DNA of 64,000 bases from a virus (taxonomy: Duplodnaviria; Caudoviricetes). How positions within the stretch are numbered: the first letter of the stretch is position 1; each line of letters begins with the position of its first letter. A program made the translations under genes and the position numbers. Under the pieces are notes generated by a model that did no database searches, was not told where the DNA came from, and worked only from the letters and a program-made list of their open reading frames with translations. The stretch lies in IMG/VR virus record IMGVR_UViG_3300011008_000002; one strand, written 5' to 3'. Positions 1 through 64,000 of the stretch are shown one piece after another.

Positions 1-656
1 ATATACTCCAACGCATTTCTGAAGAACATACCGTTGTATATCGCTGTACGACCACCACTTGTCAGTCCATTGATAACATCTTGAGCCTCTTTTTCAGAAG
101 TAAACTTCATCAACGAGTCAATGATGACCACTGTCGGTACATAGTATTTGTATTCATTTCCCCATATATCATATTGACCCGTATTATAAAGGAACCTATC
201 TCCGCCAGCTTTCTTTTGTTCGCTAACCTCTATAATCTCTGCAAGAACATTTTCCCAAGTGGAGTTTTCCCTCTCGATGTTGTAACAATCTGCAATTTTC
301 TGCTCGCTCCAACCAGTAAGTACCTTAACACGGTCATATGATGTACTCTTTTCACCATCTCTATGGATAACATAAGCTAAATCTCCAAATGGCTCTACTA
401 TATTTGCAGCTGCTTGTATAGCCGCTGATGTTTTACCACTGGATGTCTGTCCACAAAATATTGTGAAAGTACCTGCTGGTACTCCTTTATGAACGTCTCT
501 ATAAATTGTACCATCAGGTAATTTACGAATATAAACCGCTCCTAGTTTTTCATCTAGGAGTGGAAATCCTAATGGATACGATATAGAGACTATATTACTT
601 GTAAACAAGCCTTTCTTTTCATTAGCAACTTTTATATCGTGCAATGCACTTGCCAT
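1..656 (-). CDS. RecA/UvsX-like recombinase (5' part; runs off window)
   Basis: Manual translation from ATG 656 (SD AAGGAGGTG): Walker A GQTSSGKT, Walker B TVVIIDS; frame open to position 1. Not in the ORF track. Confidence 0.85.
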   Translation of the reverse strand, partial: MASALHDIKVANEKKGLFTSNIVSISYPLGFPLLDEKLGAVYIRKLPDGTIYRDVHKGVPAGTFTIFCGQTSSGKTSAAIQAAANIVEPFGDLAYVIHRDGEKSTSYDRVKVLTGWSEQKIADCYNIERENSTWENVLAEIIEVSEQKKAGGDRFLYNTGQYDIWGNEYKYYVPTVVIIDSLMKFTSEKEAQDVINGLTSGGRTAIYNGMFFRNALEY

Positions 657-790
657 GATTTTGCACCTCCTTATTTAATTAAGAGTTTGTATCTGGCATT
701 TTCGTTCTTTAGAAATCGCAAAAAATAAAAGCTCAGGGAGAGGTATAAAGTTCATACCTCTCCCGTTCGCCTCACACGCCGATATTAATG

Positions 791-1681
791 TTATCTATTT
801 CCATTCTTGCGAAAGTTCTTATTGTTATTACTTCCGTTGTTCTGGAAGTTCTTGAACTTAGGGTTGCTCCCCTTGTTAAATTGCTTTTTGTTATTGCCAT
901 CGTAATTCTTTCCGGGCTTACCCATCATACGATCTGCGATATCTTTCGTATTGATCGGCGGATTATTATTTGCCCGTTTCCTTTCTTCAGCCTTCTTAGC
1001 CCTGATTTCTTCGGACTGCTTCAGATAATCATAGGCTTCCTGAATTTCAACGTCTTCTAACGTATTCTTGAAAATCTTTCCCTCTGTCCGTGTAGACAGT
1101 TTGGAAGCGGATATCACCGTACCATCCTGCTCAACGCACATGTAAACAGGGAACTTCAAGTTTGACCATATAGGCCATTTCACCAAAGAGCAGATGATTG
1201 TGTAATCACCCACCTTTCCGATTATAGGTCTTGTCGTCAAATTCCTCTCATCAATGAGCAACCTGGTATTATCCGACGTATCAGTAATGAAGATAATCAT
1301 ATCTCTCGGATACCTCTTCTGTCCCTTATCTTCTGGGTTAATTTCAGGCTGCGGGACTATATTGATGGGAAGAAGTTTGCCTTCATCCTCGTTCTGTTCT
1401 AATGCTACCTTCTGATCCTTTATAAAGTATGCAATCTCTGTAACCTTATCAGTGAACACATTGGCAGAAACCCTCGACTCGTCCTTTTCAGTAGAGTTCG
1501 TTACCTTACCAAGGTTCTCGATTGACTTCCTCAATGACAAGTTGAGGTTCGGTAAAACTGAGGAAAGAATATCAACCTCGGTTTCAGGAAACTCTAACAT
1601 CACCGCAGTATTGTCTCCATTCCTCTCTGTAACAATTTTGATTGTGTCTTCCTTTTTAGAAAGATTCTTGATGAATAACAT
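791..1681 (-). CDS. hypothetical protein with Asn/Lys-rich C-terminal tail
   Basis: 296-aa ORF, SD AGGAGG, AACA-N6-TA at 1728-1739, hairpin 736-764 downstream. Confidence 0.8.
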   Translation of the reverse strand: MLFIKNLSKKEDTIKIVTERNGDNTAVMLEFPETEVDILSSVLPNLNLSLRKSIENLGKVTNSTEKDESRVSANVFTDKVTEIAYFIKDQKVALEQNEDEGKLLPINIVPQPEINPEDKGQKRYPRDMIIFITDTSDNTRLLIDERNLTTRPIIGKVGDYTIICSLVKWPIWSNLKFPVYMCVEQDGTVISASKLSTRTEGKIFKNTLEDVEIQEAYDYLKQSEEIRAKKAEERKRANNNPPINTKDIADRMMGKPGKNYDGNNKKQFNKGSNPKFKNFQNNGSNNNKNFRKNGNR

Positions 1682-1800
1682 TTGTATTCCTCCTGTTGTT
1701 TGTATGTGTTATTTGCTGTCTGCAAATTATCTTTTTGTTACAGCCTTTATATAAAATAAATAGGGAGCCAATGTAGTATCAACTCCCTATTTACTAAGCT

Positions 1801-2025
1801 TTATAAGAAGTTCATGTCAACTGCTTCCCACAACGAAAACCCTGCTCTGAACTTACCCAACTGTTCAACTAGGTCTTCGTACGAATGGGAAAGTCTCACA
1901 GCCTCAGTCACGATTGATTTATCTTCATTACCATTGAACAGAAGTAACCTATATGGTTCATCACTGTTGGTATTGGAATGAATTATTGTGTAATGCTGTT
2001 CGTCATTGTACTCAACTACCTGCAT
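1801..2025 (-). CDS. hypothetical protein (74 aa)
   Basis: Start revised to ATG 2025 behind GGAGG; overlaps the upstream stop. Confidence 0.65.
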   Translation of the reverse strand: MQVVEYNDEQHYTIIHSNTNSDEPYRLLLFNGNEDKSIVTEAVRLSHSYEDLVEQLGKFRAGFSLWEAVDMNFL

Positions 2026-2179
2026 TTTCACCCTCCACAACAACGGCTCCGAATATTCTCTGAATCTCAAGGAACTCATCAAGGTTGATCAAGCAACCAA
2101 TTTTATGGTCAACAATAGATCTCAGTTCCTCATAAAAAGACTCATCAATATCTGCGTTGAATTTTACGGTTACTGTCAT
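2012..2179 (-). CDS. small hypothetical protein (55 aa, MTVTVKFNAD...)
   Basis: Manual translation; SD AAGGGGG directly after the stop of 2192..3370; fills the operon gap. Confidence 0.65.
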   Translation of the reverse strand: MTVTVKFNADIDESFYEELRSIVDHKIGCLINLDEFLEIQRIFGAVVVEGENAGS

Positions 2180-2191
2180 AATCAGTCCCCC

Positions 2192-3370
2192 TTATGCAAG
2201 ATAGCTCATGACTTCCTTATCATCCATCGCTGCCAGAAGTCCTTTGCGAACATTCTCATACTTACGTGCGTCTTCGCTATTGAACATCGTATTCGTCGTT
2301 CCCTTATCCTTACGATATCCTGCAACAAACTTAAACACATAAGCAATCCTGTCGATATCCAGAGCATCAAGCTTCATATAAAGCATCTTCTTGAATTCTT
2401 CATATACCGCTCTCTGAACATCACCCTCAAGTTCACTATCTTTCTTCGGTTCACTTGCGAGATACTTCCCGATGATTTTCACTCCAGTATTATTCTTACC
2501 GAAGAATTCATCATACAACATTCCTTGTACTTCCCAATTCAGAACGTCGATGTTATCCTCTGCATGAAGCAACATCTTGTCGAGGAACCTCGGGAAGAAC
2601 GCATCAATGTTTGCCGAATTCCACTCACTACCAATCATCGGAATTGCAATCGTAAGGTCAAGAATCAAATCCCTTGTTACACCAGTTGCAATTGCGATTT
2701 GAGTAATCTCCGAACTCCACATCCTCGGAAGAATTTCAGTCGCATACAACCTAATAACATCATTGTGCATTCTGTCATAGTTGGTTTCAAGTGCAACTGA
2801 CAACAGGAAACCAATAGACCTCCAAATCTTATCATACGTTCCATCATCGTCAGCCCAAATCTGACTCTCCAAGACCTTCTTCAGTATCTTAGCAAAATGA
2901 TTGGTCGTTGCTATCTTTACGAGCTTATTCGCAGCATCAACATAAGCCGGTGTTACCTTTTGGCTATAATAGCTACGAATGTGACGAACCGCCTCAGGAA
3001 ACTCATCAATCATAATATCTTGAAGCTTCCTGTAGTCATCAATGTTATCCTCAAAGAGTTGGCAGAACTTCAAGATATCTTCAGCACGATTATCCTTCCT
3101 AGTATCCTGGAATTCATCATTACCATCGCTCTCTACCGCATCCATCCCATCCCTCAGATAGCTTGAAGCCGAATAGCTGTAGTTCAATGCTCCATAAGAA
3201 TGGGAGTCATTCCTGTTGTTACGGTTGTCCCTGTTATCACGGTTCCTATTATTAAAACCGCCGTTGTTGTTGCGATTGTTGTTCCTATCTCTACGGTTGT
3301 TATTATTACCACCGTTGTTCGTAGTCAACCTTTCATTCGCAAGAGTTGCGTGTCCGTTCATGATACTCAT
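2192..3370 (-). CDS. hypothetical helical protein with N/R/D-rich low-complexity N-terminus
   Basis: 392-aa ORF, SD AAGGAGG. Confidence 0.85.
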   Translation of the reverse strand: MSIMNGHATLANERLTTNNGGNNNNRRDRNNNRNNNGGFNNRNRDNRDNRNNRNDSHSYGALNYSYSASSYLRDGMDAVESDGNDEFQDTRKDNRAEDILKFCQLFEDNIDDYRKLQDIMIDEFPEAVRHIRSYYSQKVTPAYVDAANKLVKIATTNHFAKILKKVLESQIWADDDGTYDKIWRSIGFLLSVALETNYDRMHNDVIRLYATEILPRMWSSEITQIAIATGVTRDLILDLTIAIPMIGSEWNSANIDAFFPRFLDKMLLHAEDNIDVLNWEVQGMLYDEFFGKNNTGVKIIGKYLASEPKKDSELEGDVQRAVYEEFKKMLYMKLDALDIDRIAYVFKFVAGYRKDKGTTNTMFNSEDARKYENVRKGLLAAMDDKEVMSYLA

Positions 3371-3483
3371 AATAGTACCCTCCTTTTGAGTTGTATGATG
3401 TTTACGATTATATAGATAGACGAGGTAAGTTTTTTACCTCGTCTAAGTATATACGAATGTTAAATATAGTTCTGAGAAGTGGA

Positions 3484-4743
3484 TTACTTTCCTTTCTTCT
3501 CCATGAACTCCTTAAGGAGTTCTTCCTTGCTCTTTGCCCCACCCTGTCCGGTGACTTTCACAATCTTAGACTCCTCAGCAAACGACTGCTTCGCTGTCAC
3601 GTTCTGAAGCCTCGATGTGGTATCAAGCCTACTGAGTTTCGATTTCGCTGCCTTCCTTCCAAGAATGGAATCTTCCAGTTTCTGAGCCTGAGCGATAATC
3701 CTATCTATAACCATAGCAGGTTCAGTCAAACCAGAAAGCACGATTGCGATGGTTCCATCATCTTCATCAGACAGATTGGAAACATCCTTGATATGAGCAC
3801 CAAACGTATTCTGGATATCCGTTTTCACATCACCCTTGATATCATTGAATTCATCACCCAATGCATACATCAAAGCAGATGCAACGATTTCCCTGTCAGA
3901 TACCAGTTCTGCGTGTGCTGATTCCTCATCAATATTTGCTTTTACAGTCTTGATGATAGAATTGTCTGCAATATCGGAAATCTCCAACCCAGACATACTG
4001 TGTACGAAAATCCTTCCCGGAACAGACAAAACAGTCAACATATCACGCTGGTCAATACCACCTGTCCTTGTAGGAGCAATGTAATCACCCTGAAGTACCC
4101 TGAGATCCTCAACAAATGCATTGTCAAGAAGTTCAGCAGCCTTATTCGGAGTGATCTTACCACCATTTACTGTTGTCTTCCCAACGTAACGATTGTTATC
4201 ATAAATCATATACGTAGGGTTCAGTTCGCCGACTTCACGCAGCCAGTTCTTGGTACCTTCAAATGCAGCAGTTCCTTCATCACTAAACGGAAGAACACCT
4301 GCAATGATAAGTACCTTGGTCGGATATATTTTCTGAAGCAACTCCAACAACTCAGTCGACGACCCAGACCCATATCCGCCACCAGTACTGGTAGCAATCA
4401 CAATCACATCGTTCCCTTCAATTACCTTCTGGAATTTGCTATCCAAAGCCAGTCCAGAATCAGAAAGGAAAAACTGTTTAGCCTTCTCTCTGTCCTTACC
4501 AGTGCCCTTTCCATCGCCGACAGAGAATTTGATAATCTTAGGGCAGGATATCAAGTCAAGATCCTTCTGGGAACCATTAATGGCAATCCCATCTAAACCC
4601 AACGCGTTACAAGCCATGTCAGCCATAACGCAACCGCAGTTACCTGTACCAATTACTGCAATTTTCAGTAGCTTTTCCTCCTCGATAGGAGCCTGTACAT
4701 TTGTCTCTACAGGTGTGGTTTCAACTCTCTTCTCTTCAGACAT
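3484..4743 (-). CDS. FtsZ/tubulin-family GTPase (PhuZ/TubZ-like)
   Basis: IAVIGTGNCG N-terminal loop, GKGTGKD, tubulin signature GGGYGSG, T7-loop-like IDQRD; SD AAGGAGG. Confidence 0.9.
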   Translation of the reverse strand: MSEEKRVETTPVETNVQAPIEEEKLLKIAVIGTGNCGCVMADMACNALGLDGIAINGSQKDLDLISCPKIIKFSVGDGKGTGKDREKAKQFFLSDSGLALDSKFQKVIEGNDVIVIATSTGGGYGSGSSTELLELLQKIYPTKVLIIAGVLPFSDEGTAAFEGTKNWLREVGELNPTYMIYDNNRYVGKTTVNGGKITPNKAAELLDNAFVEDLRVLQGDYIAPTRTGGIDQRDMLTVLSVPGRIFVHSMSGLEISDIADNSIIKTVKANIDEESAHAELVSDREIVASALMYALGDEFNDIKGDVKTDIQNTFGAHIKDVSNLSDEDDGTIAIVLSGLTEPAMVIDRIIAQAQKLEDSILGRKAAKSKLSRLDTTSRLQNVTAKQSFAEESKIVKVTGQGGAKSKEELLKEFMEKKGK

Positions 4744-4749
4744 ACTCTT

Positions 4750-5056
4750 TTACCTCCTTATGATTTTTCTGTAAGTATGTTTGTTTTTGGTTTATTCAAC
4801 CAATGACTCATAACTGGGGTTGCACCAGTTGTTCACACAACTTATATCGGTGTGAACAGTTTCTACCTCTTATGAGCATATTAGATATCTCTGTATATCA
4901 AAAGTATTACCAGAGGAGAAGAACTCTCCTCTGGTTTTGTACGGGTGAAATACTCCCTATACGTGATGACTAACTGTCGCCGTACATTAATTACCGTAAA
5001 CATACATACATACATACAGAAGAAGGTAATTTGTCATCACAGGTTTCTATCACGAC
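4750..5056 (-). promoter_or_regulatory. long structured 5' leader (or ncRNA) upstream of the tubulin gene
   Basis: TATATTAAA motif 5057-5066; stems GTGATGAC/GTCATCAC, AATTACC/GGTAATT around (TGTA)4, ACCAGAGGAGA/TCTCCTCTGGT, TGTTCACAC/GTGTGAACA. Confidence 0.55.
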
Positions 5057-5124
5057 TTTAATATAGTTATAAAAAATGAAATAAGGATGCGGTTGTAGTT
5101 CTTGCCGCATCCCATTTTGTTTCA

Positions 5125-5310
5125 TCAACCGTTCGGCTTATCATCCTGCTCTTCTCTGGTGTATCCTACCATAGTCGGTCCGACATTGGCAGCCGGTATG
5201 GACTCAATTCCCGCAACTTCCATCGTTGCCGCAAGCCCCGGTAATACTCCACTGGTTGGAGCCTGATTATCCTCTGAGATTGGTGAAACGTTAATTCCTA
5301 CAACTGACAC
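5125..5310 (-). CDS. small hypothetical protein
   Basis: GTG start with SD AAGGAGG; hairpin 5085-5112 downstream. Confidence 0.6.
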   Translation of the reverse strand: MSVVGINVSPISEDNQAPTSGVLPGLAATMEVAGIESIPAANVGPTMVGYTREEQDDKPNG

Positions 5311-5349
5311 AGTATTGTCCTCCTTATATGATTTTACTTGAATGTATTA

Positions 5350-5883
5350 TCACGCTTCATTTTTCATAATGTTTTCCAATCCTTTATCCTTGAGTTCTTT
5401 CTCAATCTCTTCTGTGATTTTCTTTAGAGCCATCTGTTTTCCGACCCCATCATCGACGAATGGAATTTCACCACGCTTGAACACTCTCGGATTTTTCTTT
5501 TCTTCCCGAAGGCGATCAATTTCGGATTTAGCACTTCTATCATATACGATAAAGCAATCAATCTTGGTAGCTTTCGTACTGGGGTCAATTGACACACAGA
5601 TATTGTCAATAACCCCTTGATAATGAATAGCCAGTTTCATTAGGCTAATGATGCCAATATCTCCAACAATATCGCCGTTCTTTTCTTTCTTAATATTGGT
5701 TATATACCCGATTATATTCGTATCATCCACGATTGTAGGAGTTCCGGGTTTGTGAAGATACTGGTATATAACAGGTATTCTACCTTTCTTCATTCCCGCC
5801 GCATCTTCCAATGCTTTGACAATTGCAAGGTTCATTGATTTTAATTGTCGATTTGTTCGGATAACTACTTCATCCATATTCAA
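5350..5883 (-). CDS. hypothetical protein
   Basis: 177-aa ORF coupled to the upstream stop. Confidence 0.75.
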   Translation of the reverse strand: MNMDEVVIRTNRQLKSMNLAIVKALEDAAGMKKGRIPVIYQYLHKPGTPTIVDDTNIIGYITNIKKEKNGDIVGDIGIISLMKLAIHYQGVIDNICVSIDPSTKATKIDCFIVYDRSAKSEIDRLREEKKNPRVFKRGEIPFVDDGVGKQMALKKITEEIEKELKDKGLENIMKNEA

Positions 5884-6626
5884 CTCTTGCCTCCCTTCTT
5901 GACAGTAGAAATCAAAAGGTCATTTGGAGTAATCAAATCAGTACTTAATCCTGCTGTCATATAATATGTATCAACTGTCTCAAGAGCTAATCTATCTTCA
6001 ATTCCTGCTTGTTCTTCAATTTCTTCCAGAGAACAACTACCAGTTCTTGCTATTTGAGCATATGCAAAGTTCTTTCTCTGTAATCCATCAGCACGGAAAC
6101 CGTTCATTTCTCTTAGAGTATTTGTAGCACCAATAACTCTCAGAGCGATATTCTCTTGGTCAGATGAACGACCATTCTTATCGTGACCAACAACCTGTCC
6201 TGTTGTTGCTGAACGTTCGCTAATATGGGTTGAGGTTGTATTCTTCTTAGAGTTGGTTTGCTCCATTCTCTTCTCGATATGATATCCCACGATACATTTT
6301 TCTTTTGTTACCATAGGCTCTTCCTGACTTTTTGTTACATGAGGGAGAATGACGTATTCCTCTAATGGGATATTTAGAACCTTAGCAGCATCTTCAATCT
6401 GCTCAATCGTAAGCTCACGTTCAAATTCTTTAATCTCTAGTGTAAAGTCAATGTTATCGTCATCGAACATACATCTCATAAAGTTCTCAAACTTTGTATC
6501 TGACATAGTAGAAAACAGTTTCTTGTAACGGTTGGTATTAGTTCCAGACGGATCCAGTTTATCCATTACCTTATATACTAAGTCTTCTGCCTTCTTTCGG
6601 TTCTTTATATTTATCTTGTAATTCAT
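5880..6626 (-). CDS. RNA polymerase beta subunit, C-terminal fragment
   Basis: VGYHIEKRMEQ...RSATTGQV...GRSSDQE matches the RpoB C-terminal pattern GYMYMLKL.H...YSL.TQQP...GQRFGEME. Confidence 0.7.
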   Translation of the reverse strand: MNYKINIKNRKKAEDLVYKVMDKLDPSGTNTNRYKKLFSTMSDTKFENFMRCMFDDDNIDFTLEIKEFERELTIEQIEDAAKVLNIPLEEYVILPHVTKSQEEPMVTKEKCIVGYHIEKRMEQTNSKKNTTSTHISERSATTGQVVGHDKNGRSSDQENIALRVIGATNTLREMNGFRADGLQRKNFAYAQIARTGSCSLEEIEEQAGIEDRLALETVDTYYMTAGLSTDLITPNDLLISTVKKGGKS

Positions 6627-6642
6627 ATATAAAACCTCCTCA

Positions 6643-6936
6643 TCAAGTCTTTATACCCTTGTGCCGAGGGTGATAAAATAGATACTTATGCTTGATAAGA
6701 GATTTCTCATGACTACCTATTGTAAAACTACGAGATGTTATAGTTTCATTATGTAGCTCGGATAAATAGATAATAGTAGTCCTATCATCAATATCCTCAT
6801 AGTAAATGTCTATTGTATTATCATCACTATAATACCATCTTATCATTTCATCCCAATCTAATAAAAAATTATTTCGACTTAAGTCTAAGTCGAAGTGGGA
6901 TGGTCGATTGACCACCCCGACTTCTTTAATCATCAT
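6643..6936 (-). CDS. hypothetical protein
   Basis: 97-aa ORF, SD AAAGGA. Confidence 0.6.
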   Translation of the reverse strand: MMIKEVGVVNRPSHFDLDLSRNNFLLDWDEMIRWYYSDDNTIDIYYEDIDDRTTIIYLSELHNETITSRSFTIGSHEKSLIKHKYLFYHPRHKGIKT

Positions 6937-6950
6937 AAGAATATCCTTTC

Positions 6951-7571
6951 TTACCTGCGATGCTTCCTCTTTTTCTTCCGCTTAAATACTACATCGTTAA
7001 ATTCAGTATCAGCCGTTAAATTCTTTGCAATCTCCCTGGTTTTAGGGGATAATTGACTAAGTGCTTCATTTGCGGAAATTTCTTTCGGCTCTTCTTCCTC
7101 AGGGGTATTAGCATCATCAGGTACTCCAACTTCGTATTCTATACCATCAGATGTATCAAGTTCAACCGTAAGTAAAGGCTTTGAATTTGCAACAATAATC
7201 AGGTTGTCTGATTCATCGTTACTTGCATAGAAATTAGAACCATCGTTGGAACTCCCCTTCTTCTCATATCTACCATTATAAGTAACTATGGCTTTGAAAC
7301 GATACGAGATGTTCCTTATTTGACCACGCATAGACTTAGATAATCCACCGACACCGTTTGTGTCAAAAATGAAAACAGATGTCATCTGCCAAGGATAGTA
7401 GATATCGCACATGTTATCTGTTTTCAAGGTATTGCTTCCAAACTTGGAAAACTCTGCTTTTAATGATTCATGGTCGCTTTGTGACGTTTGACGAAGAATT
7501 ACGATAAGACCAAATTCATCGGTCTTAATCTTCACCCCTTCGCTTTTTGTTTGACTAATGCTAAGTTGCAT
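6951..7571 (-). CDS. hypothetical protein with basic C-terminus (KRKKKRKHRR)
   Basis: 206-aa ORF, SD AAAGGAG, TATATTAAA at 7613-7622. Confidence 0.8.
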   Translation of the reverse strand: MQLSISQTKSEGVKIKTDEFGLIVILRQTSQSDHESLKAEFSKFGSNTLKTDNMCDIYYPWQMTSVFIFDTNGVGGLSKSMRGQIRNISYRFKAIVTYNGRYEKKGSSNDGSNFYASNDESDNLIIVANSKPLLTVELDTSDGIEYEVGVPDDANTPEEEEPKEISANEALSQLSPKTREIAKNLTADTEFNDVVFKRKKKRKHRR

Positions 7572-7636
7572 ATGAAACTCCTTTCTCTGTAAGTTTGTAT
7601 GTTGTACGTCTATTTAATATAGTCTCAAATATAAAA

Positions 7637-7675
7637 TTGACATAGGTGGATTAACGGACCTCCACCTATGTCAAT
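7637..7675 (-). terminator. intrinsic terminator-like hairpin
   Basis: ATTGACATAGGTGGA/TCCACCTATGTCAAT, T-rich downstream on - strand. Confidence 0.7.
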
Positions 7676-7680
7676 GGTCT

Positions 7681-8898
7681 TTAGTTTGCTAATTTCTCTA
7701 TTGTAAATACAAAGAAAACAAACATCGCTTTACGATAATTCCCAAGAGAACCAACAGTACTAACTTTAGACCTCATATCCAGCTCTTCCATCCACTTATC
7801 GAGGATTGCTTTAATCTCGATAATATTTTTATTTGTTGTATTGGATTGTCTATAAATCTGGATACAATGAACGTAGAACTTATTGGTTCCAGCATCACGC
7901 AACGATGCATGGGAATCCGGATTATCGTTTAAGTACAAATAGAGCAGACGTTCGATAATCTGTCTTATGTCTTCTCTGTTGTTTTCCGATACCAAAGCAA
8001 GAATACAAGTCTGCAATACATTGACAGATACTGCACTATTCTTTGCTGCAAGCTCTATGAGCTTTCTATCGGGACCATTTACAACAAGGTTGGTTAATAC
8101 CTTATTTGTAATACGATCAACTGCAAAACTATCGCTATCTGCTTCGTAATAGTGCTCATCTGAGAAATCTTCTTTTTCACTTTGAAGATAATTCTGCTCT
8201 TTGTAGTTCTTTTCAAACTCTCCCCTAAGTTTTCTCATAAAGCTATTGATACGAGAAGTAGCATCATTAATAAACTTCACAAAATCAAGGTCGCCACCCT
8301 TAGCAATTCTACTCTTATGAGTATTATAACAGGTGGTTGTAATCTCTGTAATAGCAGCAAGAATAGTTCCTGATTTCTTTAACTTAAACCTATTGGAGAG
8401 ATTAGCTATTGTATAAGCCATAATAGCTTCATTTGGTGGATACTTATAATACTTCGTAAAGTGATATTGATAAATATTGGTTGTAAGGTAAAGAATACTG
8501 TAATTCAGATAATCATTGTTATTTGCCTTAGCAAAGTACCGCATAGACAATACAATACCAATATTATACGGAGTATTGAAATTTGACCACTTTGGGTCAT
8601 TACCCACTATTCTTGAAAGTGATGCGTGTATTTGTTCTTCTGTAAGACCACAACTTGCCAAGAACTGAGTAACCTCAGAAGGAGAACGGTTAGGTCTTGT
8701 TGAAGGACCAATGCTAGAATAACAAGCAATATTATTTGCCATATATTTATCGAGGATATCTTTGTACTGTTTTAAGTTAAATTTATCCTCTAGTGATTTT
8801 TCCACAATCGGATATAACTCTTTACGAAGAACTGCTGAGTCAGCACTAACTGATTCTAGTAAAGCAGTGTCTTCGTCTATAGGAAATGGATAATCCAT
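7681..8898 (-). CDS. hypothetical helical protein
   Basis: Start revised to ATG 8898 (MDYPF) behind AAAGGAGG; AACA-N6-TA at 8922-8933. Confidence 0.8.
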   Translation of the reverse strand: MDYPFPIDEDTALLESVSADSAVLRKELYPIVEKSLEDKFNLKQYKDILDKYMANNIACYSSIGPSTRPNRSPSEVTQFLASCGLTEEQIHASLSRIVGNDPKWSNFNTPYNIGIVLSMRYFAKANNNDYLNYSILYLTTNIYQYHFTKYYKYPPNEAIMAYTIANLSNRFKLKKSGTILAAITEITTTCYNTHKSRIAKGGDLDFVKFINDATSRINSFMRKLRGEFEKNYKEQNYLQSEKEDFSDEHYYEADSDSFAVDRITNKVLTNLVVNGPDRKLIELAAKNSAVSVNVLQTCILALVSENNREDIRQIIERLLYLYLNDNPDSHASLRDAGTNKFYVHCIQIYRQSNTTNKNIIEIKAILDKWMEELDMRSKVSTVGSLGNYRKAMFVFFVFTIEKLAN

Positions 8899-8964
8899 TG
8901 TATATTCCTCCTTTCTAGTATTATACCCTTGTTCAAAACACAAAAAATGATGGATTTTATAAAT

Positions 8965-9345
8965 TAAATATTCCTATACAAAAAAAGTAATGGGAGGTTC
9001 AACTGATGGCACAGTATTCCCTCCCGAGTTGTCAACTAATTAGCTGATATCGACAGCAGTAGGCGTATATTTGATTTGATCATAATAAGGTACGCCTACT
9101 GCCCATGTTGTCTGCCTAGAATCAGCTTTAACAAACAGCTGTTTCCCAATGGCTTCCAACTTGGGTGATAGGTGATGAACTGGTTTCCCGTATGTACTTA
9201 TACGGGAAGCCAAGTTCATCTCTAGTCCTCATATCGAGTTCCATATCTAATTACCTCCTTTCATAAAGTATAAATAGAAAGTATTATACTTTCTATTTAT
9301 CTAAGTATTTAATATAGTTACAAAAAGTCTATGAACCTGAATTTT
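8965..9345 (-). repeat. MELD element copy 1 (promoter, palindrome, frameshifted peptide gene, terminator)
   Basis: Homologous to 22715-23031; ATG 9244 with SD AAAGGAGG; conserved C-terminal peptide lies in the +1 frame ending at 9040. Confidence 0.8.
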
Positions 9346-9411
9346 TGTAATAGTAAAAAATAAATGGGCAAGTGGTATATTTCAACCCTTGTCCATTTAC
9401 TTATGTGAGAA

Positions 9412-11871
9412 TTACTTCTCGTTAATTCTGATACGAATAATAGAGTCACCACGTCTTACCGGTGCAACTTTCGCACATTTTGCGTGTCTCGATAGTACCT
9501 TAATCGCAGATATATCAACTTCTGTCTTGTCACCTGATTGCATCTGGAATACCATAGTGGAATTATATAACTTATCGTTCATTGGTATTATCTTAAAGAC
9601 TTCATCTCCATCGTTTAATCTCGTAAGCTCTAGCATTGTCTGACGTTTCTTTGTTGCCATAAATGCTTCATCGAGTTCAACGATTTTAGCAAAGCCTTTC
9701 TTTGTAACAATACAAACTTCTTTTACACCGCGATTGATACAAGCATTCTGTACTTCATCATCCGCATCTATCTTCATCACCTTTTGACCTTTAGTCTTTC
9801 TACCAGTGGAAGGAGATAAAGACAATCTTAGAATAATACCAAATCCTTTCTTGGTATAGATAAGACGTTCATTGTCACTATCACTAAGTAGACCCATAAA
9901 GCAAACTTCATCACCTTCATTGAGAAGCATAGCTCCGAGTCTTGTTCTCGTGACACTGAACTCTGTTAAAGGAGTCGCCTTAATCAACCCTTTCTTCGTA
10001 AAGCAATATAACCGATACTTATCTGGGTTGTCTTTGATAGAAGGAAGACAAGTCTTTATCGCCGTAATAGCTTCACCTGTTATACCAAGTAATTGGTCAA
10101 GACCCATACCTTTTGCAGATGGGTCAGCCGCAGGTATCTTGTCAATCGGAAGATAACACCATTCCCCAAGATTGGTTCCAATGTGGATATAATCCGCAGA
10201 GGTGATATCTTGGAAATATGCGATTACATCATCGTCCGGTTCCAAGAACCCTGTGCCCAAACCTGTAGGAGATAGTCTCTTTACATATTTCTTAGTGACA
10301 ACTACTCGATAATGAAATACTGGAGTACCTGCATCTTCAGGCTTGATAATGTGACACTGTCTTGGTTTCCCAAACAACTTCTTCCCTTCTTCAAGTTCTT
10401 CCCATATTATTTGCTTTATCCTCTTACTAGAGGAAAGAATATCTTCTTTCTCTTTAATCTTACTATCAATCTCAGAGAACTCTTTTTGATATTCTGCAAT
10501 ACTTCCTTTCTTCTGAGCTTTTACTTTCATATTAGATATCAAATTTGCCTGATATGATGTAAACCCAAACCTTGACGTAAGTTCACTGATGATTTCCTCA
10601 TCTGTCTCAGCTTTCTTTATGATATCGAATACATCATCAATCAGTTTCTGATTTCCAAGCCGCACCAAAGCTTCCAACCGATGCTTTTCTTCTCTGAGTT
10701 TTAATAACTCCTTTGCAATCGTTCTGTGTTTAATGTCAATCCTCCAGTCAATCCACTTCAATATACTATCCTTTAATGGAACTGAACCAGTATCCGACAT
10801 CATTTTGGTACGATCGGCATAATTCAGTAATATCTGAGCAGTAGCCCTTAATCCTATGCTATTATCGTTATAGAGTTCATTAATAACATAGTCGGGGTCA
10901 ACGCCCTTCTTTAAGAGAATCCAGAATTCTGTCGTTTCCAAATTACTCTTATCAGAGATATCTTTAATTCCTAATGGACTGCGTTTTTCTCTTTGTCCAA
11001 TAGCTCGAATAATAGCATCCATCGTGGTCTTTTCAGGAAATCCGTTACAGAGGATATAGTTACCTTCCTCGTGATATACAAGTTTTGCTCTAATCCTAAC
11101 AGTTCCTGAGCCAACTGCACAAATGTCTTTTATAACACCATCATCAATGATGTCATAACCTCTTGGGCTATCCGGGAAGAGATAAACACCTTCCATCTCT
11201 GGATGTTCAAGTAATGCCTGAGTCAGGCTAAATGCCTCAATCAAATTACACGGAACCATTGAGAATGAATTACCCCATGCAATTCCTATTGTAAGGTTCA
11301 ATAGGAAATTTGGATATCTTGCAGGAAGTACAACAGGTTCCACATCGCTTCTCAGGTAGTTCTGTTGCATTTCAATAACAGATGGGTCAAACTCCTCGAA
11401 GAAACATTTCCATGCATACTGGCTAAGCCTTGCATCCAAATAACGAGGAGCAGCTGCATCATCGCCTGCCACCGACCCTTCATTTCCATCCATATCTATA
11501 TATAACGCATTATTCTCCCACGTTTTAGTCACATTCTCAAACGCAGTAGCGATACTTTGATCGCCATGCGGATGATATTTCGTTGTAGAAGGGAGAAATT
11601 CTAGTGCTTTTTGGTACCTTCTATCCGGGTAGAGTTTCTTATCATGATACATGAACCATAAAGTTCTTCTTACTACGTTGATAAGCCCATCATATAATAA
11701 TGGACAACCTCTTGCCACAGAGACATTGGCACCATAACGAACAATTCGCTCTTTTGTGTACTCACCGGCATCTATCAATTCAATGTTCTGGTCATACATC
11801 TCTTGAGTCTCTATAATGTCTGAGGCTCTTTTCTTAGGACTTTTCTTGCTTGCCAATATCTTCACCTCCAA
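9412..11871 (-). CDS. type IIA topoisomerase subunit A (GyrA/ParC-like)
   Basis: DGL...RR, YHPHGD, AAAPRY catalytic Tyr, C-terminal beta-pinwheel repeats (TKKG...). Confidence 0.95.
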   Translation of the reverse strand: MEVKILASKKSPKKRASDIIETQEMYDQNIELIDAGEYTKERIVRYGANVSVARGCPLLYDGLINVVRRTLWFMYHDKKLYPDRRYQKALEFLPSTTKYHPHGDQSIATAFENVTKTWENNALYIDMDGNEGSVAGDDAAAPRYLDARLSQYAWKCFFEEFDPSVIEMQQNYLRSDVEPVVLPARYPNFLLNLTIGIAWGNSFSMVPCNLIEAFSLTQALLEHPEMEGVYLFPDSPRGYDIIDDGVIKDICAVGSGTVRIRAKLVYHEEGNYILCNGFPEKTTMDAIIRAIGQREKRSPLGIKDISDKSNLETTEFWILLKKGVDPDYVINELYNDNSIGLRATAQILLNYADRTKMMSDTGSVPLKDSILKWIDWRIDIKHRTIAKELLKLREEKHRLEALVRLGNQKLIDDVFDIIKKAETDEEIISELTSRFGFTSYQANLISNMKVKAQKKGSIAEYQKEFSEIDSKIKEKEDILSSSKRIKQIIWEELEEGKKLFGKPRQCHIIKPEDAGTPVFHYRVVVTKKYVKRLSPTGLGTGFLEPDDDVIAYFQDITSADYIHIGTNLGEWCYLPIDKIPAADPSAKGMGLDQLLGITGEAITAIKTCLPSIKDNPDKYRLYCFTKKGLIKATPLTEFSVTRTRLGAMLLNEGDEVCFMGLLSDSDNERLIYTKKGFGIILRLSLSPSTGRKTKGQKVMKIDADDEVQNACINRGVKEVCIVTKKGFAKIVELDEAFMATKKRQTMLELTRLNDGDEVFKIIPMNDKLYNSTMVFQMQSGDKTEVDISAIKVLSRHAKCAKVAPVRRGDSIIRIRINEK

Positions 11872-12149
11872 TCTTCTTTACTTTTTGGTTTTCTTTATCC
11901 TTTCTTTTCAGATAATACCTATAGTCGTCGATCAGGTAAATCGCCATGGAATATATTGTTATGACACTAATACCGACAGTGATAATACAGCATATAGCTT
12001 TTATGAGATCAGAATTAGTTGGAACACCAAGCTGTATTATCACTATTAGTCGGTAAGTTGCATATATAATATATACACAAAGTATGGCAGTATACCATAT
12101 ATCTTATAAGTTCTTCCTTCAAAGAAGTCTTTAATTCTTCTAAAGTCAA
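11834..12149 (-). pseudogene. frameshifted small membrane protein
   Basis: TTG 12149 with SD GGAGGTG gives MTLEELKTSLKEELIR; hydrophobic continuation DIWYTAILCVYII... is in the +1 frame from 12103. Confidence 0.5.
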
Positions 12150-12361
12150 CGGTTTGAATCACCTCCATACTTGAAATCATATATCACTATTAGTACACCC
12201 ACTATCATACAAATTATAATACAAGCAGATGTACCAATAAGATGGAGACTTAATTCATATTCGTGGACTTCAAGATTTACTATAAACGCATAAATCATCC
12301 ACGCTTCTAATAAACCTGAGAATACAAAGGCTCCTAAGTGTTCTAAAAAGTAGTCTAGCAT
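12146..12361 (-). CDS. small two-TM membrane protein
   Basis: 71 aa, two hydrophobic stretches, SD AAGGAG. Confidence 0.65.
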   Translation of the reverse strand: MLDYFLEHLGAFVFSGLLEAWMIYAFIVNLEVHEYELSLHLIGTSACIIICMIVGVLIVIYDFKYGGDSNR

Positions 12362-12373
12362 ACAACGGTCTCC

Positions 12374-14890
12374 TTAGTTATCAATATCATCCAATGAGAA
12401 ATTACTCTGCTGAACGAGTTGCTTCCTAGCAAATCTTCCTTTGGCATTCTTGATAAACAAGGTATCCATCGTAGCATTAAACCTCTCAACATCTGCAACT
12501 GTGTATTTTGCAAGTCTCCTGTAAGAAGGATTCATAGCAAATTTCCACATCTCGTATTTGGACATCTCGCCCCATCCTTTATATCTCCCTACAATATACG
12601 GAGTATACTTCTGGCATAGTTCCATAATCTGTCCAATCGTAAGTCTACCGACATGATTGAATTCAGCATTTTCACCTCTCCTATCGTAGAATTCATACTG
12701 ATAAATCCCGTCGTTGCTTATACGAATGATGTCAGATAGATACTTAATATCTTCCATCAAGGATTTACTAAGTCTTAATCCTACGAAGGTTCCTCTATAA
12801 CAACCAGAAATATCACCATCATTGAAATGGAGTTCAGGGTCAAGTTCTCCAATCTTCTCTTCAAAGTCAGGAGTTGCTGCAATGAATTCGAATATTTCTT
12901 TTGGTGATGACTCATAAGAAGATATTCTATCAAGCACCTCATAATATTCTCGATTTGCCCTTAAAAACCGTTTCATATTGTCTACAGATATGAAGTCTTC
13001 ATCCTCGTTAAACTTGATGGATGCATACCTGGTACAATTACTCTCAAACCTATCATACAACTCTGCCTTTGACCAAAGATAATTCCTCTCGTCAATATCG
13101 GTTTTACTCATCTTATTTGCAGCCGCCTGAGATTCTGCAACTTTGTATAACGGAGTGATAACTCTGTAACAATGTCCATTGAGAATCAATTTAGGTGCTC
13201 CTGCATAAATTGATGATAAAGTCAACCCTGCCATATGGTCTCCATCAACATCAGCATCAAACCCGAATATGATTTTATCATATATGAGGTTATCCTCATT
13301 AAAATGAGAACCATACCCGCATTCAAGTACTTGGTCTAATAAAACCGCATAGACGTTATTAGCCGGAAGCGTTGCCGTTCTACTGTTTCTGAACTGATTA
13401 TAAAAATTATCAGGTTTCCCTGTAAAGTTCAATATTCCTTGATAATCAGGATTGAACCTTGCTTTTCTTGCTTGACCACCGGCAGAATCTCCCTCAACCA
13501 TATATAATTCAAGCTTGATGGGACGATTCTCCTTTGGTGTACCTATCAGATTTGCTGCGACATAATTCCCTATAAGTTTTGAATCCATTAAGGATGGGAG
13601 AGATGTCTTTACAGACTTCCTTTTATTCGCAGCATCTGTCCTTATCTTCGCATTAAGTTTCACGAAGTCAATTATCTTCTTTACTTCCTTCTTACCTTCT
13701 GTAGTTTGGAAATACCCTGTAAGAGCTTCCGTATAAAGCTTCTTCAATGGGTCAATGAACTTTCTATTCCCAAGCTTATGTTTTGTCTGAGACTCAAATC
13801 CAGTACTCATAGTAGTATTTAAGTTTACAACTGCAACTAACCCAGTCAAAACATCTTCAGGGATAATAAGGTCTTCGTTCTTTTTATATGCAGCTATCGC
13901 TTCAGCATATACTACATTTGATATCGCAGTCTTTAATGCATTTACATGAACGCCACCATCAATCTGCTCAATCATATTGGTAAACCCATATACCAACGAC
14001 TCTGTGATTTTCGGAGCATAGTTAAATGCAAACTCAACTGCAATTTCCCTCTCTCTTTCAATCATATCAATATGAACATTACCATTTTCGTCCTCTGTCT
14101 TCACAGGAATATTTGTTTCAGTAATATCCATTCTGTTCTGAAGAACAATAGGGGTTTTCATAAGATATCCGACATCCGTTCCAATTATTTCAGGAATGAA
14201 ACCCCCAATATTCCCTGCCGTATTCTGATAAACCTTATTAAAGATTTCTTTACCATCTGTATCCGTTGCTTTGAACGTTATTTTTATCGAAGGTTCAAGT
14301 GTAAACACTGTCCTTCTTAACCATTCTGCAAAACTATCAAGCGGAACATAAGCATCCTCACCAAGAAATGCTTTGGAAGGTTTGAAACCAACTGTTAATC
14401 CGTGTAATTTCGGATCGGCTGATACAATCCTATCCTCTACTTTCTTACCATTAGAAAATCTGAGAAACCTCGATTGACCCTCTCTCGTTGATGTAATTTC
14501 AAACCTTTCCGATAATGCATTTGTTGCAGTAAGCCCTACTCCATACTCACCACCAGATGCTCCACCTGTAGCTCTGTCCATCTTCGTACCGCTTTGTAGG
14601 ACAGTACAAGAATTTTCCAAATCATTGAAATTGATACCACGACCAGTATCTTTAAAGTAGCATACTCCAGTTTCACCGTCCAAGAATATATCCATATTAC
14701 CGTCGGATACGGTGTTCTTGTTCCGGTGTTCGTCAACCATGTTGTTTACCATCTCATGAGCCAACTGTTCCGAACCTGCTGGACCACGATATGATATATA
14801 AAGTGTAGGAGACTTTTGAAGTTTGTCAATGTCATTCTTCAGAGTAGTAAACACATCGTCTACTATCTTCGATTTGTTGTTTGTTTCCAA
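12374..14890 (-). CDS. type IIA topoisomerase subunit B (GyrB/ParE-like)
   Basis: GHKL motifs (EMVNN.VDE, DTGRGI, GEYGVG), TOPRIM EGDSA and DADVDG, RYKGWGEM; TTG start with SD AAAGGAGG. Confidence 0.95.
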   Translation of the reverse strand: METNNKSKIVDDVFTTLKNDIDKLQKSPTLYISYRGPAGSEQLAHEMVNNMVDEHRNKNTVSDGNMDIFLDGETGVCYFKDTGRGINFNDLENSCTVLQSGTKMDRATGGASGGEYGVGLTATNALSERFEITSTREGQSRFLRFSNGKKVEDRIVSADPKLHGLTVGFKPSKAFLGEDAYVPLDSFAEWLRRTVFTLEPSIKITFKATDTDGKEIFNKVYQNTAGNIGGFIPEIIGTDVGYLMKTPIVLQNRMDITETNIPVKTEDENGNVHIDMIEREREIAVEFAFNYAPKITESLVYGFTNMIEQIDGGVHVNALKTAISNVVYAEAIAAYKKNEDLIIPEDVLTGLVAVVNLNTTMSTGFESQTKHKLGNRKFIDPLKKLYTEALTGYFQTTEGKKEVKKIIDFVKLNAKIRTDAANKRKSVKTSLPSLMDSKLIGNYVAANLIGTPKENRPIKLELYMVEGDSAGGQARKARFNPDYQGILNFTGKPDNFYNQFRNSRTATLPANNVYAVLLDQVLECGYGSHFNEDNLIYDKIIFGFDADVDGDHMAGLTLSSIYAGAPKLILNGHCYRVITPLYKVAESQAAANKMSKTDIDERNYLWSKAELYDRFESNCTRYASIKFNEDEDFISVDNMKRFLRANREYYEVLDRISSYESSPKEIFEFIAATPDFEEKIGELDPELHFNDGDISGCYRGTFVGLRLSKSLMEDIKYLSDIIRISNDGIYQYEFYDRRGENAEFNHVGRLTIGQIMELCQKYTPYIVGRYKGWGEMSKYEMWKFAMNPSYRRLAKYTVADVERFNATMDTLFIKNAKGRFARKQLVQQSNFSLDDIDN

Positions 14891-15098
14891 CTCTTTATAC
14901 CTCCTTTATCATTATAGGTTATAAAAAATAAAACTTTTTAAGATGGACAGGGATACAAAATCCCTGTCCACTTAATGCAATGCAATACGATTTCACATAC
15001 AATGAAGACGATACAATAAATATGTCAAACCGTATCGGGTCTTTTGTGAAAAATGTGCAGAACCTCGCTGGAGACTGATTTAATTAGTACATATGGAT

Positions 15099-15593
15099 TT
15101 AATACCTAGCACCGAACATACCAACATCCAACCCGATCGAGCCCTTACTCTCACGACGCTTTCCGCTGTTGCCCTTTCCATTGGTCAACTTCTTAACCAT
15201 ATCATTGTAGTAAACCACAATCTTTGAAAGTATATCTAATGCATCATATCCCTGGAAAATCGTCTGATAATCTTCATCAGATAAATTCGCTGCGAGCTTG
15301 GTCTGCTCCAACATGGAAGCAAACATATACATCGCAGACTCCAGCTCCTGCTTAGAATACGTCTCAGATTCGAAAATCGCCCTACAATTATCGCAGTATG
15401 CCGTTGTATCAGAATACTGATCTTTATTCCTTATCGGCACATTTTCATCCTTGATAGAACGAACGCGACCTGAACCGCCGTGAGGTTTGTGGTCACAACC
15501 CCTCTGAATTCTCTGCTGATTGTTGTACAGTTCCTGCTGGATCTCATTCTGTTTCCTCTTCAGATCCTGCTGCTGCTGATTCAAGTTTGCCAT
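15099..15593 (-). CDS. hypothetical protein, Q-rich N-terminus, possible Zn site (CDH...CDNC)
   Basis: 164-aa ORF, SD AAGGAGG, TATATTAAA at 15763-15772. Confidence 0.85.
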   Translation of the reverse strand: MANLNQQQQDLKRKQNEIQQELYNNQQRIQRGCDHKPHGGSGRVRSIKDENVPIRNKDQYSDTTAYCDNCRAIFESETYSKQELESAMYMFASMLEQTKLAANLSDEDYQTIFQGYDALDILSKIVVYYNDMVKKLTNGKGNSGKRRESKGSIGLDVGMFGARY

Positions 15594-15819
15594 AATTTAA
15601 TACCTCCTTTTGAAAGATTAATTTTAGGCGTTTCCGGAAATGCCTAAACCGAGACACGACAGGCTTATGGCTTGGACCAATCGAATCTGATTTACTTCTC
15701 TGTATAGCAGATATTATAAATCTATGATTTTTGGTCTCACCTATCAGTCCTCAGTTCACCCTTTTAATATAGTCATAAAAAAGTCATTGAACTTTTGTGG
15801 GTTCAATAAATTCTAAAAC

Positions 15820-16125
15820 TTACCTAACCATGTCATTGACACTTGCGCGGTCAGCCTTAGAAATATCGCCCATAACCACACTCTGCAAATGATCTAGCGG
15901 ATGGAAGTTTTTAAGTTCCAGGGTATACTCATATGTCTTACGATTTCTTACTATAACCGGTTCCATAAAACAATATTGGTCTCCAAACTTCTTGAAGTTG
16001 TCTTCACTAATAGGAGACTTTCCATCTTCATTGACATAGAGTTGAGCATTATCGAAAACCAATAGGGCTACATTTGACCATCCACCATTGGCATTCACGA
16101 TTGCTTTCAATGTTTCAAAATCCAT
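15820..16125 (-). CDS. hypothetical protein
   Basis: 101 aa, SD AAGGAGGTG. Confidence 0.75.
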   Translation of the reverse strand: MDFETLKAIVNANGGWSNVALLVFDNAQLYVNEDGKSPISEDNFKKFGDQYCFMEPVIVRNRKTYEYTLELKNFHPLDHLQSVVMGDISKADRASVNDMVR

Positions 16126-16138
16126 TTATCTCACCTCC

Positions 16139-17101
16139 TTAATCTGCAAGTATTGCTACCAAATAACCATAGAGTTTTCCACCATCTTCTCCGATAATAT
16201 TCTTTAACATATGATAGTTATTGACATATGTAGTCTGAAGTACCGACAGAATATTATATACCAGATATGGGAATACTTCAAGAGCAAGTGTCATTGGAGC
16301 ATTATATAAGGAAATGAACATTTGCAAGAACGTATTCACATTCAATTTTCCAATCCTTCCCTGCAATTCAGGAACAGATACAAGCTTCGTCAAGAATTTA
16401 CTGAAGTCTGTAAAATCCCCAACCTCAAATCTCTCATTCACAATACGAATAGAACTTAAGTCGGGATTTTTCAAATCATACAGACAGAAATTTTCAACGG
16501 TATCATAATCCGGATTATAACCAAGTACCGTATTTATGAAGAACCTCGAAACCATAAACGATACCGAGTTATAGATATTCTGATCCAACTTAATCGTATA
16601 CTTACGATTAATACATTCAGTTACCGTGTGAGTGTAAATCTTAGATGCAGGTCTGATGATAGATGGTGAAGTCAGCTTTGGATTGCCACTGATATCCATT
16701 TCCATCATACGGATTGCAAAGTAACAACTCTCCATAGACACCTTTAACTTACGAGGGTCTACGGTATATTCGGTTTCACCCGGTACACACTCACAATGGT
16801 TCAGAAATACAATTCCTGTCAAACCAGTAGCTCCGCCCTTAATTACAACAAAAGGAAGGTATAATGGTATCTTTACCTGCTCGCAATATACCATCACAAT
16901 CCTCTCATCCTTTACTGACTTTATCAACTGGTTGTAAATCGGACTCTTTACCCGATTTTGAATTGCCTTAAATGCAGTTTCTAACTGAGCTAATGTAACC
17001 TGTTTACCAGTTTTCATAGCTTCAGCAATACGGTCTGTCAATGCATTATTTGTATTCATCAAATTCCACTGATAGGAGTTTGATAAGTTAGCATAAGACA
17101 T
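16139..17101 (-). CDS. hypothetical protein
   Basis: Start revised to ATG 17101 behind AAAGGAGG; CACA-N6-TA at 17128-17139. Confidence 0.8.
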   Translation of the reverse strand: MSYANLSNSYQWNLMNTNNALTDRIAEAMKTGKQVTLAQLETAFKAIQNRVKSPIYNQLIKSVKDERIVMVYCEQVKIPLYLPFVVIKGGATGLTGIVFLNHCECVPGETEYTVDPRKLKVSMESCYFAIRMMEMDISGNPKLTSPSIIRPASKIYTHTVTECINRKYTIKLDQNIYNSVSFMVSRFFINTVLGYNPDYDTVENFCLYDLKNPDLSSIRIVNERFEVGDFTDFSKFLTKLVSVPELQGRIGKLNVNTFLQMFISLYNAPMTLALEVFPYLVYNILSVLQTTYVNNYHMLKNIIGEDGGKLYGYLVAILAD

Positions 17102-17227
17102 AATAAAACCTCCTTTCAAACTAAGATTATATTCTTGTGACTACGCCTTTTTAATACAAAAAGAAGTAGAGTGAGGTGATATACTTCACCTCACTCTTTC
17201 TGTTGCAACTTTCATCTGTTTTTATAA

Positions 17228-17728
17228 TCAACCAACCGATTCATCATCTGGGTCAGGTTCGTCCGGTTCATTGTCGGTCTCATATACATCTTGAGCATCC
17301 ATAGTTTCAGGAGAAACATCACCTGAACTCATATCTGCGTCTTCCTTATTATAATGACTATCGACAAGTGTACCTATAGCTCCCACTACTTCATCTGTGG
17401 AAATGCCAGAATCCTTGATTACATCGAGGACGATGTCTGCAACCTTCGCCCCATTCGTCCAAGAGTTATTCTTCCAATAGCCGTATAACGATACGACGAT
17501 TGTAATAACCGTGGAAATCAAATAAATGGCCTGAGGCGAAATATTCGGTACAGAATATGTACCAAAAGTAGCTGCAAGTTGGTTTACCCACACAATGACC
17601 AGAGCGATTAACCGTACTACAGCTCCTACCTGAAGTTTGCCAGCTTTGGCATCAGCGGAAGCAGTTTGGATCATTTCTTTCAATTCAGATGCAGTTGCCA
17701 CTGTCTCTTTAAGATTATCACTTCTCAT
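17228..17728 (-). CDS. SPP1-family holin with acidic C-terminal extension
   Basis: VRLIALVIVWVNQ, second TM, YWKNNSWT..AK.AD signature; CACA-N6-TA at 17755-17766. Confidence 0.8.
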   Translation of the reverse strand: MRSDNLKETVATASELKEMIQTASADAKAGKLQVGAVVRLIALVIVWVNQLAATFGTYSVPNISPQAIYLISTVITIVVSLYGYWKNNSWTNGAKVADIVLDVIKDSGISTDEVVGAIGTLVDSHYNKEDADMSSGDVSPETMDAQDVYETDNEPDEPDPDDESVG

Positions 17729-17821
17729 AATCTAATCCTCCTTTCAATTGGATTTATTATTATGTGGAAAACGAATGATACGTGGATAAACGTAAATAGT
17801 CTATCCACGTATCGTATATTG

Positions 17822-18604
17822 TTACTTAATCCGAATGTTCTCCGTGATGTCTACCAGATAATCGTTGATATTCTTCACAGTGGGAGTTACCAACTCTCCA
17901 TCTACCCAGTATGTAATACCAACAAGCTTCTTGGCGACCTCAGTGATAACGTCATCCCTGTTCAGCTTGTTATACCTATCCTGCCCCGTCTTGACAATAG
18001 ATAACAAGAACGTACGGATGAAATTATGTGTCTGAAGTTCCGAACGGAACTCGTTACTGGAAAGCATTGATTTATAGGAATTCTTTGCATCAGCTTGGTC
18101 ATTGTCCAATAGAGCATCTACAATCTCCCTATCAAACTGGTTCACGAACATGATGGATTCTGTATTCGTTTCCAAGTCCGTGTAGTTAATCATAACCAGA
18201 CCGCGCTGTTCAGCCAAAAGTCCGAGATATTTCTGAAGATTTTCCGCATCAGATTCCGGTAATTTGAACAAATCCGTGATATCCTTACATCCGAGGATAA
18301 CAGAAACATCACCTTTGCTGCCGTCAGCGTTATCGGGCTCCCTGACGAACAAAACATAGTTGTTACTGTTTTTGATATCCTTATCATTCAACGCCAATAC
18401 TTCCTCTTCCCCGTCACCATATACAAGTTCAAGATGACTGATGGTTTCCAGTACAAGACCTTCCTTGGCGTAATCATATAGAGTCTTTCCATCTTCTAAA
18501 GTGATACCTGTAACTCTAGCACACCCGATTGTCTTATCACCAACTCTAAGACCTTCACCTGCCCTTGAGTCCAAGATATCAATTTCATTAACAGTAAATT
18601 TCAT
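17822..18604 (-). CDS. hypothetical protein
   Basis: 260 aa, SD AAGGAGG, hairpin 17778-17811 downstream. Confidence 0.8.
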   Translation of the reverse strand: MKFTVNEIDILDSRAGEGLRVGDKTIGCARVTGITLEDGKTLYDYAKEGLVLETISHLELVYGDGEEEVLALNDKDIKNSNNYVLFVREPDNADGSKGDVSVILGCKDITDLFKLPESDAENLQKYLGLLAEQRGLVMINYTDLETNTESIMFVNQFDREIVDALLDNDQADAKNSYKSMLSSNEFRSELQTHNFIRTFLLSIVKTGQDRYNKLNRDDVITEVAKKLVGITYWVDGELVTPTVKNINDYLVDITENIRIK

Positions 18605-18658
18605 TAGTTCTTACCTCCTTGAAAGATTTTATATAGTAGTTACAAAACCTATAAAAAA

Positions 18659-19582
18659 TTATACTACCTGATAGGTTCCATAACCATGAAATGCTTGTTT
18701 GAATAACTTGTTTATGGGTAACCTTTGTTCTTCTTGAATGTGATTGAACTTTTTACCATTGCATATAGCAAACAAGTCCCTATTCTGAACATTCAAGATG
18801 AATATACTAAACCCTAGACTTTTTAGCTTTTCAATCGCTGTCACTATAGTCATGGTTAATACAAGATTGATTTGTGTATCTGGACTCATAAGTAGTTCTT
18901 TTATGTAGATACTATCATCTATAATTTCAACCAAGAAATTCTCATCCTTGAGTAAGTGACATTCGATTGAGTCTTTAGTTATTTGCTCTATACGGACTTT
19001 TGGAAAGTCCCTTTTAAGCTCACTTGCAAGTATCTTCCCTGCTTTTGATATCGGTGGTTCAACTCCGATAGGAGTTTGATTGACAGATTTCTGAGGTTTT
19101 TGTGGTACCTCATCCATCTCTATCATATCTTCTTCTGGCTCATCTTCGTTATCACTCACTGATAATATATAAAAACCGTATTTGGTTATATCATCACCGT
19201 AAAAAGACTTGAGTCTATTATAGTACCCTAACGGAACCGTGATATATCTATCATCCGATTTTAATGGGGCATTACAAGCAACACAAGCCTGTTGTATTGG
19301 AACGGAATCACCGGTCATTGATACCAATACTGTCAAATCAGATTGAGCCATAATGTATCGTATTAATTGTTCATATATGGGTTTAATGTATACTGCGGTC
19401 AGTGAAGTAATATCATCTATTACGTATACATTATCAATCTTCTTAACTTTTAACCGAAGCGTATCATCCAGTATGATGTAATAAAAATCATCACCATCTT
19501 TCATTGTCGGTTTATAAAATAGATTGATTTTGAACCCAGACTTGAACAAATCAAACAACTTATCCTTCTTTGGTCTTGACAT
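18659..19582 (-). CDS. hypothetical protein
   Basis: 307-aa ORF overlapping the upstream stop. Confidence 0.75.
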   Translation of the reverse strand: MSRPKKDKLFDLFKSGFKINLFYKPTMKDGDDFYYIILDDTLRLKVKKIDNVYVIDDITSLTAVYIKPIYEQLIRYIMAQSDLTVLVSMTGDSVPIQQACVACNAPLKSDDRYITVPLGYYNRLKSFYGDDITKYGFYILSVSDNEDEPEEDMIEMDEVPQKPQKSVNQTPIGVEPPISKAGKILASELKRDFPKVRIEQITKDSIECHLLKDENFLVEIIDDSIYIKELLMSPDTQINLVLTMTIVTAIEKLKSLGFSIFILNVQNRDLFAICNGKKFNHIQEEQRLPINKLFKQAFHGYGTYQVV

Positions 19583-20117
19583 AATCAGCTATCTCCATAT
19601 CTTTCCGTTCCAATATAGCCTTCGTGTACTTATTTGCGTCCATAATATATTCGACGGTGTTACTGATAAGAGCAGCGAACCCTTCAGATAATTCTCCGAA
19701 TTCTGCTGTGACCGCATTTATATAATCTTCTTTGGTGATATTACTTTTCTCACCGAGTTTAATCCCTCGTTCTTCTTCAAGTCGTGACATTTTGTCACAG
19801 ATATATTCAAAGAGTTGAACAAGGTTCATTCCCAAAAGACCATTGCTATAGTACCTAAAGCAATAGTCATTCAAGTTCTCATGCACCCTTGATAAAAGTT
19901 CCTTATGATATTCCTGTTGGTCGCCTTCGCGTGCCTTAATGAACAAATCAACCTCAGTTTCTGAAGTATAACTATTGTCATGTCTGCGACCACGCATTAT
20001 CAAATCACTAGCAACAATGGCAAGTTTTGAAGAAACTCTGCTTCTGTGATCCATCAACCACTTAATTACCTTACCGCGTTGAGCAAACTGCTTGTTTATT
20101 TCATCTTTGTTAGCCAT
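19560..20117 (-). CDS. DUF5662-like (HD-related) protein, degenerate
   Basis: RHDNS...H...MNLVQLFEYICD pattern; start revised to ATG 20117 behind AAAGGGGG. Confidence 0.5.
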   Translation of the reverse strand: MANKDEINKQFAQRGKVIKWLMDHRSRVSSKLAIVASDLIMRGRRHDNSYTSETEVDLFIKAREGDQQEYHKELLSRVHENLNDYCFRYYSNGLLGMNLVQLFEYICDKMSRLEEERGIKLGEKSNITKEDYINAVTAEFGELSEGFAALISNTVEYIMDANKYTKAILERKDMEIADYVKTKEG

Positions 20118-20139
20118 TTTTAAGCCCCCTTTATTTAGT

Positions 20140-20592
20140 TTACAAGTCTGATGGATATGCAGCATTGTGGTTCTCCGTCAAATCATCATTCTCGATTGTC
20201 ATAATTTCGTCAACAGCAGAAAGTATATTAGACGTAAATACCTTCACTTTTTTATTTGTGAAATTTGCTATTGACTTACAGTTATTGATGTATAAAATCC
20301 AAGACCAAAGTTCTGGAGTATTATAAAGGTCAGACGATAATAACTTCGGTCTTTGATTATATCTACGCATTTCTTCCTCAGTAAGTTCTTTTTCATAGAT
20401 ATACTGATTTAGAATATTACGATATTTGGCAATTAACGAATAATGAGGCATTACAATATGCCTATCTTCGTCTCCTGTCAAATCCGTAAATCTAGCCTTA
20501 TATTGCATATTCCCGTGGGATGTCTCAATAGTTTTACCTATTTCAACTTCTCTAGGTATAGAATATGCCATGCTTGGATCTTTTACAGACAT
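20140..20592 (-). CDS. baseplate wedge-like protein (T4 gp53/LysM-like)
   Basis: RPKLLSSDLYNTPELWSWILYINN motif. Confidence 0.6.
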   Translation of the reverse strand: MSVKDPSMAYSIPREVEIGKTIETSHGNMQYKARFTDLTGDEDRHIVMPHYSLIAKYRNILNQYIYEKELTEEEMRRYNQRPKLLSSDLYNTPELWSWILYINNCKSIANFTNKKVKVFTSNILSAVDEIMTIENDDLTENHNAAYPSDL

Positions 20593-20596
20593 CTCA

Positions 20597-21001
20597 TCAC
20601 ACCTTTCCTATGAATTTTATTTCAGATGCATCGCTATATAAAACTTCAGCGATGAACTGATTACCCTTCTTTATAGTTAATTTCCCATTAACTAAGGTAG
20701 CCTTATCTGTAAAGTTCGGTCTCTCATTGGGATAATGCCCAATCGTAATATATCCCTGTTCCATTACAGTTGTAGGAAGAGAAACTTTACAATCAGAAGC
20801 ATTTGCCTGCAACGAATTAATACTGATAGGATATGGTTTCTTCCACAATCCCTTTGTAACATTCGGCATATATTTTGGGATATATGCCTTAATCTCCGTG
20901 GGAAATGGAATAATCGGTTCTACGTTTTCAAAATATTCGTAATTATCAACATTATATCCATTTACATTAGCAGTCTTTGCATTTTCACCAGTTGATGCCA
21001 T
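20597..21001 (-). CDS. hypothetical, probable virion protein
   Basis: 134 aa, CACA-N6-TA at 21030-21041, co-transcribed with the gp53-like gene. Confidence 0.7.
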   Translation of the reverse strand: MASTGENAKTANVNGYNVDNYEYFENVEPIIPFPTEIKAYIPKYMPNVTKGLWKKPYPISINSLQANASDCKVSLPTTVMEQGYITIGHYPNERPNFTDKATLVNGKLTIKKGNQFIAEVLYSDASEIKFIGKV

Positions 21002-21105
21002 ATAATAACTCCTTTCTTTTCAAATCATTTACTTCGATGTGAAAGTATTAATAAGATAGTAGAACTATAGGAGCGCATATACAAGAAACTAATGATATAG
21101 GAGGG

Positions 21106-22320
21106 ATGAATATGGCTTTTACATTAAATACGATGCAAGCAATTGCATCAGAGAAATTTAGACATTGGTACAAACATCCCGAAGATAGAGAACGACCTTG
21201 GTTTGAGATATCGGGACCAGCAGGTTCTGGAAAAACCACGGTCGTTAAACATATCATACAAGAATTGGGATTAAGTGACTCAGAAGTTGTATTTATGGCA
21301 TTCGTGGGGAAAGCAGCACTGGCTCTGCGATTGTCTGGGGTAAATGGCAGAACTATTCATAGTGTCATTTACCAAATCTCAAAGAAGTATAAGCGAGATG
21401 AAAACGATAAGATAGTATATTTACATGGTAAACCAGTACTTGAAACAAAGTTCGAAAAGCTAGAAGCATTACCTTTAGGTATTAAGTTACTGGTGGTTGA
21501 TGAGGGTGGTATGGTTGATTCTAATATAGGCAGCGATATACTATCATTTAGAATACCAACCCTTGTCCTTGGTGATTTACATCAATTACCACCTGTATTT
21601 GGAACAAGTCTATTCTTACAGAAACCTGATGTGATACTAAATGAGATAATGAGACAGCATAAAGATAGTGCTATTATATATTTATCTCAACTTGCAATGC
21701 ATGGGGTTCCTATTCCATATGGTAAATACAACAATGGTGAATGTAGAGTTATGAGGAGAGAGAATTTAACAGATGACATGCTCCGAGAATTTGACCTCAT
21801 CATATGTAATACTAACCGTACTAGAGACACAATAAACTGGTATATTAGAAAGAATATATATGGAATTGACTCAAATTCTATTGTCATAGGGGATAAATTG
21901 ATATGTCGTCAAAACTGTTGGGATATATTACTAGACGACCCATCAATAGATATTGATATTGCTTTGGTGAACGGTATGATAGGAAACGTAACAAGTATCA
22001 ACCGTAATACAAAAAATGGTTCCGGAAAACTTATGATAGATTTCAAACCAGAATTTTCAAATGTATGCTTTGAGGATGTACCTGTTAATCCATCATATAT
22101 ACTTAGCGAATATGAATATCGCAAAGCTACAAACCCAAGATTTTCACCAGATGTTACATTTGAACTTGGTTATTGTTCAACTTGTCATTTGGCTCAAGGT
22201 TCACAATATCCAAATATCCTAGTATACATTGATTCTGCATTAGGGGATTCTGATTATTCTAGGAAATGGTTATATACTGCTATTACAAGGGCACAAAAAT
22301 CTCTCACAATAGCGGCATAA
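21106..22320 (+). CDS. SF1 helicase, RecD/Dda-like
   Basis: GPAGSGKT, DEGGM, GDLHQLPPV, IMRQ, HLAQGSQY, YTAITRA. Confidence 0.92.
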   Translation: MNMAFTLNTMQAIASEKFRHWYKHPEDRERPWFEISGPAGSGKTTVVKHIIQELGLSDSEVVFMAFVGKAALALRLSGVNGRTIHSVIYQISKKYKRDENDKIVYLHGKPVLETKFEKLEALPLGIKLLVVDEGGMVDSNIGSDILSFRIPTLVLGDLHQLPPVFGTSLFLQKPDVILNEIMRQHKDSAIIYLSQLAMHGVPIPYGKYNNGECRVMRRENLTDDMLREFDLIICNTNRTRDTINWYIRKNIYGIDSNSIVIGDKLICRQNCWDILLDDPSIDIDIALVNGMIGNVTSINRNTKNGSGKLMIDFKPEFSNVCFEDVPVNPSYILSEYEYRKATNPRFSPDVTFELGYCSTCHLAQGSQYPNILVYIDSALGDSDYSRKWLYTAITRAQKSLTIAA

Positions 22321-22339
22321 AATGGAACAACAATTAAGT

Positions 22340-22440
22340 AATGATATTGGTTCCATTAGGGACGCCCCTTTTGAAAGATTTTCGGTAAAGTTCCGAAAAT
22401 GTCAGAGTGGTGTTCAAATACCACTCTGACATTTCTTCTT
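22340..22440 (+). ncRNA. candidate small RNA A (anti-RBS-like)
   Basis: AACA-N6-TA at 22329-22340, no SD-led ORF, ends in a long hairpin (AAATGTCAGAGTGGT/ACCACTCTGACATTT) plus T-rich tail. Confidence 0.45.
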
Positions 22441-22474
22441 GTATTACTTTTTATCATAAGTATAACAAAAAATA

Positions 22475-22680
22475 ATCTAGGAAGTCAGACCTATGGCTCA
22501 GTTTAACTCCCCAGTTCGACCGCATTCGGCTATGCTAACGCATTGAGCCAAACATTAACGCGAGCTCTCTCATAACGCTGAAAGAAGCTCATACGATCGT
22601 CGGCACTTGTTTCAGGTGCCGAAACCTACCTCGTAATCACTGGCTTTGAGACAGCTCTTGGGTGGTTACGAGGTGTTTGT
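22475..22680. ncRNA. candidate multi-stem structured RNA E
   Basis: GC-rich, non-coding; stems TGGCTCA/TGAGCCA, GAGCT/AGCTC, TCGGCACTTG/CAGGTGCCGA, ACCTCGTAATCAC/GTGGTTACGAGGT. Confidence 0.55.
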
Positions 22681-22714
22681 GCTGTAGTAGCCACTTATAT
22701 TATTTATAAAAGAT

Positions 22715-23031
22715 TCAATATTCCTATACAAAAAAGTAATGGTAGGTTCAACTGATAGTGGTCAGTATTCCCTCCCAAAACACATCGTCAGCTAATTAGC
22801 CGTAAATAACACGAGGTATGTACTTGATTTGCTGTGAGTATGGTACGCCCACAGCCCATGTGGAGTTTTTCAGGTCAGCCTTATCAAAGAACTGTTTCCT
22901 GAGAGACTTCAACTTGTCTGGTAACTGCTGAGCAGTTGGGATATTCTCCTAAACCTGCTCAGCAGTTCTCATATCGAGTTCCATATCTAATTATTTAATA
23001 TAGTTGCAAAAAGTCTATGAACCTGAAATTT
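22715..23031 (-). repeat. MELD element copy 2 (peptide ORF 22796-22984 with TAG in a hairpin loop)
   Basis: Homologous to 8965-9345; in-frame TAG at 22949-22951 inside a 13-bp inverted repeat. Confidence 0.8.
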
Positions 23032-23087
23032 ATTATATATGGTAAAAAGATTGATAGGATACGTTTAGTTTCCTATCAATCTTCTCT

Positions 23088-24719
23088 TTAATGCACTGGT
23101 TCCAAATCAAATATATCATCTGTAACCAAATCTTTATCCATCAAAGGATTTTTGTGAGACGACCGTCCTCTAGTGTTAAATAACATATCTGCACTAACCC
23201 CTTCCATATTCGTATCAAGACTAATGATACCCAATGGTTTCGATAATAATACATCGTTAATCATAGAGAATTCATTGTCTTTATGGAACGGTTGATTGAA
23301 ATAAGTTAATTTAGTGGATGGTCTATAACGTTCCTTCAATCTACTAAACGACAAATACAACTGACCAGTATCTTTCTTTCGTTCAAGATTTAGACCAATC
23401 GACATATCAGGGTTTTCCATAACTTCATATGCAGAACCTACATTTTCACCACCAATGAATCTAGCTAAATCAGCTTTTCCATCTCTTGCGGCTGCGTTCA
23501 ATGTAGCTAATGCATTTCTGTTATATTGGTGAGCTGATACTACCGATATTTGATAGTCAATCGCAATCTGTCGTATTTCATTCGTCACATTTTTGAGCAT
23601 CTCTTTTTCATCTCTTGCTCTTTGATGTGGAAGGATACGTTTTATGTAGTCGAAACTAACCATAATTACTTCTTTTCCTGACATAGCAAGCTCATCAATA
23701 ATATCACGAATATCCTCTGTAGTGATACTCATATTCGCACGATACATGAATATGATACCAATTTCATCATTACAAATGATTTTCTTCTCTTTGAGTTTCT
23801 TTACTATATCAGCAGGACTGTTCTTTTCGACATCCGTATTTTCCACTTCCATATTCCAAACACGAGCAAAAGACTCATCTATGGTATTCTCCATAGTAAG
23901 ATATAATACATAAGGTTTCATACCTTCATGTTTCGGTTTGAATGTTTTAGCATTAAACTTCGCACAATCGAGTACCACCTTTAATAACATAGCTGATTTG
24001 AAACCGCCAGTTACACCTAAGAACATATATAATTTTCCAGGTCGGAATCCTGGAGAAAGCATTTCATTTAACATTTGCACGCCGGTGATTATGATAGAAG
24101 ATTGATCTCCTAATCGTTCTGTTATTTCACCTACACGTTCTACAATGTTTGGATCGTTAAAATCAAGCATTCCACTATTCCAAATAGTAGAGATTTGTCT
24201 TTGGGCGGTCATATAATCACGTATCCAAAGTTTGACATCATCATTAATGTCTCTATATGATGAAAAATCCCCGCTCTCAACTGTTTCTATAACTTCCTTT
24301 ATACGAGGAATTTGGTTAATAAGCGACCCATATGTCAGCCTATCCTCAATAAAGTTTGTAACAAAGTCAATTTCTTTGTAGTTAAGGGCTTTATATCTGT
24401 CCAAATTCTTTAGAATTTCCTCAACTTGTTCACTCGGATTATCTGGTGTACAATAACTGAGGACAATTCCTTCGTCTTCGTATCTTTTATCGAGCTTTGC
24501 GTCGAGTGCTTTTAAGATAAATCGCACTCGTTCCATAATGACCATTCTGTTCTTGTAGTTCTCATAATCACATTGCAAAAGTAACTTTTGTACATTGCGT
24601 AAATTCAAGTTCGTAATATTCTTACTCTTCTTGAATATATACCCAATGATTTTATTTAACATCGTAACGTCCCACCGGATGTTACGAAGCGGTTCTTTAA
24701 CCATTTCTGTATCACCCAC
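23088..24719 (-). CDS. DnaB-like replicative helicase
   Basis: GVTGGFKS Walker A, YLTMEN, FDYI, SAHQYNR, KERY. Confidence 0.88.
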   Translation of the reverse strand: MGDTEMVKEPLRNIRWDVTMLNKIIGYIFKKSKNITNLNLRNVQKLLLQCDYENYKNRMVIMERVRFILKALDAKLDKRYEDEGIVLSYCTPDNPSEQVEEILKNLDRYKALNYKEIDFVTNFIEDRLTYGSLINQIPRIKEVIETVESGDFSSYRDINDDVKLWIRDYMTAQRQISTIWNSGMLDFNDPNIVERVGEITERLGDQSSIIITGVQMLNEMLSPGFRPGKLYMFLGVTGGFKSAMLLKVVLDCAKFNAKTFKPKHEGMKPYVLYLTMENTIDESFARVWNMEVENTDVEKNSPADIVKKLKEKKIICNDEIGIIFMYRANMSITTEDIRDIIDELAMSGKEVIMVSFDYIKRILPHQRARDEKEMLKNVTNEIRQIAIDYQISVVSAHQYNRNALATLNAAARDGKADLARFIGGENVGSAYEVMENPDMSIGLNLERKKDTGQLYLSFSRLKERYRPSTKLTYFNQPFHKDNEFSMINDVLLSKPLGIISLDTNMEGVSADMLFNTRGRSSHKNPLMDKDLVTDDIFDLEPVH

Positions 24720-24723
24720 GGGT

Positions 24724-25917
24724 TTATTCCTCCCTATTACCTATTTTCGTATCTTTAGGTTTAATAATTGATAAAATGTTCTCTAAAGAGATGTTAGCAC
24801 CTGCTTTCTTTTTGATAAAAGACGCTATACGCGCTTCGTCACGCATACTCTTATCATATAAATACGGACGTTCTTCTAAAGAGTTTTCTTCCGTGGTTTC
24901 AACATCTGAAATATCATCAGTTTCACTAGAACTAACTATTTTCAATAGGAGTTTTACATCTGGAATTTTTCCAAACGATGCTAATACGAAATCTCTCATA
25001 ACAACGAATTGTTCAAGAGTAGAGTCTATTACAACGATTAGTCTTGTTTTGTCAGCTGTATCTTTTACTTTATCAAGCCTATCATGTAATAGCCTATTTA
25101 AGTCATCAAGCTCATAATTCTTTTTGATGGAAAATGTTACAGTTGGCATTATAGGGGCATATTTGTTTAATAAATATTCCTCAAATGCTATACCAGTGTC
25201 TTTATCGTATTCTGTATAATACATTCCACAGTTTCCATCTTTATCAAACTCCCATCTTGTTACAGGCCCTATAGACTTAAATCTTCTATCAATACCCGCA
25301 GCAATATTATAGTGGAAATGACCAAAATAAGAATAGTTGGCAACTTTGCATAATTCATCTGCCTTAAAGACAGTAGCCGATGAATGTAATTTAGCCATTT
25401 CATTCTCCTTCTTCATATACCACATCAAATCAGTAGGTCCGTGACCAAATATGAAATCATAATGGTCTGATAAATATGATTTATAGTAAGTATCACTGTC
25501 TACCACGTATTCTTCTGGTAGATATAAGATATTAATTCCCTTAAATTCTTCTCGTGATACCTCATGGATAAATTTAATCCTTTCGTGGTCCACAAACTGA
25601 TTACATATAATCTCTAGTGTTTCTAGTTGCATTGCATCATGAGTTCTAGTTCCTTCAATAAATCTGAACTCTGTATTGAACTTCTTAGTGATACCTAATA
25701 GGTCAACCAGGATACGAAAGAATGATTTTACTGTATCTGAAGATAAGTATTCTTTCATATCAAATGTATCACCTGCAACTATGAATAAATCTAAAGACTT
25801 TAGTGACTTTAGCTTTTCTTGTACTATTGATATTAATTCATTTCTAAATCGTTCTGAATCTATCGCTCCCAAATGCCAATCAGCAGAGATTAGCATTGAT
25901 ATAATCTCATGTCTCAT
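24724..25917 (-). CDS. SbcD/Mre11-family metallophosphoesterase nuclease
   Basis: ADWHLG, AGDTFD, GTRTHD, GHG, GHFH motifs. Confidence 0.88.
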   Translation of the reverse strand: MRHEIISMLISADWHLGAIDSERFRNELISIVQEKLKSLKSLDLFIVAGDTFDMKEYLSSDTVKSFFRILVDLLGITKKFNTEFRFIEGTRTHDAMQLETLEIICNQFVDHERIKFIHEVSREEFKGINILYLPEEYVVDSDTYYKSYLSDHYDFIFGHGPTDLMWYMKKENEMAKLHSSATVFKADELCKVANYSYFGHFHYNIAAGIDRRFKSIGPVTRWEFDKDGNCGMYYTEYDKDTGIAFEEYLLNKYAPIMPTVTFSIKKNYELDDLNRLLHDRLDKVKDTADKTRLIVVIDSTLEQFVVMRDFVLASFGKIPDVKLLLKIVSSSETDDISDVETTEENSLEERPYLYDKSMRDEARIASFIKKKAGANISLENILSIIKPKDTKIGNREE

Positions 25918-25937
25918 CTAGTAATATCTCCCTTCCG

Positions 25938-26603
25938 TCAATTCTCGGTACTATTTATTTCCTCCTTTGTATTCATTAAGTAATATATGTCTTTCAAATG
26001 GTTAAAAATTTCAAGTTCCGCCTGACAATCTTTGGTCTTTCTAATAGTAACCATATCAGGGGATAATAACGGTTTTGATAACAGTATAACTCCGATATTC
26101 GTTACAGGTAAATTATAGACTTCTTCCAATAATTGAACGTATCCCATTAGTTGTAACCAATGGCTCAGATAAATGGATTTAGAAGTCTTCAAATCAAATA
26201 TCATTAAGCTATCACTAGCTCTATTATAAGCAAGCATATCAAGAGTTCCACCGTATGTAGACCCTTCCATTGCAAGTTCGTTATTGATAACTTCTATACC
26301 CTCTTTTTCGAAGAATAATTCAATGAAACGAAATTTGAAAATAATCGCTTTATATTCTTCTTTTGAGAGTATGTTATCGGATGTATCAGCGTACATCATT
26401 CCATTTGAAAAATAGGTCTCAAATAACTTGTGGCAATGGGTTCCATACGCCGCTTTTTCATCTAAGTACTTGGTTGCGTTTATACGTTTAAAACCCATAT
26501 GATTAGCCCAACTAACAAGTTCGGGTTTATCAAGTAATTTAACTATTTCAGTACAAGATGGTATCTCTTTTCCATCATGATAGTATTTTCGATGTTCATT
26601 CAT
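25938..26603 (-). CDS. PD-(D/E)xK exonuclease
   Basis: GTHCH..E, GGTLD, DLKT, Q...Y; start revised to ATG 26603 behind AGGAGG; CACA-N6-TA at 26631-26642. Confidence 0.8.
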   Translation of the reverse strand: MNEHRKYYHDGKEIPSCTEIVKLLDKPELVSWANHMGFKRINATKYLDEKAAYGTHCHKLFETYFSNGMMYADTSDNILSKEEYKAIIFKFRFIELFFEKEGIEVINNELAMEGSTYGGTLDMLAYNRASDSLMIFDLKTSKSIYLSHWLQLMGYVQLLEEVYNLPVTNIGVILLSKPLLSPDMVTIRKTKDCQAELEIFNHLKDIYYLMNTKEEINSTEN

Positions 26604-26785
26604 TTTATTTGTCCTCCTAAAAATGACATTTAGGGGTTTGTGGAAAATGCTTTGATAATACAAAAAAATAAGGGAACTGACCCATCTCAGTTCTCTTAAT
26701 ATAAACTAATCTATAACTTCAAACATTAAACGTACTCCACCAAGATTATGTAATTTCCACAAAAGAGTAATCTAAATAAGGAGGT

Positions 26786-28036
26786 GTGAATATGTCACTT
26801 ACAATGTCGAACCCTTCCATTGTACATACATTCGGTAACGTAGCTTGTGTTGCTGTTGATTATATGGAAAGTTTTTTCGGTCCTGATTTCTTTAATAAGA
26901 TTCATGTAAGTACCAAATTATCACATAGGCAGTTAGATGTATTTCGAGCTAAAACTGGTTTCTGGAAGAATAAAAAGCCTATGTTGGTATTAAGACCTAG
27001 AGTTGATTGGGAAGGTAACGGAAATTGGTTTTATGGTTCTACTATGATGACAAGGTTAGCAAATGGTAGAACCCATATGGAATTTGCTGATAGAGTAAAA
27101 CTAATACACGACCCTGAACATAGACTGGATGTTGATTTCATCTGGAATAGATATAAGATTATCTATGACGTGGTTATTGTATTAGAGACTTATAACCAAC
27201 AAGCAAATATCATGCATGACTTAAGAAATCAACTTGGTATTGAAAACTACTACCCGCTTCAAACCATACTAGAGGCTTATATACCAAAGAGTGTGGTTTA
27301 TTCAATAGCCGATTACCTTCATATAGATAGGAATGATACTGCATCAATACTAGAGTATATGAACACAGTATCAGAAGTTCCAATCACTTATAAGCTTCAT
27401 AAGAGTTCCGGCAATACAGAATTCTTTATGATGTATCCTACAAGAATAGAGGTATTCCCATCAGATTTACAACCAGATGATGGTACCACTAAAGGAATGG
27501 TCACTGACACTTATACTATTGGATTATCTTTATCTATGGAATTCAATAGTGTAGGAGTTTGGTACACGTTCCTGTTTGACAGTGATGATACGTTTAGAAA
27601 AGCCCCTATGGATGAAAATCTGATGAATAGCGAAGATAGGGTAATTCTTATGTCATCAATTCCTCTTGGTTATGATTTAGGTCTTGAGAAAGGATGGAAG
27701 ATAATTGAAAGTCCATTCTATTTTGCTACTCCTGACCCAAAGACAGGGATAGATGAAACCGATATCAGTGAAATACTAAATAAGATTTCTATTAGAAACC
27801 TTATAAATCATCATAAGCAAATGAATATTCCACTGGAATATTTCTTACAGTTTAGAGTATTTCGTGGGAATAAAGAATTACCAAGAGGTATTAAGGGTTT
27901 TGATATAGACCTTGAACAAAAGAAACTGTATACATACAATGCATTCAATCAAGATTCTCATAGGTTATTTGTAATCATCAACACTATGGCGATTAACAAC
28001 ATGGCTACTGAGATTTCAAATTTTGATAAAAAATAA
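26786..28036 (+). CDS. hypothetical, probable virion structural protein
   Basis: 416 aa, SD AAGGAGG, CACA-N6-TA at 26758-26769. Confidence 0.75.
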   Translation: MNMSLTMSNPSIVHTFGNVACVAVDYMESFFGPDFFNKIHVSTKLSHRQLDVFRAKTGFWKNKKPMLVLRPRVDWEGNGNWFYGSTMMTRLANGRTHMEFADRVKLIHDPEHRLDVDFIWNRYKIIYDVVIVLETYNQQANIMHDLRNQLGIENYYPLQTILEAYIPKSVVYSIADYLHIDRNDTASILEYMNTVSEVPITYKLHKSSGNTEFFMMYPTRIEVFPSDLQPDDGTTKGMVTDTYTIGLSLSMEFNSVGVWYTFLFDSDDTFRKAPMDENLMNSEDRVILMSSIPLGYDLGLEKGWKIIESPFYFATPDPKTGIDETDISEILNKISIRNLINHHKQMNIPLEYFLQFRVFRGNKELPRGIKGFDIDLEQKKLYTYNAFNQDSHRLFVIINTMAINNMATEISNFDKK

Positions 28037-28065
28037 TTTTCGTTTGTATGTAGTAACATTGATAT

Positions 28066-28320
28066 AATCGTCTGCGAACTAGGGCATCTTCCAATGTATA
28101 AACGGATAAGAAGATGTCTTTAAATCGACGTTTCGCTAGAGATTACGGATGTCAGAAAAGAAGAGATTGCGTTATAATTGAGGATTCGAAATATGACCTC
28201 TATTCGGGTATGCACTCGGGAGAATAGCAAAAAATGAATTGAATTCGTAATCAACAAACCCTAGCGGAATAAATATATAGAAGACTGAGGAGTAGTCATA
28301 ATACTACTCCTCAGTCGTTA
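28066..28320 (+). ncRNA. candidate ~250-nt structured RNA D
   Basis: AACA-N6-TA at 28055-28066; nested stems TTTCGCTAG/CTAGCGGAA and GATTACGGAT/ATTCGTAATC, plus AGGGCATCTT/AAGATGTCTT (G-U on +); terminal hairpin 28283-28316. Confidence 0.55.
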
Positions 28321-28323
28321 CTG

Positions 28324-28746
28324 TCATAGTTTAGTGCAATCAAAAGAACCGTTTGCGGCTATTTGTTCTTCAAGATAACGCTCAGTATGGTTATCATACT
28401 CTTCATCGAATGTAATGAAGAGTTCATCAACTTCTTTTTGTTTCTTTTCTGTATACTCTCGTTCTTTCTTAAGAGCATACAACATTTCCTCTCTAGCTAC
28501 AACTTCCTTCTTTACGTAACCAAGAATTTTTCGAACTTTTGAAAATCTTGTAGCAGCATAATTCGTGCTCATGGTTTCGATATCGGATATATAACGATTA
28601 TAAATTCCGTTATCGTTCATCTTACTACGAAGTAATCTGAGTTCATCGTCATAATGTTCGAGATATTCCTCTTTCTCATACTTCAGTAGCTGATTGATTT
28701 CCTTGACCAACATCCTTCCCTTGATGGTCATCGAGTTGACCCTCAT
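28324..28746 (-). CDS. hypothetical coiled-coil protein
   Basis: Start revised to ATG 28746 behind GGAGG. Confidence 0.65.
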   Translation of the reverse strand: MRVNSMTIKGRMLVKEINQLLKYEKEEYLEHYDDELRLLRSKMNDNGIYNRYISDIETMSTNYAATRFSKVRKILGYVKKEVVAREEMLYALKKEREYTEKKQKEVDELFITFDEEYDNHTERYLEEQIAANGSFDCTKL

Positions 28747-29838
28747 CATTGCCTCCTGATATCTCAGAAATCTCCACGTTTTCTTCAACAATTTCTCTTA
28801 TTCTATCGGAATTAGACCTGCGAAATTCCCTTAACGGTCCTTTCCAATAAGGCTGAATGAATATCTTCTTTCCCGTTTTATACGTTCTCCAATGACCGAC
28901 GACATACCAAGATCCGCATTTTCTAGTATAACTGCGATTCTCATTGTTGCCATATATCACTTCATCGAGTTTTGTTTCAATATCAGCCATAATTATCTTA
29001 TGTCTGACATATTTAACCCTCCTTGGTACTTCAGATTTGTATTTCTGATCTTGTGCAGTTAAGATTTCTCCTTTCTTTAAGTTTGACCGTTTCTCAATTA
29101 TTTCTTTCGTCACTGGATGCAACAACGCAAGTTGTATACTATACCATGTAGATAGTATCGCAATCGTTATAAGTTCGTGGCAAGATCTATCGTATAAGAA
29201 CACTTCGTTATCTATATCAAATCCTTTATTAGCGATTTTTTAAGCTCCATTAACATACTACTCGACATAGCTTTTGGTTGTCTTTCTGGTAAAATAACTG
29301 TATGCGATGGAGATATCCCAAACGCCTCGCTAAAGGCCAACGGAACCGCTATCATCACAGAGGACGACCTATCAACAAACTTCATATTCATTATCAATAG
29401 ACCAATCACCATTCCGATAAAATCGTTAGTGCTTTTTTCTTCCTTAGCATTTGATACAATCTCATGATAATCATCAAACAGCTTGACCCTGTATGACATA
29501 CCACCAACAGTACCATCACTGGCGGTATTTGTGAACTCGCAATCAGGAAGAGGTACACAACCACCGACCACCATATCTGATGGTATGCATTCTTTATCTT
29601 TGGTCTGTTCTATCCAGAACTTCTCAAGATAATCCACAGTTTCATTTGATGCTTCAACATACTCTGGAGCTTTTTCAGAAAAACATTGATTTGCGATATT
29701 TTTTACGTTGTTCGGGAGTTCATCCGAAAACACAATATCGCAATCACTAAAAGTTCTCATTTGGCTTCTAGTAATAAATTCTGGTCTCCAAACTCTATTG
29801 TTTGGATATTTCGAGAACTTCCTCATTTTGTTACTCAT
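28676..29838 (-). pseudogene. gene split by a -1 frameshift at an A6 run; C-terminal VGHWR...QPYWKG domain
   Basis: 29212..29838 has SD and TATATTAAA; 28676..29203 has no good SD; the frames join at CTT AAA AAA (~29236-29244). Confidence 0.55.
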
Positions 29839-29973
29839 AACAAACCTCCTTAGTGTATGGTTGTATAGTTACCAAATTTTAATATATCAATAAAATCTTC
29901 ATAAACATTATTTTCTCCTAGATGACCGTTTTAGCACAATCTTTTAAATACTAAGCAAAGGAGGTTTTACGAT

Positions 29974-32900
29974 ATGGATTTGACAATAAAAACTCCGAAA
30001 GAAGAATTGATTGATAAAATTAACGATTTAGAAATACCGGAAGATGTCCTCTATGCAAATAATACATTTAGCCTTACGGCGTTAAATGAGACATTGGAGC
30101 GTCTATCCCTTATCAACTTCTGGAGTTTATACCAAACTCAAAGAGCCAGATTACATATGGAACGATTTGATATCCCATTTAGAGATTTCAAACCAACCTA
30201 TCGTTTATCTGGAGAAAAAACGAGAGAATATTTTCCAAAACGCAATATTGCGTATATAGATTATCAATTCATTCGTGCTGAACTACGTAAGAAATATCGT
30301 AATTCGGATGTTTACAACAAAGCGGTCAATCAGGTTGAGATATCTGAGAACCCAAGTATTTTCCGATATAATCACCTTGTATTCATTAATGGTGATTATA
30401 TCTCTACTACTGAAGTTTATCCTCAGGAAGCAAAGACTGGTATTATTATTGACCTTGAGTCAAATCAAAGTAGACATGGAATTACATATGCTGATTATAC
30501 CAGATGGATGGAAGAAAATCCTACGGTTACAATCATCATAGTTCCAAATTTCAAGGTATCAATGCTTAATACCAATCAGTATATCATTAACCGTGCAAAT
30601 GGTAGTCTTCCGTTTGATAATATTACTGGGTCAGAATACTTTACAGATGAAACTGTTTGCTTCTTAAATTCAGGGGAAGGTCTCAGTAGAAGATTTCTAT
30701 CTGACAAGATTACCATAGATACGGAGTCTCGGGTAATAAACTTTGATAATGATTTGGGAGCTGGTGGAAAGACTTATCACCTTTGCTTCATTACATTTGA
30801 CCATTTGTTTGCTAAGAGATATTTCTCGAATGAGCACCCTTATACGCAGTTATCTGAAGCAAAAATGCCTTGTCCTAAAGAGCATTTTGTATTCCTTTCA
30901 AGGAAGACTGGAATTGGTTCATTCCAATTTGATGGAGATATTTCTGCGGATATGTATTATCCGAATATCTATAAGTTCAACGGATTGGAAGATAATGAAG
31001 AGGGGTTAGCACTTGTATTCCAAGATGAGGATACTGTTACAAAGTCAGAAGAATACATCAATGACCTCAAGAAGTATGAAGAATATATCGCACTCCTTCC
31101 GAGGTTTGAAGACGGTTCGATTGATGATATTATAAAGAATTACCGTCCTTCTACGTTTACATATTCCATTGAGGATTATGAAGGTTCAGTATACGTGCCT
31201 GATACGATGAACTATAAGGTACAAAAACTTCATAAAGCAATCTATAATAATCCTTGGGCTCTTGCCGTATATATGGATATGCTAAATCTTCCGAGTGACA
31301 AATTCTTTCTTGATATGGAGAAAATTGATTTGACTAATCGTATCAGGAGAGATAGTTCGAGGGAAGAAATAGATGCAGGAACTCCTGTAGTCACATTCAA
31401 CGAAGATAGGTACGTATTTGCTATGAACCGTCACTATGTAGAAACAAGAAAGTACGGGTTCAGGATTTTCATTGATGGGTACTTTCAGTTAGATAATACC
31501 TATACAATCTTATCTGGTCCGAATTTCTATTTCATCTATATACCGGTTGATAAGATTAAACCTACTACTATGATTGAAATCGAGAGATATAAACTCTATA
31601 CGATTGAAAAACGTGGTACAGTAGAGTCAATAGATACACCAGTCGTTGAGTTTGATTTCTCAGAAGATAGGCAGATGTTTGGATATTCCAGGGAAATCTA
31701 TGCTGTTGATTTGAATACCCTTTTGTTTATCCCAAAGAATAAGTTGAGGATTGAAGTCCTTTACAAGTTCAATGAGAAATATGATAGGTGGGTAGAAATA
31801 CCTGAGCAAAGGAATATTCCCCTTGAGAATAAGGTTCGAGTATATGTAAAGGACGAAGCTTATGTCGGAAAACAGATAAGAGCAGGTATTCAAAGAACTA
31901 CAGTAATGGCTTCTGGTGATGTCTATCATGAAAATCCAGATGACGATGATAGGTCGTTCTGGTATACAAAAGGTGAAATTAGTAATTTCGGTGGGTATGA
32001 CAGGTCGAACTATAGGGTGTTCAATAACGGAAGATTGTTACTTCCTATCGAATACTATATCAATACATCTGAAAGATATGGAAAGAAAGACTTCTTTAGA
32101 ACAAGTTGTCTTCTTAGGGAAGGTGATAGGTTTACAATCGACCATGTCCCTGCTCAATTCCGTGCTGTGTATTTTCAGCGTACGATTGACGAAGAAAACA
32201 ATAGAGGTTTCGTAGACCTTGATGGAAAAATAGCATTACCTATATCTCTTAAGTGGTATGATATCTATGTAAATGGTCAGAAACTAAATAAGAAGAACAT
32301 TGAGATTATCTCTCCGACTAAGTTTTATATTCAGGGAGTAGATTCTCGTATCAATCTTCTGATTGTTGTGAAAAACCGTGACACTGAAATATTCCATCTC
32401 CCTTACTATGAGTCATCATTTGATGCTCCTGTCCAAGTGGATTGGAACAATACAATCATTGATGAATTGATGGACGATATTGCAGGACTGAAGAAGATTA
32501 TTGATGAAACAAAGCAACCGCTTCCTGATAATACTCCTGATATTGCTGAAAGTGTTGCTCTTAACATTGATGCACTTGTATTCTTCTTCGAATACTTCAT
32601 GTATACGTTCATTAACGCTAACAAGAGGCAAATCACACAAGAAATTAAGGAGGCGTTCCCGTCACTCTTATTAGATTATGGGATTATGCCAATCGACAGC
32701 AATGATGGATGTATAGATAGTAACGCAATAGGCGGATACTTAGTTAAATCCATTGATTGTAATATTAAGAAGGGAGAAAAAGATATGTTTTCAGATGCCA
32801 ATATTGACTATAGTGGCGTAGGTGCATTACAAGACAGATTCGCAATGCGTCCTCTGAATACGGATAACTACAAGTATGCTCTCCGTGAAGAGTTTATGAC

Positions 32901-33399
32901 TGATCCGAATACAGCGGAACCTGCTATTGTAAATGCAGACGGAACTGTTACGTCAATTAGCACCACTGTACGTCTAAAGCACCATATCGAAGACTTTAAC
33001 AGCAAAGTCATAACGTATGGTATGGGAAGAGCTGATATTTATCAGATTACTTTCGATGATGAATACAAGACAAATGTCTATACACCTGGAGAAAATTTGC
33101 TGACTGAAACTATCGTGATACCTGACAGGATAGGGAGACTCTGTCTTAGCATTGATGCAACTTTCTTGTCTCAAGACGGGGAATGCAAGATGCTTAAGCT
33201 TGCAGACATTGATCCTACTATCACGATTAATTATACAGCAGATGGTGTGCAGAAAACAATCACTTGCAAGCTCACAAGGCTTAGCGAGAATATGATTGAA
33301 GAAAACAACAGGATAGTCTCGTTAGATAGCATTACCATAACTGAAATTCCTGAAACAGTGAAAAAGTCCTTTGTTCACTCACTGTTACTGGCATACTAA
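29974..33399 (+). CDS. large virion structural protein (baseplate/tail-associated)
   Basis: 1141 aa, repeated VFING/IFIDG/VFNNG/IYVNG beta modules, CACA-N6-TA at 29935-29946. Confidence 0.7.
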   Translation: MDLTIKTPKEELIDKINDLEIPEDVLYANNTFSLTALNETLERLSLINFWSLYQTQRARLHMERFDIPFRDFKPTYRLSGEKTREYFPKRNIAYIDYQFIRAELRKKYRNSDVYNKAVNQVEISENPSIFRYNHLVFINGDYISTTEVYPQEAKTGIIIDLESNQSRHGITYADYTRWMEENPTVTIIIVPNFKVSMLNTNQYIINRANGSLPFDNITGSEYFTDETVCFLNSGEGLSRRFLSDKITIDTESRVINFDNDLGAGGKTYHLCFITFDHLFAKRYFSNEHPYTQLSEAKMPCPKEHFVFLSRKTGIGSFQFDGDISADMYYPNIYKFNGLEDNEEGLALVFQDEDTVTKSEEYINDLKKYEEYIALLPRFEDGSIDDIIKNYRPSTFTYSIEDYEGSVYVPDTMNYKVQKLHKAIYNNPWALAVYMDMLNLPSDKFFLDMEKIDLTNRIRRDSSREEIDAGTPVVTFNEDRYVFAMNRHYVETRKYGFRIFIDGYFQLDNTYTILSGPNFYFIYIPVDKIKPTTMIEIERYKLYTIEKRGTVESIDTPVVEFDFSEDRQMFGYSREIYAVDLNTLLFIPKNKLRIEVLYKFNEKYDRWVEIPEQRNIPLENKVRVYVKDEAYVGKQIRAGIQRTTVMASGDVYHENPDDDDRSFWYTKGEISNFGGYDRSNYRVFNNGRLLLPIEYYINTSERYGKKDFFRTSCLLREGDRFTIDHVPAQFRAVYFQRTIDEENNRGFVDLDGKIALPISLKWYDIYVNGQKLNKKNIEIISPTKFYIQGVDSRINLLIVVKNRDTEIFHLPYYESSFDAPVQVDWNNTIIDELMDDIAGLKKIIDETKQPLPDNTPDIAESVALNIDALVFFFEYFMYTFINANKRQITQEIKEAFPSLLLDYGIMPIDSNDGCIDSNAIGGYLVKSIDCNIKKGEKDMFSDANIDYSGVGALQDRFAMRPLNTDNYKYALREEFMTDPNTAEPAIVNADGTVTSISTTVRLKHHIEDFNSKVITYGMGRADIYQITFDDEYKTNVYTPGENLLTETIVIPDRIGRLCLSIDATFLSQDGECKMLKLADIDPTITINYTADGVQKTITCKLTRLSENMIEENNRIVSLDSITITEIPETVKKSFVHSLLLAY

Positions 33400-33422
33400 A
33401 AGAAAGGTGGTGAATAAAAGTT

Positions 33423-35786
33423 ATGAGACTTATACAAGTTCGTGACAATAAAAACCGCCCGATAAATAATCTGGATGTAATGGTCGGTGCCTTGTTTGGT
33501 GACAAGGTACCGAAGGAATTTATACCAGATAAATACTACAAGGCGGGAGAGCGAGTTTATGCTCTCGACTCAAATGGTAATTTGAATGTCTGGTCCTGCA
33601 ATATAAGCGGGAAATTTAAGTCTTGCAAAGAACCTAATTTCTCTGAATGGTCTCTAAATTCCATTATTGAGAATGCAAGACGTACAACAGTCACAACAGG
33701 AGAACCGATAAATGCAGTTATGTATGAGTGTAAATCAGCGGTTTCTCCAAGAGATGAGTATATGGAGTATGATGGTAGAGCTCATTTTGATACGACCGTC
33801 AATGACTTCAGCTTAAATGATTATACAGGAGAAGGAGATATTATAGATGTATATCTCCGTAGGGAACATTCTGACCACTATCTTAGAAAGGAAGATTACA
33901 GGTTCGTTGGAAAGAAACTCAGTGTTGCTCTTCCTCTTGAGGATATGACAGATGAATCAAATGCAGGTACTATCTTCTTACCTGCTGGTAGAGAAGTCAC
34001 CGATATTGGACAGGAAAAGTATTGGTATGGCGAAAATGGTAAAGTCAAAACCGTTGCTGATCAAAACATCAACGGAGTACAGGTAACGGACTTTGATATT
34101 CTTGAAACATTGGGTAAATCCATTGAGTATGGGTATAAGATTGGTAACTTGAATATCGTATCCGTACATACGGTAACTGGTTCTCCTATGAACCATACTC
34201 TGGAAGATGATATCTATCGTCTTGATGAATTCGAGATTGGAAATCATGCTGCAATCGGTAATGATACAGAAGGAGATATCCAGAGTGTTACGGTACACGT
34301 TGACATTGAACCTGAAAGAGGTATATGGGATGAATTGACTGTAACTTATTCTAAGGAAACTCAACTCGTCTCTATGCAATCTTTGAACGGGTATATTCAG
34401 CAGGTTAAGTTCAATGTAACTATGAAGAAGGATAAACCTCTCAGTATATTTATGATTGGAAGTAAAGCAATCAGCCCTATGGCTAGGTTTATCAAAGTTC
34501 TTGATGATTACGGTGAAGTTGTTGAGCATAACTCGGAGAAATTGATAAAAATACCGAGGTTTGAATTACTCAGGTATAATAGCTTTGAGTTTGAGTTGTA
34601 CGTAGATAGAGTATTCCGCAGTGATTATGAAGAAGTGGCGGACGAAGATACTGGTGAAATCTATATCAGGATGCTTAATACAAATACCATCGACTGGGAC
34701 AACACGACGTTCTTGTTCCATATCTTCTACTGTGTAACTCAATCGGCAGCTATCATCAAAACCCATGACCAGAAGAAAGTTGAAACCGAGAGAGATGCCT
34801 TCAGGTTGATGCTTACATCCTCGTTCGTAAACAAATTCCAGTGGATGAAGATGAGGGAAGACTCCAAATTGGTACCACCGGAATATGCAGTTGGAAGTAA
34901 GAATACTGCGAATATCACGAATATGGATCATTATCTGAGTATCGGTCAAACTCTAAAGGCTGATATATTCAGTATGGTTTTCAAAGATGACATTACACGT
35001 AGGGTTGGGAGTACTACTGATATTTGTAACTCAGAGTCGTATCCCATCCTTGCAGATACAAAGGAGTTTGTAATTCCTTTCTTGGATTACGATTCGGGTT
35101 TTGATGACTTCCTTATTTTTAAGGCAGGTGGCGTGCTTCTTAGTTCATCTAAGTGGTACTTAAATGGAAACTATGTGAATATGTATGTCCACGAAAATCC
35201 CTTAAGGGATGGAGATTATCTTGATTTCCGTCTGTTGGATAGGGATGAGACAGTAAGAGTGGATAATTACTTCTTCGATGTTGATACAATCAATAATTGT
35301 ATCAATACTGGAGTTGATTTACAGACGGCAGCGTTCTATTTGTTATTCACTACAAGTGGTGAGTATATAAGCTCATCCAAGTACACAGTTGAAAATGGAG
35401 TTATTACATTTAAGAATGAAGGATCTGATTGCGATCAACCTTACGAACCATATGACGGAGCGAGGGTTGAATTAGTGGTTGGTATCTATAAGCATTCTTA
35501 TAGTAAGACTCTTTATAAGATGATTCAGATTGAAGCAACTGACGAAGGTCAGAGGGAATTCTATCTGGATGAGTCGATTGAATACAACCCTGACTCAGAC
35601 AACTTACTGATTTTCAGAAAAGATGGATTGTACATCGGTGAACGGTTCTATCATACAGATGCAACCAACGGCAAAATCGTCATTGACAAAGGTTCTGGCG
35701 TTCCGCTTGGTAGTTATATTGACATCTTACTGATAAGAAATATGTCAATTAGGGTAACACCTGATACGGAAACGGAGGAACAGTGA
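33423..35786 (+). CDS. virion structural protein with repeated beta modules
   Basis: 787 aa; repeats FLIFKAGG/YLLFTTSG/LLIFRKDG each followed by a Y; same operon. Confidence 0.65.
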   Translation: MRLIQVRDNKNRPINNLDVMVGALFGDKVPKEFIPDKYYKAGERVYALDSNGNLNVWSCNISGKFKSCKEPNFSEWSLNSIIENARRTTVTTGEPINAVMYECKSAVSPRDEYMEYDGRAHFDTTVNDFSLNDYTGEGDIIDVYLRREHSDHYLRKEDYRFVGKKLSVALPLEDMTDESNAGTIFLPAGREVTDIGQEKYWYGENGKVKTVADQNINGVQVTDFDILETLGKSIEYGYKIGNLNIVSVHTVTGSPMNHTLEDDIYRLDEFEIGNHAAIGNDTEGDIQSVTVHVDIEPERGIWDELTVTYSKETQLVSMQSLNGYIQQVKFNVTMKKDKPLSIFMIGSKAISPMARFIKVLDDYGEVVEHNSEKLIKIPRFELLRYNSFEFELYVDRVFRSDYEEVADEDTGEIYIRMLNTNTIDWDNTTFLFHIFYCVTQSAAIIKTHDQKKVETERDAFRLMLTSSFVNKFQWMKMREDSKLVPPEYAVGSKNTANITNMDHYLSIGQTLKADIFSMVFKDDITRRVGSTTDICNSESYPILADTKEFVIPFLDYDSGFDDFLIFKAGGVLLSSSKWYLNGNYVNMYVHENPLRDGDYLDFRLLDRDETVRVDNYFFDVDTINNCINTGVDLQTAAFYLLFTTSGEYISSSKYTVENGVITFKNEGSDCDQPYEPYDGARVELVVGIYKHSYSKTLYKMIQIEATDEGQREFYLDESIEYNPDSDNLLIFRKDGLYIGERFYHTDATNGKIVIDKGSGVPLGSYIDILLIRNMSIRVTPDTETEEQ

Positions 35787-35787
35787 G

Positions 35788-36423
35788 ATGACATTTATTG
35801 AAAAAATAAAATGGTTGTTTTCTGGTGATAATAAAAAAAGTACTAAGGTTGGGGGGTTTGCGGGAAACCGCACCCCTTATACCCAAGATGGTAATGTACA
35901 AGAATTTACAGAAGAAGAATTTATCAATACTTTGATGAAGCACCCTATATTCTCAGAGTTAAGGGAATGGACTGATTATCGTACAAAAATACTATCCATC
36001 AAAGATCCAATAAAACGGAATATGGCTAAATACTATCTTGGGATACTGTTTCGTGAACTTCAGAATGCAGTAAAAAAGATAGTTGTAGATCATGATACGT
36101 ATTTAGACGATTCCATCGCTCTAAATAATTTACTAATCGACACGATCAACGACGTGAGTAAAACCGCACTTGCAGGTGGAGTTCCGGAGATATTTCTGGA
36201 TAAGTTCAACCATTATTTGTATACGCAGACAAAGATCTTGGATTCAACATATCGGGATCTTGACAAGTTTGAGTATTATAATACAAATATTGCAAGAGCG
36301 ACAGTGAGGCTTGACTTGGAGTTCTTAACGATTAGGAACATCACTTCAGAAGTAGAATCTGTTATAGACGACATGAATGGTGAGTTGCGGTCAGCGTTGG
36401 AAGGATCGGTGTTCGATAACTAA
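35788..36423 (+). CDS. hypothetical protein
   Basis: 211 aa, SD GGAGG. Confidence 0.75.
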   Translation: MTFIEKIKWLFSGDNKKSTKVGGFAGNRTPYTQDGNVQEFTEEEFINTLMKHPIFSELREWTDYRTKILSIKDPIKRNMAKYYLGILFRELQNAVKKIVVDHDTYLDDSIALNNLLIDTINDVSKTALAGGVPEIFLDKFNHYLYTQTKILDSTYRDLDKFEYYNTNIARATVRLDLEFLTIRNITSEVESVIDDMNGELRSALEGSVFDN

Positions 36424-36444
36424 AATAAAGGAGGGATATAAAAT

Positions 36445-36975
36445 ATGCAGTTATTATATCAACTCTTTACGAGTTATCATTACACACCAGTTGTTGTCGC
36501 AACTGCTGCACCAGTTTCAGAATTTGCTTCATTGATAGCTGATTTTGGAATACAAATAGTAATTGTTGCAATGATGATGTTTTTCATGTGGAAGTATATG
36601 AATAACTTAATCAAACGCGACAATAAGCTATACGAAGAGATTATTCCAAGACTTACTACTATAGAAAAATCCATAAAAGAAATGGATACCAGTGTAAGTC
36701 AACTAATTAGTAATCATAATGCTCATACGAATCAATCCATTAAAGCAATGGAGAAGGATTTGGATGATATTAGAGATATGACTTTGAGAGACCAGGATCA
36801 ACTTAGAAACATTTCTGGACAGTTGACTGTTCTTGAAGGAAATATTGAAGTATTGTTCCACAACATCATCGCTTTGAGTGCTAATAACTCATCAATGATT
36901 CGTATGAATAGAAGCTACGAAAATAGTCCTATAGTGATTAACTCAGATACGGAACAAAACGATGATGAAAAATAG
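36445..36975 (+). CDS. single-TM coiled-coil protein (BhlA/holin-like topology)
   Basis: TM FGIQIVIVAMMMFFMW followed by heptads; hairpin 36992-37024. Confidence 0.6.
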   Translation: MQLLYQLFTSYHYTPVVVATAAPVSEFASLIADFGIQIVIVAMMMFFMWKYMNNLIKRDNKLYEEIIPRLTTIEKSIKEMDTSVSQLISNHNAHTNQSIKAMEKDLDDIRDMTLRDQDQLRNISGQLTVLEGNIEVLFHNIIALSANNSSMIRMNRSYENSPIVINSDTEQNDDEK

Positions 36976-37033
36976 AATACAAAAAATGAAAAGAGAATAG
37001 GTGAAGTGATTTCACCTATTCTCTCCTGTTTTG

Positions 37034-37633
37034 TTATCTAAGAACTACAGTGGTGTATTTTTCTGTAAGCTTACCATAATGCTTCACTATGTATCTATTA
37101 TCGTTCCATCTGTCTTTCCAAAACTCATAGAACTCAACGTTCATATTATAAAGTTCAATTTTATTCTCAAGCTCGACCCTTCCAATCTCCATAGTGAGTA
37201 AAGCGTTTAAGACGTTATCATCTATTTTTATCTCAGGATGGTTTTCAAGGAAAGCATAGATACGTATAAGACCAGAAGCTTTATCTCTAATGAACGTATC
37301 ATCATCTGGGAATATGGAATTGAACGTTTCTATAGTGATTTGGTCGTTAGTCTTTTCACAAGCCTTCTTCACAGCTTTGTATAAATCAACTGACCTCTCA
37401 TACTGAAGTTCGTGGATATCAGAAACCATTTGAATTTCATCGTCAAGGAATCTAGTAATTTCGCTAATTCTTTGAGATGTCACCTCGTATTCATCTTCAT
37501 TACTTCGTTTTGATTCATTTCCAACAACAATTAACACCAGTCCAACAAACGCGGCTACCAATACTATCACTGTAGCCATGTACATCCTAAAACTTACGTA
37601 CCTTCTGTCTCTTCTCTTATAGAATAAACTCAT
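37034..37633 (-). CDS. membrane-anchored helical protein (weakly LemA-like)
   Basis: N-terminal TM, C-terminal IELYNMNVEFY; SD AAAGGAGG. Confidence 0.6.
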   Translation of the reverse strand: MSLFYKRRDRRYVSFRMYMATVIVLVAAFVGLVLIVVGNESKRSNEDEYEVTSQRISEITRFLDDEIQMVSDIHELQYERSVDLYKAVKKACEKTNDQITIETFNSIFPDDDTFIRDKASGLIRIYAFLENHPEIKIDDNVLNALLTMEIGRVELENKIELYNMNVEFYEFWKDRWNDNRYIVKHYGKLTEKYTTVVLR

Positions 37634-37683
37634 GATAATTTCCTCCTTTATGATATTTGCTCAATGAGCTACAACATTAATGT

Positions 37684-37868
37684 AAATGTAGAAATGATTT
37701 ACGACCATCGTCGTGTAAAAAGCTTAGGTGATTTGCTGCCAGAATTCTTTTCAAAATACGTGCGCTTAGTACACGTGTCCTCCGAATGAAATGTACATAA
37801 ATTGACGAACACGACGATAATACTAGAACCTACGCGGGTTGCTGCCCTGCGTAGGTTCATTCTGTTTT
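37684..37868 (+). ncRNA. candidate structured RNA C (or 31-aa SD-less ORF 37694-37789)
   Basis: AACA-N6-TA at 37673-37684; 10-bp long-range stem ATCGTCGTGT/ACACGACGAT; terminal hairpin 37826-37858. Confidence 0.5.
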
Positions 37869-37872
37869 GCAC

Positions 37873-39369
37873 TTAGATATTCAGATAAGCATACATTCCG
37901 GCAATACCATCTTTGAACGGTGCAGTGTCCATATCATAAAGACCATCATTATGTGATATAAACATATTGCTCCGTGGGTTATTGTTCTTGTAATACTCTT
38001 CACCAATCTTCCCAATCTTATGACAGAATATATTCTCGATATCACCATCGAAATCCGCATTCTGTTTGTTTAGTACATAAGTCGGAAGACCCATACAATA
38101 ATCCGTGATGTCACTCGATATCTTAGCAACGTACATCGTAATATACGAACCAAGATTGATAGACGGATTTCTGTCAATACTGACGTACAATTTATTATGT
38201 GTCATCAAATGCTGCATAAGTTTATAGATGCGCTCGCTATACACGACTGATGCTTCAGATAACATATCCCAAGCATAAGGATAATCCTTCTGATACAAGT
38301 CATGTATCATCGCAACGAGTTCCATTTTATACAGTTCCAAGAAGGTTGTATATCCAAGCCCTATCTGGTCTGCTCTTAACTCAGGGTCTGGTACGATAAC
38401 ATTTCGTCCAGTATAATTAAGACGACCACCGAGAATCTGTTCATTGATAATACCTTCTTTCCTTTTGATTGTCTGAAACGACATATCCCAAAGTTGATTG
38501 ACATAACTCTGGATACGATATAGGATGTTCTCTTTACGTAAATACGCTGTATCCTTCTTACGGTTTGTTCTATAATCAACTCGCCGTTTCCATTCAAAAT
38601 CATCATTCAACAACATATGATCGCTAAATAACTTCTGGAAGATTTTATCTTCATCGGAATATTTAATATCTCCATTCCGAACCATCCATTTCCTTAGCAT
38701 CATATTATAACACGGGATAGAATGTATGAAGATTTCTTCCTCGTGTATCCTAAAGAATTCATACCCATCAACTTTCCTACTTCTCTTATTGTAGAATTCA
38801 AGTATCTCTCTAAACCTCTCCCTGAATTCAATCATTCCAATCCCATAGAACGGAGAGGTCTTATTATCCATATACTTCTCACGTTCTTTCTCAGGAACGT
38901 AATGTAGCATCTGATGCAAATGGGCATTGCCGAAATACCAACCAAGCTTCAAGAACATTGCAGGATTGATTATTTCGTTCCTATCAAGAATAAACCAGCC
39001 TGTCTTCATAATTTTCGTATCAATGAACCTCACTGGTTTTCCACACTTCGGACAAACCGTTTCAGAGTCCATATATCTACGTCCTATCAGGTTTCCACAC
39101 TTGCACGAAAACCTATCTTCGAATGCATTTTCATCCTTCCAATCTGTACCATACAATGGAGAATGAATTGAATAAAGTCCAGGTTCCAAATCTAAGTCAG
39201 TTTTACCTCTTTCTGTAATTCGGAACCCTACTCCTGTAGTTATCTCATCCTTGCATCTGGAGTCCCAATCTGATATAATAATCCTAAATCTTGGATTACA
39301 GATTGTTGCCCCATCTGATGTATACTTGTGTGGATGATCAATTCTTTCACCTGACAAATATAAAGGCAT
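37873..39369 (-). CDS. RNA polymerase beta' subunit, N-terminal part with catalytic NADFDGD
   Basis: Zn finger CKCG...CPKC, GGRLNYTGRNVI, RNPSI, NADFDGD; start at 39369 (SD AAAGGAG) or 39393. Confidence 0.92.
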   Translation of the reverse strand: MPLYLSGERIDHPHKYTSDGATICNPRFRIIISDWDSRCKDEITTGVGFRITERGKTDLDLEPGLYSIHSPLYGTDWKDENAFEDRFSCKCGNLIGRRYMDSETVCPKCGKPVRFIDTKIMKTGWFILDRNEIINPAMFLKLGWYFGNAHLHQMLHYVPEKEREKYMDNKTSPFYGIGMIEFRERFREILEFYNKRSRKVDGYEFFRIHEEEIFIHSIPCYNMMLRKWMVRNGDIKYSDEDKIFQKLFSDHMLLNDDFEWKRRVDYRTNRKKDTAYLRKENILYRIQSYVNQLWDMSFQTIKRKEGIINEQILGGRLNYTGRNVIVPDPELRADQIGLGYTTFLELYKMELVAMIHDLYQKDYPYAWDMLSEASVVYSERIYKLMQHLMTHNKLYVSIDRNPSINLGSYITMYVAKISSDITDYCMGLPTYVLNKQNADFDGDIENIFCHKIGKIGEEYYKNNNPRSNMFISHNDGLYDMDTAPFKDGIAGMYAYLNI

Positions 39370-39625
39370 ATCTATTACTCCTTTCTTTTCCATGTAAGCT
39401 TTATTAAGAATGTCTAAAGCTTCTTACGTTTTAATATATAAACATAAAAAATATAATAAAATGAATTGGTATTAACAAAGGAGTGCGGAGTGGTGTGGGA
39501 ATAGCCTAGCTCCATTATAGTTTGATCTTTTCATTTATATTGGTGGATTATTTCTATTCATCTAGGTATCTAATATATAAATGAAAGTCGGTTCATATAT
39601 TTTTTTACAATACGAACAATTAGTT

Positions 39626-39730
39626 AATGGATTGGGTATACGGGTTTTCATCTTTCATCATTCTTTCTACCATACCTTTACTTGTAACGATAGAAGTTAG
39701 TAGGAGCGTCCTGCTAACTTCTTCGCTTTG
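39626..39730 (+). ncRNA. candidate small RNA B (pyrimidine-rich, anti-start-like)
   Basis: AACA-N6-TA at 39615-39626; hairpin GAAGTTAGTAGGA/TCCTGCTAACTTC plus T-rich tail. Confidence 0.5.
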
Positions 39731-39828
39731 TATATAAGAAAAATCCATTTCGCAGCTATTTTATTACTATATTAATTCTGTAGATATAAAGAAACTATCA
39801 ACAACTTTAATACCAAAGGAGGTTCATT

Positions 39829-40071
39829 ATGAACATCATTAAAATCAACAACCACGACGTTACCATCAGCAAGAGCAACGATGGATCCGTTATCATCAAG
39901 TCGGCTAACATGAAGCCGATAATCTTCAAGAAGGATGATATAGACAACGAGCTTATCCTTATGGATGAGATGATGGTTGGTGGCGATACTCCGGTTGCCG
40001 CGAGTGTCGTCAAGGTAGGTGAGCATGTTGATATCACGATATATCAGAGGGCAGCTTCAATGACCCTTTGA
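39829..40071 (+). CDS. small hypothetical protein
   Basis: SD AAAGGAGG, CTATATTAAT at 39767-39776, terminator 40081-40122. Confidence 0.75.
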   Translation: MNIIKINNHDVTISKSNDGSVIIKSANMKPIIFKKDDIDNELILMDEMMVGGDTPVAASVVKVGEHVDITIYQRAASMTL

Positions 40072-40128
40072 CACGATGAGAACCAGTGGGAGACATCCGT
40101 TTCCCACTGGTTCTTTTTTGTATCTGTT

Positions 40129-41385
40129 TTATGTGAACAAGTCCTCTGATTTCAGAGTAAAAGTTCTGACTGTACTATCGTGCGACTTCTTCATCTTTGC
40201 ACGAAGCATCGAATTAGAAACACGCCCGAATGTTAATCCGGGATATTTGATACCTAGTAGATAGTATCTATCCCCTGCACATCGGTTGCATAATTTTTTA
40301 CCAATGCAATAATCAGGAAGACGCATTTCTACAGTCTTATTGAGATATTCTGACTGATTATCCGGTTCTAATCGGACGTATTTGTTTGGTCCTACTTTGA
40401 TGAATTGATACATATAATAGTGCATGATACCCTTGGTAAGGGTAACAGTTGCACATAACCCAGTACCGCAATCTGTACCTTTATCATCAAGAACCACATC
40501 CTGAAATCCGGCAGCCAGCTTCTTTGTTGTATATCCACTTTCTCCAGTACCAATCGCTTTCGGATAGAAACCAGATACAACGGCATTAGCCAGAGAGGGG
40601 ATATTTTCTTTCGGGATACCCTCATAGAGAGATTGTGTAACAATCTCGAATTCTCCTTTATGGGCATTCCAGATTGGTCCTTTTGTACACAACCATTGCC
40701 TATAAGCATTGTCGAATGAACCTCTTGCACCCGATGAATAAAGCTCATACGCAGGATCATCCTTTAGTTCTTCTTCAGCAACCCGAACTAACTCGTCTTG
40801 TATATGTTTGTACGTGATTGCGTCATTGTTTTCAATTGCATCCTTATTTTCCGCAATCAATTGTTTCTTACGAGCCATTACTTTAGGAAGAGGTTTCGCT
40901 GTTCTAATTGATAGAGATGAACATATCTGAGTATTAACGGTGAATGCCAACCAACAAAGTCTGTTCATATATTCTATGTATTTCTTTGTAGTGGTATCCG
41001 TTTCATCCAACATAATTGCTGTAGCAATCATCTCATCAATTTTTTTGAGACCTTTCTTGGTAATCTCGAAGTTCACGTATCCTACTTCCTTTTGGAAATA
41101 CGGCTCTATCAAGAATTTATTGAAAATTAATAACCCACAGTTAGTGGTTATCTTTTCAGAATTGAAGTAATCACCCTTTTCCAAAACTATTTCATCAAAA
41201 GTATTGAACTTTGATGGAATAATCTTTGGTTCCTGAACTCCGGTTTTAGGGTCTTTCTTCATATTGTTCGGGTCTACTTTGTCTGTAAAAAGACTATCAA
41301 ACAATGTCTGCGTAATATCATCAGGTTTAAGGCTCAAAAACATTGCTTTTTCTTCAGCAGTTATGGTACGCTTTTTTCTCGTCAT
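40129..41385 (-). CDS. RNA polymerase beta' subunit, C-terminal part
   Basis: SGARGS, bridge-helix-like TGESGYTTKKL, DCGT, second Zn site C....LCNRCAG. Confidence 0.88.
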   Translation of the reverse strand: MTRKKRTITAEEKAMFLSLKPDDITQTLFDSLFTDKVDPNNMKKDPKTGVQEPKIIPSKFNTFDEIVLEKGDYFNSEKITTNCGLLIFNKFLIEPYFQKEVGYVNFEITKKGLKKIDEMIATAIMLDETDTTTKKYIEYMNRLCWLAFTVNTQICSSLSIRTAKPLPKVMARKKQLIAENKDAIENNDAITYKHIQDELVRVAEEELKDDPAYELYSSGARGSFDNAYRQWLCTKGPIWNAHKGEFEIVTQSLYEGIPKENIPSLANAVVSGFYPKAIGTGESGYTTKKLAAGFQDVVLDDKGTDCGTGLCATVTLTKGIMHYYMYQFIKVGPNKYVRLEPDNQSEYLNKTVEMRLPDYCIGKKLCNRCAGDRYYLLGIKYPGLTFGRVSNSMLRAKMKKSHDSTVRTFTLKSEDLFT

Positions 41386-41454
41386 TTATTTCTCACCGCC
41401 TTATTTTCACATGCTATATCACCACCCTTAGTCAATATCAATACGTAATAAAAA

Positions 41455-42330
41455 TTACGCACTGTACCAACGATAGACAATACTCATGTCCTTTTCCATA
41501 TGTAAAGGTTCATTAGTGAAGTGGCAGCAAGAAGCCTGACGAACCTGCTTGTAGTCAGGGCGACCATCTTCTGTTCTTGAAAGCACTCCTGTGCACAGAC
41601 CAATCTCACTGAAACGAATCTCCTCGATGTTATCGTACAAATCAAACCACTCCCTGAAGTCATCTTTCTCGATGGAGCATACACATTCTGCAAATACTTC
41701 AATAGGAGTGTTCCTTGTAGACGTGTAGTCAGCCTCTGTAACTGCACTACCGTCAACATCCTTTGCAGCATCTTTCCAAAGAGGAGTAATAACGGGAGTC
41801 CTCTCGAATACTTTCCCGTAATACGCATATTTACCGTCTTCAAGCTGACGCATGAGATAATACTTTTCGTATTCTTCCATACCCTCAACAAACGGTTCCT
41901 GTACAACACGGAAAGGAATAATCTGGTTCAACTCCCTCTGTTGCTGATATACCGCTTTAATATCCTTACGGGAATCACCACAACCCCCGATACCAACAGT
42001 CCAAAGGCAAATAGCATTCTCCCTGGGATACTTCTCGGTAATAGACGGTCCATCTGTTGCAATGTTCATAATGTTATTCAGATAGTCAACATGAACCCCT
42101 GAACTTACATTGAACATCTTCTCAAGTGCATACAAAGAACCACCGAGTAGGATCTCATTATGTTTACGTCTTATGACATTTTCACCAAGTAAGCTAAGTC
42201 CCGTGGCGGGGTCAACCGATGGTATCCCTCTGGTAAGTATAACTTCGCCTGCGAGACCAACATGGTCATGATGGTATGACATATCTTTCAGAATCCTAGT
42301 AGATTCATTGATCTTTGTCAAAACTGGCAT
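41455..42330 (-). CDS. probable virion/baseplate protein
   Basis: 291 aa, SD AAGGAGG, CACA-N6-TA at 42365-42376. Confidence 0.65.
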   Translation of the reverse strand: MPVLTKINESTRILKDMSYHHDHVGLAGEVILTRGIPSVDPATGLSLLGENVIRRKHNEILLGGSLYALEKMFNVSSGVHVDYLNNIMNIATDGPSITEKYPRENAICLWTVGIGGCGDSRKDIKAVYQQQRELNQIIPFRVVQEPFVEGMEEYEKYYLMRQLEDGKYAYYGKVFERTPVITPLWKDAAKDVDGSAVTEADYTSTRNTPIEVFAECVCSIEKDDFREWFDLYDNIEEIRFSEIGLCTGVLSRTEDGRPDYKQVRQASCCHFTNEPLHMEKDMSIVYRWYSA

Positions 42331-42378
42331 CTCTTTATTCCTCCTTATTTCATTTTGTAAATCTTATTTAATTGTGTC

Positions 42379-45300
42379 CTAACTGTCGTGTATTATGAAT
42401 TTCAGAGGGCATCTAGTATCAGACATAGCCATCCTATCATATATTTTCATGTTACAGCTAGATACAAGATTTTCAACAAAATTTTCTAGTATATCTTCTC
42501 TAGGCACCAGTAATCCATTGTTGAATAGAACGTACTCAATATCATCATCGTCTTTTTGTACTCTTGCAGCTTTAATCGAATCAACGAAACCGATTTTATC
42601 TGACAAAAGTATAGACCCAGAACTAATGATGTTATCAGAGTATGGTTTTCCGATGTTTTCACGTATCTTGATATTTACATCTCTCGTGTTTACAGATTCA
42701 TGGTTATCTTGAGTATCATTTATGTTTCCTCTAACAACCAAAGGTTCTATGACATCATATGAAAATTGTTTATCATCTTGCCGTTTGTATTTCGTACCAA
42801 ATAATGGAGTATCAGAGTATCTTGTAGACATTATCTCCCTTAAGATTTCGTTCTCACTCATATTTGTTGCTAAATCTTGCATTGATACATTATCTCTTAA
42901 ATAAGTATCAGCGAAACTATAGATAGAGTCGTAAAGAGAACCACCTTTTTCAACCAACTTAATGTATCCAGTGCCCTTCAAATAAACGATGGTGTCTGAA
43001 TACATACCCATCATAAGATCTTTAGGTGATATTCTAGCCACAAGTTTAGTTGAGTCTCTCATAAGATTGAAGAAATCTTTCAAATCTAACTTACTTGATG
43101 TACGAATAAAATCAAACAGCTTGCCGCGTGTCTCTTTTTTCTTCATTACAGCAGACATTGCATTTATCCACTCATGATAACCAATATCAAGTTCCTTTAT
43201 GGACATACTTGCATGGAACCACATACGGGTCATCATTTTCATGAGATTGTAATATCTACTGTCAAAAAGATATATCACTTCCATATCATTAATGTCTATG
43301 GTATAAGACTTAAACCATCTGAGAAGTCTTATGATACCATTAACAATGGTTGTATCGACAGGATTTAGATACTTCAGATATTCTGCGTCAACAAACATAG
43401 TTGACATCTTTGTGGCGATGTAATTAATCTTATCAACACAGGCTTCTGGTTCCAACTCGTCTATGTAAGTATATATCGGAAAATCATAAGCTTTAAGCCA
43501 ATCCATATAAGTCTCTGGTATTGACCCATCAGGTAATGCAAATACTTCATTATGAACGTCTGTCACCAATAATGCATTATATAGCTTCTTTGTAGCGTGA
43601 TATACACGTTCATCTTGAGTAATCTGCATAGTCTCTACCAGTAATCGGTTTAACTCTCTTACATTCCGATACATCTCATTCACATCACTTGTTGTACTAA
43701 AGTAGATATCTTTGATGTAACTGACCAATTTTTGAGAATACAAGTCTGGATGACTGGTAATCTCATGTCTAATGGCTTCCAAATCCAAGTCGAAGTTAAA
43801 ACCAAGAACCGCTAATGCTTGTGATGGGGATGTAAGTAAATCTGGTTCTGTTTTGTAGTATTTGCACATAATACAAATGAGCATAACTTCAAGTTCAAAC
43901 AAAGATACCGGTGTTGGACTAATCATTGAGATATCTACTGTAATATTAGATGTCTCATATTTCTTATCGCATAACATTTTCTGAAGGTAAATATGCTCAA
44001 ATACAACTTCCTGCATATGAAGAGTTATTGCGATATTTGTATATTTTGTCTCAACATAGTTAATCTCAGCTTCTTGAAGTTTCTCAACCAGTTCTCTATC
44101 CTCAATCCACAACGAGTCAGGTACTGTAACTGATTCGTATGAATGTGCGTTAGCATCAGTTATCTCAACCAAATCAATATCGTTCTCGTTCATTGGAACT
44201 CCGACAAAATAATAGTCATAAGTCTGAGTTTTGTCAAGTTCATATGAAGCATTTCCGTCATCATCAAGAACAGTCCGATATATAAAGATTGGTTTGGGTT
44301 CTGATTCATCATCAACCTGAGCTGTTTTATGCTGTTTCACCAACAAATACTTTGTTAAATCATAATTATCATATTCTATCAAACTCAGAATATCATACAT
44401 AACTTGAGATGTACACTTATTCATGATGAGAATATTCAAATTCTTAACTAACGTCTTTTGTTGTCTTAATGTAAGAGTGTCAATAAACGGTACTCCGTAT
44501 GCATCAAGGAACATTCTGCAAGTTTCAAGGTCATAGAAATCTCTATCAACCATAACTTCAAACATCGAGTCAACCATTCTTTGAATTGCCATTACAAGGA
44601 TAAAAAATCCCATGTACGATTCATAGAAGTCATAGTTGGCACTGTAATGAAAGTTATATACCTGGGATAGTATATAGTTTCGTGCTTCCTCATAGTATAA
44701 GATGAAATCCCTATTGAAACGATTTGCATTATCTGGTCTTGGTACGTATAGTAATTCAAAATGACCGGCTGTTCTTGCTGTTACAATGTCAATTCTACGA
44801 GCCCCAAGATACTTGATATATTCTGCATTGTAATAATTGAGCTCCGAATATGTAGCATAAATTTCATCCAGAAACCCCTGTTTTTCCATTGCATTCAATA
44901 CCGTTTGAGGTAACTCGTGAAGCGGAGTAAGGTTATCTAATCGGTCAGCGTTATAATCCTCTATAGAGTCTTTGGTATAGCCAAAAGCTGCCAAATCTGT
45001 AGGACTTAAATAAATACTATCCGCATTCAAATCAGGTAGTCCTGCAAGCATACGATAGTAATTATTTCTTTCTGTATAATTTTGTATTATCTCTTGACGT
45101 CTCAGTTCAAGAGCTTTTGCACGCTTTTCTTCAGGAACGAGGTATATATCTTCGCTCCTGATTTTCATAATCAGTTCATTATCGTAAATACCCACCGCAT
45201 TTAGTACCTTCACAGATAGAGTTTTTGGTCGTACAGCCATCCAATTATCCGTACGAAGCATTGCTGCTACAAACTCATCTCCTGCAAGTCTTGTCGTCCC

Positions 45301-45402
45301 AGTTTCATACTTTTCAGCTTCTCTTGACGACTTATATACGATATGCGGAACGATTGCTCTAAGGTAACGTTTGAAACTGTTTACCATTTCCATACGAACC
45401 AT
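42379..45402 (-). CDS. large probable virion/baseplate protein
   Basis: 1007 aa, NYTERNNYYRMLAGLP segment recalled from jumbo-phage structural proteins, AACA-N6-TA at 45423-45434. Confidence 0.65.
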   Translation of the reverse strand: MVRMEMVNSFKRYLRAIVPHIVYKSSREAEKYETGTTRLAGDEFVAAMLRTDNWMAVRPKTLSVKVLNAVGIYDNELIMKIRSEDIYLVPEEKRAKALELRRQEIIQNYTERNNYYRMLAGLPDLNADSIYLSPTDLAAFGYTKDSIEDYNADRLDNLTPLHELPQTVLNAMEKQGFLDEIYATYSELNYYNAEYIKYLGARRIDIVTARTAGHFELLYVPRPDNANRFNRDFILYYEEARNYILSQVYNFHYSANYDFYESYMGFFILVMAIQRMVDSMFEVMVDRDFYDLETCRMFLDAYGVPFIDTLTLRQQKTLVKNLNILIMNKCTSQVMYDILSLIEYDNYDLTKYLLVKQHKTAQVDDESEPKPIFIYRTVLDDDGNASYELDKTQTYDYYFVGVPMNENDIDLVEITDANAHSYESVTVPDSLWIEDRELVEKLQEAEINYVETKYTNIAITLHMQEVVFEHIYLQKMLCDKKYETSNITVDISMISPTPVSLFELEVMLICIMCKYYKTEPDLLTSPSQALAVLGFNFDLDLEAIRHEITSHPDLYSQKLVSYIKDIYFSTTSDVNEMYRNVRELNRLLVETMQITQDERVYHATKKLYNALLVTDVHNEVFALPDGSIPETYMDWLKAYDFPIYTYIDELEPEACVDKINYIATKMSTMFVDAEYLKYLNPVDTTIVNGIIRLLRWFKSYTIDINDMEVIYLFDSRYYNLMKMMTRMWFHASMSIKELDIGYHEWINAMSAVMKKKETRGKLFDFIRTSSKLDLKDFFNLMRDSTKLVARISPKDLMMGMYSDTIVYLKGTGYIKLVEKGGSLYDSIYSFADTYLRDNVSMQDLATNMSENEILREIMSTRYSDTPLFGTKYKRQDDKQFSYDVIEPLVVRGNINDTQDNHESVNTRDVNIKIRENIGKPYSDNIISSGSILLSDKIGFVDSIKAARVQKDDDDIEYVLFNNGLLVPREDILENFVENLVSSCNMKIYDRMAMSDTRCPLKFIIHDS

Positions 45403-45499
45403 CTCCTTTCCGCGTACAATCTTAAATGTATGTTAAAATCCATTATTTTTAAGCTTCGGACACAAGGACTTAAAGTATTAGAGAGGAGATGATGGGAAA

Positions 45500-46111
45500 A
45501 TGATTATTATTGACGGTCCCACTGGAAGTGGAAAAACCACGACTTTAAAGGAATTAGAAACCCTTGGATATAAGGTTATTCCTACCTATACTACTAGACC
45601 AATAAGAGCTCACGATTTTGGTACAATACATGTCGAACCGAATGAGTATAATGCTGTGTTTAAAGAAAACAAGACGTTTGCTGATTTCAAAATTAATACA
45701 GCATATGGTGAGTATGTATGGTATCTGAATACAGATGATCTAAAGAAGGCAGGGAATATGTCTGCATTGGTTGGGAGTATTAAAATTACTCCAACTCTAG
45801 CAGTATATGCCAATTGGGTATTACGTGAACCATTATTCAAAGTATTTCTGAATGTTGATTATAAGACCATACTAGAAAGAACTAAAGACTTCATAAACGG
45901 AGATGAAAATGCTATAAAGGATAGGTTGAGAAGGTTCAAGAAAGATGATGATGAACTACAGGGTTTGAAGTTCAATGCTAACTTTGTTGTTGAGAATAGA
46001 GATATGGGAATTGCTCCCCATGTAGTCGCAGACCTCATTATAGAAAACTATCAACTATTCCTAAAGGAAAGGAGTGTTTATGATGAAGCAAATGCCCGGT
46101 ATCATATTTGA
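45500..46111 (+). CDS. guanylate kinase-like NMP kinase
   Basis: GPTGSGKT P-loop, TYTTRPIR; CACA-N6-TA at 45461-45472. Confidence 0.75.
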   Translation: MIIIDGPTGSGKTTTLKELETLGYKVIPTYTTRPIRAHDFGTIHVEPNEYNAVFKENKTFADFKINTAYGEYVWYLNTDDLKKAGNMSALVGSIKITPTLAVYANWVLREPLFKVFLNVDYKTILERTKDFINGDENAIKDRLRRFKKDDDELQGLKFNANFVVENRDMGIAPHVVADLIIENYQLFLKERSVYDEANARYHI

Positions 46112-46772
46112 TAAAGCAGAAGCTCCTCATCCGAGGATAGACTCAGATAATGCTTCTTACTATATCGAATTTGACAAGACAGAGGAGTACTTTGATTTCT
46201 TTGATAATGAAATAGCATTTATTAAAGGAGTCGAAAGAAATGTAAGGAAACATCGTTTCTTAAGGATAACGTATCCGAAGTATCTTAAGGAAGTGGTTGG
46301 ACTTAAGGAATGTCAAGTATTATCCAATATTAAAGCTGATGATAAAAGTGGTGTAAAGTTGGAGTTACATCACGGACCTATTCTCACGTTATTTGATACT
46401 TGTGAAATTGTTACAAGAGCTTTTCGCGCAAGGGGTGTTAAAAATATTAATACTTTCTCAGTAGCGAATGAAGTGGTGGAGCAACATAGGTTAAATAATG
46501 TGAGGGTAATGTTCTTATGTAAATCAGTTCATCAGAAGGTACATGACGAAGGAATATACATCAATTATCAGCAGGGCTTTGGCGATACTTTACGGTTCAT
46601 AGAACTTTTCTCAGATGGAATTGATAAAGCCATGAAAATGAAAATCAATGATTACATTGGTTGGAGTATTGACCATGACTCTACAGATAATGATATTCTA
46701 AAGATTGCTGATACTATGAGGGAATGGGGAAATAACGATTTTGATAACTTTGATTCCATTCCTATTCAATAA
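46080..46772 (+). CDS. HNH-like protein, paralog of 54268..54966
   Basis: C...ELHHGPILTLF...LCKSVHQKVH. Confidence 0.6.
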   Translation: MMKQMPGIIFDKAEAPHPRIDSDNASYYIEFDKTEEYFDFFDNEIAFIKGVERNVRKHRFLRITYPKYLKEVVGLKECQVLSNIKADDKSGVKLELHHGPILTLFDTCEIVTRAFRARGVKNINTFSVANEVVEQHRLNNVRVMFLCKSVHQKVHDEGIYINYQQGFGDTLRFIELFSDGIDKAMKMKINDYIGWSIDHDSTDNDILKIADTMREWGNNDFDNFDSIPIQ

Positions 46773-46785
46773 GGGGGTTTATATT

Positions 46786-47295
46786 ATGACGGATGTAGCA
46801 ATTATTGTTTTATTGATAATCTTGATTGGTGTGATTATATACCAAATCAAAATGGATTTCTATAATAGACAGAAGATGTTTGAACTTCAGATAGAGGGTG
46901 CAAAAGGACAACAGGCAGTACTCAAAGATATGAGTTGGGAAGATATAAAGAAAACCGTAAACGATATCATATCATTTAACGTAAGTACATATATCATCAC
47001 AAATGGCTTACAAAAAATGAAGAATGATGAGTTGTCTCTGATGTGGACTATGATACTTGGAGAATTATGTACAAGAATTGATATGTCTATATCAGATGAG
47101 ATAAAACGACAAGCATTCAAATCCATATCGCAAGATTATTTCAGTCGTTTTATTAAAGATTCCGTACAGATAACGATTATCTATCAACTAGAGAATAATA
47201 AAGATAACTCTGTAAATAATCGGTTATCGCGGATACAACAGACTCAATCCAATCTTCCTGATATAACTCAACGTGTAACAAATGCAAAAAAATAA
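46786..47295 (+). CDS. N-terminally anchored membrane protein
   Basis: Start revised to ATG 46786 behind AAGGGGG; TM VAIIVLLIILIGVIIY; palindromic terminator 47288-47323. Confidence 0.7.
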   Translation: MTDVAIIVLLIILIGVIIYQIKMDFYNRQKMFELQIEGAKGQQAVLKDMSWEDIKKTVNDIISFNVSTYIITNGLQKMKNDELSLMWTMILGELCTRIDMSISDEIKRQAFKSISQDYFSRFIKDSVQITIIYQLENNKDNSVNNRLSRIQQTQSNLPDITQRVTNAKK

Positions 47296-47335
47296 TGGGG
47301 TACGGTCGTACCCCATTATTTTTCTTCAGGTATAC

Positions 47336-47842
47336 AAAAAATGAACAAGGATAGCTTATTATTTGCTATCCTTGTTCCGTTACCTTTATCGGGAGTTTAC
47401 CCGCTTGCAAGACATTTTGTCTTACTTTACCGGTTGGCGGTACTCAAATCTTTCCATGCTAACCAACCGTTTCTCCTTTCCGACACTATCTGCAAGGAAC
47501 ATCCTCACCGATATATGGTCACGGAACGTCCGCAACCAATGGAGAAACAACTTCAAATCACATTGTCCCTTTTATTTCAGTCTTGTCATAGATTATGCCC
47601 ACTCACCCGTTGGCTCACTTAGATTCATGACCATCCTCTAAGTCTTTTATTGATTGGGTGTCTTTATCTCACTTACCGGTTTTCAAAATGGTCTGCTTAA
47701 GTCAGCCATTACCCACTCATAAGTGTCCCTCTAGGAAACGAAACCATCCCGTGCACAAGATAAATTCCGTCGGTCTTCGATAAGCACAGCCCGGGTGACT
47801 CCATATACCAGCCGGGACATTTATTGACAGCGAGTCTCTTGA
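47336..47842 (-). ncRNA. candidate large (~500 nt) structured ncRNA F
   Basis: GC-enriched, no credible ORF, many stems with G-U pairs on -, ends in GAACAAGGATAGC/GCTATCCTTGTTC plus ATTTTTTGTAT. Confidence 0.6.
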
Positions 47843-48715
47843 TTATCTGGATTTTATTTGGCGACTGTTGTTCTTCCCTATCCCAAGAGAAGCCATATTT
47901 AACATTGGGACTAAAATATGGTTGAAATTAAAACGTATATCCATCAATTCTTTATACGACATATCGAGTTCGTCAACTCCAAATGTCTTATTATCCATAT
48001 GAAGTATAAACAATGATTCACTGTTAAACTCTCTATATACATCAATCGGTAAACGAAAATACTTATAGTCATCTATAGTATTAACCATGTACTTCGTCGC
48101 ACCTTCATAATCGAATTTAACAATGTATTTCAAATACCTCTTTATGATAGGAACAATGCCTGTCATATGATAACGCGACAACACATCATCACTGATGCCT
48201 TTTATTGCGATATCGTCTGTATAAGAGTTGTAAAATACTTCATATGCTACGTGTCTGGACTTAAGGTTGGTTTGTAACTCATCCTTGCCCAGTAAGAAAT
48301 AAATGTCATACGTATGCTTCTCTCTGAAGTTAATATATTCACCTATTTCTGTTTGATAAACATATCTCTTTAGAAATATAGCATCACGTTTGACTGAAAA
48401 AATATCAACTGCATCTAGTTCGTTTCTTTCTCCAAAAAGCAACCTATATTTCCTGAAGAACTCCTCTAGCTTCTTCGGAATGGTTCGCTCATTAGGATTT
48501 TTGGAATACCTCAACTTTCCTATAACGGAGTCTCTTTCAACTCCTTTCGGAATTTTCTTTAATGACTCAATCATCTTTGGAGGAAGTAGTTGTTCCTCCT
48601 GTATGATAGAAAGTCCTCCATCTTTCATATCATACTCGATGATATCCCCGATGAACAAATCTGTTGGATCTGTCCATCGGGATTTTTCAAGGAGTTTTCT
48701 TGTGTCTTCTGTCAC
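47843..48715 (-). CDS. minimal family-B DNA polymerase-like palm protein
   Basis: Motif A-like IIEYDMKDGGLSI and motif C-like IFSVKRDAIF; no exonuclease domain (290 aa). Confidence 0.55.
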   Translation of the reverse strand: MTEDTRKLLEKSRWTDPTDLFIGDIIEYDMKDGGLSIIQEEQLLPPKMIESLKKIPKGVERDSVIGKLRYSKNPNERTIPKKLEEFFRKYRLLFGERNELDAVDIFSVKRDAIFLKRYVYQTEIGEYINFREKHTYDIYFLLGKDELQTNLKSRHVAYEVFYNSYTDDIAIKGISDDVLSRYHMTGIVPIIKRYLKYIVKFDYEGATKYMVNTIDDYKYFRLPIDVYREFNSESLFILHMDNKTFGVDELDMSYKELMDIRFNFNHILVPMLNMASLGIGKNNSRQIKSR

Positions 48716-49599
48716 GGTGTTTCGTATTCAACCCTTCTTTGCGAACTTAATCGCATATCGTGGAGGATTTTATCTACTAACATCTCTTTCGACGAACCAG
48801 GAACTATCCTGATATTCCTCGCCCGACACATATCCTTTATATCATCATCTGATCTATTCAACAGCAACTCTATAACCTTATCTTCAAGGCTCTCCGTGAA
48901 ACGATTGTAGAAGACAGATTTGATATCCTCATTTTCTCCAGGAGACTTATTAATCATTGCGGCAACTTCTTCCTGTGCCCGTAATTTATCCTGTATCTCA
49001 TTTATATCTCCATAGTTACGGATAACACATTCAAAGTTATGACCATCAAATTCATCAGGAACCTCAATTTCGAGTGTCCTGACAAACTTATCGAACATCT
49101 TACGATCATCTTCGTATAACGTTACCAATTTCCTAACGTCACTGTATACGAAAGACTTAAACCCAAACTGGTCTTCAATGAATATCTGGAGATATTCTGG
49201 TATCCTACCTGAACACTCATAGGCAGCAAATACAATAAGGATATCACATCCTTCATTCACAGCCATATCTACAACCGCACATAAATCACTTAACGGTTCT
49301 GCTCCTAACAGATGAGAATTATACATGGTTACGAATGCATCTCTCTGCCTTGCGTCATACAGATATTCCATAGCCTTTGCCGGTGGAACCAAAGTATCAA
49401 CAAACTCTATGTTATCGTACTTAGATTCATAATGAATACCTGTATCTATTCCAGATATCATATCTCTTGTCTTTAGTGATCCTGATATCTCTCTTGATGC
49501 GATTAAAATAGAGTAGTTCGCCAGATCGTTAAATCTGGCGAACTCCATAACCAAGTCATCAAAAGAGATCATAATGATACTGCCTCTTTTATCAGACAT
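48712..49599 (-). CDS. hypothetical protein with C-terminal HEH/SAP-like motif
   Basis: DDIKDMCRARNIRIVPGSSKEMLVDKIL. Confidence 0.7.
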   Translation of the reverse strand: MSDKRGSIIMISFDDLVMEFARFNDLANYSILIASREISGSLKTRDMISGIDTGIHYESKYDNIEFVDTLVPPAKAMEYLYDARQRDAFVTMYNSHLLGAEPLSDLCAVVDMAVNEGCDILIVFAAYECSGRIPEYLQIFIEDQFGFKSFVYSDVRKLVTLYEDDRKMFDKFVRTLEIEVPDEFDGHNFECVIRNYGDINEIQDKLRAQEEVAAMINKSPGENEDIKSVFYNRFTESLEDKVIELLLNRSDDDIKDMCRARNIRIVPGSSKEMLVDKILHDMRLSSQRRVEYETP

Positions 49600-51517
49600 T
49601 TACAGTTACCTCCTCACCTCTGGACAGAGGTTTCCCATTGACAAGAATGGTTTCATTGGGACTGAAATTCCCTCCAAACCCAGGAATTACATCTTCAGGC
49701 TCGGGTTCTTCAGTTGCTGCACTATCAGTGACTTCTGTAGTTTCACTAACTTCCTCAGCCTGCTCAGCCTCATCCTCTGTTGTTTCTTCATCTCCAGTTT
49801 CATCTGATGCATCATCTTCTGTTTCCTCGGATTCGTCAACGGTTTCCTCATTATCAGAATTATCATCAGATGTTTCAGGTTCTTTAGTCACTTCCTCAGT
49901 AGTAACTTCTTCAACAGGTTGAGTTTCCTGCCATTCCCCCACCGTTACTACTTCGGATTTATCGGTCTCCGGAGTTGCTTCAACCTCAACTTCCTTGGGT
50001 TTCTCCTCAGGAGTCACTTCGGCAACTTCCGGCTTAGTTTCCTTGTCATCCGTTACATCTACCTTCGGCTCATCAATCTCAACCTCAGTCTTAACTTCAG
50101 TAGAGTCTGTCTGAGTAGCCACCACAGATGCATCCGGTTCTTTGTACTCATCATTCCCGATTTCTTCCATCATGCCGCCAGTCATTTCACCGACATTTGT
50201 ATCCTCTTCGGGAGCAATATAAGCATCCGATGCGAGTGTAGAATCTTCCTGATATGATATAGATACACCCTGAGATTTTTCCATGCGCTCTCTCACAGAT
50301 TCAAAGTATGCCTCTTCCTGAGCACGAGCCATCTCTTCAGCCTGACGTTCAGCTTCAGCAGTATCTTCCTTCAATGCCTGAATCATGCGAGTGAAGTTTG
50401 CTTCAATCTCATCAGGGTCATCATCCCTATCTTCATCATACCTCGTATCATCGTCATCAGACGGATTATAATTCATCCGAATTCCAATCGGATGCCCGTT
50501 CATGTAGTTTTCCTGATAATTCTCAGTGAAAACTGGTTCCGGTACTTCGGATAAATCCTCATAAAGAATATTCCTTGCTTCTTCATCATTCGGATCCTGC
50601 ATTATCCGAAGCATAGCAGAAAACTTACTCTCGATACTGTTATTCATTGTTCCTTCCTCCCCATTCAAAAAGACTTTCATTTCGAGTTCCTCCTTTAATT
50701 TCTGATATCGACTATAATCCTCAGGAGTATCTATTAAGAATTGATTATCACCTATCAGTTGTTCCTGATAAACTGAAATTTCTTTACTCAATACACCCTT
50801 CGGCATTTTTATTGATGCAGCCTTTCTTTCTACTATCATGTCGATATCAACTTGTTCACCCTGTACACGTTTTCGTTCATTGTAAGTATAAATCGCCTTA
50901 CATCCAGAACGATTGGTACACATAAGTTTGTCGTATGACGAATCATACGTGAGTGGACTACCACATTTACTACAGGTAAACAAATTTTCCGTAAACCTAT
51001 GGCAATATGCATAATCCAAAATAACGGGTTCTCCATCGCGTAATCCCCAGTTTGTCATGTTCTTCTTAATGTATCCAACATCACCAAGAAGATAATCATT
51101 ACATAACCTATCGAGGATTTTCCGTATCTCGACATCATAGAGCTGCCATTTCTCGCTCGTATTGATAACTTCTACGTATTCAGCGATTAATATATACCCA
51201 TTCGTTTCGTAAGATTTTGTAACATACGGTTGTAATTCTGGACTAAGACTATATTCGATAAGATTATCCCGATAGCCTTGTTCGTCCATAGCAAACTTAA
51301 CCGCATATCCATCAATCTGTAACGCGATACGATTTGTTGCACCGCCAAGTATTTCAAAATCATACCCATAAGTGAACAAAAGGTCACCCAATATAATCAT
51401 TTTTTCTGCATTGGATTCAATCCTTCTGTTATCACAAATCGCCGCGATATATCGTAGTAAATTCTCGTGTTTCCCAAAGATGGTCTTTATTTTACTTTTA
51501 ATAACAGTCATGTTCAT
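49592..51517 (-). CDS. protein kinase-fold enzyme + Zn ribbon + long acidic tail
   Basis: GGATNR, AVKFA...E, D......NWG, PVILDY; CSKC...CTNRSGC; E/D/T-rich C-terminal ~290 aa. Confidence 0.7.
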   Translation of the reverse strand: MNMTVIKSKIKTIFGKHENLLRYIAAICDNRRIESNAEKMIILGDLLFTYGYDFEILGGATNRIALQIDGYAVKFAMDEQGYRDNLIEYSLSPELQPYVTKSYETNGYILIAEYVEVINTSEKWQLYDVEIRKILDRLCNDYLLGDVGYIKKNMTNWGLRDGEPVILDYAYCHRFTENLFTCSKCGSPLTYDSSYDKLMCTNRSGCKAIYTYNERKRVQGEQVDIDMIVERKAASIKMPKGVLSKEISVYQEQLIGDNQFLIDTPEDYSRYQKLKEELEMKVFLNGEEGTMNNSIESKFSAMLRIMQDPNDEEARNILYEDLSEVPEPVFTENYQENYMNGHPIGIRMNYNPSDDDDTRYDEDRDDDPDEIEANFTRMIQALKEDTAEAERQAEEMARAQEEAYFESVRERMEKSQGVSISYQEDSTLASDAYIAPEEDTNVGEMTGGMMEEIGNDEYKEPDASVVATQTDSTEVKTEVEIDEPKVDVTDDKETKPEVAEVTPEEKPKEVEVEATPETDKSEVVTVGEWQETQPVEEVTTEEVTKEPETSDDNSDNEETVDESEETEDDASDETGDEETTEDEAEQAEEVSETTEVTDSAATEEPEPEDVIPGFGGNFSPNETILVNGKPLSRGEEVTVNV

Positions 51518-52752
51518 CAGTCCCTTCTCATCAGATTATAGATGGAATCCAAGATTGCCTCATTTTCCGAATACATGGGATCAAGTCCTGTATCATCATT
51601 ATAAAATGAAGACATATCTATTTCATCCGCACCGATACGTTTCCGCCTTCGGCTCTTTCTTTTTCTCTGACCTTTTTCAAGAGCGGAACCAATGTTTTGA
51701 TAATTTAACAAACGGCTTTCAGACCATCCATGTTTACCGAGAAACCTGATTACCTGTCTTTGTTCAAATTCACGTCTTGTCATAGGACGTTCAGTTTTCT
51801 CATCATAAACTGTCTCATTCATATTGACAGGTTCTTCCTCGATTTGTTCACCGTTTGCTATTCTTGCAAGAAGTCCACGTTCATTATACGCAGACCATTC
51901 ATCGAAACGCTTCCTGAGATTCTCAGGAGCATTCTTAAAGAATTGACGTTCTCCATCAGATGTCTTATCTGACTTATACCATGAGTGGAATATTTTATTT
52001 AGTTCGTCTAGGTTCTGAACCCCTGATGTTCCATAGGAACCACGATAACATCCTTCCGTATTGGCGGATATACTATTTACTAAATTAATCTCGCCTATTG
52101 AAGTTTCGGGTCCGCTCATTTGAATTAGTTCAACATCACCTAGTTCCTCTCGTAATCCATCCATAACGGTGAACAAAGCATCGTCTGGAAGCGATTCTTT
52201 CTCTGTCGGTATAATACCGGCAAGATATAAATCATAGTCTTTTGCCCTTCTTGATAATATTGGCATTGGCGGTATCCACTCATTAATTAACCCGAGAGAC
52301 AAATTCTTTAGAAATTTGTCCTCTCCATACTTTTCTATCAGAGTGTCAATGTATGCATTTCGATCTTTTATTGCATTCAAATATTTGGAATAATCACGAT
52401 AAATTCGCCTAACCGCTCTAGCCTTTATCAATTCTGGAGGCACGTCTTCCTTAAGATAATATTCATCGTAAAATTCCATAGATGACTGCATAAATACTTC
52501 TTCATAATCGTTTACACATCTCGTTCTCCGAAGAATTTTCATGGTTTCGTCGTCAATTTTCTTTAAGGTTTCTTTCGATAAAACCATTTTGGGAACGATC
52601 TTTTCTTTCTCTTCTTCTTGTTGATTTTCTTCATCGTCATCTGTATCAGTAATATTATGGGTCTTCTTATATTCTTCATACGAATTAGTATCACCGAAGA
52701 AGATGTTCAGATCGTCGAGATTTACGACTACTTCTCTTTCATCATCGTCCAT
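51517..52752 (-). CDS. hypothetical protein, first gene of the kinase/PolB-like operon
   Basis: 411 aa, SD AAAGGAGG, TATATTAAA at 52785-52794. Confidence 0.8.
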   Translation of the reverse strand: MDDDEREVVVNLDDLNIFFGDTNSYEEYKKTHNITDTDDDEENQQEEEKEKIVPKMVLSKETLKKIDDETMKILRRTRCVNDYEEVFMQSSMEFYDEYYLKEDVPPELIKARAVRRIYRDYSKYLNAIKDRNAYIDTLIEKYGEDKFLKNLSLGLINEWIPPMPILSRRAKDYDLYLAGIIPTEKESLPDDALFTVMDGLREELGDVELIQMSGPETSIGEINLVNSISANTEGCYRGSYGTSGVQNLDELNKIFHSWYKSDKTSDGERQFFKNAPENLRKRFDEWSAYNERGLLARIANGEQIEEEPVNMNETVYDEKTERPMTRREFEQRQVIRFLGKHGWSESRLLNYQNIGSALEKGQRKRKSRRRKRIGADEIDMSSFYNDDTGLDPMYSENEAILDSIYNLMRRD

Positions 52753-52785
52753 ACCATATTTTCCTCCTTTCAGGTTGATGTCTTT

Positions 52786-53613
52786 TTAATATATATTTAT
52801 TTTGCCAAATATCGTTTCCGTTCGAAAGATATTTTCAAGAACATCTAACCCACTTTCTGTAAGTCGAATATCAGTTTTATACGTAGACTTAAATGCTGAC
52901 CGCTTATTATCTTCAGTCATTCTATTGTATTTATGATCTGCTCTTGAATACCAGAGGTAGCAATCTTTACTATAGTTCGTAAATGGTGATATTTTATCCA
53001 CCGGTTCTTTTACCTCAAGTATTATATAGATCGTGAAATCTTGCAATCTCTTACAATGTGAATGCAAATGTTTCATTTCATATAAATGAGCATTAGGGAG
53101 CCAATATTGATAATAAAATAGCATTGGAGCTGACGGATTAGTTGGTTCAAATCGGTTCTGCCCCAAAACATAGAAAAGCAAGTCTCTAAGACTAGCCAAT
53201 GTTGGATTATCAATAAAGGAGACCATCGGGTCAGTCATATAAGTATTCCTGTAGATTGGATTAATCGTACCGAGAGTACGGATCAACGAAGAGATAATAA
53301 CATAATAGGGATTTTTGTTGACATATCTCCAATCTTCTTCTGTAATATACCCATTCGGGATATCTATTTCATTCTTTTCGTCATTCTTTATCAACCATAT
53401 TCCGTCGTGACTAGGGTTGGTCAGTAATAGATTACAACTAAAACTGACCAACTCTGGAACGTCTGACTGGAACCCTTCGGGATAACTACGAGAATGAATT
53501 TTGCTAGTGATAAATAACTCCGGATGGTTAAGCGGGCACAATCCGTTTATAGGATTTTTGTCCGGTCGATATTTCTGTTCAAATTCTTTTCTATCAAAGT
53601 ATATTTCCCTCAT
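52786..53613 (-). CDS. hypothetical protein
   Basis: 275 aa, SD AAAGGA. Confidence 0.7.
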   Translation of the reverse strand: MREIYFDRKEFEQKYRPDKNPINGLCPLNHPELFITSKIHSRSYPEGFQSDVPELVSFSCNLLLTNPSHDGIWLIKNDEKNEIDIPNGYITEEDWRYVNKNPYYVIISSLIRTLGTINPIYRNTYMTDPMVSFIDNPTLASLRDLLFYVLGQNRFEPTNPSAPMLFYYQYWLPNAHLYEMKHLHSHCKRLQDFTIYIILEVKEPVDKISPFTNYSKDCYLWYSRADHKYNRMTEDNKRSAFKSTYKTDIRLTESGLDVLENIFRTETIFGKINIY

Positions 53614-53636
53614 AATAGTTCCTTTCTTTGTGATTT

Positions 53637-54173
53637 TTATAAAAGAGTATCGTCGTTATCAACCCATTCCATTGCTGTATGCCTGATATAGTTATTATGA
53701 TCAACTCTTATATAAACATCACGAATTCCAGAATTGATAATAACCATCTTACAATTCCTGCACATTTCAGGCTTAGCTACATAATCCTTAGTCGTCATAT
53801 TAATACCAACGATATATAAAGATGTACCCTTCATCATTCTTCTACTTGCAGAAATTATTGCATTTATAGGAGCATGGACACTTCGGCACATAGAATCTCC
53901 GCATCCACCAACCTTGCTTCCAATGTCTTTATAACAACAACCAATGTCAATGCAGTTTCTCCGTCCTCTAGGAACACCCATATAACCAGAACTTATGAGT
54001 TCATCCCCGTCAACGATAACTGCACCATAATGGTATTTAAGACATGTACTGTTCTGAGATATGGTCTCTGCGACATCTAAGTAGTAATTGACTTTGTCTC
54101 TGCGAATATTCATACCACTAATAAGTTTACCCGTAATAAGATCAGACTCATTCGGTAACAAAAGGTCGTTCAT
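53637..54173 (-). CDS. dCMP deaminase/ComEB-family homolog with HAE->HAP
   Basis: STC...YGAVIV, SGYMGVPRG, VHAPINAI, MCRNC; start revised to ATG 54173 behind AAAGGAGG. Confidence 0.8.
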   Translation of the reverse strand: MNDLLLPNESDLITGKLISGMNIRRDKVNYYLDVAETISQNSTCLKYHYGAVIVDGDELISSGYMGVPRGRRNCIDIGCCYKDIGSKVGGCGDSMCRSVHAPINAIISASRRMMKGTSLYIVGINMTTKDYVAKPEMCRNCKMVIINSGIRDVYIRVDHNNYIRHTAMEWVDNDDTLL

Positions 54174-54267
54174 ATAAACACCTCCTTTATTTGATTTTAC
54201 AGTAGTGTAATTGCAATAGTGAATTGGTATAACGATACCCTCATCGCTATACCAATTCATCTTAACT

Positions 54268-54966
54268 TCAAGCATAACTTTTCTGTAACTTAGGATCAAT
54301 TCCTTCTTCCATAGGAGTTTCTCCATCGACATCCAGATATACGTATTGTACGTAAAGAACTTTATTTGCTTCACGTAGAGCTTCAGGGTCAGCCTTGAAT
54401 TTCTTTGATAATTGTACTTGTTCATCTAATGTCATAAGGAGAGAGTCCGGAATCCAATCATAGTACTTCTTTGTGAATTCTACAAACCTTCCATACACAC
54501 ACCAGAGCGGAATTGTCAACTGACCATCGTGAACTAATTGATGGCAAGTAATTGACAGAGGAACTAAACCAACTAACCCAGAGTAATGAAGTCTCATTAC
54601 TTCTTCTGCTACTTTAAGTTCATCAATTACTCCGTCATATACTTCCTCATGTTTACGCATAACGATATCTGTGATAGAAAATAGAGTAAAGGGTGCATGA
54701 TGAATTTCTATCATACCCTTTTTCTTATCTCCCTTGAATGAATTCAAAAAAGTACATTCGTTCATGTTTACATACTTTCTCAAGTATGCAATGATATCGC
54801 TATACTCTAGCGACCCCCTGCAATATGATTCGATCTCTTTCGTAAGTTTTACCCTTTGTTTATCATTTGAGATAACGGGTAATCTCGGTATGATTATCGG
54901 TTTATCTATGTGAACATGTTTGATAGGACTCAGAGATGAACCGATTTCTTTTGGCGGAACCCTCAT
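54268..54966 (-). CDS. HNH-like protein, paralog of 46080..46772
   Basis: EIHHAPFTLF...LSITCHQLVH; start ATG 54966 behind GGAGGTG; CACA-N6-TA at 54996-55007. Confidence 0.6.
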   Translation of the reverse strand: MRVPPKEIGSSLSPIKHVHIDKPIIIPRLPVISNDKQRVKLTKEIESYCRGSLEYSDIIAYLRKYVNMNECTFLNSFKGDKKKGMIEIHHAPFTLFSITDIVMRKHEEVYDGVIDELKVAEEVMRLHYSGLVGLVPLSITCHQLVHDGQLTIPLWCVYGRFVEFTKKYYDWIPDSLLMTLDEQVQLSKKFKADPEALREANKVLYVQYVYLDVDGETPMEEGIDPKLQKSYA

Positions 54967-55026
54967 ACTAATCACCTCCATAACAGTCATCCTATTATGG
55001 AGGTGTGTATTTTACGATGTTTTGAG

Positions 55027-56031
55027 TTAGCCCATTCTTATGGAGTCAAGGAACCTATCATACTCCTTATAACAATCAATCAATTCGTTTATAATCAATT
55101 GATACTGTAAATTATAAGGTCCCTCACGATAATCCAAAGTCTCCTCAAATCGACTAATTGGTGTCAGAGTACGGTATGTTACCTTGGGTTTTACCGGAGC
55201 AGCTCCCTTTGCACCACTCTTTACCGTACTTACTTCCCTGACAGGGTTCTTTTCCTTCGTTTGCCCATCAGACTCATACATTAAGAATTCAGATACGAAC
55301 TCTCTGAAGATATGAGCATCTTCATCATCACTATCGAGTACAAGTCTCAAGTTCTCAACATCTTTTACCCAATTCTCAATATCCTCATCTGTCCAATTAG
55401 CCGGTGTCTTTACATGACTATCATACCACTTATCCTTAAGACGCTGTCTCATTTCATATATACAAGCATGAGTAAGTTCGTGCTTAATGACTCCAGGATA
55501 AGTATCAGGATTAATCGAGTCGGATTTCTCGAATACGATGATGAGATGGTTGGTTTCGTTCACAAGAACTTCCATTTTACCAGGTTCGCCTGTCTCTTCG
55601 TTGATCTCCGAATAGTCAGCAACTTCCGTCGTTACCTGCACTGATTTGGACTCACAGTACCCATCACAATCCATATCAGCATCAATATTCGGGAATTGAG
55701 CTTTCACACTTTTCACAAAATCTTCATTTATTCCATTATCAAGATTTGCGAAATATTCGATATGCATCATCCCGTCTTCAGTAGAATACGTATGATGTTT
55801 GAACCTGTCTCCTTTCAATGCCGGATACAGATTAATCTTTAATTCAGGTGCTATACCGAATACATAAGATTTACCAACGATATCTTCTATTGCTTCAGCA
55901 CCTTGATATTCTCTGTATCCATCTGTAGCAAGTGTCATAAAGAACTGTTTCCTGATGTCAGAGAACCTCTGTTTGAGACCAAGCCTTAGCATAGTTGTCC
56001 AAAGCTTAGCATAGTCCAATTTTGTTTCCAT
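55027..56031 (-). CDS. putative zincin metallopeptidase-like protein
   Basis: IKHELTH (HExxH); TATATTAAA at 56095-56104. Confidence 0.55.
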   Translation of the reverse strand: METKLDYAKLWTTMLRLGLKQRFSDIRKQFFMTLATDGYREYQGAEAIEDIVGKSYVFGIAPELKINLYPALKGDRFKHHTYSTEDGMMHIEYFANLDNGINEDFVKSVKAQFPNIDADMDCDGYCESKSVQVTTEVADYSEINEETGEPGKMEVLVNETNHLIIVFEKSDSINPDTYPGVIKHELTHACIYEMRQRLKDKWYDSHVKTPANWTDEDIENWVKDVENLRLVLDSDDEDAHIFREFVSEFLMYESDGQTKEKNPVREVSTVKSGAKGAAPVKPKVTYRTLTPISRFEETLDYREGPYNLQYQLIINELIDCYKEYDRFLDSIRMG

Positions 56032-56113
56032 TGTTTATACCTAACCTTTCTTATAAAGTTTATAAACGTAGATAAATTTCTTATCTACGTTTATTTTAAT
56101 ATAGCAACAAGTT

Positions 56114-56617
56114 CTATTCAACAATTCCAATCTGAGCTAATGCAGCAGCCCTATCAAGTTTTCTTTGCCATTGTTCGCGATACGGAATCATTGAGGATAG
56201 TGTAACATATTCTGTGAGCTCACTGTCCAAGACAGCTACATAGTCAATAGCAAATAGATTGGTGATTTTAAGTCGCCTATCTTCACTTGATGGGTTTGAT
56301 TCCATAATAGCTCTGTAAAAGCATATGCAGTTTCTTTCCGGATCAAATGTATCATTGAATTCTATAATTAAAAATAATTGGTTATCTTCAATTTCTTCTC
56401 CGAGCAAATGACCGACAATCTGTTTCGAGTCAACTTTGGTGTAATCAGAGAGTTTGGTATCGTACTTATAATCATAGAGACTATTATGATATATAACAAC
56501 TCCCTGTCCAAGCTCTTTATATTGCTCTAATGCTGTTACCAAATCTGAAACACTCGGTAATCTATCACCAGCACCAGACGATGATACTGCCTGAAGTTTT
56601 AACCTATAAATACTCAT
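56114..56617 (-). CDS. hypothetical protein
   Basis: 167 aa, SD GGAGG. Confidence 0.7.
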   Translation of the reverse strand: MSIYRLKLQAVSSSGAGDRLPSVSDLVTALEQYKELGQGVVIYHNSLYDYKYDTKLSDYTKVDSKQIVGHLLGEEIEDNQLFLIIEFNDTFDPERNCICFYRAIMESNPSSEDRRLKITNLFAIDYVAVLDSELTEYVTLSSMIPYREQWQRKLDRAAALAQIGIVE

Positions 56618-57001
56618 CTACTGCCCTCCATATCTCACATAATCGTAGCTTACAATTCGGTTCTGATTATCGTGGTTTTTCATAATCTTTGGGAATAACC
56701 TTCCTTTTCCATTATTTATGAAAAACATATTGGTTGCATCAGAGGGTATCTTTAACGCTATATAAAACGTATCATTATAAGTATCAACTTCACAATTCAC
56801 AAATTTAACAGATTGAAGCGAGGCTACAACTTTATCAGAATTTAACACATCCCCGGCAGTATCAAATACAAATAAATCGTAGCCAGTATCTTTACCCGTA
56901 TCAAGTTTGTCCATTGAATCAATCACCATTTTAGCAAAATCTATCGGACTGATATCACCTGGGCGTTTTACTTCAATAATGAAGTTCACATCTTTATGCA
57001 T
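56618..57001 (-). CDS. hypothetical protein
   Basis: 127 aa, SD AAAGGAGG. Confidence 0.7.
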   Translation of the reverse strand: MHKDVNFIIEVKRPGDISPIDFAKMVIDSMDKLDTGKDTGYDLFVFDTAGDVLNSDKVVASLQSVKFVNCEVDTYNDTFYIALKIPSDATNMFFINNGKGRLFPKIMKNHDNQNRIVSYDYVRYGGQ

Positions 57002-57016
57002 TGGATAATACCTCCT

Positions 57017-57661
57017 TTAATAATCTACAAAAACAGCTGTGTCTGGATATCTGGAAAATATATCTGTTGTATTAAAGTTTGATGTTATATGACTACCTTT
57101 TGAAGTATACATTTTCCAGAAATAAACAATGTCAATGAAACTAGAAACTTCAGCAAACTGTCGTTTTTCACGTATTGACTGTTTGACAGAAGTATATGCA
57201 TATACGGTAAATAGCAACGATAATAATTTATTGTCTGAATCATTCATTTTCCGTATATATTTTGTGAGAGGTGCACTTGCGAGCATAACACTAGATAACT
57301 CATTACATATATATGCGGCATTTTCATTGATAAATTTATCAGTGAAGAAATGTATTTGTGATTCAGTAAATATAGCGTAACATTTACCGTCTTTTGAAGT
57401 TTGAGTAATCAGTTTGCGTTGTAATACTGTATATAAATCAGTCGAAAGATCATCAGACAATATTTGACAGAATATAGCATTGGACTCACATTCATATATA
57501 ACCATTTCTACGTCATCATCTAGCAATTTATACTCTTTATAATACGAAATAGCTATAAACGGATTACTTGTCCATGCAATAACTATTTTACTAGAGCCTT
57601 CTTCATAATCCCCTTCAGATAGTATTACATAAAATTTGGTCATCTTCAACTGGGTTGCCAT
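57017..57661 (-). CDS. hypothetical protein
   Basis: 214 aa, SD AGGGGGG. Confidence 0.7.
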   Translation of the reverse strand: MATQLKMTKFYVILSEGDYEEGSSKIVIAWTSNPFIAISYYKEYKLLDDDVEMVIYECESNAIFCQILSDDLSTDLYTVLQRKLITQTSKDGKCYAIFTESQIHFFTDKFINENAAYICNELSSVMLASAPLTKYIRKMNDSDNKLLSLLFTVYAYTSVKQSIREKRQFAEVSSFIDIVYFWKMYTSKGSHITSNFNTTDIFSRYPDTAVFVDY

Positions 57662-58439
57662 TGATGTATTTCACACCCCCTATCATTCCTTGAAGTTCAT
57701 ATGTTACTATGATAAATATCAGGAACTCATACCAATGGTTTATTACAGCTGTCCAGTCACAAGTTTCTTGGTCTATAATGTCTGGACATTCCTTTATCAT
57801 GAACGAGCGTAACGGTTCTTTTAACCCATTAACCCACGGAATATTATCAGACTCACCGTGGTCAGTTGCAATGATTAAAAGTATAGCATAGAACCCTTTT
57901 AGTTTGTTAAATAATTTCGATAAAATCTCACCTCTTTCAGAATTTAAGAAACTAGAGCTTAGGTGGTTCTTCCCAGTATTCAGAAAAAATTCTGCCCCAC
58001 CAATAATGGCAGGGAGAAAATCATCCATGTGTATATCAAATCCTTCCACATAACTTTCCATATCATCAAACATATCCTCGGTTCCATATATAGTAATACC
58101 TAACCAATCTACTGTATCTGACTCCATCATAGAACCACCAGTAATTTTCTCACCGAAAATCTTATGCATCCTTTCTTCTATTAGTTCACGATAGCTACAG
58201 TTTTCAATTATCACTACATCATATGGAATTTTTGATATGAATTGGTCATAAAACCTTAGGAAACTTATGAATATTTCTCTGTTATGTGAAAAAGTGTGAT
58301 TAAGGAACGGATAAATCTGATACTCGTTACTCAATTTTTCGAATAGTTCTTCATCGGTAAATACAAGGACATACCAATTATATAGTACACCCTTGTTTTC
58401 TTCATACCACGGTTTAGTAAGTTCTATCATTTCATTCAT
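57615..58439 (-). CDS. hypothetical protein
   Basis: 274 aa, SD AAGGAGG. Confidence 0.7.
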   Translation of the reverse strand: MNEMIELTKPWYEENKGVLYNWYVLVFTDEELFEKLSNEYQIYPFLNHTFSHNREIFISFLRFYDQFISKIPYDVVIIENCSYRELIEERMHKIFGEKITGGSMMESDTVDWLGITIYGTEDMFDDMESYVEGFDIHMDDFLPAIIGGAEFFLNTGKNHLSSSFLNSERGEILSKLFNKLKGFYAILLIIATDHGESDNIPWVNGLKEPLRSFMIKECPDIIDQETCDWTAVINHWYEFLIFIIVTYELQGMIGGVKYINGNPVEDDQILCNTI

Positions 58440-58444
58440 CCTCC

Positions 58445-58783
58445 TTAGTTAGGAGTCATTTCATCAGCCATATCAGATAATGTTCTGACAACATTTCTAG
58501 CTGAGCTATTTATCTTTGTATCTAAAGTTCTTATACTCTCGCTATCAAAATCTCTTATAACTTTGTCAATGTCAATGTATTTCCCGTATTCCCTAACGCT
58601 ACTAGCATTTTCGATATCTGATACAATCTCAGACATCACTTCAAGTCCTTTCTTAAACAAAATCTTGTCTTCTTCAGATTGTGGAACCAATGCCGGGAGT
58701 GCCCGCATAACATCCTTAAAGCGATTTGCTGTAATCTTAGCAAACTCCGATACTATCTGTGCATCTTCTCTGATATTTGACAT
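58445..58783 (-). CDS. hypothetical protein
   Basis: 112 aa, SD AAAGGAGG. Confidence 0.7.
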   Translation of the reverse strand: MSNIREDAQIVSEFAKITANRFKDVMRALPALVPQSEEDKILFKKGLEVMSEIVSDIENASSVREYGKYIDIDKVIRDFDSESIRTLDTKINSSARNVVRTLSDMADEMTPN

Positions 58784-58789
58784 TTTGAA

Positions 58790-58978
58790 TTACCTCCTTT
58801 GAGTAAGCTTAACGATTTTAGTTACCGTTTCTCCAATGTTACATACAACCTGTACTAATGTAAGAATTCCCATTACGATTATCACGAAGCAAGTTGCTAG
58901 ACACAATGTAATTATAAAATACAGTAAGTCCCATACTTCATGATTTACAATTTTCTTAAGTAAATCTTTAATGTTCAT
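58790..58978 (-). CDS. small membrane protein
   Basis: 62 aa, one TM, SD GAGGAGG. Confidence 0.65.
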   Translation of the reverse strand: MNIKDLLKKIVNHEVWDLLYFIITLCLATCFVIIVMGILTLVQVVCNIGETVTKIVKLTQRR

Positions 58979-59121
58979 TCGTAAACATCCTCCTCAAATT
59001 ATTTTAGTTGTAATATATTTACCAAAAGTTTATAAGATATACAAAAAATGAACCAACGGCAAGAATGAGTATTCAAACCGTTGGTTCTTTCTACAACTGC
59101 TAATTTGATAAAATGTTTGCG

Positions 59122-59223
59122 TTACCAGTCTTCGCTTTCTTCATCATTGTCGGGCGCTGGTACTCCCATAACGTCAATATCAGTTTCCCGATCATCGTCG
59201 TCATAATAAAAATTTAATATCAT
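59122..59223 (-). CDS. small acidic peptide (33 aa, MILNFYYDDDDRETDID...EDW)
   Basis: Manual translation, SD AAAGGAGG, terminator 59052-59086. Confidence 0.55.
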   Translation of the reverse strand: MILNFYYDDDDRETDIDVMGVPAPDNDEESEDW

Positions 59224-59270
59224 CTGTGTTTCCTCCTTTCCTTATCATATGTATATTATGATGATGGTCC

Positions 59271-59528
59271 CTAGATAGGACCATCATCAATTACACACAA
59301 CGCGAAGAGGAAAACGACAATTAGGAATATTATTAAGGCAGTTTGCTTCAGCTTGTACTTCCTTGCCCAAACCCAAAATTCATCGGGTCCGTCATAATAT
59401 TCATACTCCTCTCTTAAGTTATATTCGTTCGCAAACCGAACAAGCTTCCACCGCCTAATCTCACGGTGGTACAGTACAAATCTCGCAATAAACCGCGCAA
59501 CGAACATCAGAACCCTTTCAAGCATCAT
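59271..59528 (-). CDS. small membrane protein
   Basis: 85 aa, C-terminal TM, SD AAAGGAGG. Confidence 0.65.
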   Translation of the reverse strand: MMLERVLMFVARFIARFVLYHREIRRWKLVRFANEYNLREEYEYYDGPDEFWVWARKYKLKQTALIIFLIVVFLFALCVIDDGPI

Positions 59529-59543
59529 TTGTATTCCCTCCTT

Positions 59544-59855
59544 TCAAGCTGCGAATCTCGCGAACCATTCACGGTCTTCATCCGTAAGATGCGAGTCGAA
59601 ATCCGCATCAACATGCCTGTACCACAGATCATATTCGACATCAGTCTTTCTCTTAAACAACTGATGGGACATGTGGCAGTATTTCCCGAACGACTCGAAG
59701 TCCGTGTGCTCAGACTTCCAAGCCTCAAGGCGTTCCTTAGCGTCATCGTACTGCTTCTCAACGATGCTAATCGCCAGGTCGTACTGCTCTCTAATGGTAA
59801 GCTTCTTGTTAGCGGTAGCAACAATCTTGTCAACCTTCATAATTAATTCAGTCAT
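59544..59855 (-). CDS. hypothetical protein
   Basis: 103 aa, SD AAAGGAG, CATATTAAA variant at 59930-59939. Confidence 0.7.
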   Translation of the reverse strand: MTELIMKVDKIVATANKKLTIREQYDLAISIVEKQYDDAKERLEAWKSEHTDFESFGKYCHMSHQLFKRKTDVEYDLWYRHVDADFDSHLTDEDREWFARFAA

Positions 59856-59966
59856 GACTTTCTCCTTTCGTATATGAAACCATCTCGGAACATAATAAGT
59901 TGTATTACATATTTTTACTATTATACATCTTTAATATGGTTTCAAAATAGCTGCGAAACGGATTTT

Positions 59967-61109
59967 TCATTTAGAGAAGATTGACTTATAAGGAGATTGA
60001 TTATCATATAAAACTTGTTGAGTTCTTGGTTTTATTATTTCAATAGGAAACTGTTTGAAATATTCCTCGTTCATTGCCATCAAGGTATTATCATCATAAT
60101 TATCCTCTAAGCAACCAAGGATTTTATGAATTTCAACAGGTTCGATATCCCTTAACTGAAGTTCCAGATTTGTTGAATGATAATTCCTTTGGAAGATGTC
60201 AACGTAGTCTTCCCTAAGTACAGATTTTAACATATCAATATCTCTGGTATTTTCAGTTATCTTTCCAAGGTCAATTGCTGTATTTATCATTTTAAGAATA
60301 GCAGCTAATCCAACCCCAGATATCTTCGGGATACTTCTATCTGAATCTCCTAATAGAGAAATAATGAACTCAATAAAGTTTGGAGATACCGATAATACGC
60401 TTGAAATCTTATTTCTATCTTTTAACACTTCAATTACATTTTTATCTGTAATCAAGCTTGGGACTTTCTTCTTAATAGATGGGCAAATTATCTTAAATCC
60501 ATAATTAGCGTAGATTAACTCATACGTGTTATTGGATACCAGTATATTCGTATAATTAAACCCATCTTTCTGATAAACCTCTCTATCCAATAAGAGAGGG
60601 ATAACTGATGCCTCGACTCCCAACGGATTTATTAGGTATACCTCATTGACATATTTGATACTGTCTTTGATGAATTTATAAGCTTCTTCCAACCTTTCTA
60701 ATATACACGAAACCTCTATGTTATTCTTACGATAACGGTCATTATGAGTTGTTCGATAGGTCGGAATGTAGATTTTATTTTTATACTCTTCTGGTATAGG
60801 ATAGTTCCAGAAAAGTATTATCCTTGAATCTATATTCTGTTTGGTAAGCCACAATCTGTAGTGTTGACCTAAATTGATGATGTTACTAACTAAGCTTAAA
60901 GAAAACTTATTCATATAATCATCAAACTCATTTACACTCGCAGCCGCTTGAACAAAGTTACTTACTCTTGAAGTCATTATGAGACGAAATACATTCTCTA
61001 GGTTGATGTAGACATTGGCTCGTGTAACTGATTTGTCTAGGATATTCCAACCATCAAGTATCTCGAATTTGACTTTATGCATATTGAATAAGGGATCTAT
61101 AAAATCCAT
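59967..61109 (-). CDS. FEN/T4 RNase H-like 5'-3' nuclease fold (degenerate)
   Basis: H3TH motif LLGDSDRSIPKISGVG, VEAS. Confidence 0.6.
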   Translation of the reverse strand: MDFIDPLFNMHKVKFEILDGWNILDKSVTRANVYINLENVFRLIMTSRVSNFVQAAASVNEFDDYMNKFSLSLVSNIINLGQHYRLWLTKQNIDSRIILFWNYPIPEEYKNKIYIPTYRTTHNDRYRKNNIEVSCILERLEEAYKFIKDSIKYVNEVYLINPLGVEASVIPLLLDREVYQKDGFNYTNILVSNNTYELIYANYGFKIICPSIKKKVPSLITDKNVIEVLKDRNKISSVLSVSPNFIEFIISLLGDSDRSIPKISGVGLAAILKMINTAIDLGKITENTRDIDMLKSVLREDYVDIFQRNYHSTNLELQLRDIEPVEIHKILGCLEDNYDDNTLMAMNEEYFKQFPIEIIKPRTQQVLYDNQSPYKSIFSK

Positions 61110-61122
61110 ACATATCCCTCCT

Positions 61123-61284
61123 TTATCGTTTCTTTTTATTCTTTGTTTTTATAATCTTAGAAATTGACTTCTTCAATTTCTCATCACATAAATCCTCATA
61201 AACCTTATTGTATTTCTTTATTTCCGGGTTTTCAATCCCGATATGAATTACTTCGGTTATTTCATAATTTGGTATTTTTCTCAT
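61123..61284 (-). CDS. small basic protein (53 aa, MRKIPNYE...)
   Basis: Manual translation, SD GAGGTG; its stop abuts the SD of the next gene. Confidence 0.55.
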   Translation of the reverse strand: MRKIPNYEITEVIHIGIENPEIKKYNKVYEDLCDEKLKKSISKIIKTKNKKKR

Positions 61285-61360
61285 ACATTATACACCTCTT
61301 GAACAAAAAAGAGACGAGACACCGAAATGCCTCGTCTCTTTTTTATGTCTTAATAGATAA

Positions 61361-62083
61361 TCAATAACTCCTGCCGCCACCGTTGTTATTCCCGTGCCTG
61401 CCATTCACCAAATTATTCCAATCAGTTGCAATACGGCTGTAGTCTGCGCCACTCTTACCGGATTGAGTCTTGTTCGCCGCAACCTTTGCAACCATAACAT
61501 TGAAATTATTTGTATTCGCAATCGGCGTGACGTGAATAATGGTAAAGTTAAACTGATCATCAGGAGTAACACCCATGACCATCATCATCACTTTCTGCCA
61601 ATCTAATTCCAATGATGCTAAACCACGGTTATGCTGCTCGCTCTTAATGTTCATAATCGGCTTGCCGTTATCACTCAACTTGCACAAAGGTTTGAACGTA
61701 TCATCGAACTCCTTTGATCTTCCGTAAAGTCCGGTCGAATTGTAACTGCCTCCGGCAACTGAAATCATGTTTATCCTGCCGTTTGGTCCCTGGTTATTTC
61801 CCTTCCCACGATAGTAAACGTTCTTACCATTCTGGGTCATGAAATATACCTTTACTGCAAGGTCACTCAAACCTGCTCCACTCCTCGACAATGCCGGCAT
61901 GAACATGACATTGTCAACTTCTGTGATGTGAAGATTATCACGGAAACGCTCCACTAATGCCTTGCCCATCTCATCGGTTGTAGTAGCATAAATCTTACCG
62001 ATAAGCGTCATAGGAATCAATGGATTTAATCCCTGAGCTCCACTTACTTTAGTTGCTCCATCTGTTGTTGCTGTACTTGACAT
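61361..62083 (-). CDS. hypothetical protein with G/N-rich C-terminus
   Basis: 240 aa, SD AAAGGAGG, TATATTAAA 62151-62160, terminator 61305-61344. Confidence 0.85.
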   Translation of the reverse strand: MSSTATTDGATKVSGAQGLNPLIPMTLIGKIYATTTDEMGKALVERFRDNLHITEVDNVMFMPALSRSGAGLSDLAVKVYFMTQNGKNVYYRGKGNNQGPNGRINMISVAGGSYNSTGLYGRSKEFDDTFKPLCKLSDNGKPIMNIKSEQHNRGLASLELDWQKVMMMVMGVTPDDQFNFTIIHVTPIANTNNFNVMVAKVAANKTQSGKSGADYSRIATDWNNLVNGRHGNNNGGGRSY

Positions 62084-62199
62084 TATAATGTCCTCCTTTT
62101 TGAAAGATTTATTAGAAATGAGGTTTAACCGGTATCCTCAAATCTGTCATTTTAATATATAAACAAAATGGACATTGACCATTTAGTTTATCAATTGAT

Positions 62200-63168
62200 T
62201 TAGTAAACTGTATCATTCAGCCTACTAATTAATGAAGTGTATAACGTACTCATTTTATTACTTACCCAAGTTTCCCATTCTCTGTTTGGTGGGCAATATA
62301 CTGGACCTATCTGATAGACTGAATGTAAACCATTCTTTGAGACATAATTACTGGAAATGAGATTTCCCCAATACTGAGTGCAATCATACAATCCATTCCA
62401 GTATGTAGTTTTAACCATACCATAATAATTATGTTTATTCTTGGCTAAGTAAGAAGTTCCGTTACCAGACTCAAGAGAACTAACCGCAATACAGAATGCG
62501 GCATTAACAGAGTATGTTGCCTCTAAATCAATAAGAGTCTGTTCATTTCCTTCCCACCAAGTCCCTTGAGTTAAATACTTATAATCTTCAGCTTTTAACC
62601 CTGTGACAAGACTGACATTGGTCGGATCACAGACAATTGTTGATATATAATTCTTTCTATCGGCATTCTTTTTTTCCTCTGCTTTCTTAGCCTCTTCTTC
62701 CTTCCTACGTTTTTCTTCGGCTTTCTTTCGTTCTTCCTCAGCCTTACGTCTACTCTCTTCTTCAGCTTTACGTTCCTCTTCTAAACGTATTCGTTCAAGT
62801 TCTTTCTCATACTCAACCTCAATCTGATAAGCAATACTGTCTTCGATAGCTTGTTGAGCAGCTACATCTTCCTCAATCAAAGCTCTATCTGTGGCATCTT
62901 CCATATTAGGTACTATATCGTCAATTACACCGATATTCATATTATCAACACTAGCGGCTACAGAAGAGAGCGTAGTTGTTATTGCTTCCTGCGAAACAGT
63001 AAACTCTGTAACAGGAATATTACTACCGATGCTTACTCCCGTTAATGCACCAGCCATCGGTTCTGATTCAGCACTTCCCCATAGTATTGACATTGAAAGA
63101 GCAAGTGCAGTTGAAAATATGACTACTTGATTGACTAGACTACTACCAACCTTCGATAATAAGTTCAT
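62200..63168 (-). CDS. signal-anchored glucosaminidase (GH73/lysozyme-like) with coiled-coil stalk
   Basis: N-terminal hydrophobic segment, EEKRK coiled coil, VNAAFCIAVSSLESGNG...NYYG, YCP. Confidence 0.75.
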   Translation of the reverse strand: MNLLSKVGSSLVNQVVIFSTALALSMSILWGSAESEPMAGALTGVSIGSNIPVTEFTVSQEAITTTLSSVAASVDNMNIGVIDDIVPNMEDATDRALIEEDVAAQQAIEDSIAYQIEVEYEKELERIRLEEERKAEEESRRKAEEERKKAEEKRRKEEEAKKAEEKKNADRKNYISTIVCDPTNVSLVTGLKAEDYKYLTQGTWWEGNEQTLIDLEATYSVNAAFCIAVSSLESGNGTSYLAKNKHNYYGMVKTTYWNGLYDCTQYWGNLISSNYVSKNGLHSVYQIGPVYCPPNREWETWVSNKMSTLYTSLISRLNDTVY

Positions 63169-63243
63169 TGGATAAATCCTCCTTTAGATATTGATTTTTA
63201 ATAATTTCTTACCCTCTCATAAATCAATCGCTTGATTTAATAA

Positions 63244-63258
63244 TTAGGGTGGTCTCAT
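63244..63258 (-). promoter_or_regulatory. upstream mini-ORF MRPP-stop
   Basis: GGAGG-8nt-ATG AGA CCA CCC TAA in the glucosaminidase leader. Confidence 0.45.
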
Positions 63259-63376
63259 AAGCTTTACCTCCATTTACTATTGAGCTAGTTATAGAAAAAG
63301 TTATAAGAGGGAACTGAAACATTTCTGCGTCAATTCCCTCTTATGACCTGTTCTTAATATATACATTAAGCTCAAG

Positions 63377-64000
63377 TCAAACTTTTATATCCGCAATCAA
63401 ATTCTCGATGTAACTCTTAGCCTCTTCTTCCTGTGAAGGAAACTGATTAGGGTACATCTCTTTCAGCATATTGGAATAAACTGACACGTCTCGTTCGAGT
63501 GTTTCCTTTACAGAAACCAACTCTTGTGGTTCGATATCCCGGTATTTTGTTACTTCTTCATCAATAGTCTTTCGCAGAACCGTTTCTCTGGCAATGACAA
63601 CTAAAGCCCCATCGTAATCCCCATCTATCAACTTCCTATTAAAATCATCGTGGACCGTTTTCCCAAGACAAACGAGTTTGTCGAAAACCGCACGTCCCAT
63701 AATCTTTTCTGCCCGCTCAGTACCCGTTTTGGGGAGCTTAAAGCTGAATGGTATTGGAACCTTTGGTGAAGATGGGATATTAAGTCCATTTGACCCCGCA
63801 GGAAAATAATATGATGCTATTTCGATTTGAGGATCAAAAGAATTAATCTCTTGAAATAACTTCTGTGTATCACTGTCAGATAATAAGTAATCTGTTACTA
63901 ACCCTACTTTTTTGGAATTCACATATTCCGAAAATTTCTTAGCACTTGAGTTACTTACGAACTCTACGTATCCATCCAATGCCCAAGATACCCTGTCAGG
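63377..64000 (-). CDS. hypothetical protein (3' part; frame open to window edge)
   Basis: ORF 63377..63979 has no stop up to 64000; hairpin 63303-63344 downstream. Confidence 0.7.
   Translation of the reverse strand, partial: PDRVSWALDGYVEFVSNSSAKKFSEYVNSKKVGLVTDYLLSDSDTQKLFQEINSFDPQIEIASYYFPAGSNGLNIPSSPKVPIPFSFKLPKTGTERAEKIMGRAVFDKLVCLGKTVHDDFNRKLIDGDYDGALVVIARETVLRKTIDEEVTKYRDIEPQELVSVKETLERDVSVYSNMLKEMYPNQFPSQEEEAKSYIENLIADIKV

Follow-up and report, generated by a model that had tools for sequence, protein, structure and literature searches.

The window, a stretch of 64,000 nucleotides representing the reverse strand of positions 132958-196957 in a 229,126-bp IMG/VR phage record (estimated to be 97% complete), carries on its minus strand a small peptide gene, here designated copy 1. 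It lies between a GyrA-like gene at 9412-11871, which has PF00521 and PF03989 domains, and a 420-aa gene at 7681-8943. The phage genome has a G+C content of 37% and uses the standard genetic code, and no tRNA genes, including suppressor tRNA genes, were found in it. Three paralogues of this MELD peptide gene are present in the 229-kb gut phage (copies 1, 2, and 4), and the family has about 62–67 codons. In our numbering, copy 3 is a cassette with an unrelated 55-aa ORF, and copy 4 is the third peptide paralogue. Copy 2 (22796-22984, minus strand) reads MELDMRTAEQV, then an in-frame TAG followed by ENIPTAQQLPDKLKSLRKQFF..., and its part after the TAG reads ENIPTAQQLPDKLKSLRKQFFDKADLKNSTWAVGVPYSQQIKYIPRVIYG. 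Copy 4 is located outside the window (genome G000:C1:33986-34170, minus strand) and reads MNMTEKLPLRSCYIYNNL, an in-frame TAA, and then NQARLEAAKDQFFTKADPRQTTWAV..., with no start codon in its C-terminal part. The copy 3 cassette, also outside the window (genome G000:C1:86551-86917, minus strand), has an intact ORF (MDFRSRVYWFGKF...).

Analysis of the sequences flanking copy 1, all on the minus strand, revealed a set of modules that recur at other copies. Directly before the cassette, a hairpin and T-run at 9353-9398 were read from the sequence as the putative terminator of the GyrA-like gene, and an equivalent hairpin and T-run stand in the same place at copies 2 and 3. The next module, TTCAGGTTCATAGACTTTTTGTAACTATATTAAAT at 9307-9341, is 34/35 identical to that of copy 2 and is also found at copy 3. 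It ends in the motif CTATATTAAA, which occurs 13 times in the genome, mostly with an SD or an SD and ATG visible downstream, and is likely a phage-specific promoter −10 element. Examples of this motif are found at 7613-7622 in the window and at 56999, 119039, and 29650 in the genome; it is usually preceded by a T-rich stretch, and several of the leaders have a hairpin. The leader hairpin of copy 1 (9270-9300) has a perfect 14-bp stem and a 3-nt loop, and that of copy 3 shows compensatory changes at the stem base. Downstream of the ORF, the module GGGAGGGAATACTG..CAGTTGAACCTCCCATTACTTTTTT at 8981-9025 follows each of copies 1–4, which accounts for its four occurrences in the genome. From their recurrence and position, TTCAGGTTCATAGACTTTTTGTAACTATATTAAAT would act as a promoter and GGGAGGGAATACTG..CAGTTGAACCTCCCATTACTTTTTT as a terminator; simple sigma-70 and terminator scans called neither of them.

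Copy 1 has intact promoter, leader, SD, and terminator modules; its promoter, leader hairpin, and terminator modules also flank the unrelated 55-aa ORF of copy 3. The ORFs of copies 1 and 2 begin with 21 nt that agree at 20 positions, and the ORF bodies are 65% identical at the nucleotide level. In copy 2, a deletion between TTAGAT repeats has removed both the leader hairpin and the SD. Copy 4 has the shared terminator module; its upstream region differs and begins with an 18-bp perfect hairpin containing the SD.

In the relatives whose GyrA is 82–83% identical, the slot after gyrA contains three mutually unrelated ORFs of 55, 91, and 79 aa (L009:6546-6713, L010:6453-6728, and L012:6444-6683). 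The ORF in L012 has an internal perfect hairpin of about 8–9 bp with a 6-nt loop. Near-identical modules around unrelated orphan ORFs, in variable slots between conserved replication genes, are also known from the PeSL cassettes of T4-like phages (PMC2839356, PMC4122927). As in PeSLs, conserved promoter and terminator motifs bracket unrelated ORFs in hyperplastic regions, and the modules (34/35) are far better conserved than the ORFs between them (65% at the nucleotide level). Unlike in T4, however, the terminator and the promoter are separate modules at opposite ends of the cassette, and the module sequences are unrelated to those of T4 PeSLs. The best explanation is that the MELD peptides form a small orphan gene family whose copies reside in exchangeable promoter/ORF/terminator cassettes, in variable slots beside replication genes. 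Judging from the slot contents, cassettes may have been exchanged between relatives.

The reading frames of copy 1 are as the preliminary description had given them. A strong Shine-Dalgarno sequence, AAGGAGG (9254-9260), is positioned 9 nt before the ATG at 9244, with identical spacing in copy 3. From this ATG, frame 0 encodes 38 aa (MELDMRT...AVC) and stops at 9128; the ORF at 9128-9244 reads MELDMRTRDELGFPYKYIRETSSSPITQVGSHWETAVC, and its homology to the family is confined to the first ~13 codons. The conserved peptide is found in the +1 frame, where an ORF of 59 aa, open from an internal ATG at 9219 down to 9040, reads MNLASRISTYGKPVHHLSPKLEAIGKQLFVKADSRQTTWAVGVPYYDQIKYTPTAVDIS. This ORF is the one recorded by public gene calling (P0001). 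It contains the conserved C-terminal part, ..KPVHHLSPKLEAIGKQLFVKADSRQTTWAVGVPYYDQIKYTP.., a block common to copies 2 and 4. The ATG at 9219 lies within the base of a hairpin and has an SD-like GAGGA six nt upstream (9230-9226).

Comparison of the C-terminal parts of copies 1 and 2 over 40 aligned codons gave a pN of 0.25 and a pS of 0.68. There were nine synonymous codon differences, consisting of one CTA/TTA pair and the eight third-position differences from which coding selection had been proposed earlier. The two parts share 22/40 residues, against 15.7 ± 2.1 expected when the same 42 substitutions are re-placed randomly (P = 0.003), and in only 19% of such trials does the frame stay open. 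The constraint is thus above chance, and the comparison indicates that the conserved block is coding, or was coding until recently.

A palindrome interrupts copy 2 at its TAG. It has perfect arms of 13 bp (22967-22955 and 22935-22923, minus strand), and the TAG is situated in its 19-nt loop (22954-22936). When only this loop is reverse-complemented, the TAG disappears and an open frame of 62 aa, MELDMRTAEQLGYSPKPAQQLPDKL.., is obtained. The seven flipped codons read LGYSPKP, and 4/7 of these match copy 1 compared with 0/7 as assembled; of the matches, LG lies in frame 0 of copy 1 and KP in its +1 frame. A random 19-mer gave an equal match together with an open frame in 0.3% of trials (P ~0.003). 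Among the copies, inverted repeats flanking an ORF-changing inversion are present in copy 2 only. An inversion leaves the length unchanged and therefore cannot repair copy 1, and for the repair of copy 4 by inversion no flanking repeat longer than 4 nt was found.

The frame change of copy 1 falls inside a 47-nt quasipalindrome of 19 bp at 9174-9220 (minus strand), as described before. Its outer stem, GATGAAC.TGG / CCA.GTTCATC, retains a bulge and a mismatch, and its inner stem, TTCCCGTAT / ATACGGGAA, is perfect and encloses the loop AAGTAC. An 85-nt segment around 9220-9174 folds at −31.1 kcal/mol (z = −5.5), and none of 200 shuffles folded as well. From ATG to stop, copy 1 has 16 nt more than copy 2. 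Three of these are one extra C-terminal codon, and the remaining excess of 13 nt is in the N-terminal part. Any 13-nt deletion at index 15-79 opens a 63-aa frame in copy 1, and against copy 2 as assembled such deletions give 29–30/62 identities, with the placement unpinned over a span of 60 nt. Against the loop-flipped copy 2, the maximum of 33/62 is reached only for deletion starts 9210-9196. Because this plateau is limited to the hairpin apex, the frame change can be placed there, between LG (frame 0) and KP (+1) of the flipped reference, in agreement with the preliminary description. The earlier value of 33/62 for the 63-aa peptide was thereby reproduced, and it requires the loop of copy 2 to be flipped.

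One placement of the 13 extra nt on this plateau is TACATACGGGAAA at 9184-9196 (deletion start index 48), a choice among starts 9210 to 9196 that score equally. With this placement, TACATACGGGAAA combines the loop bases that remain with a copy, in inverted form, of TTCCCGTAT (9208-9200); its nine-base part ATACGGGAA (9193-9185) is exactly complementary, in inverted orientation, to the TTCCCGTAT immediately upstream. Upon removal of TACATACGGGAAA, copy 1 reads ..LGFPYKPVHHLSPKL.. in one frame, and its hairpin is reduced to the 10-bp outer stem (GATGAAC.TGG / CCA.GTTCATC) with a 13-nt loop, which resembles the 13-bp stem and 19-nt loop of copy 2 in almost the same codons. No donor for the apical bases was found elsewhere in the phage genome. 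An equally good account of the 13 nt would be four additional codons together with an indel of one base in the CCC/GGG/AAA runs.

On balance, the probable explanation is that an orphan gene family in decay, housed in variable promoter/terminator cassettes, has suffered palindrome-mediated lesions of its DNA. The ancestral gene would have had a hairpin-forming palindrome around codons 8–21. In copy 1, DNA synthesis would have folded back on this palindrome and added about 13 nt at its apex, a loop remnant together with an inverted copy of TTCCCGTAT, making the inner stem perfect and shifting the frame. Because of this shift, the strongly initiated frame 0 would now lead to a product of 38 aa, most of it out of frame, and the conserved C-terminal part would be obtainable only from the internal ATG at 9219, buried in the hairpin base. 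In copy 2, the equivalent hairpin would have been hit by a loop inversion, the other classic outcome of template switching, which created the TAG. The inverted loop of copy 2 and the resemblance of the 13 nt of copy 1 to inverted neighbouring bases both point to a DNA lesion at the palindrome, and we infer that the two sister genes bear, at the same structure, two lesions that are both signatures of a single mechanism. The lesions would thus be genetic, at the DNA level, and most likely mark a dispensable gene family in decay, rather than translational recoding. The OFF state suggested for copy 1 in the preliminary description is supported in this form, as a gene broken by a DNA lesion at a palindrome. 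What the sequences show directly is the anatomy, the coding constraint on the C-terminal part, the homology regained by the loop flip, and the lack of recoding signals. From these we infer a template-switch mechanism, its direction, and a loss of function; no second genome or read set among the databases searched shows the unbroken gene state.

A published account of template switching (PMC7202029, citing Ripley 1982) describes quasipalindromes as hotspots at which template switching perfects the repeat and causes frameshifts. In this mechanism, a nascent strand folded back on the hairpin copies itself, and an inverted duplicate is added. Copy 1 has the corresponding features, namely a mutation in an imperfect repeat, templated by the opposite arm. 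The 1982 Ripley model was reportedly first drawn from T4 rII frameshifts. Compared with the template-switch mutations of the E. coli lacZ QP reporters (PMC7202029), the lesion of copy 1 is alike in that it lies in an inverted repeat and shifts the frame, and in that the bases gained complement the neighbouring arm in inverted orientation and leave the repeat more perfect. It differs in size, 1–4 nt being typical of the reporters versus 13 nt in copy 1, and in that the event is reconstructed from a comparison of paralogues, which cannot prove its direction.

The flip of copy 2 is the companion lesion, which dates and locates the break of copy 1. Hairpin loop inversions of 4–50 bp are pervasive in chloroplast DNA (PMC12371153). 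The 19-nt loop of copy 2, turned over between short perfect repeats, is similar to the minute inversions of chloroplasts (Kelchner & Wendel 1996, reviewed in PMC12371153), and no dedicated recombinase is needed in either case. Those inversions are in non-coding DNA, whereas the loop of copy 2 is coding and its flip creates a stop in a phage gene.

All three peptide copies look damaged, as copy 2 has lost its leader and SD and copy 4 is not repairable by a repeat-flanked inversion. There is a counterweight to decay. Three out of three copies are broken although synonymous sites are saturated and dN/dS is ~0.17, so all three lesions would need to be recent. Three recent lesions by chance are somewhat unlikely, and a switch, or ongoing translation of the C-terminal part, therefore retains some probability. 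In addition, the palindromes of copies 1 and 2 have the same position and different sequences. This hints that the hairpin itself is selected for some role.

Continued function of copy 1 seems to us unlikely. In that case, a 59-aa protein would be made from the ATG at 9219, and the MELD frame would be a leader ORF whose translating ribosomes open the hairpin (translational coupling). The 59-aa ORF is intact, includes the whole conserved block, and is the publicly called gene; GAGGA is six nt upstream of an ATG that lies in the hairpin base, and all the modules of copy 1 are intact. However, this arrangement is not conserved. Between the TAG and the conserved block, copy 2 has no in-frame ATG or GTG and only a TTG without SD, and copy 4 is without any start codon. 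Moreover, the N-terminal LG motif, which is common to the flipped copy 2, lies in frame 0 of copy 1, and the 59-aa form would therefore be a truncation of the ancestral protein.

A recombinase-free on/off switch, which we consider rather improbable, would have the loop of copy 2 flip and the apex of copy 1 gain or lose templated bases by template switching. Such switching, driven by replication, would toggle early mini-genes, and the hairpin would be kept in the coding region for the sake of switchability, an idea about as doubtful. The phage population would keep a mix of ON and OFF mini-genes of which the assembled genome happens to show the OFF states, for which we would likewise give only a small chance. 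The perfect 13-bp arms of copy 2, the single flip that restores an intact homologous ORF, the breakage of both copies 1 and 2 exactly at palindromes, and the still strong coding constraint on the C-terminal part would all fit. Intragenic inversions flanked by inverted repeats and creating premature stops have also been documented in gut bacteria (bioRxiv 10.1101/2023.03.11.532203). In these invertons of the premature-stop type, as in copy 2, the orientation of a segment flanked by inverted repeats sets whether the ORF is full or truncated, and the setting is the gut in both. But they are thought to be mediated by an invertase, one example is 57 bp, and both orientations are seen in reads, whereas the spacer of copy 2 is 19 nt and was seen in one orientation, and copy 1 has an insertion rather than an inversion.

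The other state was present in no read or contig (one run, as contigs, ~4x word depth). Since copy 2 is without leader and SD, flipping it back would not obviously restore expression, and a templated insertion of 13 nt is not readily reversible. No serine invertase or resolvase is encoded in the genome. The sole recombinase found was a tyrosine recombinase of the Phage_integrase family (genome G000:C1:12878-13366, in an open frame of 378 aa), located ~160 kb away and far from all copies.

Ribosomal recoding at the hairpin, by a +1 frameshift or a short hop giving a 67-aa fusion of MELD and the C-terminal part, is very unlikely. Candidate sites would be, for example, a hop from UAC 9196 to UAC 9192 or CUU_G at 9214 (index 30). 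The frame change does lie within a strong hairpin, beside topoisomerase genes as in T4, and upstream of a coding-constrained part, and matched codon pairs are present (TAC/TAC with a 1-nt gap, AAG/AAG, and GAA/GAA). Such pairs are expected by chance in 90 nt, and none is backed by homology to copy 2. Nine matched take-off/landing pairs were found in copy 1, and in 0/9 is the take-off codon followed by a stop or an evidently slow codon, frame 0 being open to 9128. CUU_G is the only codon that keeps its amino acid on the +1 overlap; the codon after it is GGC, which is not evidently slow, and GAGGA is 11 nt upstream. A +1 frameshift of the prfB type would have a shift-prone codon, a stop or slow codon, and an SD-like element ~3 nt upstream, and this combination is absent from copy 1.

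The T4 gene 60 bypass spans a coding gap of 50 nt in the gene for a topoisomerase subunit. It is similar to copy 1 in having a hairpin at the frame interruption of a phage gene and genes for type II topoisomerase nearby. A stem-loop at the take-off site is seen in both, at 9220-9174 in copy 1, and a hairpin alone does not discriminate between the explanations. Unlike gene 60, copy 1 has neither a stop after take-off nor a homology-supported take-off/landing pair, it is not a topoisomerase gene itself, and its paralogues are broken differently. For these, recoding would have to work differently, by read-through of UAG in copy 2 and of UAA in copy 4, and copy 2 is fully explained by DNA inversion. 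Our searches gave no relatives with which conservation of a signal could be shown. Recoding is unlikely because the signals are missing and because copies 2 and 4 would require read-through of UAG and UAA without a suppressor tRNA, and the programmed recoding proposed in the preliminary description is accordingly not sustained. Stop-codon reassignment was rejected: ORF lengths were not meaningfully better under any single reassignment, the genome has no tRNA genes, and all copies end in TAA.

An error of sequencing or assembly at the hairpin is highly doubtful. It would, for instance, have put a surplus base into the CCC/GGG/AAA runs of what is truly an intact 67-aa ORF. The phage is present in a single listed DNA run, as contigs, and the depth there is low (~4x word depth, about 2.5–6 on average); removal of one base between 9208 and 9187 also restores a single frame. 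On the other side, neither a letter nor an indel difference at copy 1 appears among the Logan contigs of that run, nor any variant or joint at either hairpin, though they have little power at this depth and their cover of 9184-9210 is uncertain. Large ORFs of up to 4,066 codons are intact, so indel errors are not common in the assembly, and the 19-nt inversion of copy 2 is shorter than a read and not of a kind that assemblers create. Processing of the RNA, also suggested earlier, is not supported, as the sequence gives no hint of a 13-nt RNA excision.

If palindrome-mediated lesions are the true explanation, two sister genes in one genome have met different textbook outcomes of template switching, and have done so at the same hairpin, a clean natural example. 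Annotators could then take as a warning that ribosomal bypass or frameshifting is not the necessary explanation when a phage gene has a frameshift or stop at a hairpin, and the locus offers a simple test, namely to flip the loop or delete the inverted copy and check for regained homology. If the states interconvert instead, the locus would join the few existing indications that short palindromes can serve as genetic switches without an enzyme. Overall, we see here a neat case of a known mutational mechanism acting in an orphan phage gene, and we give an enzyme-free switch a modest chance. As the gene has no known function, the biological stakes are modest.

The conserved peptide had no homologue in a pattern scan of IMG/VR or in JGI metagenome contigs. 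A word search of 5.8 billion proteins and an exhaustive HMMER search over 1.84 billion representatives found only the peptide itself. Blastn of the locus against GenBank phages gave no match, and neither the terminator motif nor a homologue of the 420-aa neighbour was found in IMG/VR. Pfam and PHROGs searches with the flipped copy 2 peptide, the 59-aa ORF, and the copy 3 ORF returned nothing significant, and Rfam detected no family in the whole window. AlphaFold2 on the C-terminal part, with three sequences, gave a pLDDT of 55.6, which is not usable. No RNA run was listed for the phage.

Hairpins are not confined to the frame change. A second palindrome occurs in the C-terminal part of copy 1 at 9056-9102 (minus strand), with perfect 12-bp arms, GCAGTAGGCGTA / TACGCCTACTGC, and a 23-nt loop. 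Its 3′ arm covers the tail codons YTPTA, which differ from YIPRV of copy 2, as if overwritten by the arm that encodes AVGV. The whole copy 1 transcript folds at −120 kcal/mol, compared with −71 for shuffles (z = −11), and other small ORFs of the phage, as well as 2/3 of those in the relatives, are also hairpin-rich. Such hairpins could themselves be functional.

Two minor observations concern the surroundings. At window position 22758, in the loop of the copy 2 terminator module, an additional C is present in one Logan contig of the source run, perhaps as a low-depth variant or through an error. The sequence ATGGAAGAGCTGGATATGAGGTCT (..MEELDMRS..) occurs at 7768-7791 (minus strand), in the 3′ part of the downstream 420-aa gene; apart from a 3-nt gap, 19/21 positions match the first 21 nt of the MELD ORFs, a similarity that could be due to chance.

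Follow-up and report, generated by a model that had tools for sequence, protein, structure and literature searches.

Genomic setting of the unit

Two convergent genes, which encode a Dda/RecD-like helicase and a divergent DnaB-like helicase, are separated by a 767-bp gap that harbors a compact unit made of a late promoter motif, a predicted non-coding RNA (ncRNA) and a strong hairpin (Table 1). The gap lies within a 64-kb window, the whole stretch of DNA that we analyzed, which is the reverse complement of positions 132958–196957 of a single 229,126-bp virus contig. The phage, described as a gut jumbo phage of 229 kb, has metagenomes as its only source and is, according to protein matches, a distant relative of the jumbo phages AR9, PBS1 and Staphylococcus S6; its DnaB-like helicase is ~27% identical to the AR9/PBS1/S6 counterparts. 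DNA similarity searches with 21000–23100 against the phage collection, in near and in distant mode, returned no match, and a metagenome scan with the helicase profile found no relative.

Table 1. Features of the unit, its surroundings and its candidate target sites (window coordinates)
Feature	Position	Strand	Description
Helicase's own late-type promoter	starts 21080	+	TACA-AGAAAC-TAA; from the promoter list
Dda/RecD-like helicase	21106–22320	+	phrog_325 at 4e-79; Pfam AAA_30, UvrD_C_2
Late promoter motif of the unit	22329–22341	+	AACA-ATTAAG-TAA; AR9-type (non-virion RNAP); predicted start, A at 22340
Predicted ncRNA, ~100 nt	22340–22442	+	single-stranded 5′ end, weak 4-bp hairpin, seed, hairpin 2, terminator, U-rich tail
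Seed	22365–22382	+	CCCCUUUUGAAAGAUUUU; degenerate anti-SD (CCCC) plus specific extension
Hairpin 2	22378–22400	+	UUUUCGG / CCGAAAA; sequesters the seed 3′ end; from the fold
Terminator	22397–22442	+	perfect 13–17 bp hairpin, then UUUCUUCUUGU; from terminator scan and fold
Divergent DnaB-like helicase	23088–24719	−	other border of the 767-bp gap
Split RNAP beta-like subunits	37873–39393 and 40129–41385		phrog_2987 and phrog_2962; multisubunit RNAP encoded in the window
T1 site	15606–15619	−	14-nt exact complement, runs into the SD of the 164-aa gene 15099–15593
T2 site	18619–18630	−	260-aa gene 17822–18604; exact complement of 12 nt, just 5′ of its SD
T3 site	62098–62110	−	240-aa gene 61361–62083; exact complement of 13 nt, 5′ of its SD
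721-aa gene	G000:C1:124377–126542 (window-equivalent 70416–72581)	+	outside the window, in a late operon; phrog_18873 only

The promoter motif of the unit lies 9 nt past the helicase stop codon and faces no downstream gene, and a helicase transcript reading through would include the unit as its 3′ untranslated region (UTR). The plus strand reads CCATTAGGGACGCCCCTTTTGAAAGATTTT at 22354–22383, and the predicted RNA folds with an energy of −37.2 kcal/mol (z −5.8). Its 3′ end has the features of an intrinsic terminator, namely a GC-containing stem of 17 pairs (22397–22434) and a T-rich tail (CTTCTTGTAT), at which the phage RNA polymerase may stop. In our phage the seed has a mixed unpaired probability, its CCC and 3′-terminal bases being base-paired in the best fold of the RNA, and it is mostly unpaired in the relatives G002, L010, L041 and L042. 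No Rfam family was found at gathering score in the window or at the loci of seven relatives; at E-values up to 10, searches over 22250–23150 yielded noise only, with RsaE and C4 not among the matches. Neither a tRNA nor a tmRNA was detected.

Other elements surround the unit without being part of it. A GC-rich, ORF-less stretch of ~230 nt (22464–22700), which terminates in a minus-strand T-tract, has no Rfam match and no homologue in the relatives G001 or G002, and lies between the unit and a small repeated gene ('MELD...') present at 22700–23010 and 8950–9360, both on the minus strand. An early promoter (TTCAGGTTCATAG...ACTATATTAAAT) and a terminator belong to this mini-gene. Of its copies, the one adjoining the unit is broken by an in-frame TAG at codon 12, the sister copy is frameshifted and more partial copies are found outside the window. 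On the other side of the Dda/RecD-like helicase gene, the divergent promoter region shared with the T2 operon contains a block, GTGAAMGT...TAA.TAGTAGAA (21020–21075), that is conserved in four phages. We rejected the TAGTAGAA block 5′ of the helicase as a promoter class, as the motif does not recur elsewhere in the genome.

The unit carries a phage-class late promoter motif

AR9 late promoters follow the consensus AACA-N6-TA/G, in which the last base is the start site (PMC5312081), and the motif of the unit has the same grammar. Late-type [ACT]ACA-N6-TAA sequences behave like promoters in our phage: 77 of the 108 genome copies are intergenic, though intergenic DNA makes up 10% of the genome, and 62 of these 77 face a gene (62:15), with the start codon mostly 29–48 nt downstream. 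NACA-N6-TAA shows the same promoter-like behavior in G001 and G002. Along with this late-type motif, an early-type one, (T-rich)ACTATATTAA(A), predominates in intergenic DNA of the phage; it precedes, among others, an RNAP beta-like gene and is similar to the AR9 early promoter AAATATATATTAT-N6-G. By its motif, by the class to which this motif belongs and by the RNAP encoded in the window, the unit qualifies as an AR9-type late transcription unit, which would be read by the non-virion RNA polymerase (nvRNAP) and give a late transcript.

Fifteen intergenic NACA-N6-TAA motifs face no gene and may be promoters of further non-coding RNAs. Such gene-less sites lie at 28055, 37673, 37808 and 54198 on the plus strand and, outside the window, at the window-equivalent positions 93974, 94012 and 112885; some, of the form TACAAAAAAGTAAT, are no more than terminator T-tracts in reverse complement. 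Late promoters without a downstream gene, or with antisense transcripts as their product, are also on record in the AR9 study, which assigned no AR9 late RNA a trans-acting anti-Shine–Dalgarno (anti-SD) role, unlike what we propose for the unit (PMC5312081). A second promoter-bearing repeat family, ATCCRTTT...TATTTTATTRCTATATTAA...GTAGATATAAAGAAACTATCAAC, occurs at 39768 (+) in the window and, outside it, at the window-equivalent positions 77920, 167309 and 189033.

The unit is conserved as a plus-strand element in related phages

We compared homologous spacers from nine other phages, using the helicase, which in these phages is 58–81% identical to that of our phage, as an anchor. The unit is present in seven of the nine (G001, G002, L010, L038, L039, L041 and L042; helicase 63–81% identical) and absent from L040 and L043, where a terminator alone occupies that position. 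In all seven unit-bearing relatives the parts follow the same order, from the helicase stop codon through NACA-N6-TAA, a stem-loop and an anti-SD stretch to a strong hairpin, and the rest of the spacer sequence has diverged. The NACA-N6-TAA motif directly follows the helicase stop codon in all eight unit-bearing phages, at a distance of 7–20 nt in the relatives where this was measured.

The 5′ stem-loop starts at +1 to +3 of the predicted transcript in the seven relatives and displays compensatory changes in three of its eight pairs. In G001 it comprises two G-U pairs, for which the opposite strand would have A-C mismatches. The plus strand has the better fold in seven of the eight phages and is not inferior to the minus strand in the remaining one. 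The relatives carry CCUCC, CUUCC or CUUCUCC at the seed position, followed by A/U-rich bases. Our own phage lacks the relatives' 5′ stem-loop, has a degenerate anti-SD sequence (CCCC instead of CCUCC) and possesses the shortest unit, with ~100 nt as compared with 139–221 nt in the relatives.

A conserved open reading frame (ORF) was sought on both strands in the eight phages and none was found. Minus-strand ORFs with a preceding Shine–Dalgarno (SD) sequence occur in only two of the eight phages and are mutually unrelated; the minus-strand ORFs of three phages encode 28, 2 and 22 residues, L010 has no ATG after its minus-strand SD and L041 has no minus-strand ORF whatever. The geometry of SD, spacer and ATG is kept on the minus strand in three of the eight. 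The locus thus holds a discrete non-coding unit with a promoter, a terminator and no conserved ORF, as is typical of trans-acting small RNAs (sRNAs), and very probably represents a conserved plus-strand non-coding RNA gene with a late promoter.

The seed is complementary to three ribosome-binding regions

Positions 22365–22382 of the plus strand are exactly complementary to bases located just 5′ of, or running into, the SD sequences of three minus-strand genes, hereafter T1, T2 and T3. The original prediction placed the complement of the unit directly 5′ of these three SD sequences, and it is borne out by exact runs of 14, 12 and 13 nt, respectively (Table 1). The window has five copies of the 10-mer AATCTTTCAA where 0.76 would be expected, a count not attained in any of 100 shuffles. 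Across the 229-kb genome, AATCTTTCAA(A)nGG is found four times, all on the minus strand of the window, at the three gene starts and at the unit. When we examined 759 intergenic windows of 103 nt that are not antisense to called gene starts, six (0.8%) matched at least three ribosome-binding site (RBS) regions by at least 12 nt; two of these six correspond to the unit and three are antisense to gene starts that the crude gene caller missed. Windows in 28997–29150, candidates for other multi-RBS matchers, were discarded as antisense to uncalled minus-strand gene starts.

Part of this match is generic. AAAAGG is the extended SD of the phage, AAAGGAG precedes 89 of the 214 genes and the AAAGGAGG context contributes to every match. 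As the AAAGGAGG/AAAAGG portion is generic, the specific information amounts to only ~9–10 nt (AATCTTTCA). Moreover, 22% of the windows antisense to a real gene start likewise match at least three sites. Given this generic share and this rate, the observation made in a single genome says no more than that the unit, read on its minus strand, looks like the start of a gene.

The T1 and T3 leaders also contain a hairpin located 10–25 nt upstream of the motif (15630–15660 and 62115–62140), which is found in L004, L005, L006 and L044 as well. Its loop always holds CCGG (UUCCGGAA, ACCGGUU) and its stems vary between phages by compensatory substitutions.

The seed co-varies with the T2 site

Within the genome of our phage, a 34-nt seed places T1, T2 and T3 at ranks 6, 10 and 12 of 214 genes by duplex energy, and at ranks 10, 36 and 8 when the opening of structure is charged (cofold). 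The three genes are therefore not outliers in this energy ranking, since several unrelated RBS regions score better, and many RBS regions pair with the seed at −18 to −28 kcal/mol. The best predicted partner is the 721-aa late gene, whose site AAAATCTTTTGAAAGGAGGGCGT reaches −28.2 kcal/mol and differs from the seed complement at two positions, both G-U compatible.

Comparison between genomes gave a sharper picture. Among 138 ortholog triplets from three complete genomes, T3 ranks first (p 2.5e-4), T1 second (7.6e-4) and T2 sixth, and in G001 and G002, from which the finding did not originate, the three genes are within the top 0.4–14%. T2 could be traced through eight phages, and its cognate seed/site duplexes have a mean energy of −19.2 kcal/mol versus −15.0 kcal/mol for non-cognate ones (permutation p 0.0006–0.0009), and five syntenic control genes gave no signal in the same cognate test (p 0.09–0.56). 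An 18-bp duplex joins the L041 seed to the T2 site of that phage and takes in AGACUC, which lies 3′ of the SD and thus beyond the generic SD sequence.

Individual positions change in concert. The unit and T1–T3 of our phage share ATCTTTCAA, the counterpart of which in G001 is ATCTTTT(A/T)A at the four loci, so that the bracketed base of ATCTTT[C]AA, a C shared by the unit and T1–T3, is T in all four in G001. Of five transition differences between aligned seeds and targets, four run, by our own reading, in the direction that G-U pairing tolerates. The T3 site of the L039 genome has only GGAGGAC in common with the L039 seed, and we rejected T3 as a clade-wide target. Co-variation of seed and target is thus found for T2, and T1 and T3 top the three-genome ranking, with T3 failing in L039; targets other than T2 seem to change from phage to phage.

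Since independent drift of unrelated sequences gives no cognate advantage, we conclude that the seed and the T2 site co-evolve. RNA–RNA pairing would explain this most simply; a protein that reads both sites and rapidly changes its specificity is conceivable too. On the basis of this co-variation, the RNA of the unit probably acts by pairing with RBS regions, with T2 as the conserved partner.

Promoters of the candidate targets and timing of expression

The original prediction gave all three genes, T2 in a variant form, the promoter type that we class as early, and two of them have it. TATATTAA(A) precedes T1 (15764–15771) and T3 (62152–62159), and the early promoter of T3 is conserved in G001, G002 and L044, hence in four genomes including our phage. 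The T1 leader combines its early promoter with a late-type promoter (15692–15704), both kept in G000, G001 and G002; in AR9, the presence of an early and a late promoter together is the mark of continuously expressed genes (PMC5312081). T2 is the last gene of an operon for which the only recognizable promoter is late-type, CACA-TCGAAG-TAA (21029–21041). Its 'variant' early promoter (CTATATAAAA) was rejected, as it is not conserved in the relatives; an RNA initiated there would begin within or past the target site.

Early- and late-promoter genes show no difference in predicted pairing in three genomes (p 0.57, 0.21 and 0.29), and we rejected global targeting of early genes on these grounds. 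The proposal that early targets are silenced late is thus not supported, given the late-type promoter of the T2 operon, the two promoter types of T1, a best partner that is a late gene and this lack of an early/late difference. Silencing of early genes late in infection is the least supported part of the original prediction and we regard it as doubtful. Because the promoters of T1, T2 and the 721-aa gene and the pairing show no early-only bias, the RNA looks more like a means to set the dose of a few specific proteins in the nvRNAP phase than like a general early-gene shut-off, and we favor the former.

The sequences of T1, T2, T3 and the 721-aa gene provided nothing usable in Pfam and PHROGs, and nothing in the ESM Atlas. 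The structure of T2 was predicted with a pLDDT of 88 from an alignment of 15 homologues; this model has no match in Foldseek at E-values up to 0.001, and its best VIA-align hit (Z 4.6) covers the C-terminal helix pair only, leaving no convincing structural relative. Six tRNA genes lie directly downstream of the T2 orthologue in L042 (1095–1642, minus strand).

Alternative explanations for the unit

The relatives' anti-SD core is a perfect complement of the consensus AAGGAGG, which, along with the many RBS regions that pair favorably with the seed and the instability of the target set between phages, would suit an RNA that masks SD sequences in general or mimics the tail of the 16S rRNA. Such an RNA would pair through its anti-SD core (CCUCC, CUUCUCC) with the majority of phage and host mRNAs that have a strong SD, and would broadly dampen or re-balance translation late in infection, the T1–T3 matches being secondary. 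We consider this unlikely, as our phage has kept the specific flank despite its degenerate core, the cognate advantage is seen for T2 and for none of the five control genes, the L041/T2 duplex runs past the SD and predicted pairing is without early/late or global bias. The position of the unit between the helicase stop codon and the first strong hairpin, and hence within helicase transcripts, would also fit a cis-acting helicase 3′ UTR, in which the tail and terminator serve stability, termination or self-pairing and any other complementarity is incidental. There is precedent in the Staphylococcus aureus icaR mRNA, the 3′ UTR of which carries, between stop codon and terminator, an anti-SD motif that pairs with its own SD (PMC3868564). 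In contrast to icaR, the unit has a separate promoter of the phage class, conserved after the stop codon in the eight unit-bearing phages and followed at +1 to +3 by a stem-loop in seven of them, and pairing of the seed with the helicase RBS is weak (cognate −10.7 versus non-cognate −11.0, p 0.65). We thus rejected icaR-like self-pairing for want of a cognate advantage, and a purely cis-acting role appears improbable.

The original prediction had itself raised the possibility of a relic minus-strand gene start, which could be a fossil or a live decoy with a T1–T3-like leader motif, SD and ATG, kept by a common trans factor or as an RNA-stabilizing SD-like site. Indeed, the minus strand reads AAAATCTTTCAAAAGGGGCGTCCCTAATGG, that is, the motif, a weak SD, an 8-nt spacer and ATG; an ATG follows the SD in G001 and G002 too, the geometry kept in three of the eight phages fits an origin as an inverted gene start and the 22% of antisense RNAs that match at least three RBS regions point the same way. 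This reading fails as a full explanation and we judge it quite improbable: there is no conserved ORF, L041 having none at all, the conserved promoter and 5′ stem-loop lie on the plus strand, and the G-U pairs and fold energies favor that strand. In addition, minus-strand transcription has to get past two obstacles in turn, a terminator with TATTTTTTGT as its U-tract and the strong hairpin, and G002 offers no room for a promoter between the two. Chance resemblance in AT-rich intergenic DNA would be compatible with a specific match of only 9–10 nt and with unremarkable energy ranks in the genome of our phage, but it is hardly credible since no shuffle reached the observed count, 0.8% of the control windows match as many sites and the unit is conserved and co-varies in seven relatives, so that the comparative data already contradict it. 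An independent plus-strand ncRNA is the best reading because of the 5′ stem-loop, its G-U pairs, the folds, the absence of an ORF and the terminator barrier on the minus strand.

Proposed mechanism

We propose that the unit is a small plus-strand ncRNA gene whose product pairs in trans with a few phage RBSs, a reading to which we assign a probability of about 0.6. In silico support comes from the class of the promoter, from a unit and a seed that are conserved, from the lack of a reading frame and from co-variation of the seed with T2. The trans antisense RNA originally predicted stands in so far as a discrete, ORF-less plus-strand unit with a late promoter is conserved in seven relatives and co-varies with T2; production of the RNA, pairing in vivo and repression as the outcome are what we infer from these sequence features.

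In the proposed model, the nvRNAP would initiate at ~22340 from the AR9-type late promoter and stop at the strong hairpin to yield an RNA of ~100 nt, the sequence of which would also form the 3′ UTR of helicase transcripts that read through. The RNA would expose a pyrimidine-rich anti-SD stretch with a phage-specific extension, which may pair in trans with the RBS regions of a few phage mRNAs. T2 would be the best-conserved partner, with T1, T3 and the 721-aa late gene as further candidates in our phage. Such pairing would partly occlude the SD and deny access to the 30S subunit, and the resulting duplex could also be a substrate for RNase III.

Relation to known antisense RNAs

The c4 antisense RNA of P1 is processed from the same transcript as its target, whereas the candidate targets of the unit lie 4–48 kb away, three of the four on the other strand. 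The unit would resemble c4 of P1/P7 in that a phage small RNA uses an exposed stretch to pair with the RBS of another phage gene and block its translation (PMC12197685); c4 belongs to a temperate-phage immunity system, whereas the unit resides in a lytic jumbo phage and has no Rfam C4 match. The RoxS/RsaE-type sRNAs of Bacillota are likewise short, ORF-less RNAs with their own promoter and terminator and, as proposed for the unit, an exposed C/U-rich stretch complementary to SD regions (PMC5419742), and the setting is similar as the host of our phage apparently uses strong AAAGGAGG sites. The unit differs from RoxS/RsaE by the lack of an Rfam match, by being encoded in a lytic jumbo phage and by its late promoter for a phage RNAP; RoxS/RsaE have several C-rich regions, whereas the unit has one seed and its predicted targets are the phage's own genes. 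By analogy, the unit would mechanistically resemble both RoxS/RsaE and c4; with no Rfam match, it is a member of neither family.

Implications for jumbo phage gene expression

So far, an early and a late promoter class have served to explain gene timing in jumbo phages with their own RNAPs. Temperate phages and prophages are the main subject of a review on sRNAs derived from phages, which for the jumbo relative phiR1-37 lists only RNAs of unknown function (PMC12197685). A late-promoter RNA with a seed that co-evolves with a phage RBS would add a post-transcriptional layer to this timing. The RNA and the T2 leader would form a concrete, testable pair, and T2 would be marked as a dosage-sensitive player.

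At the level of the clade, we see an even chance that AR9-like gut jumbo phages run a riboregulatory circuit of their own, in which an nvRNAP-made sRNA, with a seed co-evolving with the T2 RBS and with shifting other targets, would set translation in the replicative/late phase. If true, lytic jumbo phages would thereby gain their first described example of a trans-acting sRNA that co-evolves with its target.

Follow-up and report, generated by a model that had tools for sequence, protein, structure and literature searches.

We found that the 19-nt loop of a hairpin in a small phage gene stands as the reverse complement of its probable ancestral orientation and carries an in-frame stop codon, and we put at about 60% the probability that a recombinase-free hairpin-loop micro-inversion thereby knocked out one paralog, dispensable and in decay, of an early mini-gene specific to this phage. 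The window, by which we mean the whole 64,000-nucleotide stretch of DNA analysed here, is the minus strand of positions 132958-196957 in a 229,126-bp IMG/VR virus record that is 97% complete. The DnaB-like helicase encoded in the window is 25-28% identical to those of the Bacillus phages AR9 and PBS1, of Staphylococcus jumbo phages and of Listeria LPJP1; the nearest cultured relatives are AR9/PBS1-type jumbo phages (27% helicase identity), and helicases 70-80% identical to it occur in several uncultured records of 220-245 kb. A whole-genome search recovered four cassettes, numbered here copies 1 to 4, and the gene with the inverted loop belongs to copy 2. It is placed between the terminator of the upstream helicase gene and a terminator of its own, and since the helicase gene ends in a terminator hairpin, copy 2 forms a separate transcription unit with the following features, given in window coordinates.

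23088-24719: DnaB-like helicase gene upstream of copy 2 (Pfam DnaB_C in the cluster record)
23047..23083, minus strand: helicase terminator hairpin, an inverted repeat of 16 nt with 94% complementarity, then a T run
22984..23027, minus strand: early-type promoter block, common to copies 1 and 3, with the core ACTATATTAAAT at 23004-22993 and AGATA at 22988-22984
22949..22984, minus strand: present-day frame, MELDMRTAEQV (11 residues), then TAG at 22951-22949 inside the loop
22955..22967, minus strand: 5' arm of the hairpin, AACTGCTGAGCAG on the coding strand, codons T-A-E-Q
22936..22954, minus strand: 19-nt loop, apparently in reverse-complement orientation relative to the ancestral coding sequence
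22923..22935, minus strand: 3' arm of the hairpin, CTGCTCAGCAGTT on the coding strand, codons (P)A-Q-Q-L
22796..22948, minus strand: conserved C-terminal block (KL..KQFF.KAD...TWAVGVPY..QIKY) and stop
22730..22776, minus strand: cassette terminator (GGGAGG..ACTG..CAGT..CCTACC + T6), common to copies 1, 3 and 4

Direct reading of the sequence confirmed the perfect 13-bp inverted repeat, the 19-nt loop and the in-frame TAG on which the original prediction had been built. On the plus strand the arms read AACTGCTGAGCAG at 22923-22935 and CTGCTCAGCAGTT at 22955-22967, and they are perfect reverse complements with 13/13 Watson-Crick pairs. The gene is encoded on the minus strand with its ATG at 22984-22982, and its first seven codons equal those of copy 1 apart from one synonymous change. 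Behind the TAG the frame is open for 50 codons up to a TAA at 22798-22796, and the C-terminal block is thereby left with no start codon that it could use. If the loop is reverse-complemented, the stop disappears, as had been claimed, and an uninterrupted 62-codon frame results, in which the V*ENIP(T) encoded by the native loop is replaced by LGYSPK(P). A stop-free flip is unremarkable alone, as 58-65% of shuffled or random loops are also without a stop. The hairpin is markedly stable, both when folded as RNA (-27.2 kcal/mol, z = -6.5, with 0/200 shuffles as stable) and when folded as DNA (-16 kcal/mol, z = -6.6). Each arm is itself nearly palindromic (CTGCT-S-AGCAG), which makes the two arms 12/13 direct repeats as well. 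No further occurrence of the arm sequence was found elsewhere in the 229-kb genome when up to two mismatches were allowed. We also considered that the arms might be two operator sites for a dimeric regulator, but this found no support because the palindromic arm motif is found at copy 2 alone.

The ancestral orientation of the loop was judged from copy 1, which has 13 extra bases relative to copy 2 between the ATG and the conserved block. We compared a restored pair, consisting of copy 1 without these 13 hairpin-tip bases and copy 2 with its loop flipped, and found the two to be collinear and ungapped (63 aa for copy 1 and 62 aa for copy 2), the stretch from the ATG to the K-L of the conserved block measuring 23 codons in each. 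In this alignment the flipped loop, LGYSPKP, agrees with LGFPYKP of copy 1 at 4/7 residues plus an F/Y pair and at 9/19 nt, as against 0/7 residues and 2/19 nt for the native loop, V*ENIPT. When the loop was shuffled 200,000 times, a fraction of 5.5e-5 reached the observed BLOSUM score and 3.6e-4 the observed identity, while a cruder test against the unrepaired copy 1 gave P about 0.007. Given the restored collinearity and the match of LGYSPKP to LGFPYKP, with 0/7 for the native loop, it is well supported by this comparison of paralogs that the flipped loop represents the ancestral coding orientation of copy 2. The same had been proposed originally from a match of QLGY..KP to ELGF..KP, and the proposal was borne out (P about 5e-5 against shuffled loops); the match itself holds, with the qualification that the copy-1 motif appears only once the 13 hairpin-tip bases are taken out.

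Were the native loop nevertheless the functional one, ribosomes would have to read through the TAG or hop over it, as in the bypass of T4 gene 60, to make a full protein from it by programmed recoding. The stop is positioned in a strong hairpin right after a sense codon (GTT TAG), superficially like the gene 60 take-off site, and the arms provide in-frame direct repeats 30 nt apart. However, there is no in-frame landing codon matching GTT, the sole nearby GTT being out of frame and reaching a TGA, and the residues of the native loop are unrelated to copy 1. Moreover, copy 1 would need a frameshift and copy 4 the read-through of a TAA, which leaves no common mechanism, and the genome has neither a suppressor gene nor any tRNA gene (0 in a tRNA scan). 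An alternative genetic code or a suppressor was rejected on the same absence of a tRNA gene, and the large ORFs of the genome are intact with the standard code. We regard recoding as barely credible.

The remaining cassettes of the family, with window coordinates for copy 1 and genome coordinates for copies 3 and 4, are these.

9040..9340, minus strand (window): copy 1 cassette, with promoter, leader hairpin at 9270-9300, AAAGGAGG, ATG at 9244 and stop at 9042-9040
9196-9184 (window): copy-1 insertion, 13 extra nt at the tip of the homologous palindrome
86480-86960 (genome): copy 3 cassette, with promoter, leader hairpin and terminator as in the others and an unrelated intact 55-aa ORF
33983-34177 (genome): copy 4, with the same terminator and a homologous C-terminal block

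Copy 1 is frameshifted by the 13-nt hairpin-tip insertion, and descriptions of its lesion as a 1-nt insertion or a 7-nt duplication were rejected by the collinearity test. As had been claimed, the damage to both paralogs lies at the same palindrome but differs in kind, being a tip insertion for copy 1 and a flipped loop for copy 2. The resulting 38-aa frameshifted ORF is present on two contigs, and the copy-1 lesion is therefore reproducible. The annotations of copy 1 diverge: JGI calls the 38-aa MELD frame (P0126), whereas NCBI/ENA calls a 59-aa frame (P0001) from an internal out-of-frame ATG, of which the first 11 residues, MNLASRISTYG, are out of the ancestral frame or encoded by the 13 extra bases, and which follows the ancestral frame from K-P onward. 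For copy 2 neither annotation pipeline calls a gene. The family hence carries a warning for annotation, two pipelines having each given a different wrong gene for copy 1 while calling nothing for copy 2. Copy 1 contains, in addition, a second inverted repeat at window 9056-9102, perfect over 12 bp with a 23-nt loop (GCAGTAGGCGTA / TACGCCTACTGC); it is copy-specific, lies within the conserved C-terminal block and has its loop in the coding orientation, a flip of which would give a TGA, and it looks like another template-switch footprint.

In copy 4, a leader hairpin of 17-18 bp and an 18-codon N-terminal frame are followed by an in-frame TAA four codons ahead of the conserved block RLEAAKDQFFTKADPRQTTWAV, with no start codon behind the TAA, and the C-terminal tail has diverged. 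The C-terminal block (KL..KQFF.KAD...TWAV) can be aligned across copies 1, 2 and 4, all of which are interrupted within the N-terminal linker and keep an open C-terminal frame. Copy 3 differs in its content: its 55-aa ORF is preceded by a strong GGGAGG site, its leader hairpin covaries (ATAGATAGAAAGT / ACTTTCTATCTAT versus ATAAATAG.. in copy 1), and we rejected it as a distant family member (BLASTP E = 1.5). The copy-3 cassette looks like a PeSL-type regulatory module that can be reused.

The family had been put forward as undescribed, and no collection that we searched held a relative. None was recovered by tblastn of 50,697 phage records, in viral contigs by protein or by terminator motif, in metagenome contigs, or by a six-frame search of four related jumbo-phage records whose helicases are 70-80% identical. 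When 5.8 billion proteins were searched by word index and 1.84 billion representatives exhaustively by profile, the window's own protein alone came back each time, and an exact look-up of the flipped 62-aa and the repaired 63-aa proteins among about 15 billion predicted proteins found neither. Pfam, PHROGs and the ESM Atlas gave no match for the family, AlphaFold2 gave a pLDDT of 54 and no functional clue, and a search with the 17-nt MELD start motif gave eight chance matches only. On these searches the family is an ORFan, an early mini-gene of roughly 62 codons known from this 229-kb AR9/PBS1-like jumbo phage alone.

The restored copies 1 and 2 also inform on the past of the gene. Divergence at their synonymous sites has reached saturation (pS 0.73-0.79, with 0.76 for the C-terminal block), whereas pN amounts to 0.41 for the linker and 0.20 for the C-terminal block, and dN/dS overall is about 0.1. 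Since pS is saturated and pN is as low as 0.20, both copies must have been functional protein-coding genes for most of their history, and this substitution pattern shows that the gene was formerly under purifying selection. The palindrome is likewise old. The 13-bp stem of copy 2 is centred at ORF nt 40 and that of copy 1 without its insertion, also of 13 bp with one bulge, at ORF nt 42; the present-day copy-1 hairpin has 19 bp and -26.9 kcal/mol. The right-arm cores are found at identical ORF nt 52-58; copy 1 has GTTCATC there, paired with GATGAAC, and copy 2 has GCTCAGC, paired with GCTGAGC, which amounts to two compensatory double changes, the left arms of the two copies being offset by one codon (3 nt). 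On the evidence of these two compensatory double changes in the core stems, the palindrome predates the duplication of copies 1 and 2. Its retention has either of two explanations, namely that the hairpin was selected or that the arms continually correct each other by templated synthesis, and quasipalindromes are known to become perfect through template switching (PMC7202029). None of the stems contains a G-U pair, all being purely Watson-Crick, and this speaks for a DNA-templated process. The family holds at least three hairpin-type events, the copy-1 tip insertion and the copy-1 12-bp repeat included.

If the first of these explanations were taken further, the hairpin itself would be the selected element, acting in mRNA stability, processing, translation control or as a DNA-level site, the orientation of the loop and the downstream frame would be irrelevant, and the unit would now work as a short peptide and a structured RNA. 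The fact that both copies, although their synonymous divergence is saturated, have equally stable hairpins in this position (-27.2 and -26.9 kcal/mol, z about -6) would fit this, as would the conservation of the promoter, the first 27 nt and the terminator, which in copies 1 and 2 is far better than in the rest of the unit, and the existence of other junction hairpins in the phage, for example one pairing the end of a 429-aa gene with the next start codon. The lack of G-U pairs, however, points to a DNA-templated origin more than to selection on RNA, and the base pairs are not strictly homologous given the 3-nt offset of the left arms. In addition, the C-terminal block displays a clear protein-coding substitution pattern, and an Rfam scan gave no match. 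We consider such selection on the hairpin alone distinctly unlikely.

The block preceding copy 2 is nearly identical to the block preceding copy 1. Its core, ACTATATTAAAW with AGATA four bases later, has 18 matches in the genome at 12/12 or 11/12, about 15/18 of which stand before genes, and most of these continue with AGATA, a leader and GGAGG; the examples in the window are at 22993-23004 and 9307-9318. The early (virion RNA polymerase) promoter consensus of AR9 is AAATATATATTAT-N6-G(+1) (PMC5312081). The extended AT-rich motif is similar to this consensus, and by analogy suggests early timing; the claim that the gene is an early one thus found an AR9-type early-promoter-like motif in its favour, the timing itself resting on that likeness. 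In copy 2, the last A of AGATA is at the same time the A of the ATG, and its mRNA would be almost leaderless if the start site is positioned as in its analogues. Copy 2 is alone in this promoter class in having neither a leader hairpin nor a Shine-Dalgarno sequence (GGAGG). This arrangement is consistent with a 51-nt deletion between two TTAGATA repeats, both of which are still present in copy 1, but the leader-less form could also be the original state. At the other end of the unit, the copy-2 terminator has one stem mismatch.

Just downstream of this terminator, an intergenic stretch at 22470-22715 on the minus strand is enriched in GC (about 48% versus 32-37% around it). Its minus-strand fold is unusually stable, at -85.6 kcal/mol with z = -5.2 (z = -3.7 for the plus strand). 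Neither Rfam nor, at the DNA level, three related jumbo-phage records gave a match to the stretch, which may be a structured RNA.

Copy 2 is known from one accessible assembly only. A near-identical 228,901-bp contig exists for the 229-kb genome, and a 2.2-kb contig from another sample ends about 250 nt before reaching copy 2. Hairpins are classic sites of in-vitro template switching, and MDA or PCR template switching, or a mis-assembly, might have flipped the copy-2 loop in the consensus. Against such an artefact, a random chimera would not normally be fixed in the consensus of a 229-kb high-quality contig, the flip is exact and length-preserving, and two contigs carry the corresponding hairpin lesion of copy 1. 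An artefact is in our view highly improbable. As a separate observation, neighbouring samples yielded two related jumbo-phage records with 99.99% identity across 57 kb, whose main differences are indels of 65 nt and 131 nt and which contain dispersed repeats of their own (65-290 nt); their pairwise comparison revealed no micro-inversions, indels only.

In the original prediction the palindrome was taken for an intragenic phase-variation switch that works by micro-inversion or template switching. Such an ON/OFF switch, or contingency locus, would alternate within the phage population between the 11-aa stub and the 62-aa early protein, whether through template switching or through an invertase. 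At least one loop flip has occurred in copy 2, the arms are perfect, as expected of recent or recurrent flipping, and the palindrome was kept between the paralogs with compensatory changes. Moreover, the three interruptions of the family fall in one linker with the C-terminal frames remaining open, which is somewhat unexpected for random decay and to that extent counts against the decay reading. Premature-stop intragenic invertons with 11-nt repeats and a 57-bp inversion are known in gut bacteria (PMC10028968), and by comparison with them the small size of the copy-2 repeat would alone be compatible with programmed flipping. However, the copy-2 arms are unique in the genome and differ from the copy-1 arms, so that no recombinase site is shared, and the lesions of copy 1 (an insertion) and copy 4 (a point nonsense mutation) are not flips. 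A spacer of 19 bp is, furthermore, too short for two recombinase sites to synapse, and the ON state would still be without a Shine-Dalgarno sequence. The absence of the flipped 62-aa protein from the about 15 billion predicted proteins is a weak argument in the same direction, as such a gene might go uncalled. A search of metagenome and viral contigs for the arm pattern with any 19-nt loop gave 0 matches. A working phase-variation switch was thus not supported, and we judge it unlikely. Signs of neutral decay, which had been named as something that would speak against a switch, are partly in evidence: copy 2 is without leader and Shine-Dalgarno sequence, copy 1 is frameshifted and copy 4 carries its TAA.

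It is also conceivable, though very doubtful, that the palindrome is a self-templated contingency switch which needs no recombinase, in which the loop is flipped or extended often enough to toggle members of the early-peptide family and the same process keeps the arms perfect; a possible benefit would be escape from a host defence that senses the peptide. If both orientations were to coexist, this would be the smallest intragenic inverton; it would need no recombinase, and would be the first from an early gene of a phage.

According to the micro-inversion reading, which we prefer, the family consists of three paralogs of the early mini-gene, each within a reusable promoter-terminator cassette, the gene carries an old palindrome in its 5' third, and the 19-nt loop of copy 2 has been reverse-complemented, which places a TAG in frame after codon 11. 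The flip most probably required no recombinase, and may have proceeded by a replication template switch inside the hairpin, as in quasipalindrome mutagenesis and the 'minute inversions' of chloroplasts, or alternatively by recombination between the two arms of an extruded cruciform. The uniqueness of the arms in the genome and the lack of a common motif among the three repeats of the family argue against a site-specific recombinase. The flip would be a plain loss-of-function allele, reversible in principle, and copy 2, being without leader and ribosome-binding site, is most likely a decaying, dispensable paralog. The sequences themselves show the hairpin, its stop, the ancestral orientation, the age of the palindrome, the former purifying selection and the further lesions; the template-switch mechanism, the early timing and the present non-function of copy 2 are what we infer.

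A flip test of 123 perfect hairpins genome-wide found no other restored frame supported by a homolog. The largest 'gain' in this test fell at genome 31754-31803, on a perfect 11-bp repeat with a 28-nt loop that pairs the last codons of the 429-aa gene with the ATG-GAA-TTT-AAT start of a 138-aa gene and contains in its loop a stop codon and an AAGGA ribosome-binding site. We rejected it as a flip case, as it is an ordinary junction hairpin between two in-frame genes; a flip of its loop would fuse both, which is probably a coincidence, and the hairpin may serve in translational coupling or occlusion.

The kind of mutation seen in copy 2 is already known, and copy 2 is a new, well-controlled example of it. 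Quasipalindrome template-switch mutations, explained by the model of Ripley 1982, were first seen in T4 rIIB and yeast CYC1 and have a hotspot in E. coli thyA (PMC7202029), and short-range template switching is also known in human genomes (bioRxiv 10.1101/2021.11.26.470150). As in these cases, the copy-2 change is confined to a hairpin bounded by 13/13 matching arms, corresponds, by comparison with a homolog, to the ancestral segment in reverse complement, and preserves length and flanks (23 codons in both copies, ungapped); the arms are perfect, there is no recombinase site, and copy 1 has a tip insertion of the same type. Unlike in these cases, the copy-2 event is deduced by comparison with a paralog, inverts a whole loop instead of correcting a stem mismatch, and affects an ORFan gene of an uncultured jumbo phage. 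What copy 2 offers is an internally controlled hairpin-loop micro-inversion knocking out a phage gene, the paralog revealing the ancestral orientation and the sister copy having been struck at the same palindrome by a different hairpin-templated lesion. On this reading, quasipalindrome mutagenesis, first drawn from T4 rII, would also shape how ORFan early genes turn over in uncultured jumbo phages.

The hairpin-borne 'minute inversions' of chloroplasts, 4-50 bp in length, are pervasive in plastomes (Kelchner and Wendel 1996; reviewed in PMC12371153). Copy 2 resembles them in its short perfect inverted repeat and in a 19-nt loop within their size range. In the course of evolution the plastid inversions arise repeatedly and can revert, with no dedicated enzyme involved, and they lie in non-coding spacers, whereas the copy-2 flip falls within a coding frame, where it introduces a stop.

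Intragenic invertons, as detected with PhaVa or PhaseFinder, include inversions as short as 57 bp with inverted repeats down to 11 nt in gut Bacteroides (PMC10028968). Copy 2 is like them in having its repeat inside the gene and in that inversion alters the coding outcome, the TAG being present in the native loop and absent from the flipped one. However, such invertons are defined by the presence of both orientations in reads and are thought to be driven by invertases, whereas copy 2 is known from a single orientation, has a spacer of only 19 bp, and has no evident cognate invertase or reused repeat motif, the arm being unique and the copy-1 repeats different.

Like copy 2, T4 gene 60 has, near its beginning, a hairpin in which a stop codon adjoins a sense codon. 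Copy 2 departs from it in that no matched landing codon is in frame (the GTT is out of frame and leads to TGA), the native loop is not homologous to copy 1, and the arrangement is not kept in the paralogs, copy 1 having a frameshifting insertion and copy 4 having its TAA but lacking the hairpin.

Finally, the cassettes recall the PeSL (promoter-early/stem-loop) cassettes of T4-type phages (PMC2839356, PMC4122927), in which a repeated promoter and a stem-loop or terminator bracket small variable ORFs of unknown function. Here, too, repeated motifs bracket variable small ORFs, the promoter in copies 1-3 and the terminator in copies 1-4, and copy 3 holds an unrelated ORF. PeSL cassettes have their own motif and a T4-type myovirus context, whereas the present ones, known from the sequence of one genome, carry different motifs in a phage whose relatives are of the AR9/PBS1 type, a lineage with its own RNA polymerases. 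Thus, judged by its arrangement, the cassette works like PeSL and is not a member of that class.

Follow-up and report, generated by a model that had tools for sequence, protein, structure and literature searches.

The stretch of DNA analysed here (hereafter the window) comprises 64,000 nucleotides of a 229-kb virus record from IMG/VR, the completeness of which is estimated at 97%. Phage proteins of the window are 28-35% identical to those of the AR9/PBS1 group, jumbo phages of Bacillus, Staphylococcus and Listeria, which indicates a distant kinship. On the minus strand, four tightly packed genes form an operon, the final member of which has a GTG start overlapping the stop codon of the upstream 295-aa gene and encodes a protein of 290 aa. 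As stated in the preliminary description of this locus, the 290-aa gene is directly followed by approximately 500 nt of non-coding, GC-enriched sequence: no credible open reading frame was found in 47335-47842, directly 3′ of the stop codon, and the GC content of this stretch is 43.7% compared to 37.3% for the genome. The terminator that had been placed behind it was also found, together with a second one. The features of the locus are the following.

47843-48715, minus strand: gene of the 290-aa minimal PolB-like protein (open reading frame; homologue of AR9 gp238)
47335-47842, minus strand: large structured non-coding RNA of ~485-508 nt, as predicted from covariation; kept in nine distinct relatives
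47789-47818, minus strand: 5′ hairpin P1 (GUCCCGG...CCGGGC) around the conserved CUGGUA...GUC, with covarying stems
47746-47761, minus strand: hairpin with a conserved UGCA loop, taken from the alignment; the minimum free energy fold of the window sequence pairs AUCUUG with CGGGAU
47687-47710, minus strand: hairpin AAUGG-CUG...CAG-A-CCAUU, covariation read from alignments
47602-47662, minus strand: long-range helix GACACC/GGUG enclosing the central hairpin, covarying
47618-47642, minus strand: central hairpin with the 13-nt loop GGAUGGUCAUGAA; covarying stem, near-invariant loop
47581-47589, minus strand: segment AUGACAAGA, likely pseudoknot partner of the loop sequence GUCAU (compensatory change in one relative, L025)
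47487-47538, minus strand: two adjacent hairpins (UGGUUGCGGA-CGU-UCCGUGACCA and UAUCGGUGAGGA-UGU-UCCUUGCAGAUA), both covarying
47384-47495, minus strand: 3′ core with the invariant AGAAACGG and the helix CGGUUGG/CCAACCG around UAGCAUGGAAAG (covariance model R1)
47335-47378, minus strand: intrinsic terminator at which both the RNA and the operon end, a GC-containing 13-bp hairpin followed by UUUUUU
47286-47320, both strands: second, bidirectional terminator hairpin (terminator scan and sequence), common to the convergent plus-strand gene 46741-47295

The convergent gene 46741-47295 encodes 184 aa, including a hydrophobic helix at the N-terminus. It occupies the place that the membrane protein gp239 has after gp238 in AR9, suggesting that the synteny around the insertion site of the RNA is old. 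In AR9, which lacks the RNA, the operon of four genes is conserved, as is the convergent gene of the membrane protein.

The early and late promoter motifs of AR9 (taken from PMC5312081) were searched for at the 5′ side of the RNA and neither was found, in agreement with the earlier observation that the stretch has no internal promoter motif. A locally conserved 5′ motif has no other occurrence in the genome, and no recurring motif was detected. Between the stop codon of the 290-aa gene and the RNA no terminator was detected, either in the sequence or by the terminator scan. In AR9, operons end at intrinsic terminators of the sort observed here (PMC5312081). Probably the RNA is co-transcribed with the operon and makes up the 3′ part of its transcript; the two ends of the RNA and any processing are predictions. 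An AR9-type late motif (AACA-N6-TA/G) was seen elsewhere on the minus strand (45423-45434), 21 nt upstream of the gene of a 1007-aa virion structural protein; in the window as a whole this motif is not enriched (69 sites versus 113 in shuffles).

Structure and conservation of the RNA

Seven stems had been listed in the preliminary description, all of which are present and five of which are kept by compensatory changes, far above chance. When position 1 of the RNA is set to window position 47842, they lie at positions 25-54 (CCCGG/CCGGG), 118-124 and 167-173 (CACTTAT/GTAAGTG), 133-156 (AATGG/CCATT), 201-225 (CTTAGA/TCTAAG), 295-302 and 367-374 (GTTTCTCC/GGAGAAAC), 374-412 (CGGTTGG/CCAACCG) and 418-436 (GTAAGACA/TGTCTTGC). 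The minus strand of the region folds with -174 kcal/mol (z = -5.3 compared to shuffles), and the fold of the plus strand has a z of -4.3. Among the paired cells of the alignment described below, G-U combinations were far more frequent than A-C combinations (58 versus 7), an excess which shows that the RNA corresponds to the minus strand.

Relatives of the locus were collected by a protein search, which returned 63, and the surrounding DNA was compared for 15 of them. The RNA-bearing loci number nine, namely the window, L001, L009, L011, L012, L018, L019, L022 and L025, all from metagenomic AR9-like jumbo phages with proteins at 59-69% identity. In all nine, 450-620 nt of homologous non-coding sequence directly follow the stop codon on the same strand, and conservation of the RNA begins immediately past that codon. 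No gene was called in the gap of most relatives and no reading frame is conserved. The DNA identity of the RNA is 60-74% (up to 82% in the 3′ core), on par with the 68-73% of the coding gene beside it. At the same place in every RNA-bearing relative a hairpin with a U-run was found, each with a different sequence.

RNAalifold on the raw alignment predicted 48 pairs, 25 of which show compensatory changes. Overall at least nine helices covary, in an alignment of nine sequences in which some helices depend on few events. The strongest statistics were obtained for the 3′ core, for which the covariance model R1 scored 79-109 bits on all nine sequences. In the R1 alignment 94% of the cells are paired (85% in shuffles) and 15 cells carry double changes (4.7 in shuffles); none of 500 shuffles matched the observed covariation, and in controls with slid partners pairing dropped to 18-51%. 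Taken together, the alignments indicate that the RNA is a real, conserved and covarying structure.

The individual helices changed in different ways. P1 is formed by stems such as CCGG/CCGG, CGGA/UCCG, CGGG/CCCG, UGGA/UCCA, CAGG/CCUG and UGGU/ACCA. Four sequences close the UGCA loop with a G-C pair and three with an A-U pair, resulting in GUGCAC or AUGCAU. The hairpin at 47687-47710 became GCGG...CCGC in L009, CAAUUCG/CGGAUUG in L001 and ACGG/CCGU in L012, whereas the long-range helix CACC/GGUG reads CACU/AGUG in L012 and CGUC/GACG in L019. The stem of the central hairpin is different in each relative and pairs in all (for instance CUUAGA/UCUAAG, CUCAA/UUGAG, AGUUCAA/UUGAACU, AUUGAUAA/UUAUCAAU and CCAGUGA/UUACUGG), while six of the nine sequences share the same loop, GGAUGGUCAUGAA, and two more differ from it by one or two bases. 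Changes in the two adjacent hairpins at 47487-47538 include UGGC/GCCA in L012 and UGAU/AUCA in L022. The 3′ core further contains the helix GUAAGAC/GUCUUGC and the hairpin CGGG-UAAACU-CCCG.

Within the central loop, GUCAU is complementary to a conserved AUGAC about 30 nt downstream. Both sides are altered in L025 (loop AUCAU, partner AUGAU), and this single compensatory event gives weak support to a likely pseudoknot between the two segments. The near-invariant unpaired segments of the RNA are GGAUGGUCAUGAA, AGAAACGG, UAGCAUGGAAAG and UGCA.

Two palindromes, UGCA and UCAUGA, occur in the conserved loops. A role of GUGCAC/AUGCAU as a dimerisation palindrome was considered, but a closing pair on the UGCA loop is the simpler reading and dimerisation is left as speculation. 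In L018 (4144-4345) and L025 (4260-4464) an insertion of ~100 nt was observed within the helix GUAAGAC/GUCUUGC. Within this insertion the UAGCAUGGAAAG...UACC module is present a second time, suggesting that the module acts as a portable structural unit.

Alternatively, the stretch could hold no functional RNA and be what is left of a mobile element or of a gene that has decayed, or else act as DNA, as an origin or a site of packaging. The variability of the site downstream of the gene would fit this, since L024 has a 121-aa gene there and additional genes are found in L011, L015 and L018. However, the strand-specific G-U excess and the compensatory changes point to selection on RNA, no reading frame is shared and in most relatives no gene is called, and the sequence matches no intron or ribozyme family and occurs once in each of the two complete genomes that bear it, G000 and G002. 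We therefore consider this explanation highly improbable.

The RNA was compared to known families. A search of the 64-kb window with Rfam 15, which includes GOLLD, ROOL, OLE, raiA, HEARO, RNase P, tmRNA and group I and II introns, gave no match at the gathering thresholds. At E values up to 10 only terminator-like noise was seen on the RNA region, and at E values up to 5 no family recurred in ten relatives. By blastn no match to the RNA was found in 50,697 phage records. When IMG/VR was scanned with a sequence pattern, only contigs of two known relatives were recovered. A single pattern match in a JGI metagenome (L023) sits inside a 610-aa open reading frame and a single one in GTDB (L032, a Chthoniobacterales MAG) scored only 18 bits; both were rejected as chance. 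A looser pattern for the central loop matched 25 times in IMG/VR, 17 of these matches being one repeated conserved coding stretch, and apart from the known contig none fitted R1. Two segments, GAGGAUGGUCAU and GCGGGUAAACUCCC, resemble what we take to be RNase P motifs. This identity was rejected, as none of the RNase P models scores even at an E value of 10, and the first of the two segments forms the loop of a hairpin. Based on these searches the RNA is a new, lineage-specific family outside Rfam, and the proposal of a new large class of non-coding RNA thus holds in both its covariation and its lack of a database match.

Three relatives with proteins of 42-44% identity have non-coding gaps of 400-850 nt at the same position (L013:3802-4288, L026:3802-4196 and L015:3805-4660). 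With filters off, R1 found nothing credible in these three or in L024, L017 and L003. The gaps hold short motifs that look like those of the RNA, UAUUGAAGAC and a UGAAACUCC hairpin, and may represent a diverged version of it or an unrelated RNA. The RNA family may thus be older than R1 can detect. The spot after the mini-PolB gene is variable: in L015 (3805-5526) the 850-nt gap is followed by a 288-aa gene, and extra plus-strand genes lie beyond the RNA in L018 (4542-6015) and L011 (5181-6431).

The 290-aa PolB-like protein

The 290-aa protein had been described as PolB-like with the aspartates of motifs A and C. An AlphaFold2 model built with 32 homologues (pLDDT 91.2, pTM 0.86) bears this out. 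The top 50 Foldseek matches in the PDB were all family B DNA polymerases, the best having an E value of 4e-7 (Tgo/KOD/Pol alpha). With VIA-align the model was aligned to residues 394-902 of RB69 gp43 (Z 11.5, 252 residues, rmsd 4.8), to the HSV-1 polymerase (Z 10.1) and to Pol alpha (Z 9.8), and a comparison to viral structure models gave the same PolB picture, with herpesvirus UL8 in addition. Taken over RB69 gp43, Pol alpha, the herpesvirus polymerase and the inactive PolB-like UL8, the folds align over 240-250 residues with Z 10-11.5. According to the model, the protein thus has the palm-fingers-thumb fold of family B. The alignment covers only the C-terminal half of the PolB enzymes, the N-terminal and 3′-5′ exonuclease domains being absent.

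Palm polymerases hold their metals at the end of the first palm strand and in a beta-hairpin (PMC7824862), and acidic residues are found at both places. D29 closes the palm strand 20-30, the place of motif A, and is 99% conserved; when aligned by eye, D-M-K-D-G-G-L-S-I-I corresponds to the motif A consensus D-x-x-S-L-Y-P-S-I-I. D111 lies in the palm beta-hairpin, is 100% conserved and is the sole acidic residue of positions 109-112. These positions read K-K/R-D-A and not D-x-D (DTD), which as motif C is the signature of the PolB family (PMC7824862). In 150 representatives D29, D111, K57, G66, N98, K133 and Y136 are 99-100% conserved. The protein is probably active as a polymerase.

No Pfam family matched the protein, including PF00136 and PF20286, RVT_1 did not match either, and a profile search against PDB sequences returned nothing; the protein is filed under PHROG 21037 (function unknown). 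In contrast to PolB enzymes, the members of its family measure only 250-290 aa. A profile search of 1.84 billion representatives yielded 1115 protein clusters at 50% identity, nearly all of 245-280 aa and including AR9 gp238. This very large unannotated family (~250 aa) keeps only the catalytic half of PolB with the active-site aspartates intact, and its members would rank among the smallest polymerase-fold enzymes.

The same genome encodes a separate, divergent PolB of 654 aa (PF20286), which has no sequence similarity to the 290-aa protein; we therefore rejected the possibility that the latter is a fragment of the replicative polymerase. No primase of the DnaG type or the archaeo-eukaryotic type was found in the genome by Pfam, which makes a primase-like role a reasonable guess. 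The mini PolB-like protein could thus be the primase of the phage.

In the RNA clade the proteins carry a basic C-terminal tail (residues 272-290, e.g. GKNNSRQIKSR). The protein of L024, which lacks the RNA, ends in GGIMNK, and more distant homologues are tail-less.

Proposed association of the RNA with the PolB-like gene

Besides a new class of RNA, a particle composed of the polymerase and the RNA had been proposed, in which the RNA serves as the template, primer or scaffold of the PolB-like enzyme encoded on the same transcript. The positional evidence is in line with such a lineage-specific particle: the RNA is on the strand of the gene and starts no more than ~30 nt from the stop codon in nine out of nine loci, even when different genes lie downstream (L011, L018). 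The retained active-site aspartates also fit, as do the two glycines that can be read in the sequence at the PolB steric-gate position (SLYPS), which could permit the use of ribonucleotides. Moreover, the basic tail that is present in the RNA clade and missing in L024 may be a slight hint of co-evolution.

The distribution of the RNA argues against this. The RNA clade is essentially one of the 1115 protein clusters, so that a family of some 1100 clusters functions without the RNA and the two do not co-occur across it. Directly after the homologues in Bacillus phage AR9 (gp238), Listeria phage LPJP1, L017 and L003/L004 the next gene follows at once, leaving no room for the RNA. R1 had no match anywhere in the complete genomes of AR9, LPJP1 and G001, whereas the positive controls G000 and G002 gave one each. 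In L024, the protein of which is 65% identical, the RNA was lost or was never present, and a translationally coupled 121-aa gene (L024:3849-4214) and a plain terminator are found in its place. The expectation that homologues keep a covarying RNA downstream was thus borne out for the nine loci and failed for most of the family. Neither retron-like flanking repeats nor a template-like repeat was seen. The constant adjacency is also explained by an RNA that has no promoter and must therefore sit at the end of the operon, and it is in part an ascertainment effect, since all relatives were obtained via the protein. These data are strong evidence that the mini-PolB family works without the RNA and that the RNA is not an obligatory partner of the neighbouring enzyme. 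We regard such a particle as unlikely; its scaffold would be a PolB in place of a reverse transcriptase, and a single jumbo-phage lineage would have acquired it.

A further possibility is that the RNA acts only in cis as a 3′ untranslated region, shielding the operon mRNA from 3′ exonucleases or tuning termination or upstream expression, with no role in trans. This would agree with a location behind the last gene of the operon, where two tandem terminators and no own promoter were found, and with the fact that relatives dispense with the RNA. However, an element of ~490 nt in which nine or more helices covary, a pseudoknot is probable and unpaired segments are near-invariant goes far beyond what the protection of an mRNA needs, and the same operon terminates by a plain hairpin in relatives. 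In addition, the unpaired segments are the most conserved part, which indicates specific contacts. An exclusively cis-acting element thus appears quite improbable.

We favour, with a probability of about 0.55, a new large structured RNA of ~490 nt, confined to one clade of uncultured AR9-like jumbo phages, that is free-standing and not an obligatory cofactor of the enzyme. Located on the minus strand after the last gene of the operon and ending at the intrinsic terminator, this RNA would have no own promoter and would be produced as the last part of the operon transcript. Its dense structure and the terminator hairpin would then leave a stable RNA, with or without processing at the 5′ side. 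Its action would depend on its fold and on the conserved loops; it could, for instance, serve as a scaffold, a decoy or a self-assembling particle, in the last case like other large phage RNAs, and the neighbouring enzyme would be independent of it.

Comparison with known systems

Among known RNAs, GOLLD and ROOL, large ornate RNAs of phages and Firmicutes, are similar to the present RNA: they are phage-borne, several hundred nt long with many covarying helices and GC-enriched within an AT-rich genome, and they have no known protein partner and no known function. The present RNA differs in that it does not match their Rfam models, has a far narrower spread and is located at the 3′ end of an operon. 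GOLLD and ROOL are often found near tRNAs, whereas no tRNA gene was found in the 64-kb window of the present RNA. Cryo-EM has shown that GOLLD and ROOL form RNA-only homo-oligomers (bioRxiv 10.1101/2024.12.08.627333). It is possible that the present RNA likewise forms multimers consisting of RNA only. Large ornate RNAs without an assigned function are seldom found, and each new family has opened new RNA structural biology, as with the multimeric cages of ROOL and GOLLD. The present RNA is compact with strongly conserved unpaired segments, and it occurs in phages of unusual biology that are kin to AR9 and PBS1, two uracil-DNA phages with genes for multisubunit RNA polymerases of their own.

Small RNAs derived from bacterial 3′ untranslated regions likewise come from the end of an mRNA and share its terminator. 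They are typically 50-150 nt and act by base-pairing, in contrast to the ornate RNA of ~490 nt described here.

The msr-msd of retrons and the non-coding RNAs of defence reverse transcriptases are structured RNAs beside a polymerase gene on the same strand, as is the case here. In contrast to these systems, the neighbour has a PolB fold and is not an adjacent RVT_1 protein, the RNA is downstream and not upstream, the pairing is missing from nearly the whole protein family, and the context is one of phage core genes and not a defence island. The sole RVT_1 gene of the genome is located ~144 kb from the RNA, beside an endolysin gene. Given that distance, and LPJP1, which has three RVT_1 genes and no RNA, a link between the RNA and this reverse transcriptase gains no clear support from the few genomes compared; no RVT_1 gene was found in AR9 and G001. 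The gene lies outside the window (L035:1414-2643, plus strand, corresponding to G000:C1:4413-5642), adjoins an amidase-SH3 endolysin gene and has an ortholog of 76% identity in G002. Its 409-aa product contains YMDD and the motif IGSQISQ, which fits the pattern IGxxxSQ that is presumably typical of the enzymes of diversity-generating retroelements.
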